DNA from: Candidatus Woesearchaeota archaeon | GTDB lineage: Archaea > Nanobdellota > Nanobdellia > Woesearchaeales > WJKL01 | Direction: 5' to 3' | DNA length: 16,504 nucleotides | Assembly (NCBI GenBank): GCA_019322815.1 | Contig: JAHWIB010000028.1 | Span: 1-16,504 of the forward strand | Part shown: positions 1-16,504 of the stretch, in pieces | Position numbering within the stretch: position 1 is the first letter of the stretch | Layout of the letters: every line of letters starts with the position of its first letter | Notes under the pieces: model-generated | Seen by the model: only the letters and a program-made list of their open reading frames with translations | What the model was told of the DNA's origin: nothing | The model's database searches: none | Translations under genes and position numbers: made by a program

Positions 1-27
1 TAGCTATAATTGGAAGCATTTGGCTTA

Positions 28-252
28 TCATTTTTTATGTTTCTCCTTAAGGTATTGCATATCTTTTTCCATAGCTTTTTTAGTTTCTTTGTCTTTTGTT
101 ACATTTCTCAATTGATTTAATCTTCTGATGATTGTTGCATAGCTGTCTTTTTTAACAGCTTTGTTTAGAATTGCATGCCTTGCAGAATCAGACTGGGTCT
201 TTTTCCAGCCATATAATCCGCCTGGCATTACTTTAGCCCATTTTCTTGGCAT
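28..252 (-). CDS. hypothetical small basic protein (74 aa)
   Basis: Intact ORF lying 36 nt downstream of the 289..675 ORF on the same strand, with no TATA of its own, so probably co-transcribed. Lys/Arg-rich. I do not recognise a family. Confidence 0.45.
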   Translation of the reverse strand: MPRKWAKVMPGGLYGWKKTQSDSARHAILNKAVKKDSYATIIRRLNQLRNVTKDKETKKAMEKDMQYLKEKHKK

Positions 253-288
253 ATTTTTGAAACCTCTTTTTGAATACTTTGATTTTTT

Positions 289-675
289 TTATCTTATTTC
301 TCTCAACCACATCAAACCGACTTTTATCATCAATCTGTTGAATTTGTCGCTTATCTTGTATGTTTTCTTGTAAAGATCATAATCAACTAATCCCATGCTT
401 TTCATGGGTGTAAGGATTCTGTCGTAAAACTGCCTTTTGTTGTAAGAAAGCAATGGAGCCTGTTTTTTGAAAGGAGATTTATCAGCAGTTGTATCTACTA
501 ATCTTCCTTCATGCAGCTGCGTTGCAAATATAGACATCTCTGTCTTGCCTATCTCTCCTCCATTTTCCTTTATATATTTAATTAGAAGTTTAGCTACTGT
601 TTCCTGCTGATCTGTTGCAAATATTATTTTGAATATATCTTCTGGTAAATTAAACTGGTCAAATAGTATTACCAT
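289..675 (-). CDS. hypothetical protein (128 aa)
   Basis: Intact ORF. An AT-rich TATA-like tract (about 704-713) lies about 30-38 nt upstream of the ATG at 675. No motif I can name with confidence. Confidence 0.5.
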   Translation of the reverse strand: MVILFDQFNLPEDIFKIIFATDQQETVAKLLIKYIKENGGEIGKTEMSIFATQLHEGRLVDTTADKSPFKKQAPLLSYNKRQFYDRILTPMKSMGLVDYDLYKKTYKISDKFNRLMIKVGLMWLREIR

Positions 676-697
676 TGTTTACCACCACCCAAATACA

Positions 698-775
698 ACT
701 AGTAAATATATTCTCATATATAAATGTTACTATTTTGTATACTAGTTTTAACAAATGTAACATAACCAAACTAGT
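698..775. promoter_or_regulatory. candidate operator cluster: three ACTAGT palindromes; the middle one is the exact centre of an ATGTTAC-N10-ACTAGT-N10-GTAACAT dyad
   Basis: ACTAGT occurs at 698-703, 741-746 and 770-775. Inverted-repeat arms ATGTTAC (724-730) and GTAACAT (757-763) are symmetric around 741-746. The cluster sits in the promoter region of the 289..675 gene. Confidence 0.3.
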
Positions 776-831
776 ATAAAAATAGAAGGATTTAAGTTTA
801 TCATTATATGATTAATATTAAAAATATTTTT

Positions 832-841
832 TTATTTTAAG
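832..841. repeat. left copy of 10-bp direct repeat TTATTTTAAG (putative target-site duplication)
   Basis: Identical 10-mer at 963-972. The two copies directly abut the inverted-repeat element 842-962. Confidence 0.6.
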
Positions 842-962
842 GGTCTGTCCCAAATCTCGTTCGCTCAGCTGAGACTACTATTAAAATAATTATATCAGCT
901 GACGATGAGGTCTTATGATAAGCATCCTAGCTCACTTGCCGATTGGCGACTTGGGACAGACC
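842..962. mobile_element. MITE-like non-autonomous element (121 bp) with 12-bp perfect terminal inverted repeats
   Basis: The left end GGTCTGTCCCAA (842-853) is the exact reverse complement of the right end TTGGGACAGACC (951-962). The match extends to 14 of 15 positions. Flanked by identical TTATTTTAAG on both sides. No ORF inside. Visibly more G+C-rich than the surrounding spacer. Contains two TCAGCTGA palindromes (865-872, 895-902). Confidence 0.6.
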
Positions 963-972
963 TTATTTTAAG
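963..972. repeat. right copy of 10-bp direct repeat TTATTTTAAG (putative target-site duplication)
   Basis: Identical to 832-841 and immediately follows the right terminal inverted repeat. Confidence 0.6.
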
Positions 973-977
973 AAACA

Positions 978-985
978 TTTAAATA
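978..985 (+). promoter_or_regulatory. archaeal-type TATA box TTTAAATA for tRNA-Ala
   Basis: First T lies 32 nt upstream of the mature tRNA 5' end at 1010. The other two tRNAs and several CDS starts in the window show the same motif and spacing. Confidence 0.55.
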
Positions 986-1009
986 GGCATTATAAAAATA
1001 ATTTATTGG

Positions 1010-1142
1010 GGGCTCGTTGTCCAACGGCAAGATACCCGCTTGGCTTTTTCAACTCTGTTGAAAAGTTTAGAAAAACAGGGTTTTTCCAAAATGCGGGAGA
1101 TTCGGGTTCAATAAGATAATCTTGAAAATCCCGACGAGTCCA
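1010..1142 (+). tRNA. tRNA-Ala(GGC) with two short introns (anticodon loop, about 46 nt; T-loop, about 16 nt)
   Basis: Hand fold:
- Acceptor GGGCTCG (1010-1016) pairs with CGAGTCC (1135-1141), including the G3:U70 alanine identity pair; discriminator A1142.
- D-loop contains GG.
- Anticodon stem CCCGC (1035-1039) pairs with GCGGG (1093-1097). The loop starts TTGGC, giving anticodon GGC at 1042-1044.
- T stem TCGGG (1102-1106) pairs with CCCGA (1130-1134). The T-loop TTCAA..AT is interrupted by about 1112-1127.
Exact splice junctions are ambiguous by 1-2 nt. Confidence 0.75.
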
Positions 1143-1154
1143 TTAAATAGAGGT

Positions 1155-2000
1155 ATGATAAGATTGATTTTAGATGATGCAAAACCTTTGATAGAATTAG
1201 CACTAAGAGAAGATATTGGGAAAGGAGATATCACTTCTGATAGTATTATTCCAAAGGACAAGAGAATAGAAGCAGATGTTATTGCAAAGGAAAGTGGTAT
1301 TGTCTGCGGTTTAGATATTATAAGATTAGTTTATAAGACAATTGATCCAAATCTTGTTTTTAAGAAAAAATTAAAAGATGGAGAAAAAGTAAGAATAGGA
1401 CAAAAGATTATTAATATCAAAGGAAATGCAAGAAGTATTTTAACAGGGGAAAGGATTGTTTTGAATTTTTTGAGTGCTTTAAGCGGAACAGCAACTACAA
1501 CAAGGAAATATGTTGATAAGATTAAGAAGTATAAAACTAAAATATTGGATACAAGAAAAACAATTCCTGGATTCAGGATTCTACAGAAATATGCTGTCAG
1601 TATTGGAGGTGCTGTAAATCACAGAATGGGTCTTTATGATATGGTTTTAATCAAAGATAACCATATTGAAACAAATGGCGGGATCAAAAGCGCTGTTGAA
1701 TCTGTCAAGAAAAAGATTTCTAAAAATATCAAGATTGAAGTTGAAACAGAAACATTGAAACAAGTAGAAGAAGCTTTGGAATCTGGAGCTGACTGGATCA
1801 TGCTTGACAATATGTCTGTTGAAAACATGAAAAAGGCTGTTGAAATGATAAAAGGAAAAGCTAAAATAGAAGCTTCTGGAGGAATTACATTAGATAATCT
1901 TGAAGATGTTGCCAAAGTAGGAGTTGATTATATTTCTATAGGTGCTTTAACACATTCATTTGATAAAATTGATTTTTCAATGGTTGTTAAGAATGATTGA
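1155..2000 (+). CDS. nadC: nicotinate-nucleotide pyrophosphorylase (carboxylating) / quinolinate phosphoribosyltransferase
   Basis: The N-terminal LALREDIGKGDITS motif, the length and the overall sequence are typical of NadC as I recall the family. I moved the start to the ATG at 1155 (MIRLILDD...), because the track start at 1122 lies inside the tRNA-Ala 3' half. Stop is TGA. Confidence 0.9.
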   Translation: MIRLILDDAKPLIELALREDIGKGDITSDSIIPKDKRIEADVIAKESGIVCGLDIIRLVYKTIDPNLVFKKKLKDGEKVRIGQKIINIKGNARSILTGERIVLNFLSALSGTATTTRKYVDKIKKYKTKILDTRKTIPGFRILQKYAVSIGGAVNHRMGLYDMVLIKDNHIETNGGIKSAVESVKKKISKNIKIEVETETLKQVEEALESGADWIMLDNMSVENMKKAVEMIKGKAKIEASGGITLDNLEDVAKVGVDYISIGALTHSFDKIDFSMVVKND

Positions 2001-2514
2001 ATTAGAAAAAACTTATCTGGCTAAATTTATACCATCTAAATTAGAAAACAAAAAAGAAATGATAGATATCTATATCCCAGATGGCATTGATCATGCACCA
2101 ATAAGAATAAGAAAAAACGGGAATAAATTCTGCATAACAAAAAAACAGCCAGCTAAAGAAGATGATTGTTCTGTATTAATCGAGCAAACAATTGAACTTA
2201 GCGAGGCTGAATTTATTGAATTAGAAAAAGAGATCAAAGGAAGAAGAATAGAAAAAATAAGATACAATTTTAATCATAATGGAAACATAGCTGAGGTTGA
2301 TGTTTTCCAGGGAAAATTAAAAGGATTAGTATTAATTGATTTTGAATTTAAGACAGAAGAAGAAAAAGAAGGATTTGAAATGCCTGATTTCTGCTTGGCA
2401 GATGTTACCCAGAAAGAATTTATAGCAGGAGGAATGCTTTGCGGAAAAAGCTATGAAGAAATAGAAGAAAATTTAAATAGAATAGGATATAAAAAAATAG
2501 TTATAGGTGAATAA
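1993..2514 (+). CDS. CYTH-domain protein (triphosphate tunnel metalloenzyme family)
   Basis: The N-terminal MIELEK carries the ExExK signature of CYTH domains, and the size (about 174 aa) fits. The ATG at 1993 overlaps the nadC stop (ATGATTGA). The longer track start at 1960 would add a hydrophobic extension inside nadC. Confidence 0.7.
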   Translation: MIELEKTYLAKFIPSKLENKKEMIDIYIPDGIDHAPIRIRKNGNKFCITKKQPAKEDDCSVLIEQTIELSEAEFIELEKEIKGRRIEKIRYNFNHNGNIAEVDVFQGKLKGLVLIDFEFKTEEEKEGFEMPDFCLADVTQKEFIAGGMLCGKSYEEIEENLNRIGYKKIVIGE

Positions 2515-2515
2515 A

Positions 2516-2923
2516 ATGGAAGAATGTATATTCTGCAAAATAATAAATGGAGAAATTCCAAGTTCAAAGGTTTATGAGAATGACAAGGTAATTGCTTTTT
2601 TAGATATTGCTCCTGTCAATAAAGGGCATACACTAGTTGTTCCAAAAGAACATCATAAGGATATTATGGATACACCTGATAATATACTGGCAGAAACAAT
2701 TAAGGCTGTAAAGAAGGTGGCAAAAGCTGTTATGAAAGCAACTGGCGCAGAAGGATTTAATCTAGGAGTTAATAACGGCAAAATAGCAGGCCAGCTTGTG
2801 ATGCATCTGCATTTTCACATTATGCCAAGATTCGAGAATGATGGATTAAAGCTCTGGCCTGGCAGAAAATATGAAGGCAATGAGATAGATGAAATTGCCA
2901 AGAAGATAAGCAGTCTGCTTTAA
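2516..2923 (+). CDS. HIT-family (histidine triad) nucleotide hydrolase/transferase
   Basis: HLHFHIMPR histidine-triad motif and a CIFCKI N-terminus typical of HinT-like proteins. AGGTGA Shine-Dalgarno at 2505-2510, 5 nt before the ATG at 2516. The track GTG start at 2507 lies within that SD. Confidence 0.9.
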   Translation: MEECIFCKIINGEIPSSKVYENDKVIAFLDIAPVNKGHTLVVPKEHHKDIMDTPDNILAETIKAVKKVAKAVMKATGAEGFNLGVNNGKIAGQLVMHLHFHIMPRFENDGLKLWPGRKYEGNEIDEIAKKISSLL

Positions 2924-2963
2924 TCTAAAGATTATCCCAAAAATTATCCTTTATTTCTTGAAG

Positions 2964-2992
2964 TTTTTGAACTATTTACGTAATGGTAAAAA
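2964..2992. terminator. convergent intergenic region with T5 runs on both strands (possible archaeal oligo-T terminators)
   Basis: TTTTT at 2964-2968 on the plus strand, downstream of HIT. AAAAA at 2988-2992, which is T5 on the minus strand immediately after the stop of the 3000..3557 gene. Confidence 0.3.
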
Positions 2993-2999
2993 GAAGTAA

Positions 3000-3557
3000 T
3001 TAGAACCAATAACCTGCTGTTAAAACAATAATTCCTTTCACATTCTCACTTCCAATCATCATAATATAATTGAATTTTGCATCAATTCTATCAAACAAAG
3101 TGTTTATTCCAACGCCAATACCAACGCTTGTACTTGATTTTTCATCATGAACACCCATTGCTGGAATATCTATATCGGAAAATTCACTTAAAAAAGCAAG
3201 CCCTCCAGTAAAATAAATATCTGCAATACCTATTGATTTAGATTGATAGACTGCATCAACTCTTAGCAAAAAACTATCTGTTTCTATATATTGTTCAGAT
3301 GATCTAAAATAATCCAAATTTGCTTCAAGACCTAAATTCCTAACTCGCTCTATATCAAACCCATATGATACGCCGACTGCAAAAGAGGCATCATAATCTT
3401 TTTCTTCTTCTGCTACAGGACAGACTAACCCAGCTTTTGGTTCTATATATTGGTCTGGCAGAGGCGCGCATCCAATTGCTAATGAAGTAATACCTGCCAA
3501 AGCCCATATCTTAACTTTTTTAACTATTGATTCAAGATTCCCTATAATATTCATCAT
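3000..3557 (-). CDS. lipobox-containing beta-rich protein resembling small 8-stranded outer-membrane beta-barrels (OmpX/OmpW/OMP_b-brl-like)
   Basis: - N-terminal hydrophobic segment ends in AIGC (a lipobox-like L-A-I-G-C).
- Several alternating hydrophobic/polar strands: FAVGVSYGFDI, LEANLDYF, LLRVDAVYQ, IYFTGGLAFL, VGIGVGINTLF, AKFNYIMMIG, IIVLTAGYWF.
- C-terminal aromatic-X-F terminus.
- The start ATG overlaps the stop of the upstream giant gene (ATGA).
Family assignment is pattern-based only. Confidence 0.6.
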   Translation of the reverse strand: MMNIIGNLESIVKKVKIWALAGITSLAIGCAPLPDQYIEPKAGLVCPVAEEEKDYDASFAVGVSYGFDIERVRNLGLEANLDYFRSSEQYIETDSFLLRVDAVYQSKSIGIADIYFTGGLAFLSEFSDIDIPAMGVHDEKSSTSVGIGVGINTLFDRIDAKFNYIMMIGSENVKGIIVLTAGYWF

Positions 3558-6500
3558 TCATCACAATATTCATAACATTTTCCAAAACTGCAAACTTTTA
3601 TGCAGTTGATGCATCTTCCTAGAGTACATCCTTTTGGACATTGTTCAATTAATTGTCCATTGTCAGAATAACTGCAAGAAGCAGATGGAGTTCCTGGATT
3701 ATTGCAAATATAAGTTCTATAATAATCCCAAACATCATCTGCATTGCAATATTCATTTCCAATAAAGTCATCTGTACCGCAGTCAGAATCATAATAACAT
3801 TCAATTGCTGCACAATTTCCTTGATAACATGTATCAGTGCATGTTTCTTTTAACTGATTATTATCTGCATAATCGCATGAAGATGAACCAGTTCCAGGAT
3901 TAGAGCAGCTATAGTCTCTAAATGTGTCCCAGACATTGTCTCCATTACAGTAATCATTATCTAACCAATAATCTGCAGTGCAGTCATTATCATCATAACA
4001 TTCTACTGCAACACACAATCCAGATTCGCATGTGTCTGTACATATCTCTTTTGACTGGCTTGCATCAGAGTATGAGCATGATGCTAAAGCTGTTCCTGGG
4101 TTGCTGCAAGTATAAGTTCTGTAATCCTGCCAGACATCATCTCCGCTACAGTATGTACTGCCTACCCATCCGTCTGTTCCGCATTCAGCATCATTATAAC
4201 ATTCTATTGTAGCGCAAGAACCTTCATAACAAATTTCTGTGCATGTTTCTTTTAATGATGAAGTAATGCTGCTTGAACAGCTTGATGAAGAAGTTCCTGG
4301 GTTGCTGCAAGTATAAGTTCTGTAATCCTGCCAGACATCATCTCCGCTACAGTATGTACTGCCTACCCATCCGTCTGTTCCGCATTCAGCATCATTATAA
4401 CATGATATTGGGTCACAACTTCCTCCAGAACAAGTATCTGGACATGTTTCTTTTAATTGATTATTATCAGAGTATGAGCATGAAGAAGATGGAGTTCCTG
4501 GACTGCTGCATGTATAGGTTCTATAACCTTGCCAGACATTGTCTCCGCTGCAGTATGTACTGCCTATCCATGTATTTGTTCCGCAGTCTGAATTTGAATA
4601 ACATTCAATTGTAGCGCAAGCGTTACTATAACATGTGTCAGGACAGTCTTGTTTTAATTGTCCGTTATCAGAGTATGAGCATGAAGAAGATGGAGTTCCT
4701 GGATTGCTGCATGTGTAGGTTCTGTAATCCTGCCAAAGATCGTTGCCGTTGCAGTAAGAACTGCCTACCCATGTATTTGTTCCGCAGTCTGAATCAGTAT
4801 AACATGATATTGTAGTGCAAGAGCCAGACCAGCAAGCATCTGCGCAAGTTTGAACTAACTGCTCTTCAATATATTCGCTTTCATAACAGGCTCCTGAAAG
4901 ACATCCTCTGTTATAACATGTTCTGCTCTTATATACATCTCCTGATTTGCAATAATTACTGCTCCAAGAACCACAGCTGCCTGTGCCGCAGTCTTCAATT
5001 AATTGGGAAGAATCTGAATATGAACAAGCTGAACTAGTAGTGCCTGGATTTGTGCATGAATAAGTCCTGTAATCCTGATAAACATCATCACTTGTACAGT
5101 ATGTATCTCCTACATAACCATCTGAGTCACAATCAGAAGTTGAATAACATTCAATTACTTCTGAAGCTGGCTGGAAATCCAAGGCTCCACCATATATGCC
5201 TGGTGGAATAAAGTTAGCTAAAACTGTAAAACCTGGATCTAGTTTATACACTCTTTTATTAGTATAATCAGAACTCCAATAAAAACTTCCATCATAAGCA
5301 ATACCATAAGGACTTGAACTAGGTGCATTATGATCACTATGCGCAACCCCACTAAACCATTCAATCGAATAGACTTTTTGATCAACCATATCAGCATTTA
5401 ATATCCAATAATCGTTAGCACATCCCAAACCATAGGGATAATCTCCGGGGGTATTAAAACTATCTGAAACAGTACCATCAGTTGACATCCTATAAATTTT
5501 ATCATCAGTGCTATCTGAAACCCATAAATAACTTTTACACCAAGTTAGTCCGCTAGCAGAAGAACTAGGAGCATTGATTGTATCTACTATTATGCCAAAT
5601 GTAGTTACTTTGTAAACTTTATCAGCTTGAGCATCAACAATCCACAGATGGCTTCCATCCCATGTAATTCCAGTAGATGCTGATCCAGGGCTGTTAAAAC
5701 TATCAACAACAGTTCCGTCAGTCGTTAATTTGTAAATTTTATCATTCCACCAGTCAACATACCATAAATAACCATCAACAATGCACTGTCCTCCATCGCA
5801 GCCATCGCTGCAAGAGGTATATAATTGAGGAGTAGTTGAGTGTGAGCAGCTTGATGATGTAGTTCCTGGATTGATGCATATGTAGGTTCTATAATCCCAC
5901 CAAACATCTCCAGAATTGCAGTAAGGATAACCTACATACCAATCAACTCCACAGTCTGAATTTGAAGAACATTCTATAGAAACACAAGCTCCTGCTTGGC
6001 ACTCATCTGGACAACTTTCGATCATATTAGGAGTTGTGCTGCTTGAACAGCTTGAAGAAGGTGTTCCTGGATTATTGCAGTCATATGTTCTATAATCCCT
6101 ATAAACATCTCCTCCGCTGCAGTAGTTGCTTCCAGCCCAGCCGTCAGTACCGCAGTCTAAATCTGAATAGCAGGCAATACCTACACAACTTCCTCCAGAA
6201 CAAGTATCTGGACAATTTTGTTTTAGTGTAGGTGTATCTGTGCTGCTGCAAGAAGATGAAGGTGTTCCTGGATTATTGCAGTCATAGGTTCTATAACTTT
6301 GATAAACATCATTTCCACTGCAGTATGTACTGCCTACCCATCCATCTGTTCCGCAGTCTGAATCAGATGAACAACCAACAGCCTGGCAACTAGGATTGTT
6401 ATCAATACACATCTCATCTGAATTGCAATTATCTTGAACAGACCAAGCACCCCACATTATAGATCCAGTACAGCTGCTGCTTGAACCACTGCAATATTTA

Positions 6501-7105
6501 TCTGCATAGTGAACTCCTACATCATCTCCAGGGCTTGTTCCCCATGGGCATCCATAATCTGTCTGGATATCTTCTCCGCATTTATAGCTTGGAAGCCTAT
6601 AGTTACATGTTGATAAATCACAGCAAACACCGCTTCCACATTGACCAAAGGTTATATCTACATTCTGAGGAGAAGTGGTGCAGTCCCCTGTATAAGGGCC
6701 ATTGTTTATTTCAGAAATACTATAAATTTCTATTGTGTTTCCTTCTGTTCCTCCTGCAAAACTTCCTAATTCTTCGGTAAAAGTGTGGCTATAATCAACA
6801 TACGCACAGTAAGTTGGACTTTCTACAGCCTGAAAAAATTTTGTAATTCCAGTTATATAATCATCACCTACTACATCATCTTCCCAAAGATATATATCAA
6901 TTTCAACAGAACCAAAGTTATTAGCACATTCAAGCATTTCTAATGCACTCAAATAATATCTTCCGCTGACAGTAATATCAACATATTCTCCGTCACATGC
7001 AGATGATTGAACACCTATAGAACATGATGCAGATACATTCAAAGCTAATAAAATAAAAGAGAGACCACATAATAAAATTAAAAATAATCTTTTACTAACC
7101 ACCAT
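3554..7105 (-). CDS. giant secreted cysteine-rich repeat protein (1183 aa): signal peptide, N-terminal domain, 3 Cys modules, propeller-like repeats, 7 Cys modules, Cys-rich tail
   Basis: Uninterrupted 3.5-kb ORF. N-terminal signal-like segment LFLILLCGLSFILLALNVSAS. Ten ~67-aa modules containing ...DCGTDGWVGSTYCSG(D/N)DVWQDYRTYTCSNPGTPSSSCS..., each with 8 Cys. Five to six ~42-aa blades (DKIYK..DG......F..P......G...DG..LW). No C-terminal transmembrane segment. Stop is TGA. Confidence 0.85.
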   Translation of the reverse strand: MVVSKRLFLILLCGLSFILLALNVSASCSIGVQSSACDGEYVDITVSGRYYLSALEMLECANNFGSVEIDIYLWEDDVVGDDYITGITKFFQAVESPTYCAYVDYSHTFTEELGSFAGGTEGNTIEIYSISEINNGPYTGDCTTSPQNVDITFGQCGSGVCCDLSTCNYRLPSYKCGEDIQTDYGCPWGTSPGDDVGVHYADKYCSGSSSSCTGSIMWGAWSVQDNCNSDEMCIDNNPSCQAVGCSSDSDCGTDGWVGSTYCSGNDVYQSYRTYDCNNPGTPSSSCSSTDTPTLKQNCPDTCSGGSCVGIACYSDLDCGTDGWAGSNYCSGGDVYRDYRTYDCNNPGTPSSSCSSSTTPNMIESCPDECQAGACVSIECSSNSDCGVDWYVGYPYCNSGDVWWDYRTYICINPGTTSSSCSHSTTPQLYTSCSDGCDGGQCIVDGYLWYVDWWNDKIYKLTTDGTVVDSFNSPGSASTGITWDGSHLWIVDAQADKVYKVTTFGIIVDTINAPSSSASGLTWCKSYLWVSDSTDDKIYRMSTDGTVSDSFNTPGDYPYGLGCANDYWILNADMVDQKVYSIEWFSGVAHSDHNAPSSSPYGIAYDGSFYWSSDYTNKRVYKLDPGFTVLANFIPPGIYGGALDFQPASEVIECYSTSDCDSDGYVGDTYCTSDDVYQDYRTYSCTNPGTTSSACSYSDSSQLIEDCGTGSCGSWSSNYCKSGDVYKSRTCYNRGCLSGACYESEYIEEQLVQTCADACWSGSCTTISCYTDSDCGTNTWVGSSYCNGNDLWQDYRTYTCSNPGTPSSSCSYSDNGQLKQDCPDTCYSNACATIECYSNSDCGTNTWIGSTYCSGDNVWQGYRTYTCSSPGTPSSSCSYSDNNQLKETCPDTCSGGSCDPISCYNDAECGTDGWVGSTYCSGDDVWQDYRTYTCSNPGTSSSSCSSSITSSLKETCTEICYEGSCATIECYNDAECGTDGWVGSTYCSGDDVWQDYRTYTCSNPGTALASCSYSDASQSKEICTDTCESGLCVAVECYDDNDCTADYWLDNDYCNGDNVWDTFRDYSCSNPGTGSSSCDYADNNQLKETCTDTCYQGNCAAIECYYDSDCGTDDFIGNEYCNADDVWDYYRTYICNNPGTPSASCSYSDNGQLIEQCPKGCTLGRCINCIKVCSFGKCYEYCDE
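3611..5155 (-). repeat. C-terminal array of seven ~201-bp (67-aa) Cys-rich coding modules, plus one degenerate unit
   Basis: Protein residues about 651-1165. The YRTY.C.NPGT motif recurs with a 67-aa period. The DNA period of 201 bp is confirmed by the perfect duplicate at 4092-4202 and 4293-4403. Confidence 0.8.
4092..4403 (-). repeat. pair of perfectly identical 111-bp segments (4092-4202 and 4293-4403), offset 201 bp
   Basis: Direct comparison of the sequence. Both copies read gttcctgggttgctgcaagtataagttctgtaatcctgccagacatcatctccgctacagtatgtactgcctacccatccgtctgttccgcattcagcatcattataacat. They encode the identical 37 aa CYNDAECGTDGWVGSTYCSGDDVWQDYRTYTCSNPGT in modules 7 and 8. Confidence 0.9.
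5156..5779 (-). other. beta-propeller-like internal domain of the giant protein (5-6 blades of ~42 aa; NHL/YncE-like pattern)
   Basis: Residues about 443-650. Repeated pattern [LY]W..D...DK[IV]Y[KR]....G.....[FI]..P.....G[IL]. Family assignment is tentative. Confidence 0.5.
5780..6373 (-). repeat. N-terminal array of three ~201-bp Cys-rich coding modules
   Basis: Protein residues about 245-442. Same module consensus as 3611-5155 (DCGTDGW.GS.YCSG.DVY..YRTYDCNNPGTPSSSCS). Confidence 0.75.
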
Positions 7106-7135
7106 TTTCCCCTTTTATTAGTATATTCTTTAAAA

Positions 7136-7143
7136 TATATAAA
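7136..7143 (-). promoter_or_regulatory. possible TATA box (TTTATATA on the minus strand) for the giant-protein operon
   Basis: First T lies 38 nt upstream of the ATG at 7105, implying a short leader. Divergent from the tRNA-Met promoter. Confidence 0.35.
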
Positions 7144-7165
7144 GGTTATGTAAAAGCGAAGATTT

Positions 7166-7173
7166 TTTAAATA
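7166..7173 (+). promoter_or_regulatory. archaeal-type TATA box TTTAAATA for tRNA-Met/Ile2(CAT)
   Basis: First T lies 31 nt upstream of the mature 5' end at 7197. The octamer is identical to the one upstream of tRNA-Ala. Confidence 0.55.
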
Positions 7174-7196
7174 TCTTTTAAATCTTTTTCTCTAAT

Positions 7197-7360
7197 GGCG
7201 GTATAACTCAGCCTGGTTAGAGTGTTACGCTCATAAAAGTTGAGCGCTGAGGCTTTATGCCAATGATCTAAACTCGACCATGAATCGTAAAAGTCCCGAG
7301 TTCAAATATCCTAAAGGGAGACCACAAATCCCTCAGGATTTGAGAGTCTCGGTACCGCCA
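7197..7360 (+). tRNA. tRNA with CAT anticodon (elongator Met or Ile2) carrying two introns (anticodon loop, about 49 nt; T-loop region, about 40 nt)
   Basis: Hand fold:
- Acceptor GGCGGTA (7197-7203) pairs perfectly with TACCGCC (7353-7359); discriminator A7360.
- D arm ACTC / AGCCTGGTTA / GAGT.
- Anticodon stem TTACG (7225-7229) pairs with CGTAA (7286-7290). The loop starts CTCATA, giving anticodon CAT at 7232-7234.
- Intron 1, about 7236-7285, contains TGAGCG, which can pair with the CGCTCA of the anticodon region.
- T stem CCGAG (7296-7300) pairs with CTCGG (7348-7352). T-loop TTCAAAT is followed or interrupted by about 40 nt (about 7306/7308 to 7345/7347).
- Not an initiator: G1:C72 and an AU-rich anticodon stem. 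Confidence 0.75.
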
Positions 7361-7361
7361 C

Positions 7362-7376
7362 TTTTTTTTGTTTTTT
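7362..7376 (+). terminator. oligo-T terminator (T8 then T6) directly after tRNA-Met
   Basis: T8 at 7362-7369 and T6 at 7371-7376, starting 2 nt after the discriminator base. Typical archaeal (RNAP or Pol III-like) oligo-T termination signal. Confidence 0.55.
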
Positions 7377-7561
7377 ATATTTTTTAATATGTTTTGGATT
7401 AATAAAACCTATTTTTGATCTAAATAACTCTAAATTTCTTTTCCAGGGATTATGATCCAGAAGAATGCGAAAAAAATGGAGCAGGATCCCCTTATAAATT
7501 TTTATTCAAAACAAAAAAAGATATTGAGAAATATGTTCAGGAAAAAACAAAAATAAAAGAA

Positions 7562-8941
7562 TTATAATTCTACTTTCTCTCCAATCTTTGGGATATGGCT
7601 ATTAAATCCTATCTTATTTAATCTTTCTTTTAAAGCTTTAGAAGATTTATATTCTCCATGTATAATGAATATTTTTTTAGGCTTTTTAACAAAACCTTTG
7701 CTCCATCTAACCAATTCATTATAATCAGCATGAGCAGAAAAGCTGTTTATTTTTTGTATATCTGCATTCACATCAACAACCATTCCCATCATCCTTGCCT
7801 CTTTTGCGCCTTCTAAAAGATATCTTCCCAAAGTTCCTTCTGCCTGGTAACCTACAAACAACACGATGTTTTTAGGATCCCATAATCCATGCCTTAGATG
7901 GTGCCTTATTCTTCCTGCAGTGCACATGCCGCTTCCTGCAATTATAACGCACGGCTTATTATAATTATTTAATTTCTTTGAATCCCTTGCAGTAGGGGTA
8001 TATTCAAGATTAGAAAACCTGAAAGGATTCTTGTATCTGGTCAATGCCTCTTCGTCAAAGAATTCATGATGCTTTTTGAATATCTCTGTTGCTTTTATTG
8101 CCAGAGGACTGTCAAGAAATATCTTCATATCTGGAAATTTTCCCTGCTTGATCAGTTTGTTAAATGAATAAAGCAGCTCCTGTGTCCTTTCAATTGCAAA
8201 AGAAGGTATTAATAGTTTTCCTTTTCTTTTATAGGCCTCTTTTGAGTATTTTAACAGTAAACTATCCCTGTCAGCAATCTCTTCATGAAGCCTGTCACCA
8301 TAAGTTGATTCAATTAAAACATAATCTGCGTCATCTATCATAGTGGGGTCCTCTATAATTGGAACATCCCACTGCCCTAAATCTCCAGAAAAAACAATCT
8401 TTTTTTCTCTGCCCTTTTCTTCAACAAACATCTCAATTATCGATGAGCCTATGATATGGCCTGCATCCTTATATCTGACCTTAATATTTTTTTCAATATT
8501 ATACAATTTGTTATAATCAACTTTTTTAAACAGAGGTATTGAAGCGCTGACATCTCTATCAGTATACAAAGGCTCTCTCTGCGGAAGGCCTTGTCTTCTA
8601 AGCCTCTTGTTCTCATGCTCATTTTCCATGTATTGGATATGAGCAGAATCATCAAGCATTATCCTGCATAAATCAATTGTTGCAGAAGTTGCGAAGATTT
8701 TTCCTCTGAAGCCATACTTTACTAATTTAGGAATCAGGCCGGAATGGTCAATATGTGCATGGGTAAGGAAAAGATAATCAATTTTCTTTGGATCAAATAA
8801 AAAAGGCTTGTAATTTAATCTTGTTATATCCTTGGTTCCCTGAAACATCCCGCAGTCAACTAATACTTTGCTCTTTCCAGCCTCAATCAAATAACAAGAA
8901 CCAGTAACTATCCTAGCTGCCCCGCAAAAAGTTATCTTCAT
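7562..8941 (-). CDS. beta-CASP family MBL-fold ribonuclease (aCPSF2 / RNase J-like, no KH domains)
   Basis: Metallo-beta-lactamase motif HAHIDHSG. N-terminal MKITFCGAARIVTGSCYL....VLVDCGMFQG is typical of beta-CASP RNA-metabolising enzymes. C-terminal ...SAHAD... and IIHGE motifs. 459 aa. Confidence 0.85.
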   Translation of the reverse strand: MKITFCGAARIVTGSCYLIEAGKSKVLVDCGMFQGTKDITRLNYKPFLFDPKKIDYLFLTHAHIDHSGLIPKLVKYGFRGKIFATSATIDLCRIMLDDSAHIQYMENEHENKRLRRQGLPQREPLYTDRDVSASIPLFKKVDYNKLYNIEKNIKVRYKDAGHIIGSSIIEMFVEEKGREKKIVFSGDLGQWDVPIIEDPTMIDDADYVLIESTYGDRLHEEIADRDSLLLKYSKEAYKRKGKLLIPSFAIERTQELLYSFNKLIKQGKFPDMKIFLDSPLAIKATEIFKKHHEFFDEEALTRYKNPFRFSNLEYTPTARDSKKLNNYNKPCVIIAGSGMCTAGRIRHHLRHGLWDPKNIVLFVGYQAEGTLGRYLLEGAKEARMMGMVVDVNADIQKINSFSAHADYNELVRWSKGFVKKPKKIFIIHGEYKSSKALKERLNKIGFNSHIPKIGEKVEL

Positions 8942-8964
8942 ATTTATTATTCTTTTTTTTATAC

Positions 8965-8972
8965 TATATAAA
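8965..8972 (-). promoter_or_regulatory. TATA box (TTTATATA on the minus strand) for the beta-CASP RNase gene; leaderless spacing
   Basis: First T lies 31 nt upstream of the ATG at 8941. Confidence 0.5.
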
Positions 8973-8991
8973 ATTAACTATAGAAGCAAGG

Positions 8992-8999
8992 TTTATAAA
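8992..8999 (+). promoter_or_regulatory. TATA box TTTATAAA for the 9024..9278 gene; leaderless spacing
   Basis: First T lies 32 nt upstream of the ATG at 9024. Confidence 0.5.
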
Positions 9000-9023
9000 T
9001 TTTAAAATAATTGTAAGTTTACA

Positions 9024-9278
9024 ATGAAAAGAAAAAAGAAGTTATGGGTCCAGACTGTAAAAACAGTATCTACTTCTCCTCCAGAAGGCATATTTACAAA
9101 GGATGCTAAAACAATAGCAAAGATATTGGCCAAGCCTGAAGTTAGCCCAAAAGGAATAGGATCTGCTATCAAAATGGTCCAATATTTTATCAACAGAGCA
9201 GGAAAAGGGCTGAGCAAAGCAAGAAAAAGAGAATTAGAAAAAGCAAAGAAGATTCTACAGGAGATGAAGGAGAAATAA
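9024..9278 (+). CDS. DUF3175-like small protein (84 aa)
   Basis: The pattern ...SAIKMVQYFINRAGKGLSKARKRELEKAKKIL matches my recollection of the DUF3175 family C-terminal consensus (FYINRAGK.L...R...LE.AK). Own TATA at leaderless spacing. Confidence 0.6.
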   Translation: MKRKKKLWVQTVKTVSTSPPEGIFTKDAKTIAKILAKPEVSPKGIGSAIKMVQYFINRAGKGLSKARKRELEKAKKILQEMKEK

Positions 9279-9292
9279 GCTGCCAGAAAAAT

Positions 9293-9637
9293 TTAAAAAA
9301 GTTTATGATCAGCTGGTCTTACATTACAACCATTAATAGAATTATCTCTTTCTAAATCATCTAATGTGTAATCTTTATCTGGAGTTTGTAAATTTTCTAT
9401 TAACCTTCTTGAACCTTTTTTACTTAATAATACTTTTTTTGTTTCTGGATCATAAGTTTTTAGAATTTTTCTATACCAGTGCATATGTTTTCCCATATCA
9501 TGTGCTTCTATATCATGTGACTGATACTGTAATCATCTACCTTCTATTAGTAAACCTTCTAAATCTATTCCATGTTCTAAAGCCCTGTATAAAGGAAAAG
9601 GTGTTCTTAAACTTTCATCTGTTATTATCCGTGGCAT
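9293..9637 (-). pseudogene. 114-codon reading frame interrupted by a single in-frame TGA (codon 35, 9533-9535); unknown family
   Basis: Minus-strand translation from the ATG at 9637 gives MPRIITDESLRTPFPLYRALEHGIDLEGLLIEGR-TGA-LQYQSHDIEAHDMGKHMHWYRK.... This continues in the same frame into the 67-aa track ORF (9293..9496). A TATA box (9661-9668) lies 31 nt upstream of the 9637 ATG, not of the internal ATG at 9496. Confidence 0.5.
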
Positions 9638-9660
9638 TTATCCATATTAAATTTAAGTTT

Positions 9661-9668
9661 TTTATAAA
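9661..9668 (-). promoter_or_regulatory. TATA box (TTTATAAA, palindromic) for the interrupted ORF starting at 9637
   Basis: First T on the minus strand, at 9668, lies 31 nt upstream of the ATG at 9637. Confidence 0.45.
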
Positions 9669-9698
9669 GTTTATGAAGGTATTTAAAATGAAATAAAG

Positions 9699-9781
9699 CG
9701 CCAGCAGCAGGATTCGAACCTACAAGGGCAAAGCCCAGTCGCTTTCGAGGCGACCGCACTACCAGGTTATGCGATGCTGGC
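9699..9781 (-). tRNA. tRNA-Ser(CGA), class II, intronless, no encoded CCA
   Basis: Hand fold of the reverse complement:
- Acceptor GCCAGCA / TGCTGGC, discriminator G.
- D arm GCAT / AACCTGGTA / GTGC.
- Anticodon arm GTCGC / CTCGAAA / GCGAC, anticodon CGA.
- Long variable arm TGGGCTTTGCCCTT.
- T arm GTAGG / TTCGAAT / CCTGC.
Total 83 nt. Confidence 0.9.
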
Positions 9782-9805
9782 ACAAAGAATAAATTAGAGA
9801 ATAGT

Positions 9806-9813
9806 AATTTAAA
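9806..9813 (-). promoter_or_regulatory. TATA box (TTTAAATT on the minus strand) for tRNA-Ser
   Basis: First T, at 9813, lies 32 nt upstream of the mature 5' end at 9781. Confidence 0.5.
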
Positions 9814-9823
9814 TAATTTCTTA

Positions 9824-10282
9824 TTAATTCAATAAAACAATAGAAATATTGAGCACAGCAGCAAAGCTAACCCATAATATATAAGGAATGAACAAGTAAG
9901 CAGATATTTTATTTATTCTGTAAAAATATATTATTGTAATCAATATAGCAGCCCATAAGAATATTATTTCTATAAAAGCAAATAAGGGATTTTGCAAGCC
10001 AAAAAATAAGACTGACCACAAAGCATTCAGAAATAATTGGATACCAAAAACAGTGAAGGCTTTCTTGTCGTATCTTTTGATCCAAACTAAATAAAGAGAA
10101 ATTCCCATCAGCAAATATAAAATTGTCCAGACAGGGCCAAACACCCAACTAGGAGGATTGAAGCTTGGCTTAATTAATGTAATATACCATGTAGAAACAG
10201 ACTGTGAAGTGAAAAATCCTCCAATAACACTTGCTAAAAAAGGAAGCAGTATTGAAATTATTAATTTCCATATCTTTTTCAT
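9824..10282 (-). CDS. tspO: TspO/MBR family tryptophan-rich sensory protein
   Basis: Five-TM 152-aa protein carrying WY..L.KPSFNPPSWVFGPVWTILYLLMG, characteristic of TspO. A TATA-like TATTTATA starts 32 nt upstream of the ATG. Confidence 0.85.
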   Translation of the reverse strand: MKKIWKLIISILLPFLASVIGGFFTSQSVSTWYITLIKPSFNPPSWVFGPVWTILYLLMGISLYLVWIKRYDKKAFTVFGIQLFLNALWSVLFFGLQNPLFAFIEIIFLWAAILITIIYFYRINKISAYLFIPYILWVSFAAVLNISIVLLN

Positions 10283-10327
10283 GAATTAATTCAATAACTT
10301 AATAAATATAAATAATTTTCTAATATC

Positions 10328-10759
10328 ATGAGATTATGGAGTATACATCCAAAGTATCTTGACTGCAAGGGGATTTTAGGATTATGGAGAGAAGCATTAT
10401 TAGCTAAAAAAGTGTTGGAGGGTAAAACTAAAAGTTATGTTAATCATCCCCAGTTGGAAAGATTCAAAGAACAAAAAGAGCCTGTTAAGTTCATTAAAAC
10501 TTATTTATTATATATCTGGAAAGAATCTGATAAAAGATGTTATAGATTTGACAAAACAAAAATTGGAAGAGGTTTTACAAATAAAAAGATAAAAACAACA
10601 GAAGGCCAGATTAAATATGAATTTAAGCATCTGAAAGATAAGCTTAAAAAAAGAAACACAATTAAATACAAAGAATTAATGAGAATTAAAAAAATTGAAC
10701 CAAATCCTTTATTTAAAATAATAAAAGGCCCAATAGAAAGATGGGAGAAACAAAAATGA
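10328..10759 (+). CDS. pyrimidine dimer DNA glycosylase / endonuclease V (DenV-like) family protein
   Basis: The N-terminus MRLWSIHPKYLDCKGILGLWREALLAKKVLEGKTKSYVNHPQL matches the conserved start of this family as I recall it (MRLWSLHPKYLD.KGLVALWREALLAQ.VL.G.T.GY.NHPQL). Stop is TGA. Confidence 0.8.
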   Translation: MRLWSIHPKYLDCKGILGLWREALLAKKVLEGKTKSYVNHPQLERFKEQKEPVKFIKTYLLYIWKESDKRCYRFDKTKIGRGFTNKKIKTTEGQIKYEFKHLKDKLKKRNTIKYKELMRIKKIEPNPLFKIIKGPIERWEKQK

Positions 10760-11286
10760 AAAAACTATTGCTGCATGTATGCTGCGCACCTTGCTCAACA
10801 CATGTAATTAATGTTCTGAAACAAAATTATGACTTAACTTTGTTTTTCTATAATCCAAATGTAGAGCCGTTGAATGAGTATTCTTTAAGATTAGAAGCAG
10901 CTGAAAAGTTTGCAGAAGAGATAGATATTCCAATGATTGTGGGAGATTATGATGCAATTGAATGGAACAATGCAATAAAAGGCCATGAAAATGACGAAGA
11001 AGGTGGAGAAAGATGTTCTATCTGTTTTAGATTCAGGTTAGAAAAGACTGCACAGACTGCTAAAGAAAAAGGATTTGATTTGTTTACAACAACATTAACT
11101 GTTTCTCCTTATAAAAATGCTCCTGTTATTAATCAAATTGGAAAGGAATTATCTGAAAAATATAATATTGAGTTTTTAGAATCTGATTTTAAAAAAGAAG
11201 ATGGTTATGCACATAGTATTAAGCTGAGCAAAGAGCATGGATTATACAGGCAGGATTACTGCGGATGTTTATTTTCCAAGAAATAA
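10756..11286 (+). CDS. queH: epoxyqueuosine reductase QueH (DUF208)
   Basis: LLLHVCCAPCS near the N-terminus, the RCSICFRFRLEKTA motif and the TTTLTVSPYKN motif are typical of QueH. The ATG at 10756 overlaps the upstream TGA (ATGA) and is preceded by GGGAG. The track start at 10741 would lie inside the upstream gene. Confidence 0.85.
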   Translation: MKKLLLHVCCAPCSTHVINVLKQNYDLTLFFYNPNVEPLNEYSLRLEAAEKFAEEIDIPMIVGDYDAIEWNNAIKGHENDEEGGERCSICFRFRLEKTAQTAKEKGFDLFTTTLTVSPYKNAPVINQIGKELSEKYNIEFLESDFKKEDGYAHSIKLSKEHGLYRQDYCGCLFSKK

Positions 11287-11297
11287 AATAAAAAAAT

Positions 11298-11630
11298 TTA
11301 TCTCCTTAGTTTTGCTGTAAATAAAATACCAAAGGAGACGATTAATCCATATGCTATAAGAATCTTATCAAGAGACACGTAGTTCATCAAGAACAATATT
11401 ATTCCTACAATCAATGCTGCTAATCCTGTAATTAAGAGGAAAATCTCTATAGTGCTTCTGAATACCTGGGCTTTAAATCCATATAATGCATCTAAAACAC
11501 TCTCTTTAATCTCCTCTACTCTTTTCACATATTTCTGGCCTAAATAATTTGCTGTTATCTGAGAAATCAAATCAACATAACTTACAACTTTTCCAACTTT
11601 TTTTACTTTGCTCTTGATTTTTGAAATCAT
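11298..11630 (-). CDS. small membrane protein (110 aa; amphipathic N-terminal region plus two TM segments), YqjE/DUF1469-like topology
   Basis: The start ATG overlaps the stop of the upstream DUF883-like gene (ATGA). Two hydrophobic segments (IFLLITGLAALIVGIILFLM and ILIAYGLIVSFGILF). The family call rests on topology and gene context only. Confidence 0.5.
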   Translation of the reverse strand: MISKIKSKVKKVGKVVSYVDLISQITANYLGQKYVKRVEEIKESVLDALYGFKAQVFRSTIEIFLLITGLAALIVGIILFLMNYVSLDKILIAYGLIVSFGILFTAKLRR

Positions 11631-11887
11631 TTTCTTCTCTTTTTAGCTAATGCTCCAACTGCTGCTCCTAATGCTGCTCCAATTCCTGCTGCAATTGCAG
11701 CTGCTTTTTCTGGATTTTTCTTGACATATTCTCTTACTTGTTTTTCATGCTTAGCAAATTTGGCTTTTGCTTTTTTCATCTCAGCAACTGCCATTCTTTC
11801 ATATTTTTTAATCTCTGCTTTAATATCTTTTTTAGAAGTAGGTTTTTTTGCTTTTTTAGCTGTTTTTTTAGCTTTCTTTTTTGCCAT
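11627..11887 (-). CDS. DUF883 (ElaB/YqjD/YgaM)-like tail-anchored protein (86 aa)
   Basis: The C-terminus EYVKKNPEKAAAIAAGIGAALGAAVGALAKKRRK resembles the DUF883 C-terminal consensus (YV.ENPW.A.G.AA..G...G.LL.RR). Lys-rich helical N-terminus. GAGGTG Shine-Dalgarno at 11893-11900. TTTAAATA about 46 nt upstream of the ATG. Confidence 0.6.
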   Translation of the reverse strand: MAKKKAKKTAKKAKKPTSKKDIKAEIKKYERMAVAEMKKAKAKFAKHEKQVREYVKKNPEKAAAIAAGIGAALGAAVGALAKKRRK

Positions 11888-11934
11888 TATAATTCACCTC
11901 TTTTAACAGAGATTATTAAATCAACTATTTAAAT

Positions 11935-12918
11935 TTATTTATTTAGAATCAGCATTGCATCTCCAAAACTAAAGAACCTGTATTTATTTTTGACTGCTAA
12001 TTTATATGCACTTAAAATCTTTTTTCTTCCTGTGAATGCACTTACTAGCATCAATAAAGTGGATTTAGGCAGATGAAAGTTTGTTATTAAGCCATCAATC
12101 TTTGTCTTAAACTTATAACCTGGCTTAATGAAAATCTCTGTTTCTCCTTTTTTTGGAATAATTTTATTGTTTTTGTTTGCTGATTCTAATGTTCTTACTG
12201 ATGTTGTTCCAACAACAAATAATCTTCCTTTTCTTTTGTTTATAATATCTGCATTCTTTTTGTTTATTTCAAAATATTCTTTATGCAATGTTTTTTTATT
12301 AATATTTCTTACAGGCAGAAATGTTCCAAAGTCAACATGCAATGTAACTTTTGCAATTCTTATCCCTTTTTTCTTGATTTTAGATAATAATCTTTTTGTA
12401 AAATGCAGTCCAGCTGTCGGCGCTGCAATGCTTCCTTTTTTATTTGAATAAACTGTCTGGTATTGAGAATTTTTTTCTAGCTTTCTTTTAACATAAGGAG
12501 GAAGGGGCAATTGCCCAATAGATCCCATTATCTTGTTAACATCTTCATCAAATTCAACTGTGAAATGATCTTCATCCTGATCTATTATTTCTGCTTTATA
12601 TTTATTGAAGATCAATTTATTACCCACTCTTGGATTAGTTGCTTTTATCCTGCATTTGTATTTGTTTTTATCAATTTCTTCAATAATCAATTCAACTTTT
12701 GCTCCTGTTGTCTTTTTTCCTGTTAATTTAGCTGGAATCACTTTTGTTTCATTTACAACTAAAACATCTCCTTTATTCAAATAATCTAGGATGTTGTAGA
12801 ATTTCTTATGATGGATTTTTTTGTTTATTATCATTAATTTAGAATTATCCCTAGGTGAAACTGGAAACTGTGCAATAAATTCTTTTGGAAGATTATAATC
12901 AAAGTCAGATAATTTCAT
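11935..12918 (-). CDS. queA: S-adenosylmethionine:tRNA ribosyltransferase-isomerase
   Basis: Colinear with E. coli QueA as I recall it: MKLSDFDYNLPKEFIAQFP, PLPPY, YQTVYS...GSIAAPTAGLHF, VTLHV..GTF.PV, VGTTSVRTLES, ITNFHLPKSTLLMLVSAF, YRFFSFGDAMLI. Confidence 0.92.
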   Translation of the reverse strand: MKLSDFDYNLPKEFIAQFPVSPRDNSKLMIINKKIHHKKFYNILDYLNKGDVLVVNETKVIPAKLTGKKTTGAKVELIIEEIDKNKYKCRIKATNPRVGNKLIFNKYKAEIIDQDEDHFTVEFDEDVNKIMGSIGQLPLPPYVKRKLEKNSQYQTVYSNKKGSIAAPTAGLHFTKRLLSKIKKKGIRIAKVTLHVDFGTFLPVRNINKKTLHKEYFEINKKNADIINKRKGRLFVVGTTSVRTLESANKNNKIIPKKGETEIFIKPGYKFKTKIDGLITNFHLPKSTLLMLVSAFTGRKKILSAYKLAVKNKYRFFSFGDAMLILNK

Positions 12919-12942
12919 ATTTTTAAAAAGAAAAAGAAGAAT

Positions 12943-12950
12943 AATATAAA
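12943..12950 (-). promoter_or_regulatory. TATA box (TTTATATT on the minus strand) for queA; leaderless spacing
   Basis: First T, at 12950, lies 32 nt upstream of the ATG at 12918. Confidence 0.45.
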
Positions 12951-12955
12951 ATTAA

Positions 12956-13369
12956 CTAATCAAGCTTAGTGAATTTTAATATAACTCTGGTAGATGCCGG
13001 GCCAAAATATGTTACTGCCAGCAAAGAATTTCCATCTAAAGAACAGATTTTGTTGAATTCCTTTGTATCTAAAGCACTGCATTCATCATATAAATCTACA
13101 TCTTCTTCTCCATCCATATATGATTGAAAATCACTAGGGGATCTGAATATGTTGATATCTATATTTCTAATTGAGTCAACTGAGATATTATATCTGCCTT
13201 CAGGTATGCTGTGAAAATATTTAGTGTCTCCAAATTCAAGATTAAATATTTCAGTTTGAGGAGCAGGCTTTTGATTTTTACCTGCCTCCATTCCCTGCTT
13301 AAAACTATCAACTAAACTGCAGCTGCTAAGAAAAACTGCTAAAATAATCAATCCAATTATTTTTTTCAT
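12956..13369 (-). CDS. predicted lipoprotein (137 aa), unknown function
   Basis: Signal peptide MKKIIGLIILAVFLSSC with lipobox LSSC. GAGAGGT Shine-Dalgarno upstream. Last gene of a tightly packed minus-strand operon. Confidence 0.65.
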   Translation of the reverse strand: MKKIIGLIILAVFLSSCSLVDSFKQGMEAGKNQKPAPQTEIFNLEFGDTKYFHSIPEGRYNISVDSIRNIDINIFRSPSDFQSYMDGEEDVDLYDECSALDTKEFNKICSLDGNSLLAVTYFGPASTRVILKFTKLD

Positions 13370-13370
13370 T

Positions 13371-13562
13371 TTAACCTCTCTTTCTTCTGAAAAGCAGCAG
13401 ATAAACTATTGGAAGTATTCCTGCTGTGTTTAATATGAATATAAGAACAAACCATATAAGCTGCTTGTTTCTTCCGCATTTCCACAATGCAATTCCTTTC
13501 CATACCATTTCCCAAGCCACTATAAAAGTGATTATTGGGATTAAAAAATCTTGCCATGCCAT
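13371..13562 (-). CDS. small two-TM membrane protein, DUF5652-like (63 aa)
   Basis: WKGIALWKCGRNKQLIWFVLIFILNTAGILPIVYLL matches my recollection of DUF5652 (WKG.ALWKAAR..Q..WF.......T.GILEI.YL). A perfect GGAGGTGA Shine-Dalgarno (13567-13574 on the plus strand as tcacctcc) ends 5 nt before this ATG. The competing frame 13366..13557 has no such site. Confidence 0.65.
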   Translation of the reverse strand: MAWQDFLIPIITFIVAWEMVWKGIALWKCGRNKQLIWFVLIFILNTAGILPIVYLLLFRRKRG

Positions 13563-13574
13563 TTTTTCACCTCC

Positions 13575-14930
13575 TTAAGTTTTTGGTTTATATAAAAGCC
13601 TTAGTTTTCTAGGATAAGTCATCAAAAATCCTACATGAAATCTTTCTATCATTATAGTATGCACTAATTTAAAAAATATTTTATTATAACTAATGTCATA
13701 TACTTTTCTTACTTCTTTCAATTTAGGAAGAAATGTAAAAGAGATTACATATCTTAATATTCCTGATATTAAAAATACTAGATAATATTTTGTCCAGAAC
13801 AGATTATTATATTTTACTATCAAGCTTCCAATTGTTGTCCCTAAAAATATCATAATGCCATTTATGACATTATAATAAGATATGCATCTTGGCCTTTTTT
13901 CAGGGGTTGTTGTATCAAATATAAAATTAAATGAACTTAATTCAAATCCAGCCCAGCTTATTCCAGCAAGAAGCTGTATAAATATCATATAATATATATT
14001 AGTGGAAAATAACCATAATATAGGAACAATAGGCATGACAAAACCATTCAATGCCATTATCTTCTTTGTTCCGTAGATATCAATAAAAGAACCCCATATA
14101 GGAAGAGAGATATATTTTGCAACAAAAGCAGAAACAATTATGATCATATAAGCAATATAACTAAGGTTTAGATCATAAAGCCAATAAGCGACAAAAAAAG
14201 GCCCGGCTATATAAACTGAAAAATTCATAAAAGCTAAGAAAAGAACAAGCATCCCAAAGTTTCTATATCTTATCTGCTTCAAAAATGATTTGAAAGTAAA
14301 TTTATCTTTTTCCCTTACATATAATCCAGGATCATATTTTTTATTAAGAAATAAAACTGAGATTAATCTTGCAACCATAGCTGCTGAAAAAAGAGCAGCA
14401 AATCCTAAATATTGTTTTGTTATCCCATCCTTAAGAACATCCAGGATAATACCTCCCAAAGACACTGAAATCAAAGTTATTAATCCTATAATCCTGCTTC
14501 TGTTTCCAAAATATTTTCCTCTTTCATTTGGATTGACTAAATCGCTTATCCAGCTGTTCCATGCAGGAGCAGATATCATGCCGCTGACCAAATAGATTAT
14601 AACAAATAATATCAGAAAATAAACACTCCAATTATGCAAATAAAAAACAAAGATTATTGGGATCCACATCAATGCCTGTATTAAAGCAGTAACAACAACA
14701 AACTTTTTTCTTGAATTAAAAAGTTTAATCAGTTTCATGGAAAAAAATTGGGATAGTGACCCTAACAGCAAAGGCAGAGAAGTCAATAATCCTATCTGTA
14801 CATCGCTTGCTCTCAAGAATACAGCAAAAGCAGCAAGGTAAGTCTCTCCAAATCCAAACATAACTGCCCAGAAACTTCCATCTAAGATTGAGTATTTCAA
14901 GCTTTTCTCTATTTTTTTCTGGTTAGTCAT
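13575..14930 (-). CDS. MFS-type transporter (451 aa, about 12 TM segments)
   Basis: Highly hydrophobic, with the 6+6 TM organisation and central loop typical of the major facilitator superfamily. Substrate unknown. Confidence 0.75.
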   Translation of the reverse strand: MTNQKKIEKSLKYSILDGSFWAVMFGFGETYLAAFAVFLRASDVQIGLLTSLPLLLGSLSQFFSMKLIKLFNSRKKFVVVTALIQALMWIPIIFVFYLHNWSVYFLILFVIIYLVSGMISAPAWNSWISDLVNPNERGKYFGNRSRIIGLITLISVSLGGIILDVLKDGITKQYLGFAALFSAAMVARLISVLFLNKKYDPGLYVREKDKFTFKSFLKQIRYRNFGMLVLFLAFMNFSVYIAGPFFVAYWLYDLNLSYIAYMIIIVSAFVAKYISLPIWGSFIDIYGTKKIMALNGFVMPIVPILWLFSTNIYYMIFIQLLAGISWAGFELSSFNFIFDTTTPEKRPRCISYYNVINGIMIFLGTTIGSLIVKYNNLFWTKYYLVFLISGILRYVISFTFLPKLKEVRKVYDISYNKIFFKLVHTIMIERFHVGFLMTYPRKLRLLYKPKT

Positions 14931-14936
14931 TGTAAA

Positions 14937-15476
14937 TTATTTTTGTTCTACAATAGGTGGTTTTGGTTTTGAGATAACTTTTTGCCCTAATTCTTCAATA
15001 ACTTTTATAAATAATTCTGCAGAAGAATTTTTTATAAAGCTGTCATTTGAAAAAACATAAGATTCTTTAATTTCTATCAACCCAGGAAGTCTTGACTGAA
15101 GCAATCTAAAAAAATTGCTGTATTCGCTTACATCTCTAAAACCGAAAAGAACAATATGTGTGATATAAGTCTGAGGAACACTTATCAATAATATTACATT
15201 AGGATGGGAAAATATTTCATTTATCTCTTTTTTGTGTTTTCTAAATGCTTTTGGCATTATTTTAACCAAAGTAAGCGCAAAACATTTTATTCCTAATTTT
15301 TCATAATCTAATACTGTTTCAAATTTGTTAATCAATCCTTTATTATTTATGCTCTTTCTTATTTTTCCAACTCCTTGGACAGATATCTTTAGTTTTTCTG
15401 CAAGCTCTTTATTAGTTGTTTTAGGGTTTGTTATCAGCTCATTTAGAATAATCTTTTCATTATTAGTTAGTTTCAT
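14937..15476 (-). CDS. Lrp/AsnC-like winged-helix transcriptional regulator with C-terminal extension (179 aa)
   Basis: The N-terminus LTNNEKIILNELITNPKTTNKELAEKLKISVQGVGKIRKSINNKGLI is an HTH of the Lrp/AsnC/TrmB type. First gene of the minus-strand operon, 6 nt upstream of the MFS gene. Confidence 0.7.
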   Translation of the reverse strand: MKLTNNEKIILNELITNPKTTNKELAEKLKISVQGVGKIRKSINNKGLINKFETVLDYEKLGIKCFALTLVKIMPKAFRKHKKEINEIFSHPNVILLISVPQTYITHIVLFGFRDVSEYSNFFRLLQSRLPGLIEIKESYVFSNDSFIKNSSAELFIKVIEELGQKVISKPKPPIVEQK

Positions 15477-15493
15477 TATTAAATAGTAAAAGA

Positions 15494-15534
15494 AAACTAA
15501 TATTTAAATGTTTTCTTTTTGAAACTAATATTTA
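15494..15534. promoter_or_regulatory. two copies of the 13-nt direct repeat AAACTAATATTTA (15494-15506, 15522-15534), candidate regulator binding sites
   Basis: Exact 13-mer repeated at 28-bp spacing. The first copy overlaps the TATA box of the Lrp-like gene. Confidence 0.35.
15501..15508 (-). promoter_or_regulatory. TATA box (TTTAAATA on the minus strand) for the Lrp-like gene/operon; leaderless spacing
   Basis: First T, at 15508, lies 32 nt upstream of the ATG at 15476. Confidence 0.5.
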
Positions 15535-15555
15535 TTTAATAGTTTCATAAATAAA

Positions 15556-15582
15556 CCAAAGCTTTATAAAAACAGGCTTTGG
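15556..15582 (+). promoter_or_regulatory. TATA box TTTATAAA (15563-15570) embedded between inverted repeats CCAAAGC (15556-15562) and GCTTTGG (15576-15582)
   Basis: First T of the TATA lies 32 nt upstream of the ATG at 15595. 7-bp perfect inverted repeats bracket it. Confidence 0.45.
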
Positions 15583-15594
15583 CCTTAATATAAA

Positions 15595-15834
15595 ATGACA
15601 ACCAAATTGCAAGAAAGACAAACAATCGATAGTACAGTAGCTGATGTTAGAAGTCAGTATATTCCTGAATCAAGAGAGTATATGCCTCAAACTAAAAGAT
15701 ATAAGCCTGCAGAAAAAGATATATCTCAGGATTATGTTAAAAGTATGAAAGCTAAGTTCTTGGATTGGTATTTTGGACTGCCTAAAAAAGGGGATCCAAG
15801 AAGAAAAGAATATCTAGCTATTTTTTCTAATTAA
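15595..15834 (+). CDS. hypothetical protein (79 aa)
   Basis: Intact ORF with a TATA box at leaderless spacing. No recognisable family. Its 3' end overlaps the convergent rsmI by 8 nt. Confidence 0.5.
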   Translation: MTTKLQERQTIDSTVADVRSQYIPESREYMPQTKRYKPAEKDISQDYVKSMKAKFLDWYFGLPKKGDPRRKEYLAIFSN

Positions 15835-16483
15835 TAATTAAAACAATCTCTCCTTTTAATTTTTTTACTTTTTGATAAACTTCTTTTACCTTTCCTCTTA
15901 TAAACTCTTCAAATTTCTTTGTCAGTTCTCTTGCTATTACAATATTTTTTTCAGGGATTATTTCATCCATTAATCTTAATGTTCTTATGATTCTATGAGG
16001 GCTTTCATAATAGATGAATGTTAAGTTTTCTGTTTTTGATATCCAGAACAGAACATCTCTTAGTTTTTTTTCTTTTTTTGGCAGAAATCCAAAAAATCCA
16101 AATTTATCAGTTGGCAGGCCTGAGCAGACTAATGCTGAAATTATTGCTGTCGGGCCTGGAATTGGGCTTATCTGGATATTGTATTTTACTGCTTCTCTTA
16201 CTAAGTAGAATCCTGGATCACTGATTCCTGGTGTTCCTGAATCTGAAACTAAAGCCAAGTCTTTTCCTTGTTTTAACAGTTCAATCGCTTTTTGTGTAAC
16301 TCTTGTTTTATTTATATCATTATATGAGATAATCTCTTTATCTTTAATCATATATTCTCTTAACAAAATTTTAGTTCTTCTTGTATCTTCTGCAAGAATT
16401 AAGTCTGCTTCTCTTAATGTATCAACTGCTCTTAATGTGATATCTTTAAGATTTCCTATTGGTGTTGAAACAATGTATAACAT
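15827..16483 (-). CDS. rsmI: 16S rRNA (cytidine-2'-O)-methyltransferase RsmI-like (tetrapyrrole-methylase fold)
   Basis: The N-terminus MLYIVSTPIGNLKDITLRAVDTLREADLILAEDTRRT matches the RsmI signature (LY.V.TPIGNL.DIT.RA...L...D.I.AEDTR.T). Also SDSGTPGISDPG and ESPHR motifs. Confidence 0.85.
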   Translation of the reverse strand: MLYIVSTPIGNLKDITLRAVDTLREADLILAEDTRRTKILLREYMIKDKEIISYNDINKTRVTQKAIELLKQGKDLALVSDSGTPGISDPGFYLVREAVKYNIQISPIPGPTAIISALVCSGLPTDKFGFFGFLPKKEKKLRDVLFWISKTENLTFIYYESPHRIIRTLRLMDEIIPEKNIVIARELTKKFEEFIRGKVKEVYQKVKKLKGEIVLIIN

Positions 16484-16504
16484 AATAATAAAATAAAAAT
16501 AAAG

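What the first reader, a model, noticed from the sequence alone, without database searches (positions are those of the whole stretch)
3000..7105. Two-gene surface module: giant anchorless Cys-rich repeat protein translationally coupled to a beta-barrel-like lipoprotein
The 1183-aa ORF has a signal peptide but no transmembrane or sorting-type C-terminus. It ends in a Cys-rich tail (CINCIKVCSFGKCYEYCDE).

Its stop codon overlaps the ATG of the next gene (GAATGATG, ATGA overlap). That gene encodes a 185-aa lipobox protein. The two are therefore almost certainly made together.

Hypothesis (inference): the small protein is the membrane-embedded anchor or export partner for the large adhesin-like protein. 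In an episymbiotic DPANN-type archaeon, such a pair could be a host-attachment device. I know of no described archaeal system with this architecture.
Basis: partly seen in the sequence, partly recalled or inferred. Interest (0 to 1): 0.8.

Follow-up and report, generated by a model that had tools for sequence, protein, structure and literature searches.

The report
Archaeal cysteine-hairpin tag with barrel partner
In a tiny symbiotic-type archaeon (Woesearchaeota), secreted proteins that end in a short conserved cysteine-rich hairpin are almost always followed by a gene for a small lipoprotein predicted to fold like a bacterial outer-membrane barrel; this looks like an undescribed way of tethering proteins to an archaeal cell surface.

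Summary
A 1183-aa secreted Cys-rich protein (3554-7105, minus strand) overlaps by ATGA a 185-aa lipobox protein (3000-3557). The contig is archaeal: NCBI labels it Woesearchaeota, and a two-intron tRNA lies 91 bp upstream.

The small protein passes Pfam OMP_b-brl. AlphaFold (pLDDT 88) models it as an 8-stranded barrel that matches only OmpA, OmpX, Ail, NspA and similar proteins, and it has a lipid-facing hydrophobic belt. It belongs to a rare, discrete family: about 96 clusters, and 88 hits among 1.84 billion representatives.

The giant is not tag-less. Its last ~15 residues (C-x3-C-[NS]-[FY]-G-x-C-Y-x-Y-C) form a conserved tail. In 21 of 24 informative loci a tail-bearing protein lies just upstream of a barrel gene. 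These cargoes are diverse: stalk-and-propeller giants, subtilases, and a 209-aa protein. Of the 120 best Cys-repeat homologues listed, the three clear tail-bearers (P0008, P0009, P0108) all have a barrel neighbour. At the orthologous locus, giants ending in CARDB are followed by an unrelated lipoprotein.

Best reading (about 0.5): a modular system in which the tail is a docking tag and the barrel is the anchor. The interface and the membrane involved remain untested. The host-attachment role is unsupported. I found no description of this pairing; myxobacterial TraA/TraB is the nearest analogue.

The parts
3554..7105 (-). Cargo gene: 1183-aa secreted, disulfide-rich stalk-and-propeller protein (NCBI KY343_04610)
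   Evidence: ORF and translation. 239 homologues, mostly labelled Woese-, Pace- or Nanoarchaeota. AlphaFold model with pLDDT 72.
7028..7105 (-). Signal peptide of the cargo (aa 1-26)
   Evidence: Hydrophobic N-terminus ...LALNVSAS, modelled as helix 5-21. Cleavage is inferred.
6656..7027 (-). N-terminal beta-sandwich domain (aa 27-150), no family match
   Evidence: AlphaFold strands 27-150, pLDDT about 60-86. No Pfam or NCBIfam hit.
5771..6376 (-). Three ~67-aa Cys-repeats (aa ~244-445); consensus C.s.sDCGtdg..G..YC.g.DVw.dYRTY.C.NPGT.sSsCS.S....l.e.C.d.C..G.C
   Evidence: Repeat scan. Each unit is modelled as a short helix, a three-stranded sheet and a mini-hairpin.
5168..5773 (-). Five-bladed beta-propeller (aa 445-646), Vgb-lyase/NHL-like
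   Evidence: Pfam Vgb_lyase 43.2 bits, below the cut-off of 50. PDB sequence hits to virginiamycin B lyase, E=6e-11. 20 strands with pLDDT 90-96. Foldseek hits to Vgb lyase and NHL propellers.
3611..5158 (-). Seven further Cys-repeats (aa ~650-705 and ~765-1165) with a low-confidence spacer (708-756)
3557..3613 (-). C-terminal Cys-hairpin tail (aa 1165-1183, CINCIKVCSFGKCYEYCDE): the proposed docking tag
   Evidence: Conserved in the protein upstream of the barrel gene in 21 loci. Among the 120 best-scoring Cys-repeat homologues listed, only 2 have the strict motif and 2 a looser one. Modelled as a beta-hairpin 1167-1173/1176-1182 with the turn at F1174-G1175, which puts C1172 opposite C1177 and C1168 opposite C1181; pLDDT is only about 50.
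3554..3557 (-). ATGA stop/start overlap between cargo and barrel genes
   Evidence: Sequence read directly.
3000..3557 (-). Barrel gene: 185-aa lipobox, OmpX/OmpA-type 8-stranded beta-barrel protein (NCBI MBW2982134.1, 'porin family protein')
   Evidence: Pfam PF13505 above the gathering cut-off; 76 of 92 family members hit it. AlphaFold pLDDT 88, pTM 0.74. Foldseek hits to OmpA, OmpX, NspA, Ail, OprF-N and OmpW, probability 1.0.
3468..3557 (-). Signal peptide with lipobox (aa 1-30, ...SLAIGC; Cys30)
   Evidence: The Cys is present in about two-thirds of the family; the rest have an SPI-like ...LxLxAQS. Lipidation is inferred; AliA is reported to be present in DPANN (PMC12462473).
3009..3452 (-). 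Eight transmembrane-type beta-strands (aa 36-183), ending ...LTAGYWF-COOH. Invariant motifs DYFxSS-QYIET, EFSxIDIP-xxxVHD and SENVKG lie at the end of the barrel opposite the termini.
   Evidence: DSSP of the model. Dyad hydrophobicity +1.32 against -0.49 over 92 sequences, with conserved aromatics at strand ends. Invariant columns.
7135..7143 (-). TATA-like box (TTTATATAT) about 34 nt upstream of the cargo ATG; candidate archaeal promoter of the bicistron
   Evidence: Read from the sequence. Inference only, not tested.

Best explanation
The locus is one copy of a modular two-gene surface-display cassette of Woesearchaeota (DPANN).

Gene 1 encodes a Sec-exported, disulfide-rich cargo. Here it is a stalk of ~67-aa Cys-repeats carrying an N-terminal beta-sandwich and a five-bladed propeller. 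Its C-terminus is one terminal Cys-repeat followed by a ~15-residue tail, C-x3-C-[NS]-[FY]-G-x-C-Y-x-Y-C, which folds as a beta-hairpin stapled by disulfides.

Gene 2, co-transcribed and here translationally coupled, encodes an exported 8-stranded OmpX/OmpA-type beta-barrel. It usually carries a lipobox Cys for an archaeol lipid anchor.

Proposed mechanism: the barrel is held at or in a membrane by its lipid anchor and hydrophobic belt. It binds the cargo's hairpin tail non-covalently, most likely by beta-sheet augmentation on its conserved protruding end or at the barrel seam. This tethers an otherwise anchorless secreted protein to the cell surface. The tail is therefore a docking tag and the barrel its cognate anchor. 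The cargo is interchangeable (adhesin-like giants, subtilases, small proteins).

Shown: the gene pair, the tail's conservation and its exclusive linkage to the barrel, the barrel's fold and belt, and the archaeal host.

Inferred: physical binding, the binding site, lipidation, and which membrane is involved.
For: 1. Linkage. In 21 distinct loci a tail-bearing protein lies upstream of a barrel gene on the same strand. In 19 it lies 0-213 nt upstream; in L022 and L023 one or two lipoprotein genes lie between. This includes a second pair in the same genome (P0009 with P0128, L005).

2. Exclusivity.
- All 18 genuine tail motifs at ORF ends in 235 kb of fetched DNA precede a barrel gene (with barrels confirmed).
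- Of the 120 best Cys-repeat homologues, only P0008 and P0009 have the strict tail, and P0108 and P0090 a looser one. The first three have a barrel neighbour.
- Tail-less giants (L035, L036, L037) have no barrel-family ORF by HMM at E<=10, while the positives score 1e-60 to 1e-68.

3. Natural swap. At the orthologous position (Flavin_Reduct - RuBisCO - giant - X - TYW3), CARDB-ending giants are followed by an unrelated lipobox lipoprotein, and tail-ending giants by the barrel.

4. Portability. The same tail ends Peptidase_S8 subtilases (L008, L010), PPC- and TSP3-containing proteins and a 209-aa protein, with cargo lengths of 209 to at least 1617 aa.

5. The barrel is an exported membrane-type protein.
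- PF13505 above its cut-off, hit by 76 of 92 members.
- AlphaFold pLDDT 88 with 8 strands.
- Foldseek top hits are exclusively 8-stranded OMPs, probability 1.0, TM-score 0.55-0.69.
- A hydrophobic outward dyad and aromatic girdle are conserved across 92 sequences.
- A lipobox is present in about two-thirds of members, and the archaeal lipidation enzyme AliA is reported in DPANN (PMC12462473).

6. The tail is modelled as a hairpin that places the Cys pairs across the strands.

7. Distant bacterial relatives, such as the Planctomycetota protein P0255, join a surface cargo, a C-terminal TM/Arg-rich tag and a lipobox-barrel in one ORF. This links the barrel type to tagged surface proteins more widely.

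8. Precedent for the logic. In TraA/TraB, a Cys-repeat stalk protein with a C-terminal tag overlaps by 4 bases the gene for an envelope partner needed for its function (PMC3325183).
Against:
- Confidence in the tail hairpin is low (pLDDT about 50).
- Barrel and tail co-diversify only weakly (Mantel r=0.27, p about 0.02). Conserved order alone could reflect co-regulation.
- Topology problem. Cultivated DPANN show a cytoplasmic membrane plus an S-layer, with no outer bilayer (PMC11329633), and archaea have no known BAM. With the lipid anchor about 5 residues before strand 1, embedding the barrel in the cell's own membrane would point its invariant end toward the cytoplasm, away from a secreted tail.
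- About a quarter of the family lacks the lipobox Cys.
- Three barrels are orphans or tandem copies without visible cargo (L019, L021, L029).
- L006 has two proteins with a looser tail and no barrel on 8.4 kb.
- The loci were collected by searching with the barrel, so tails located far from barrels elsewhere in these genomes would have been missed.
Confidence: 0.5

Rival explanations
1. Export or assembly partner in a diderm envelope. The barrel sits in a second (outer) lipid membrane of these Woesearchaeota, with canonical OMP topology: lipidated N-terminus in the inner leaflet and the conserved end exposed. There it either presents the cargo or helps it cross or assemble at that layer, in the manner of two-partner secretion or TraB. 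This implies that some Woesearchaeota have an outer membrane.
For: This is the only topology that puts the family-invariant end of a belt-bearing OMP-type barrel on the outside, given a lipid anchor about 5 residues before strand 1. The fold, belt, aromatic girdle and C-terminal ...GYWF / ...GYRF(LF) are all canonical OMP features. The bacterial relatives come from diderms (P0255, Planctomycetota). A possible OMP relative in Altiarchaeales has been mentioned in the literature (PMC12228718).
Against: An 8-stranded barrel is too narrow to conduct a folded or even an extended 1183-aa disulfide-rich cargo (established knowledge of OmpA/OmpX-type barrels). Neither partner has POTRA or TPS features. 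No Omp85/BamA-like gene was seen in the fetched DNA. Imaged DPANN have an S-layer and no outer bilayer (PMC11329633). No Woesearchaeota cell has been imaged, to my knowledge.
Confidence: 0.15
2. Contact and membrane-interaction device aimed at another cell. The barrel, especially the lipobox-less variants, and/or the amphipathic Cys-hairpin insert into a partner or host membrane. The pair then mediates adhesion and possibly lipid or protein exchange, as TraA/TraB does in myxobacteria, or acts as a translocated receptor as in Tir-intimin.
For: The parallel with TraAB: Cys-repeat stalk, recognition domain, C-terminal tag, 4-base overlap, and an envelope partner required for adhesion and exchange of outer-membrane lipids and lipoproteins (PMC3325183). 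Small 8-stranded OMPs can fold into bilayers without BAM in vitro (own knowledge). DPANN generally lack lipid synthesis and depend on host contact (own knowledge). The propeller plus Cys-module architecture resembles receptor ectodomains of the LDLR, LRP2 and Sevenless type. About a quarter of the barrels have no lipid anchor.
Against: The cargoes include subtilases and a 209-aa protein, not only adhesin-like proteins. Most barrels have a lipobox that would hold them on the producer cell. None of TraA's PA14, TIGR04201 or MYXO-CTERM, nor TraB's OmpA domain, is present. The host of these archaea is unknown, and no data bear on transfer.
Confidence: 0.12
3. No direct interaction. The tail is merely a structural cap or terminal variant of the Cys-repeat array, and the barrel is an independent envelope protein (porin-like, lipid-binding or structural). 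The two travel together by shared ancestry and co-regulation.
For: The tail almost always follows a Cys-repeat and begins where the next repeat would start. Co-diversification is weak. Orphan barrels and barrel-less tail-like proteins exist (L021, L029, L006). Sampling was centred on barrels.
Against: Most Cys-repeat arrays end without the tail: in TM helices, CARDB domains or other termini (116 of the 120 listed). The three clear tail-bearers among them (P0008, P0009, P0108) have barrel neighbours. L013 carries the tail with no Cys-repeat at all, yet still has the barrel 7 nt downstream. Cargo bodies are unrelated (subtilase versus propeller giant) while tail and barrel persist. The downstream lipoprotein type switches together with the C-terminus type at an orthologous locus.
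Confidence: 0.15
4. Artefact: the pair belongs to a bacterial contig mis-binned into an archaeal MAG, which would make an OMP barrel unremarkable.
For: QueA, QueH and an OMP_b-brl protein are typically bacterial. The taxonomic labels come from metagenome bins.
Against: On the same contig, 91 bp upstream of the giant's start, is a tRNA-Met gene with two introns, one of them in the T-loop. It gives a perfect cloverleaf only after both are removed, which is an archaeal trait. Related loci carry TYW3, RuBisCO large subunit and ribosomal protein S3Ae next to the pair. Every labelled record is Woesearchaeota, and the Cys-repeat homologues are overwhelmingly labelled DPANN.
Confidence: 0.02

Closest known systems
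Myxobacterial TraA/TraB outer-membrane exchange system (PMC3325183)
   Same: [quoted passage not shown] The downstream gene overlaps it by four bases and encodes an envelope partner required for the same function. Paralogous pairs occur in one genome.
   Different: TraAB is bacterial (a diderm). TraA's tag is MYXO-CTERM, a TM helix with an Arg-rich end and an invariant Cys, not a helix-free Cys hairpin. Its repeats are TIGR04201 and its head is PA14, and none of these is detected here. TraB is much larger and carries an OmpA/MotB peptidoglycan-binding domain. The cargoes here also include proteases.
Eight-stranded bacterial outer-membrane barrels: OmpX, Ail, NspA, OmpA N-domain, OprF-N, OmpW (Pfam PF13505 and its clan)
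   Same: Pfam match above the cut-off. The fold matches with Foldseek probability 1.0 and TM-score 0.55-0.69. Shared features are the lipid-facing belt, the aromatic girdle, a C-terminal aromatic signature, and long strands that protrude at one end. In OmpX and Ail such a protruding edge binds external proteins by strand pairing (own knowledge).
   Different: The host is an archaeon with no known outer membrane or BAM. Sequence identity is only 13-20%, and there is no PDB relative detectable by sequence. An N-terminal lipobox is present. The barrel gene is obligately adjacent to a gene for a tail-tagged cargo. The family is discrete and rare.
C-terminal sorting tags with dedicated partners (PGF-CTERM/archaeosortase, PEP-CTERM/exosortase, LPXTG/sortase, T9SS CTD with PorV)
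   Same: A short or compact conserved C-terminal element shared by functionally unrelated secreted proteins and genetically tied to a specific envelope protein. In the T9SS the element is recognised by a beta-barrel, PorV.
   Different: The tail has no TM helix or basic cluster. The partner is not a polytopic transpeptidase. The genes are arranged roughly 1:1 and adjacent, not as many cargoes per sorting enzyme. The T9SS CTD is a 70-100-aa Ig-like domain, and PorV is a 14-stranded FadL-like barrel. No NCBIfam tag or PorV model matches.
Sulfolobales SlaA/SlaB (own knowledge)
   Same: An archaeal operon in which a large outer surface protein is held on the cell by a small, co-transcribed, membrane-anchored partner.
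   Different: SlaB anchors through a C-terminal TM helix and a coiled-coil stalk, and SlaA forms the S-layer lattice. There is no barrel, lipobox or Cys-hairpin tag. I did not test homology.
Type V secretion (autotransporters, two-partner secretion)
   Same: A large repetitive passenger protein genetically coupled to a beta-barrel.
   Different: Type V barrels have 12-16 strands, with POTRA domains in TpsB, and TpsA has an N-terminal TPS domain. Here the barrel has 8 strands in about 150 aa and cannot form a translocation pore. None of those domains was found.

Membership tests
Pfam PF13505 OMP_b-brl / 8-stranded OmpA-OmpX-type barrels | Profile HMM score at or above the curated gathering cut-off | tested here: met
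   34.2 bits against 28.7. 76 of 92 family members match at E<=0.01, best 7e-12.
Pfam PF13505 OMP_b-brl / 8-stranded OmpA-OmpX-type barrels | Closed antiparallel barrel of eight membrane-spanning strands | tested here: met
   AlphaFold pLDDT 88, pTM 0.74, eight strands. Foldseek top hits are OmpA, OmpX, NspA, Ail, OprF-N and OmpW, probability 1.0. This rests on a prediction, not a solved structure.
Pfam PF13505 OMP_b-brl / 8-stranded OmpA-OmpX-type barrels | Lipid-facing hydrophobic belt with aromatic girdles; polar or small residues inside | tested here: met
   Mean Kyte-Doolittle +1.32 on one face against -0.49 on the other, over 92 sequences. Conserved Tyr/Phe at strand ends. Derived from the sequence dyad pattern, not from coordinates.
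Pfam PF13505 OMP_b-brl / 8-stranded OmpA-OmpX-type barrels | C-terminal beta-signal ending in an aromatic residue | tested here: inconclusive
   The window protein ends ...LTAGYWF. Most members have ...GYRF, but many continue with LFGGKK or longer extensions.
Pfam PF13505 OMP_b-brl / 8-stranded OmpA-OmpX-type barrels | Resides in a lipid outer membrane and is assembled by BAM | not testable with these tools
   The host is an archaeon. Imaged DPANN have an S-layer and no outer bilayer (PMC11329633). No localisation data exist.
TraA/TraB (myxobacterial OM exchange) | TraA: PA14-like domain, TIGR04201 Cys-repeats and MYXO-CTERM (TIGR03901) | tested here: not met
   No PA14 in Pfam. No NCBIfam/TIGRFAM hit for the giant. 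The tail has no TM helix.
TraA/TraB (myxobacterial OM exchange) | Bicistronic operon with a four-base overlap between the Cys-repeat protein and its envelope partner | tested here: met
   ATGA overlap at 3554-3557; described for traAB in PMC3325183.
TraA/TraB (myxobacterial OM exchange) | TraB: C-terminal OmpA/MotB peptidoglycan-binding domain (PF00691) | tested here: not met
   Only PF13505 was found in the small protein.
Sortase-type C-terminal tags (PGF-CTERM, PEP-CTERM, LPXTG, MYXO-CTERM) | Tripartite signal: short motif, hydrophobic TM helix and basic tail | tested here: not met
   The tail CINCIKVCSFGKCYEYCDE has no hydrophobic helix and ends in acidic residues. No NCBIfam tag model matches.
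T9SS CTD / PorV | 70-100-aa Ig-like CTD on the cargo; PorV/PorQ-family 14-strand barrel | tested here: not met
   The best PorV_fam score is 14.6 bits against a cut-off of 90, and only for the L007 barrel. The barrel has 8 strands and the tail is about 15-19 aa.
Type V secretion (autotransporter / two-partner) | 12-16-strand translocator barrel (with or without POTRA); TPS domain on the passenger | tested here: not met
   Eight strands in about 150 aa. No such Pfam domains. Autotransporter barrels appear only as weak Foldseek hits with TM-score 0.34-0.38.
Archaeal lipoproteins (lipobox, AliA-dependent archaeol thioether anchor) | Signal peptide followed by a lipobox ending in an invariant Cys | tested here: inconclusive
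   The window has L-A-I-G-C, with -1 Gly and -2 Ile fitting and -3 Ala instead of L/V/I in the consensus quoted in PMC12462473. The Cys is present in about two-thirds of the family; the rest have an SPI-like site.
Archaeal lipoproteins (lipobox, AliA-dependent archaeol thioether anchor) | Lipidation machinery (AliA) in the genome, and actual lipidation | not testable with these tools
   AliA is reported to be present in DPANN generally (PMC12462473). This genome was not available for a search.

The most novel reading that the evidence does not exclude
The barrel is a genuine membrane-embedded OMP in canonical orientation. In that case at least some Woesearchaeota have a second, outer lipid membrane, or they deploy the barrel into a partner cell's membrane. 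The Cys-hairpin tail fits the polar-x-Gly-x-x-hydrophobic-x-hydrophobic 'beta-signal' pattern. On this reading it is donated to the barrel, at its seam or its protruding sheet, to lock large surface proteins onto that membrane. That would be an archaeal, BAM-independent counterpart of bacterial OMP-based surface display, possibly used for host contact or lipid exchange in the manner of TraAB.
Probability: 0.2. Interest if true: 0.95.

Novelty: new variant of a known kind. Interest (0 to 1): 0.75.

Why it matters
Beta-barrel outer-membrane-type proteins are regarded as a hallmark of diderm bacteria and their organelles. A conserved, operon-embedded family of them in DPANN archaea, tied one-to-one to a new C-terminal tag, is unexpected.

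If the tag-anchor reading is right, it gives three things:
- a rule for recognising which of the many 'anchorless' giant Cys-rich proteins of Woesearchaeota are displayed on the cell;
- a minimal portable tag-and-receptor pair, about 15 aa plus about 155 aa, that could be tested and reused for surface display;
- a concrete handle on how uncultivated episymbiont-type archaea build their contact surface.

If the canonical OMP topology holds, it reopens the question of envelope architecture (one membrane or two) in a major uncultured archaeal lineage, and the question of how beta-barrels insert without BAM.

Tried and rejected
- **Bacterial contamination.** Rejected because of the two-intron tRNA-Met 91 bp upstream of the giant's start, the archaeal neighbours in related loci (TYW3, S3Ae, RuBisCO) and the consistent Woesearchaeota labels.\n- **Soluble lipocalin- or avidin-like barrel.** Rejected. 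The outward strand faces are hydrophobic and the inward faces small or polar, and all structural matches are membrane OMPs.\n- **Known C-terminal tag or known OMP sub-family.** NCBIfam found nothing for either protein. There is no PDB relative by sequence.\n- **Tail as a general feature of the Cys-repeat family.** Rejected: only 2 strict and 2 loose examples among the 120 best homologues.\n- **The 'exceptional' loci L022, L023 and L024** (Cys-poor ~325-aa upstream neighbour). They cover open-access papers and preprints only.\n- **Complex prediction.** Not possible with the tools available here.

Full report
**1. Observation**

The window has two adjacent minus-strand ORFs, 3554..7105 (1183 aa) and 3000..3557 (185 aa).

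The large product starts with a typical signal peptide, contains 109 Cys (9.2%) and ends ...RCINCIKVCSFGKCYEYCDE. The small product starts MMNIIGNLESIVKKVKIWALAGITSLAIGC... and ends ...LTAGYWF. The junction reads GATGAATGATGAAT, so the giant's TGA overlaps the small gene's first ATG, and a second ATG follows.

**2. Host**

Neighbouring genes include typically bacterial ones (QueA, QueH) as well as beta-CASP, QPRTase, HIT, TspO and others, so I checked which domain of life the contig comes from.

At 7197-7360 (+), 91 bp upstream of the giant's start, lies a tRNA-Met(CAT) gene interrupted by two insertions. One is 49 nt, after the anticodon loop. The other is 40 nt, inside the T-loop. ARAGORN and Rfam miss the gene as it stands. 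Once both insertions are removed, ARAGORN returns a perfect 75-nt cloverleaf, and the precursor folds far better than shuffled sequences (z = -5.9). Multiple tRNA introns at non-canonical positions are an archaeal trait (established knowledge).

The public records agree. The giant is 'hypothetical protein KY343_04610 [Candidatus Woesearchaeota archaeon]'. The small protein is MBW2982134.1 'porin family protein [Candidatus Woesearchaeota archaeon]', on a 16,506-bp contig. Related loci carry TYW3, RuBisCO large subunit and ribosomal protein S3Ae beside the pair. The DPANN guess is right, and contamination can be dismissed.

**3. The small protein**

- It passes Pfam's curated cut-off for OMP_b-brl (PF13505; 34.2 against 28.7 bits).
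- With a 92-sequence alignment, AlphaFold gives pLDDT 88 and pTM 0.74: a signal helix followed by eight long antiparallel strands.
- Foldseek against the PDB returns only bacterial outer-membrane barrels at the top. These are the OmpA TM domain, OmpX, NspA, Ail, OprF-N and OmpW, at probability 1.0, TM-score 0.55-0.69 and 13-20% identity.
- A profile search of PDB sequences finds nothing at E <= 1, so the relationship is remote.
- Across the family, one face of every strand is hydrophobic (mean Kyte-Doolittle +1.32) and the other polar or small (-0.49). Conserved Tyr/Phe sit at the strand ends. This is the signature of a lipid-embedded barrel, not a soluble one.
- The family is discrete and rare. 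A word-indexed profile search gives about 96 clusters of 170-217 aa, with an E-value gap from 1e-23 to 9e-3. An exhaustive HMMER scan of 1.84 billion representatives gives 88 hits at E <= 1e-3 and 28 at E <= 1e-10.
- 76 of 92 members hit PF13505.
- About two-thirds have a lipobox Cys. About a quarter have an SPI-like ...LxLxAQS instead.
- AliA, the archaeal lipoprotein lipidation enzyme, is reported to be present in DPANN (PMC12462473).

**4. The large protein**

Pfam sees only a sub-threshold Vgb_lyase propeller. The only PDB sequence hits are to virginiamycin B lyase.

AlphaFold (pLDDT 72; the pTM of 0.37 is expected for a chain of separate domains) gives the following architecture:
- signal helix;
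- an N-terminal beta-sandwich (aa 27-150);
- three ~67-aa Cys-repeats;
- a five-bladed propeller (aa 445-646, pLDDT 90-96);
- seven more Cys-repeats;
- a terminal beta-hairpin (1167-1173 / 1176-1182, turn at F1174-G1175) that places C1172 opposite C1177 and C1168 opposite C1181. This hairpin has only about pLDDT 50.

Whole-model Foldseek hits are propellers, and receptor ectodomains that combine propellers with Cys-rich modules (LDLR, LRP2, Sevenless).

The Cys-repeat is widespread in DPANN surface proteins. There are 239 homologues, fused to CARDB, MopE-like, glycosidase, peptidase and other domains.

**5. The key finding: a tail tied to the barrel**

Among the 120 best Cys-repeat homologues, only the window protein and its in-genome paralogue P0009 have the strict tail. 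P0108 and P0090 have looser versions. The rest end in TM helices, CARDB domains or other termini.

P0009 and P0108 are each followed by a homologue of the small protein (BLASTP 8e-56 and 4e-34 against P0001).

Working from the barrel side, I collected loci by exact look-up and by pattern scans. I then examined the DNA upstream of each barrel.
- 21 distinct loci have a tail-bearing protein upstream on the same strand. In 19 of them it lies 0-213 nt upstream. In L022 and L023/L024, one or two extra lipoprotein genes lie between.
- 3 loci lack it: L019 (tandem barrels, only 417 nt of upstream DNA), L021 (a toxin-antitoxin pair inserted upstream) and L029 (a barrel with an N-terminal extension).
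- The remaining loci are too short to judge.

In 235 kb of fetched DNA, every genuine tail motif at an ORF end precedes a barrel (read together).

The tails fall into two classes:
- C-x3-C-N-[FY]-G-x-C-Y-E-Y-C, with 0-3 further residues;
- C-x4-C-[NS]-x-G-x-C-Y-Y-[VI]-COOH.

The tail is almost always preceded by one complete Cys-repeat.

The cargo bodies are otherwise unrelated. They include stalk-and-propeller giants, Peptidase_S8/I9 subtilases (L008, L010), PPC- and TSP3-containing proteins and a 209-aa protein with no Cys-repeat. Lengths run from 209 to at least 1617 aa.

**6. Controls**

Three tail-less Cys-repeat giants (L035, L036, L037) and the loose-tail locus L006 contain no barrel-family ORF. 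An HMM search of all six-frame ORFs at E <= 10 found nothing in them, while the positive controls scored 1e-60 to 1e-68.

L035 and L036 are syntenic with the tail-and-barrel loci L001 and L005, sharing Flavin_Reduct - RuBisCO - giant - X - TYW3(-) - NTP_transf_2 - HTH_8. In L035 and L036 the giant ends in CARDB, and X is an unrelated lipobox lipoprotein of 232 or 346 aa. So the type of downstream lipoprotein switches together with the type of C-terminus. That is what a C-terminus-specific partner would look like.

**7. Mechanism**

The best-supported reading is a modular tag-and-anchor cassette. The cargo is exported. Its terminal hairpin is bound by the co-expressed barrel, and the barrel is retained by its lipid anchor and hydrophobic belt.

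The barrel's invariant residues cluster at the end opposite its termini: DYFxSS-QYIET, the protruding strand 5-6 hairpin EFSxIDIP...VHD, and SENVKG. This recalls the protruding sheet edge that OmpX and Ail use to bind proteins by strand pairing (own knowledge).

The tail N-[FY]-G-x-C-Y-x-Y also fits the polar-x-G-x-x-Hy-x-Hy beta-signal pattern (own knowledge), so donation of a strand to the barrel seam is an alternative binding mode.

None of this was tested.

**8. The open problem: which membrane?**

Imaged DPANN have a cytoplasmic membrane plus an S-layer (PMC11329633), and archaea have no known BAM.

The lipid anchor is about 5 residues before strand 1. Canonical OMP topology therefore exposes the conserved end only if the barrel sits in a second bilayer. 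If the barrel were embedded in the cell's own membrane, that end would face the cytoplasm.

The rivals follow from this:
- a diderm envelope with an OMP-type presenter (0.15);
- a device acting on another cell's membrane, as TraAB does (0.12);
- no direct interaction (0.15).

Distant relatives in diderm bacteria, such as the Planctomycetota protein P0255, fuse a surface cargo, a TM/Arg-rich tag, a lipobox and the barrel into one ORF. This suggests both a bacterial origin for the barrel and an older association with tagged surface proteins.

**9. Comparison with known systems**

- **TraA/TraB (closest in logic).** It has a Cys-repeat stalk protein with a recognition head and a C-terminal tag. 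The downstream gene overlaps by 4 bases and encodes an envelope partner. Both are needed for adhesion and for exchange of outer-membrane lipids and lipoproteins (PMC3325183). None of its defining domains is present here.
- **Barrel fold.** The small protein is a divergent member of the OMP_b-brl superfamily.
- **Other tag systems.** Sortase-type tags, T9SS CTD/PorV and type V secretion all fail their defining features (see the membership table).
- **Literature.** I found no paper describing this pairing. NCBI's pipeline merely names the small protein 'porin family protein'.

**10. Verdict**

The pair is real, conserved and very likely functional as a unit. The cassette is a general display module, not an adhesin-specific one. 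This is a new variant of tag-plus-partner surface anchoring, built from an unexpected part: an OMP-type barrel in an archaeon. Interest is 0.75.

Noticed in passing
window 7197-7360 (+): tRNA-Met(CAT) gene with two introns: 7237-7285 after the anticodon loop and 7308-7347 inside the T-loop. ARAGORN and Rfam do not detect it unspliced. It gives a perfect 75-nt cloverleaf once both introns are removed, and the pre-tRNA folds with z = -5.9.
   Followed up: yes
window 10741-11286 (+) and 11935-12918 (-): QueH (epoxyqueuosine reductase) and QueA (S-adenosylmethionine:tRNA ribosyltransferase-isomerase) are bacterial-type queuosine genes on a Woesearchaeota contig. Archaea normally make archaeosine, so these are probably horizontally acquired.
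   Followed up: no
window 11627-11887 (-): An 86-aa ORF with sub-threshold glycine-zipper hits (Gly-zipper_Omp, DUF883_C, YMGG-like), a motif typical of bacterial envelope proteins.
   Followed up: no
L023 4919-6998 and L022 3323-4300: In one sub-clade, one or two extra lipoprotein genes sit between the tail-bearing giant and the barrel. The 322/325-aa one shares the barrel's unusual conserved signal peptide, MKQKLESI.KKGK..LAGL.SLAIGC. Neither has a Pfam family.
   Followed up: partly
L035 10847-11545; L036 9220-10260: An alternative cassette at the orthologous locus: giants ending in a CARDB domain are followed by an unrelated lipobox lipoprotein (232 or 346 aa; both share EKAK[LM]EEY..W.QIN). 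This suggests a second family of C-terminus-specific partners.
   Followed up: partly
P0255, P0261, P0246, P0252, P0256: High-GC distant relatives (P0255 is from a Planctomycetota MAG) carry the barrel at the C-terminus of a longer ORF. In P0255 and P0261 a cargo domain, a Gly/Cys-rich segment, a TM helix, an Arg-rich stretch and a lipobox precede it. They look like fusions, or read-throughs, of a tagged cargo with its barrel.
   Followed up: partly
L021 4115-4658: An 88-aa/91-aa gene pair that looks like a toxin-antitoxin module (by sequence inspection; no family search was run) is inserted directly upstream of an orphan, lipobox-less barrel gene. It may have displaced the cargo gene.
   Followed up: no
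L006 1247-6101: Two consecutive proteins (1298 and 324 aa) end in a looser tail, VC[IV]RGSCYEYY[GS], with no barrel-family ORF anywhere on the 8.4-kb contig. This is either a divergent tag that uses a distant partner or a counter-example to strict pairing.
   Followed up: partly
L037 5711-10479: A TM-anchored Cys-repeat giant lies beside MurL/Mur-ligase, FtsW/RodA and MurG-like genes, which are cell-wall-type synthesis genes, on a contig fetched through a Cys-repeat homologue (P0065).
   Followed up: no
L023 7643-8110 (-): A 155-aa signal-peptide protein rich in Gly and beta-strand patterns, convergent with the barrel gene. It is not detectably related to the barrel family (hhalign probability 0.8%) and has no Pfam hit.
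   Followed up: yes
L019 1-366 and 418-966: Two barrel-family genes in tandem: the upstream ORF ends ...TLTCGYRFRF. This shows local duplication of the barrel without a visible cargo on this short contig.
   Followed up: no

Follow-up and report, generated by a model that had tools for sequence, protein, structure and literature searches.

A life attached to other cells is generally assumed for DPANN archaea, but to our knowledge hardly any of the molecules that establish this contact are known, and most large surface proteins of the group carry the annotation 'hypothetical'. Among described systems, the surface-layer protein of Methanosarcina (PDB 1l0q) combines a YVTN propeller with PKD domains, so that a propeller and a tandem series of small beta-domains share one archaeal surface protein. 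In eukaryotes, cbEGF arrays such as those of fibrillin, as well as TSR and LDLa units, are built from small (40-70 aa), beta-rich secreted domains with invariant cysteines; in arrays of the cbEGF type, units follow one another directly or across a minimal linker and form rigid spacers between functional domains. Thrombospondin (TSP) type 3 repeats are extracellular and carry an Asp-rich stretch near cysteine, and short Cys- and Asp-rich repeats of the MopE and DUF4215 types occur in surface proteins of DPANN archaea and CPR bacteria. Here we describe a repeated module from a woesearchaeote that resembles each of these systems in part and is a new domain family.

The window that we analysed comprises 16,504 nucleotides (contig JAHWIB010000028.1). 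An open reading frame on its minus strand encodes a protein of 1183 aa that is identical (100%) to NCBI 'hypothetical protein KY343_04610 [Candidatus Woesearchaeota archaeon]', a label that agrees with the stated source of the DNA. Genes of bacterial type (QueA, QueH and RsmI-type) lie in the same window, so that it is the NCBI label and the paralogous loci that support the archaeal assignment. From the N to the C terminus, the protein comprises a signal peptide, a 217-aa head, three modules, a propeller, seven modules and a Cys tail, as follows (all on the minus strand).

3554 to 7105, minus strand: whole open reading frame, 1183 aa and stop; predicted secreted multi-domain protein, identical to KY343_04610
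7025 to 7105, minus strand: predicted signal peptide, aa 1-27 (MVVSKRLFLILLCGLSFILLALNVSAS), from sequence features
6374 to 7024, minus strand: N-terminal head, aa 28-244; matches no Pfam family and is not a module
6173 to 6373, minus strand: module 1, aa 245-311 (profile E 3.8e-29)
5972 to 6172, minus strand: module 2, aa 312-378 (profile E 6.2e-29)
5777 to 5971, minus strand: module 3, aa 379-443 (profile E 8.4e-25)
5150 to 5776, minus strand: predicted five-bladed NHL/YVTN/Vgb-lyase-like beta-propeller, aa 444-652 (profile, AF2 and Foldseek)
4805 to 5149, minus strand: module 4, aa 653-767, with an inserted short variant unit at about aa 705-767 (E 2.2e-21 and 2.7e-8)
4604 to 4804, minus strand: module 5, aa 768-834 (profile E 1.5e-26)
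4403 to 4603, minus strand: module 6, aa 835-901 (profile E 3.4e-27)
4202 to 4402, minus strand: module 7, aa 902-968, the modelled copy (E 3.3e-28; AF2 pLDDT 95.6)
4001 to 4201, minus strand: module 8, aa 969-1035 (E 1.9e-26; 75% identity to module 7)
3800 to 4000, minus strand: module 9, aa 1036-1102 (profile E 2.9e-24)
3611 to 3799, minus strand: module 10, aa 1103-1165 (profile E 1.5e-24)
3557 to 3610, minus strand: C-terminal four-Cys tail, aa 1166-1183 (INCIKVCSFGKCYEYCDE), which recurs in relatives
3000 to 3557, minus strand: co-oriented 185-aa open reading frame, OMP_b-brl-like (Pfam PF13505); candidate anchor or docking partner

On inspection, the first 27 residues have a basic n-region, a hydrophobic core and a cleavage-type site (VSA-S). 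The head, which returned zero matches in a Pfam search with aa 28-244, has 16 cysteines and two sub-domains (aa ~28-145 and a Cys-rich part at aa ~150-244), and is common to only 12 of 219 family proteins. We rejected aa 150-244 as a degenerate module because its module-profile scores are negative. Open reading frames on the plus strand at 3922-4212, 4273-4614 and 6481-6780 are antisense to the large gene, and we regard them as putative side effects of the repetitive sequence, not as genes.

The repeat is far beyond chance. Modules start at aa 245, 312 and 379 in the first array and at aa 653, 768, 835, 902, 969, 1036 and 1103 in the second, with a period of exactly 67 aa (201 nt); independently, Tandem Repeats Finder reported a 201-nt period at 4064-4822 (3.8 copies, 79% matches). 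A family profile built from 139 modules, of which two came from KY343_04610, matched the ten copies at E 2e-21 to 4e-29. The earlier note on this DNA had described a module of about 67 aa with eight cysteines in ten copies, and the exact period and an E-value of at most 2.2e-21 for every copy bear this out; its consensus agrees with that of the family, and the additional degenerate unit that it mentioned (E 2.7e-8) turned out to be a shortened module in its own right, inserted as 48 aa in the copy at aa 653-767. This short variant unit is also present in two related loci (L005 and L007). Cysteines follow the spacing C-x5-C-x10-C-x13-C-x9-C-x11-C-x3-C-x4-C, all eight are retained in 1316 of 1334 full-length copies (98.7%), and neighbouring copies are joined without a linker (C8-x4-C1'). 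Also conserved are an Asn/Asp cluster at module positions 4, 6, 10 and 34 and, in the family consensus, aromatic residues at positions 12, 17, 24, 27 and 30.

The fold of the module is confidently predicted as a long three-stranded antiparallel beta-meander with a small C-terminal hairpin cap. AF2 modelled module 7 at a pLDDT of 95.6, with strands at positions 11-19, 22-33, 41-52, 57-59 and 62-64. Independently of the model, mean-field DCA of 1295 modules gave a beta2/beta3 register of i+j=74 and a beta1/beta2 register of i+j ~39-41; only non-Cys couplings were used, as Cys-Cys couplings are artefacts of invariant columns and pseudocounts. These registers would place C32 opposite C42 and the termini at opposite ends, so that four cysteines would be grouped at each pole and the N and C termini would lie at opposite poles, with the Asn/Asp cluster at the N-terminal one. 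Co-loss of cysteines was uninformative about disulfide connectivity because 98.7% of copies keep all eight.

We compared the module with Pfam-A, NCBIfam, PDB sequences, PDB folds and BFVD, and found no significant match in any of them, in keeping with the earlier description of the module as unassigned. Foldseek searches with the module model, in which a solved or predicted match required E < 0.001 or TM > 0.5, gave a best E of 3.3 and TM of at most 0.43 among the matches listed for PDB and a best E of 0.84 for BFVD; neither structure search nor profile comparison of a single module thus led to a confident domain family. In PDB sequences, a zinc-knuckle-like match had an insignificant E of 0.6. 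A literature search found no description of the module.

The resemblance to TSP type 3 loops noted earlier does not reflect homology. TSP_3 (PF02412) is absent from the matches of the whole protein at E <= 1 and from the 25 Pfam families with the most frequent matches among the 139 modules, and the module fails to match its profile. The motifs differ ([ND]-x-[DE]-C-G-x-[DN]-G in the module versus D-x-D-x-D-G-x-x-D-x-x-D), and the module is predicted to be a beta-sheet domain whereas the TSP type 3 repeat is a Ca2+-wrapped loop. Cu-binding_MopE (PF11617), a 30-aa profile with the pattern DCxDxxxxxxPGxxExCxGxDxxCxG, has no match in KY343_04610; across relatives, none of its 105 motif matches overlaps a module, and hhalign gave a probability of 0.24%. 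DUF4215 and the Myxococcus cysteine-rich repeat (PF13948, TIGR02232) likewise have no match in KY343_04610 in Pfam or NCBIfam. MopE and DUF4215 units (~30-47 aa) sit between modules and never on them, as in relative P0043, in which a DUF4215 match at aa 1001-1035 lies between modules; they also explain why some relatives bear the name 'putative metal-binding motif-containing protein' or 'cysteine-rich repeat protein'. Dickkopf_N, ADAMTS_CR_2 and DUF7107 do not reach their gathering scores. With cbEGF-type arrays, the module shares a linker-free tandem arrangement, an Asp/Asn cluster at the N-terminal pole adjoining the preceding unit and, as we propose, use as a rigid spacer; but it matches cbEGF, TSR and LDLa in neither sequence nor fold, has eight cysteines rather than six, has a predicted core of long strands (9-12 residues) in a three-stranded meander, unlike cbEGF, and occurs in DPANN archaea rather than eukaryotes.

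The family set contains 1645 module copies in 219 proteins (3-20 per protein, median 7), and when the whole library was searched with a profile, a single protein gave as many as 30 matched stretches. At 50% identity, 2048 clusters carry the module. Judged from the source names of matched proteins, 20 of the 21 matches with an organism name are from DPANN archaea, and the module is characteristic of this group (Woese-, Pace-, Nano- and Aenigmarchaeota). This reverses the earlier view that such a heavily disulfide-bonded fold is unusual for an archaeon of this kind: the module is typical of the lineage. A two-module query of GTDB genomes recovered only two archaeal loci, and no module was found in phage records or IMG/VR. 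Among family proteins starting with M, 169 of 196 have a hydrophobic N terminus. Modules occur as single copies between propellers or in long arrays, and their partners include CARDB, PKD, DUF11, PA14, cohesin, F5/8-C, GH5, GH2, GH25, S8, M23 and vWA domains. The module, which has no name in the libraries searched, is therefore probably an autonomous extracellular domain, and the great diversity of partners together with the connector position argues for a generic scaffold rather than a specific function.

Profile, AF2 and Foldseek evidence all agree with the earlier proposal that the two module arrays flank a beta-propeller. Of the five to six blades then suggested, five stand and six do not: the AF2 model (pLDDT 93.9) has 20 strands in five blades. 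The central region is thus predicted to be a closed propeller of the NHL/YVTN/Vgb-lyase type with blades of ~42 aa. Its profile matched Vgb lyase (4e-24), 1l0q (2e-13) and NHL (5e-7) structures in PDB, as well as Pizza6 and the LRP YWTD propeller, and Foldseek returned a probability of 1.00, with TRIM2 NHL (TM 0.73) and the five-bladed glutaminyl cyclase 2iwa. Residues 444-652 matched Pfam Vgb_lyase (PF24684) at E 2.8e-11; we did not assign them to the virginiamycin B lyase family, as 43.2 bits falls below the cut-off of 50 and there are five blades rather than seven. The likeness to the 1l0q protein and to NHL and Vgb-lyase propellers (209-aa centre, E 2e-13 to 4e-24) extends to the fold, and the propeller is related to archaeal S-layer YVTN and NHL ligand-binding propellers. 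It differs in having five blades where those types have six or seven, and in being flanked by the Cys module instead of the PKD domains of the 1l0q protein.

The start codon of the 185-aa open reading frame overlaps the stop codon of the large gene. Its product scores above the cut-off for OMP_b-brl (PF13505; E 3.5e-8, 34.2 bits versus 28.7) and thus belongs to this family, and it has a lipobox-like LAIGC and a C-terminal GYWF. It is 47% identical to the product of the open reading frame downstream of a paralogue of the large protein (P0002), and its own family numbers only seven proteins. Wherever the gene upstream of a family member was readable (the window and loci L003, L005, L006 and L007), it encodes a tail-bearing protein. 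The four-Cys tail also ends P0002 and the large proteins of L005, L006 and L007, and the small barrel-like gene follows downstream of each. Tail and barrel-like gene co-vary in five loci, and both are missing from relatives ending in CARDB. On these sequence patterns, the small OMP-barrel-like lipoprotein gene is a candidate anchor.

We think it somewhat better than an even chance that the module is a disulfide-stabilised three-stranded spacer, with its ends at opposite poles, that is stacked into rods. An extracellular Cys-rich fold, as the earlier note proposed, fits the signal peptide and the even number of cysteines in every domain of the mature protein (16, 86, 2 and 4), both of which are consistent with disulfide bonding; there is a report of machinery for disulfide formation in ultrasmall CPR bacteria (bioRxiv 10.1101/335083). 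The chain would be exported by its Sec signal peptide. Since copies abut without a linker, we expect successive modules of an array to stack end to end and so form stiff rods, in which each module would span roughly 4-5 nm, judging by the predicted strand length. These rods would serve as stalks or spacers, and arms of three and seven modules would hold the five-bladed propeller and the N-terminal head away from the cell. By analogy with cbEGF, the Asn/Asp cluster may bind Ca2+ and stiffen the junctions between modules. The tail would dock on the co-transcribed, small lipoprotein-like beta-barrel protein and so tether the assembly to the membrane. The most likely role of such an assembly is that of an adhesin or surface-display protein, through which the cell contacts a host or substrate.

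Instead of packing into a core, the conserved aromatics of the module, set in a small and presumably disulfide-rich beta-sheet, could line a face that binds a ligand. The module would then be a CBM-like or adhesive repeat that binds polysaccharide or host glycan, and its arrays would serve avidity, not length. CBM1 is a small, Cys-rich, three-stranded carbohydrate-binding module and sets a precedent, and GH5, GH2, mannanase-like and GH25 enzymes accompany the module in some relatives. Most partners, however, are not glycoside hydrolases (CARDB, propellers, peptidases, DUF11, cohesin and vWA), and 10-30 copies or single connectors between propellers suit a scaffold better. No CBM is among the matched Pfam families, the PDB matches are insignificant and of other kinds, and in the DCA the aromatics are coupled to neighbours across the strands, a pattern expected of core residues. 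We consider glycan or ligand binding unlikely.

The habitats of many DPANN archaea are anoxic and often sulfidic, conditions that make disulfides outside the cell less stable. The two polar groups of four cysteines deduced from the AF2 strands and DCA would fit two Zn(Cys)4 sites equally well, and the eight cysteines could accordingly bind Zn, or Cu or Fe, at two Cys4 sites instead of forming four disulfides, with arrays that are stabilised by metal or sequester it. The presumed anoxic habitat would suit such sites; in relatives, the module alternates with the 'putative metal-binding motif' of PF11617, and NCBI names follow this motif. In a 2026 survey of archaeal 'dark' domains (PMC13607799), eight-Cys domains without a name, which may differ from the module, were interpreted as multi-metal binders. 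Against metal binding, the module has neither CxxC knuckles nor His ligands, its cysteine spacings (x5, x10, x13, x9, x11, x3 and x4) are typical of disulfide-rich extracellular modules, its proteins carry export signals, the sole zinc-knuckle-like match is insignificant and the MopE motif is unrelated to it. This makes a metal-binding module quite improbable.

That the module belongs to an already described Cys-rich family (TSP type 3, Dickkopf_N/colipase-like, ADAMTS Cys-rich, DUF7107, EGF-like or MopE) but has diverged below the threshold of detection seems very improbable, because the weak Pfam matches of about 10% of the 139 modules (Dickkopf_N 15, ADAMTS_CR_2 14 and DUF7107 10; best E 0.015-0.029) are insignificant after 139 queries, neither the first module of the window nor, at E <= 1, the whole protein matches any such family, and the sequence and fold searches described above found none in PDB, which contains Dickkopf, EGF, TSR and TSP3 structures.

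The spacer reading leads to a broader picture that we regard as possible but doubtful: the module would be a new fold and the main surface building block of Woese- and Pacearchaeota, a counterpart of cbEGF that forms Ca2+- and disulfide-stiffened rods tens of nanometres long, tethered through the tail to an OMP-like lipoprotein barrel, as part of an undescribed two-gene display or attachment system of episymbiotic DPANN archaea. If true, this would imply an unrecognised extracellular thiol-oxidation pathway in DPANN anaerobes. The module makes up much of the sequence in at least ~2000 protein clusters, and it has had no Pfam or NCBIfam entry and no solved analogue. Defining it would help to annotate a large part of the DPANN 'dark matter', set the borders of the functional domains between copies (propellers, hydrolases and peptidases) and supply a marker for lineage-specific surface proteins. 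It would also pose the testable question of how anaerobic, genome-reduced archaea make Cys-rich extracellular proteins, and the co-variation of the tail with the barrel lipoprotein suggests a concrete, testable mechanism of anchoring.

The repeat lies in the product of the ORF at 3554-7105 (minus strand), which is exactly one reading frame of 1,183 aa, as the earlier note had delimited it, and is 100% identical to the NCBI entry 'hypothetical protein KY343_04610 [Candidatus Woesearchaeota archaeon]'. Cysteine accounts for 109 residues (9.2%), and its count is even in every domain of the mature protein (16, 86, 2 and 4). Pattern search and MAFFT alignment placed module starts at aa 245, 312, 379, 653, 768, 835, 902, 969, 1036 and 1103, with a strict period of 67 aa and the spacing C-x5-C-x10-C-x13-C-x9-C-x11-C-x3-C-x4-C; copy 653-767 holds a 48-aa insert, itself a shortened module. 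We searched with a family profile made from 139 modules, two of them from the window protein. E-values were 2e-21 to 4e-29 for the ten copies and 2.7e-8 for the inserted unit; the Cys-rich N-terminal region gave no match to this profile. Identity between copies is 40-75% in protein and 51-79% in DNA, and Tandem Repeats Finder independently found a 201-nt period at 4064-4822. The proposed ten copies of a ~67-aa, eight-cysteine module are thus real and correctly delimited.

Domains of the window protein, encoded on the minus strand
aa 1-27, Sec-type signal peptide (read from sequence)
aa 28-244, head with two sub-domains (unmatched in Pfam; common to only 12 of 219 relatives)
aa 245-443, three modules (family profile)
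aa 444-652, propeller (profile against PDB, AF2, Foldseek)
aa 653-1165, seven modules (family profile)
aa 1166-1183, four-Cys tail (sequence; comparison of family C-termini)

A short module variant of ~45-60 aa (YC-x-x-GDVY...C-Y-x-x-GC-x4-C...C-x3-C-x-x-G-x-C), without the N-terminal and NPGT loops, occurs at window aa 705-767 (4805-4993, minus strand) and at related loci (L007:2-238 and L005:6681-6980); it is found close to the C-terminal end in relatives that carry the tail and, in the window protein, forms the insert of module 4. G+C is 0.37-0.42 within the ORF against 0.27-0.34 in its flanks (window 3500-7000), which a Cys/Gly/Ser/Thr/Asp-rich composition probably explains better than foreign origin. 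The repeat has probably given rise to the antisense ORFs (3922-4212, 4273-4614 and 6481-6780) as by-products. The window protein is strongly depleted in N-glycosylation sequons (N-x-S/T): it has one, inside the signal peptide, where 14.1 +/- 3.3 are expected (500 shuffles, minimum 5). Depletion is similar in its paralogue from the same MAG (P0002) and in family proteins P0003 and P0008, and absent from P0004-P0007; inheritance through repeat duplication or selection against glycosylation are possible causes.

The propeller profile matched virginiamycin B lyase in the PDB (4e-24), as well as the Pizza propellers, which are designed, the Methanosarcina S-layer YVTN propeller 1l0q, LRP YWTD propellers and NHL domains. 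The AF2 model (pLDDT 93.9) has 20 strands in five four-stranded blades, and Foldseek aligned it with the TRIM2 NHL domain (TM 0.73) and the five-bladed papaya glutaminyl cyclase 2iwa (rmsd 2.8 Å); of the five to six blades suggested before, five hold and a sixth does not. Because the Pfam Vgb_lyase score falls below the family cut-off, we dropped that identity and call the region an NHL/YVTN-type propeller.

The module is present in all 120 homologues listed (915 copies counted), and the family profile found 1,645 copies across 219 proteins, each with 3-20 (median 7). When 1.84 billion representatives were scanned exhaustively with HMMER, 2,048 module-bearing clusters came up at E <= 1e-3 and 1,259 at <= 1e-10; a single protein has as many as 30 copies. 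All eight cysteines are kept in 1,316 of 1,334 full-length copies. Among 21 organism-named matches, 20 come from DPANN archaea (Woese-, Pace-, Nano- and Aenigmarchaeota, an ainarchaeum and an 'archaeon') and one from a CPR Staskawiczbacterium; three further named representatives are archaeal. GenBank phages and IMG/VR yielded no copies. Partner domains comprise CARDB, the same propeller, the MopE motif, DUF11, PKD, PA14, cohesin, F5/8-C and vWA, together with enzymes (GH5, GH2 and GH25; S8, M23 and S9 peptidases). The N-terminus is hydrophobic in 169 of 196 family proteins starting with Met, the C-terminus in only 19 of 219. From this distribution, the module is widespread in and typical of DPANN archaea, the opposite of the 'unusual' feature it had been taken for. 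The great diversity of partners, and single modules that connect propellers in family protein P0009, point to a general-purpose scaffold and away from a dedicated binding role; a repeat that binds glycans or other ligands is the less likely reading.

AF2 modelling from the 139-module alignment gave a model of very high confidence (pLDDT 95.6), with strands at 11-19, 22-33, 41-52, 57-59 and 62-64. Mean-field DCA on 1,295 modules returned non-Cys couplings in the register i+j=74 (28-46, 24-50, 26-48 and 30-44) and at i+j about 39-41 (10-30, 12-27 and 16-25), which independently supports the beta1-beta2-beta3 meander. From this meander, C32 would lie opposite C42, the cysteines would gather at an N-terminal pole {C1, C7, C32, C42} and a C-terminal pole {C18, C54, C58, C63}, and the chain would enter at one end and exit at the other. 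Since the linkers between consecutive modules have zero length (C8-x4-C1'), arrays should form rods, with perhaps ~4-5 nm per module judging from the 12-residue strands. Asn/Asp at positions 4, 6, 10 and 34 (80-88% conserved) would sit at the N-terminal pole, adjoining the preceding module; because the rigidifying Ca2+ site of cbEGF arrays is placed in the same way, the module may bind Ca2+. We lean towards reading the module as part of a stalk, stabilised by disulfides, on which the propeller and head are displayed.

Two Cys4 metal sites per module are a rather improbable alternative. The names 'putative metal-binding motif-containing' and 'cysteine-rich repeat protein' in relatives come from PF11617 (MopE motif) or PF13948 (DUF4215), whose matches lie between modules; none of 105 MopE-like motifs (38 proteins) overlaps a module, and hhalign gave module against MopE motif a probability of 0.24%. 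Against Pfam-A (E <= 1) the whole protein matched only in the propeller, besides MORN_2 (E 0.062, no significant stretch), and NCBIfam gave no relevant match. The 139 modules searched singly produced scattered weak Pfam matches (best E 0.015-0.029; Dickkopf_N 15, ADAMTS_CR_2 14, DUF7107 10), not significant for 139 queries, and none for the window module. TSP_3 is not among the Pfam families reported, so the suggested likeness to TSP type 3 loops fell away. The module profile drew a single meaningless match from all PDB sequences (E 0.6); Foldseek with the module model found nothing beyond E 3.3 and TM 0.43 among the PDB matches listed, and a best E of 0.84 in BFVD. The module therefore remains unassigned, as the earlier note had it, with no confident match to a characterised family in Pfam-A, NCBIfam, PDB or BFVD, and it is very unlikely to belong, undetected, to a known family. 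It is a new domain family within a known kind, Cys-rich extracellular tandem modules, and possibly a new fold.

The start codon of the next ORF overlaps the stop codon of the large one. Its 185-aa product passes the Pfam cut-off for OMP_b-brl; it contains the lipobox-like motif LAIGC and ends in GYWF.

Small OMP_b-brl-like barrel genes in the window and at related loci
window 3000-3557, minus strand
L003:10140-10736
L005:7001-7561
L006:123-683
L007:266-826

The gene upstream, wherever readable, encodes a module/propeller protein with the conserved Cys tail, NCI[KE]VC[SN]FG[KN]CYEYC, at five loci (window, L003, L005, L006 and L007, the last with a variant). Relatives ending in CARDB have neither tail nor small gene. 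The barrel family has only seven members among 5.8 billion proteins, and the small gene after P0002 encodes a product 47% identical to that of 3000-3557. We infer that the tail docks on the small barrel-like protein, which makes the latter a candidate anchor. A predicted barrel of bacterial outer-membrane type is unexpected in a single-membrane archaeon. At least two paralogous pairs of module/propeller protein and small barrel gene exist in this genome. The large proteins of the two, P0001 and P0002, share 43% identity; the P0002-type locus (L003, L005) is syntenic across samples and adjoins TYW3.

TYW3 in L003, L004 and L005 and form-III-like RuBisCO in L004 and L005 support an archaeal origin.

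Other genes in the window
7562-8941, minus strand, MBL/beta-CASP/RMMBL protein, 459 aa (NCBIfam)
10741-11286, plus strand, QueH (Pfam E 7.6e-72)
11935-12918, minus strand, QueA (421.8 bits, above the NCBIfam cut-off)
15827-16483, minus strand, RsmI-type 16S rRNA 2'-O-methyltransferase (TIGR00096, above cut-off)

QueA, QueH and the RsmI-type gene are of bacterial type on a contig labelled Woesearchaeota, which suggests horizontal acquisition or puts the binning in question. The 459-aa protein is most similar in NCBIfam to 'type VII CRISPR-associated Cas14' (445.9 bits, cut-off 800) and also resembles aCPSF1; no CRISPR context is visible within the window, and it is probably an aCPSF2-like ribonuclease.

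The general principle of Cys-rich extracellular tandem modules is already familiar and the module's function is putative; the family is useful to annotators and to the study of contact between DPANN archaea and their hosts.

What the first reader, a model, noticed from the sequence alone, without database searches (positions are those of the whole stretch)
3000..3557. Outer-membrane-beta-barrel-like lipoprotein in a genome with archaeal hallmarks
The 185-aa protein combines three features:
- a lipobox (LAIGC);
- about eight amphipathic beta-strand-like segments;
- a C-terminal ...LTAGYWF terminus, the aromatic-X-Phe signature used by bacterial OMPs for BAM recognition.

Archaea in general lack outer membranes and BAM. 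Either this is a horizontally acquired bacterial OMP fold repurposed in a single membrane or S-layer context, or the organism (or its host interface) has an unusual envelope.
Basis: inference. Interest (0 to 1): 0.65.

Follow-up and report, generated by a model that had tools for sequence, protein, structure and literature searches.

The report
OmpA-like beta-barrel lipoprotein in Woesearchaeota
A tiny DPANN archaeon (Woesearchaeota) really does encode a bacterial-outer-membrane-type 8-stranded beta-barrel, and it is always encoded next to a secreted surface protein that ends in one conserved cysteine-rich tail, so the barrel is probably the membrane anchor for that protein.

Summary
ORF 3000-3557(-) encodes 185 aa: a leader with a lipobox-like LAIGC, eight long amphipathic strands, and a C-terminal GYWF.

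- **Fold:** it scores above the Pfam gathering threshold for OMP_b-brl (34.2 vs 28.7 bits). Its AlphaFold model (pLDDT 78) matches only bacterial outer-membrane barrels: OmpA, OmpX, Ail, NspA, OprF, OmpW.
- **Organism:** the contig is archaeal. Archaeal GluRS and an archaeal histone lie on it in three independent assemblies. The only genome hits are two Ca. Woesearchaeota MAGs.
- **Family:** it is small (59 representatives among 1.84 billion). An AT-rich archaeal core is separated from distant GC-rich relatives, one of them annotated as Planctomycetota.
- **New finding:** in 20 of 21 loci with upstream sequence, the barrel gene follows a Sec-secreted protein. These proteins differ in body (Cys-rich giants, S8 subtilases, small proteins) but all end in the same tail, ~VCNFGKCYEYCVWQ. 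In the window that protein is the 1183-aa product of 3554-7105, overlapping the barrel start by ATGA.
- **Conservation pattern:** the barrel's conserved residues sit on the loop end, not the membrane belt.

Best reading: a lipid-anchored membrane barrel docks tag-bearing surface proteins, analogous to type IX secretion (T9SS) type-B C-terminal-domain cargo with PorP/SprF. Which membrane holds it, and how it is assembled without BAM, remain open.

The parts
3000..3557 (-). Barrel gene: 185-aa OMP_b-brl-type protein (stop codon at 3000-3002)
   Evidence: ORF. Pfam PF13505 34.2 bits, above the 28.7 cut-off. AF2 8-strand model. Foldseek matches to OmpA/OmpX/Ail/NspA/OmpW.
3471..3557 (-). Leader, aa 1-29 (MMNIIGNLESIVKKVKIWALAGITSLAIG): conserved 'LESI..KKGK' n-region followed by a hydrophobic h-region
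   Evidence: Coordinates checked. AF2 models it as a low-confidence helix. The same leader is found on unrelated lipoproteins in L016/L018.
3468..3482 (-). Lipobox-like motif LAIGC (Cys30)
   Evidence: Cys is invariant in close homologues and the motif is present in 27/41 family members.
3003..3452 (-). Mature 8-stranded barrel, aa 36-185
   Evidence: Strand boundaries. Each strand has a hydrophobic, variable face and a polar/Gly-rich, conserved face.
3138..3185 (-). Tip of the beta5-beta6 hairpin, EFSDIDIPAMGVHDEK: the most conserved motif of the archaeal family and part of the conserved 'crown' at the end opposite the termini
   Evidence: Alignments. Position relative to the strands.
3003..3029 (-). 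Last strand IVLTAGYWF, a beta-signal-like C-terminus
   Evidence: Family comparison.
3554..7105 (-). Cargo gene: 1183-aa Sec-secreted, 9.2% Cys surface protein. It has at least 9 repeats of 67 aa, a central Vgb_lyase/NHL-like propeller region, and a C-terminal tag.
   Evidence: ORF. Pfam Vgb_lyase 43 bits, below the cut-off of 50. Repeats. Cys content and signal peptide.
7028..7105 (-). Cargo signal peptide MVVSKRLFLILLCGLSFILLALNVSA
   Evidence: Read from the sequence.
3557..3643 (-). Cargo C-terminal Cys-rich tag QCPKGCTLGRCINCIKVCSFGKCYEYCDE
   Evidence: The same tail is found on the upstream protein in 20 of 21 loci, whatever the body of that protein.
3554..3557 (-). ATGA overlap of the cargo stop codon and the barrel start codon (translational coupling)
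2988..2995 (-). T-run (TTCTTTTT on the minus strand) just after the barrel stop codon; a possible archaeal terminator
   Evidence: Read from the sequence. Inference only.

Best explanation
ORF 3000-3557(-) encodes a lipobox-bearing, 8-stranded OmpA/OmpX-type transmembrane beta-barrel of a Woesearchaeota (DPANN) archaeon. It is the second gene of a two-gene cassette.

The first gene (3554-7105) encodes a Sec-exported surface protein: 67-aa Cys-rich repeats, a propeller-like region, and a short disulfide-rich C-terminal tag (..VCSFGKCYEYCDE).

**Proposed mechanism**
1. Both proteins are co-translated from one message (ATGA overlap) and exported by Sec.
2. The barrel is lipidated at Cys30 by the archaeal AliA/AliB route and sits in a membrane through its hydrophobic belt.
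3. Its conserved, acidic crown projects away from the lipid-anchored end. The crown comprises loops L1-L4 and the protruding beta3-beta4 and beta5-beta6 hairpins.
4. The crown binds the cargo's C-terminal tag and so tethers the adhesin or protease to the cell surface.

**Shown:** the fold, homology to OMP_b-brl, archaeal origin, the gene pairing, tag conservation, and the location of the conserved residues.

**Inferred:** membrane insertion, lipidation, the direct tag-crown contact, and bacterial ancestry by horizontal transfer. Which membrane holds the barrel (the archaeon's own single membrane, an unrecognised outer membrane, or a host membrane) is unknown.
For: **Fold and homology**
- Pfam OMP_b-brl above its cut-off; 15/23 members hit it.
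- AF2 gives 8 strands at pLDDT 78.
- All 25 Foldseek PDB hits at E<=1e-3 are bacterial outer-membrane beta-barrels, led by OmpA, OmpX, Ail, NspA, OprF and OmpW (TM-scores normalised to the target 0.53-0.65 among the top 15). No lipocalin or avidin-type barrel appears among the 50 matches listed.

**Transmembrane signature**
- On every strand except beta4, one face is hydrophobic (mean Kyte-Doolittle hydropathy (KD) +0.8 to +2.1, <=13% charged). On six of the eight strands that face is also the more variable one.
- The other face is polar and Gly-rich (12-31% charged). It is clearly better conserved on six of the eight strands.
- There are about 5-6 outward hydrophobic residues per strand.

**Archaeal origin**
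- gltX_arch and an archaeal histone on the same contig, in three independent assemblies.
- Woesearchaeota MAG hits.
- Gene GC is 33.7% against 32.5% for the window.

**Cassette**
- A tag-bearing secreted protein lies upstream of the barrel in 20 of 21 loci with upstream sequence. It is directly adjacent in 18 of them.
- Cargo bodies are unrelated: Cys-rich giants of 456-1862 aa, S8 subtilases, and 191-220 aa proteins.
- Other large secreted proteins in the same loci that lack the tag end in a TM helix plus basic tail instead.
- The window genes overlap by ATGA.

**Conserved surface.** PVAEE..Y, SS.QYIET, EFS.IDIP...VHDE and SENVKG all map to the loop end. The turns at the terminus end are variable and carry indels.

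**Precedent.** T9SS type-B CTD cargo is anchored by an adjacently encoded PorP/SprF barrel (PMC9143113).

**Lipoproteins.** They are prevalent in DPANN and AliA is present there (PMC12462473).
Against: - No physical evidence of any kind exists: no localisation, no lipidation data, no interaction data.
- A tag-barrel complex could not be modelled.
- Loci were collected through the barrel. Tag-bearing genes elsewhere in these genomes, without a barrel, cannot be excluded.
- No co-variation between tag variants and crown residues is visible in 14 pairs.
- No machinery for inserting beta-barrels is known in archaea. No outer membrane has been reported for Woesearchaeota (literature searches).
- About a third of the family lacks the lipobox Cys.
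- Barrel closure (beta1-beta8 pairing) was inferred from full-length Foldseek alignments, not read from coordinates.
Confidence: 0.5

Rival explanations
1. Generic envelope barrel. The protein is an OmpA/OmpX-like structural or adhesive barrel in a true archaeal outer membrane, meaning these Woesearchaeota are diderm. Gene adjacency to the cargo would then reflect only a shared surface-protein island, not a physical partnership.
For: - The fold and the hydrophobic belt match classical OMPs.
- Double membranes have been reported for other DPANN-associated lineages, ARMAN and Altiarchaeales (PMC4243693; PMC8871954).
- A possible OMP relative in Altiarchaeales is mentioned in PMC12228718.
- The loci are rich in other surface proteins.
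Against: - It does not explain why unrelated upstream proteins all share one C-terminal tag, in 20/21 loci.
- It does not explain why the loop end of the barrel is the conserved end. [quoted passage not shown]
- No outer membrane is documented for Woesearchaeota.
Confidence: 0.15
2. Export channel. The barrels oligomerise, or act with an unknown partner, to translocate the upstream cargo across an outer layer. The C-terminal tag would then be a secretion signal rather than an anchor. This would resemble two-partner secretion or T9SS.
For: - The cargo-then-barrel gene order, and a conserved C-terminal tag as in T9SS CTDs (PMC9143113).
- 8-strand barrels of other superfamilies can form oligomeric chambers (PMC12228718).
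Against: - An 8-stranded monomer has no lumen for a polypeptide. The interior face is packed with conserved polar and Gly residues.
- There are no POTRA or Omp85-type domains, and no hit to TpsB, PorV or Sov families.
- The tag matches no Pfam or NCBIfam CTD model.
Confidence: 0.1
3. Host-directed barrel. The barrel, or the barrel-cargo complex, is inserted into the membrane of the host or prey cell to bridge the two cells or to permeabilise the host.
For: - DPANN are mostly obligate ectosymbionts (abstracts of PMC11329633 and PMC11291902).
- Neighbouring genes encode adhesin-like giants, S8 proteases and SLT-like lipoproteins.
- The terminal-Phe constraint is relaxed, as expected if no BAM is used.
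Against: - The lipobox and leader argue for retention on the producer's own membrane.
- There is no similarity to pore-forming toxins.
- This is speculation without any direct data.
Confidence: 0.1
4. Soluble lipoprotein barrel. The protein would be lipocalin- or avidin-like, tethered by its lipid anchor, and would bind a small hydrophobic ligand or scavenged lipid.
For: - It has eight strands and a lipid anchor. Bacterial lipocalin Blc is a lipoprotein (own knowledge).
- DPANN are thought to depend on host-derived lipids (own knowledge).
Against: - No soluble barrel appears among the listed Foldseek hits.
- The hydrophobic face is the variable one and the polar/Gly face is the conserved one, the opposite of a soluble hydrophobic core.
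- Pfam places the protein in the outer-membrane barrel family.
- Members without the lipobox would lack any tether.
Confidence: 0.07
5. Artefact. The gene would be bacterial and sit on a chimeric or mis-binned contig.
For: The window also carries bacterial-type genes: QueA, QueH and RsmI.
Against: - Three independent assemblies (one ENA, two JGI samples) join the barrel to an archaeal histone and archaeal GluRS, with 0-2 mismatches to the window.
- 30+ loci are all 27-37% GC.
- Other loci carry type III RuBisCO and Taw3.
- The genome hits are two Woesearchaeota MAGs.
- The barrel's GC equals that of the window.
Confidence: 0.02

Closest known systems
Pfam PF13505 OMP_b-brl (clan MBB); structurally the small 8-stranded barrels OmpA N-domain (1BXW/1QJP), OmpX (1QJ9), Ail (3QRA), NspA (1P4T), OprF-N (4RLC), OmpW (2F1V)
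   Same: - HMM score above the gathering threshold.
- 8 antiparallel strands, an N-terminal export signal, a hydrophobic belt and a polar interior.
- A C-terminal aromatic-x-Phe in this clade.
- Long strands that protrude beyond the belt, as in OmpX/Ail.

   Different: - The host is an archaeon with no known BAM or outer membrane.
- Sequence identity to solved barrels is only 13-21%, and there is no sequence-level PDB hit.
- There is no hit to the OmpA_membrane, Ail_Lom or OmpW models.
- The loop end is conserved rather than hypervariable.
- It carries an N-terminal lipobox.
- Most family members carry a basic tail after the last strand.
T9SS type-B CTD cargo with its cognate PorP/SprF-like outer-membrane barrel (SprB-SprF, PG1035-PorP) in Bacteroidota
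   Same: - A large surface adhesin carrying a conserved C-terminal domain is encoded next to a dedicated beta-barrel.
- That barrel binds it and anchors it on the cell surface (PMC9143113).
- The gene logic matches the cassette found here.
   Different: - This is an analogy, not homology.
- The tag here is a ~20-30 aa Cys-rich tail, not a folded CTD, and it matches no CTD model.
- The barrel is 8-stranded OMP_b-brl, not PorP. One family member gave a PorP_SprF hit at E=0.024, which is not significant.
- No T9SS components were seen.
- The organism is archaeal.
Archaeal lipobox lipoproteins (AliA/AliB pathway)
   Same: - A Sec-type leader ending in a lipobox-like motif with a conserved Cys.
- Such lipoproteins are predicted to be prevalent in DPANN (PMC12462473).
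- The same leader occurs on other lipoproteins of this lineage.
   Different: - Position -3 is Ala/Thr rather than L/V/I.
- Lipidation has not been tested.
- To my knowledge, known archaeal lipoproteins are soluble domains (for example substrate-binding proteins), not membrane barrels.
Distant GC-rich relatives of the same subfamily (e.g. MHC5055176.1, 'CARDB domain-containing protein [Planctomycetota bacterium]'; a 1750-aa protein with the barrel at its C-terminus)
   Same: They share the barrel core, the L4 motif (S[ED]N[VI].G) and the ..G[YW]xF ending.
   Different: - E-values are only 1e-9 to 1e-3.
- They lack the archaeal EFS.IDIP..VHDE hairpin motif and the LESI leader.
- The barrel is often fused behind long N-terminal regions.
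- The 26 GC-rich-type representatives (FYMINK/GARP ratio below 0.7) all end exactly in Phe.
PopA-type and other oligomeric 8- to 12-strand 'lipid-trapping' barrels; a possible distal relative in Altiarchaeales
   Same: This is a precedent that OMP-like barrels may exist in DPANN-associated lineages (PMC12228718).
   Different: - No similarity to PopA was detected here.
- Oligomerisation was not tested.
- Altiarchaeales are reported to have a double membrane. Nothing is known for Woesearchaeota.

Membership tests
Pfam PF13505 OMP_b-brl (MBB clan) | Profile HMM score at or above the curated gathering threshold | tested here: met
   34.2 bits against 28.7, E=3.5e-8. 15/23 family members hit the model, best E=8.5e-11.
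Pfam PF13505 OMP_b-brl (MBB clan) | Antiparallel 8-stranded closed barrel | tested here: met
   AF2 gives 8 strands at pLDDT 78. Full-length Foldseek alignments to OmpA, OmpX and OmpW, with TM-scores normalised to the target of 0.54-0.65. Closure was inferred from these alignments; coordinates were not inspected.
Pfam PF13505 OMP_b-brl (MBB clan) | Lipid-facing hydrophobic exterior and polar interior (a transmembrane barrel rather than a soluble one) | tested here: met
   Per-strand face analysis on 23 sequences. On seven of eight strands one face is hydrophobic, and on six strands that face is also the more variable one. The polar/Gly face is the conserved one. This is sequence-based inference.
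Pfam PF13505 OMP_b-brl (MBB clan) | Residence in a bacterial-type outer membrane | not testable with these tools
   No localisation data. No report on the Woesearchaeota envelope was found.
BAM/Omp85 substrates | C-terminal beta-signal ending in an aromatic residue (usually Phe), with alternating hydrophobic residues | tested here: inconclusive
   Met in the window protein (..IVLTAGYWF). Only ~14/41 archaeal members end in Phe, and the rest carry GKK-type tails. The 26 GC-rich-type relatives all end in Phe.
BAM/Omp85 substrates | Presence of an Omp85/BamA insertase in the same genome | not testable with these tools
   Only about 16-20 kb per locus is held.
OmpA N-terminal domain (PF01389), Ail/Lom/OmpX (PF06316), OmpW (PF03922) | Match to the specific family HMM | tested here: not met
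   None of these models was hit, even at E<=1, for any of the 23 members. The similarity is at fold level only.
Prokaryotic lipoprotein (lipobox) | Signal peptide ending in [LVI][ASTVI][GAS]C | tested here: inconclusive
   The sequence is L-A-I-G-C, so -3 is Ala. Only permissive patterns are satisfied. The Cys is conserved in 27/41 members. SignalP/LipoP were not available.
Prokaryotic lipoprotein (lipobox) | Actual lipidation of the Cys (AliA/AliB in archaea) | not testable with these tools
   Only literature context is available (PMC12462473).
T9SS CTD cargo / PorP-SprF anchor | Cargo carries a type A or type B CTD (TIGR04183/TIGR04131, Pfam CHU_C) | tested here: not met
   The 1183-aa cargo has no NCBIfam hit at E<=0.01 and no CTD-type Pfam hit at E<=0.1.
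T9SS CTD cargo / PorP-SprF anchor | Cargo gene adjacent to a dedicated barrel gene | tested here: met
   20 of 21 loci. This is a functional analogy only.
Lipocalin / soluble 8-strand barrels | Structural match to lipocalin or avidin folds; a conserved hydrophobic interior | tested here: not met
   No such match appears among the 50 listed Foldseek hits. The conserved face is the polar one.

The most novel reading that the evidence does not exclude
Woesearchaeota possess a genuine, lineage-wide class of transmembrane beta-barrel proteins that fold without BAM. They would sit either in a so-far unseen archaeal outer membrane or, unprecedentedly, in the cytoplasmic membrane.

These barrels would also form a new sorting and anchoring system. 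In it, a short disulfide-rich C-terminal tag (..VCNFGKCYEYCVWQ) directs diverse secreted adhesins and proteases to a cognate barrel. That would be an archaeal counterpart of T9SS type-B CTD/PorP anchoring, evolved from a horizontally acquired bacterial OMP.
Probability: 0.35. Interest if true: 0.85.

Novelty: new variant of a known kind. Interest (0 to 1): 0.66.

Why it matters
Transmembrane beta-barrels of the OmpA/OmpX type are treated as a hallmark of bacterial (and organellar) outer membranes. Their assembly is thought to need Omp85/BAM. A conserved, clearly archaeal family of such barrels raises three testable questions.

- **Envelope:** do some DPANN archaea have an outer membrane, or can a barrel live in an archaeal ether-lipid membrane?
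- **Assembly:** how is the barrel inserted without BAM? The relaxed terminal-Phe rule hints that the bacterial constraint has been lost.
- **Surface display:** how do genome-reduced ectosymbionts display the giant adhesins and proteases that mediate host contact?

The cargo-tag/barrel cassette gives a concrete, two-component system. It could be expressed, reconstituted and modelled. The tag also offers a sequence handle for cataloguing the surface proteome of uncultivated Woesearchaeota.

Tried and rejected
1. **AF2 of a barrel-linker-tag chimera** with a paired 14-locus alignment (A4).
2. **Profile of the C-terminal tag** (A5/A6) against the 5.8-billion protein set. The first attempt was too short. 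The second gave no hit at E<=0.01 because a 49-position profile lacks power.
3. **The last 84 aa of the cargo as a single query.** No candidate shared enough words. All three protein searches were then spent, so the tag could not be surveyed independently of the barrel.
4. **AF2 of the cargo's last 150 aa**, using the protein's own repeats as the alignment. pLDDT was 39.5, which is unusable, and it was not searched further.
5. **Sequence search of the PDB** with family profiles. Only chance-level hits.
6. **Bacterial sigma-70 promoter and terminator scan** of 2850-7650. Promoter-like sites were below the shuffle expectation, and the scan is not applicable to an archaeon.
7. **First metagenome scan with the 23-sequence alignment.** It failed for lack of a conserved stretch and was repeated with 11 sequences.
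8. **Co-variation between tag variants and crown residues.** Nothing is visible in 14 pairs.
9. **Soluble lipocalin-like barrel and bacterial contamination.** Both were considered and rejected; see the rival explanations.
10. **Literature searches** for a prior description of OMP-type barrels or this cassette in Woesearchaeota/DPANN. None was found.
Full report
**1. What is at the coordinates**

The minus strand of 3000-3557 carries an ATG-to-stop ORF of 185 aa. Public gene calls start one Met later, giving 184 aa.
- The N-terminus reads MMNIIGNLESIVKKVKIWALAGITSLAIGC. It has a basic n-region, a hydrophobic stretch, and LAIGC at aa 26-30 (nt 3468-3482).
- The protein ends ..IVLTAGYWF.
- The next gene upstream on the same strand (3554-7105, 1183 aa) overlaps the start codon by ATGA.
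- A T-run follows the stop codon.

**2. Is it an outer-membrane-type barrel?**

Pfam gives one hit, OMP_b-brl (PF13505): 34.2 bits, E=3.5e-8, above the curated cut-off of 28.7. Of 23 family members scanned, 15 hit the same model (best 8.5e-11). The only other marginal hits are also outer-membrane barrels, PorP_SprF and Tsx.

AlphaFold2 with a 7-sequence alignment gives pLDDT 77.9 and pTM 0.72. It shows a low-confidence N-terminal helix (the leader) followed by eight strands of 11-20 residues.

Foldseek against the PDB returns 25 matches at E<=1e-3.
- All are bacterial outer-membrane beta-barrels.
- The list is led by OmpA TM domain, OmpX, Ail, NspA, OprF-N and OmpW. The top 15 matches have E from 1.5e-7 to 8e-5, and target-normalised TM-scores of 0.53-0.65.
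- No lipocalin or avidin-type barrel appears among the 50 listed matches.
- At sequence level there is no relative in the PDB.

A face-by-face analysis of the strands over 23 sequences shows the following.
- On every strand except beta4, one face is hydrophobic (mean KD +0.8 to +2.1, at most 13% charged). On six of the eight strands that face is also the more variable one (entropy about 1.9-2.3).
- The other face is polar and Gly-rich (12-31% charged). It is clearly better conserved on six of the eight strands (entropy about 1.2-1.7).

That is the pattern of a membrane barrel with a packed polar interior, and the opposite of a soluble barrel with a conserved hydrophobic core. About 5-6 outward hydrophobic residues per strand make a belt of bilayer thickness; this last point is inference.

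**3. Is the organism archaeal?**

The window is 99.99% identical over 13.5 kb to an ENA contig (L004). It also overlaps two independently assembled JGI contigs with 0-2 mismatches. Those contigs continue past window position 1 into two archaeal markers:
- an archaeal histone (NF043032, 76 bits against a cut-off of 50);
- an archaeal-type GluRS (TIGR00463, 559 bits against a cut-off of 402).

A homologous locus on a 95-kb contig carries type III RuBisCO and Taw3. The only hits among 185,579 species genomes are two Ca. Woesearchaeota MAGs. The barrel gene's GC (33.7%) equals the window's (32.5%), and all 33 loci are 27-37% GC. Contamination or a chimeric contig is therefore very unlikely.

**4. 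The family**

The close search found 7 proteins. An exhaustive profile search of 1.84 billion representatives found only 59 at E<=1e-3 and 24 at E<=1e-10. A metagenome scan added 25 loci, one of them on a 652-kb contig.

By amino-acid composition the family splits in two.
- The core (E<=1e-10) has AT-rich-genome composition.
- The 26 representatives with GC-rich-genome composition all lie in the tail (E from 1e-9 to 1e-3), where they are the majority. One is annotated 'CARDB domain-containing protein [Planctomycetota bacterium]'. Several carry the barrel at the end of long proteins, one of 1750 aa.
- All 26 GC-rich-type representatives end exactly in ..G[YW]xF.
- Only about 14 of 41 archaeal members end in Phe. 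The rest continue with a short, usually basic tail, typically ..G[YW]R[FL]x[FL]G(G)KK.

That is what one would expect if BAM-type recognition no longer applies; this is inference. Bacterial ancestry by horizontal transfer is plausible but not demonstrated.

**5. The lipobox**

Cys30 is invariant in the closest clade. A lipobox-like L-[AT]-[AIVM]-[GS]-C occurs in 27 of 41 full-length members. One subclade has an SPase-I-like site instead. The same leader (MKQKLESI.KKGK..ALAGL..LAIGC) heads unrelated neighbouring lipoproteins, so it is a lineage-typical lipoprotein signal.

Lipobox proteins are predicted to be prevalent in DPANN and are lipidated by AliA/AliB, not Lgt (PMC12462473). The motif is therefore ordinary for the host and says nothing about a bacterial Lol/Lgt system. 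Position -3 is Ala, so the strict consensus is not met. No predictor could be run.

**6. The neighbourhood: the main new result**

I called ORFs in all loci. In 20 of 21 distinct loci that include upstream sequence, a signal-peptide protein ending in one conserved Cys-rich tail lies upstream of the barrel on the same strand.
- The tail is approximately GC[TI].G[RK]CK[VI]EVC..[VI]C[NS][FY]G.CYEYC[VD]WQ, with a short variant ..VCNYGKCYYV.
- The two genes are directly adjacent in 18 loci (where both ends are on the contig, gaps run from -23 to +123 nt). They are separated by one to three genes in the other two (L016, L018).
- The bodies of these proteins are unrelated: Cys-rich giants of 456-1862 aa, two S8 subtilases, and small 191-220 aa proteins.
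- Other large secreted proteins in the same loci that lack the tail end in a TM helix plus a basic tail.

In the window the cargo is the 1183-aa product of 3554-7105.
- Its signal peptide is MVVSKRLFLILLCGLSFILLALNVSA.
- It has at least nine 67-aa Cys repeats and a Vgb_lyase/NHL-like propeller region (43 bits, below the cut-off).
- Its tail is ..CINCIKVCSFGKCYEYCDE (3557-3643).

Caveat: the loci were fetched through the barrel. Tags elsewhere in these genomes could not be surveyed, because searches failed.

**7. Where the barrel is conserved**

The invariant motifs all lie at the end of the barrel opposite the N- and C-termini, on loops L1-L4 and the protruding parts of beta3-beta4 and beta5-beta6. 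They are:
- PVAEE..Y (beta1-beta2 loop);
- SS.QYIET (beta3-beta4);
- EFS.IDIP...VHDE (beta5-beta6 hairpin tip);
- SENVKG (beta7-beta8).

The turns next to the termini are variable and carry indels. [quoted passage not shown] The beta5-beta6 motif is specific to the archaeal clade. The SENVKG-like motif is shared with the GC-rich relatives.

**8. Mechanism proposed**

The barrel and cargo are co-expressed and Sec-exported. The barrel is held in a membrane by its hydrophobic belt and, in most members, by a lipidated Cys next to strand 1. Its conserved acidic crown binds the disulfide-stapled C-terminal tail of the cargo. This tethers adhesin-like giants or proteases to the cell surface in place of a C-terminal TM anchor.

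The nearest functional precedent is in Bacteroidota. [quoted passage not shown] This is an analogy only: the tag hits no CTD model and the barrel is not PorP.

The protruding sheet recalls the OmpX 'fishing rod', which was proposed to bind proteins by strand augmentation; this rests on my own knowledge and was not tested.
- **Shown:** fold, homology, host, pairing, tag, and location of conservation.
- **Inferred:** membrane insertion, lipidation, direct contact, and direction of transfer.
- **Unknown:** which membrane holds the barrel, and how it is inserted.

**9. Rivals**

- A generic envelope barrel of a diderm archaeon does not explain the tag or the conserved crown.
- An export channel is unlikely. 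Eight strands with a packed interior leave no lumen, and there are no Omp85/POTRA features.
- A host-directed barrel remains possible but is speculative, and the lipobox argues for self-retention.
- A soluble lipocalin-like barrel is contradicted.
- A bacterial artefact is contradicted.

**10. Novelty and score**

No paper describing OMP-type barrels or this cassette in Woesearchaeota was found. The nearest statement is a passing mention of a possible distal PopA relative in Altiarchaeales (PMC12228718).

The barrel itself is a new, divergent branch of a known superfamily. The archaeal host, the lipobox, the inverted conservation pattern, the relaxed C-terminal rule and the cargo-tag pairing together make it a new variant of a known kind.

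Interest is 0.66. A specialist would be surprised by a well-supported archaeal OMP-type barrel family. It also makes questions about the DPANN envelope and surface display directly testable. All functional statements, however, remain computational.

Noticed in passing
window 10741-11286 (+), 11935-12918 (-), 15827-16483 (-): Bacterial-type tRNA/rRNA modification genes sit on an archaeal contig. They are QueH (Pfam 241 bits), QueA (TIGR00113, 385 bits, above its cut-off) and RsmI (TIGR00096, 233 bits, above its cut-off). To my knowledge, queuosine synthesis is a bacterial trait and archaea use archaeosine. This suggests further bacterial gene acquisition in this Woesearchaeote.
   Followed up: partly
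L016 3323-4300, L018/L019 7018-7986, L018 5908-6648, L022 3-803: Other lipoproteins sit between cargo and barrel in some loci. They carry the same conserved leader, MKQKLESI.KKGK..ALAGL..LAIGC (or the shorter MKRKLELIALAGLLSLAIGC in L018 5908-6648). The related, 5'-truncated ORF in L022 has a weak SLT lytic-transglycosylase hit (E=3e-4, 20.7 bits against a cut-off of 21.3). A murein-cleaving enzyme in an archaeon could point to a bacterial host or prey.
   Followed up: partly
L008 8245-15872; L025 6738-14488; L026 8770-13379; also L020, L028, L029, L031: In 7 loci the barrel is followed by a conserved pair of genes. The first encodes a ~610-655 aa protein whose N-terminus looks like an archaeal class III (type IV pilin-like) signal (..KRGQ|VT.FIIIAIIIVA..). 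The second encodes a giant of at least 1886-1962 aa where the gene is complete or nearly so, and it is cut by the contig end in most loci. Neither has a Pfam hit.
   Followed up: partly
window 7562-8941 (-): A 459-aa beta-CASP metallo-beta-lactamase RNase without KH domains. Its best NCBIfam hits are type VII CRISPR Cas14 (446 bits, cut-off 800) and aCPSF1 (300 bits, cut-off 580), both below threshold. It is probably an aCPSF2-like RNase.
   Followed up: no
window 12956-13369 (-): A second predicted lipoprotein in the window (MKKIIGLIILAVFLSSCS..). It has a canonical lipobox (LSSC) and no family assignment.
   Followed up: no
window 13371-13562 (-) and 13366-13557 (-): A small DUF5652 membrane protein (63 aa, 90 bits). 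An alternative-frame ORF of the same length overlaps it. Only the DUF5652 frame has support.
   Followed up: no
window 9698-9781 (-); 9824-10282 (-); 10328-10759 (+): tRNA-Ser(CGA), a TspO/MBR family protein (172 bits), and a pyrimidine-dimer DNA glycosylase whose 3' end overlaps the QueH start by 19 nt.
   Followed up: no
L017 1-975; protein P0040 (1750 aa): L017 carries two barrel genes in tandem. A distant GC-rich relative has the barrel fused to the C-terminus of a 1750-aa multi-repeat surface protein, a possible 'Rosetta-stone' link between giant surface proteins and this barrel.
   Followed up: partly
window 11627-11887 (-) and 11298-11630 (-): An 86-aa Lys/Ala-rich protein with a C-terminal glycine-zipper (weak DUF883_C and Gly-zipper hits). 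Its stop overlaps the start of a 110-aa membrane protein. The function of the pair is unknown.
   Followed up: no
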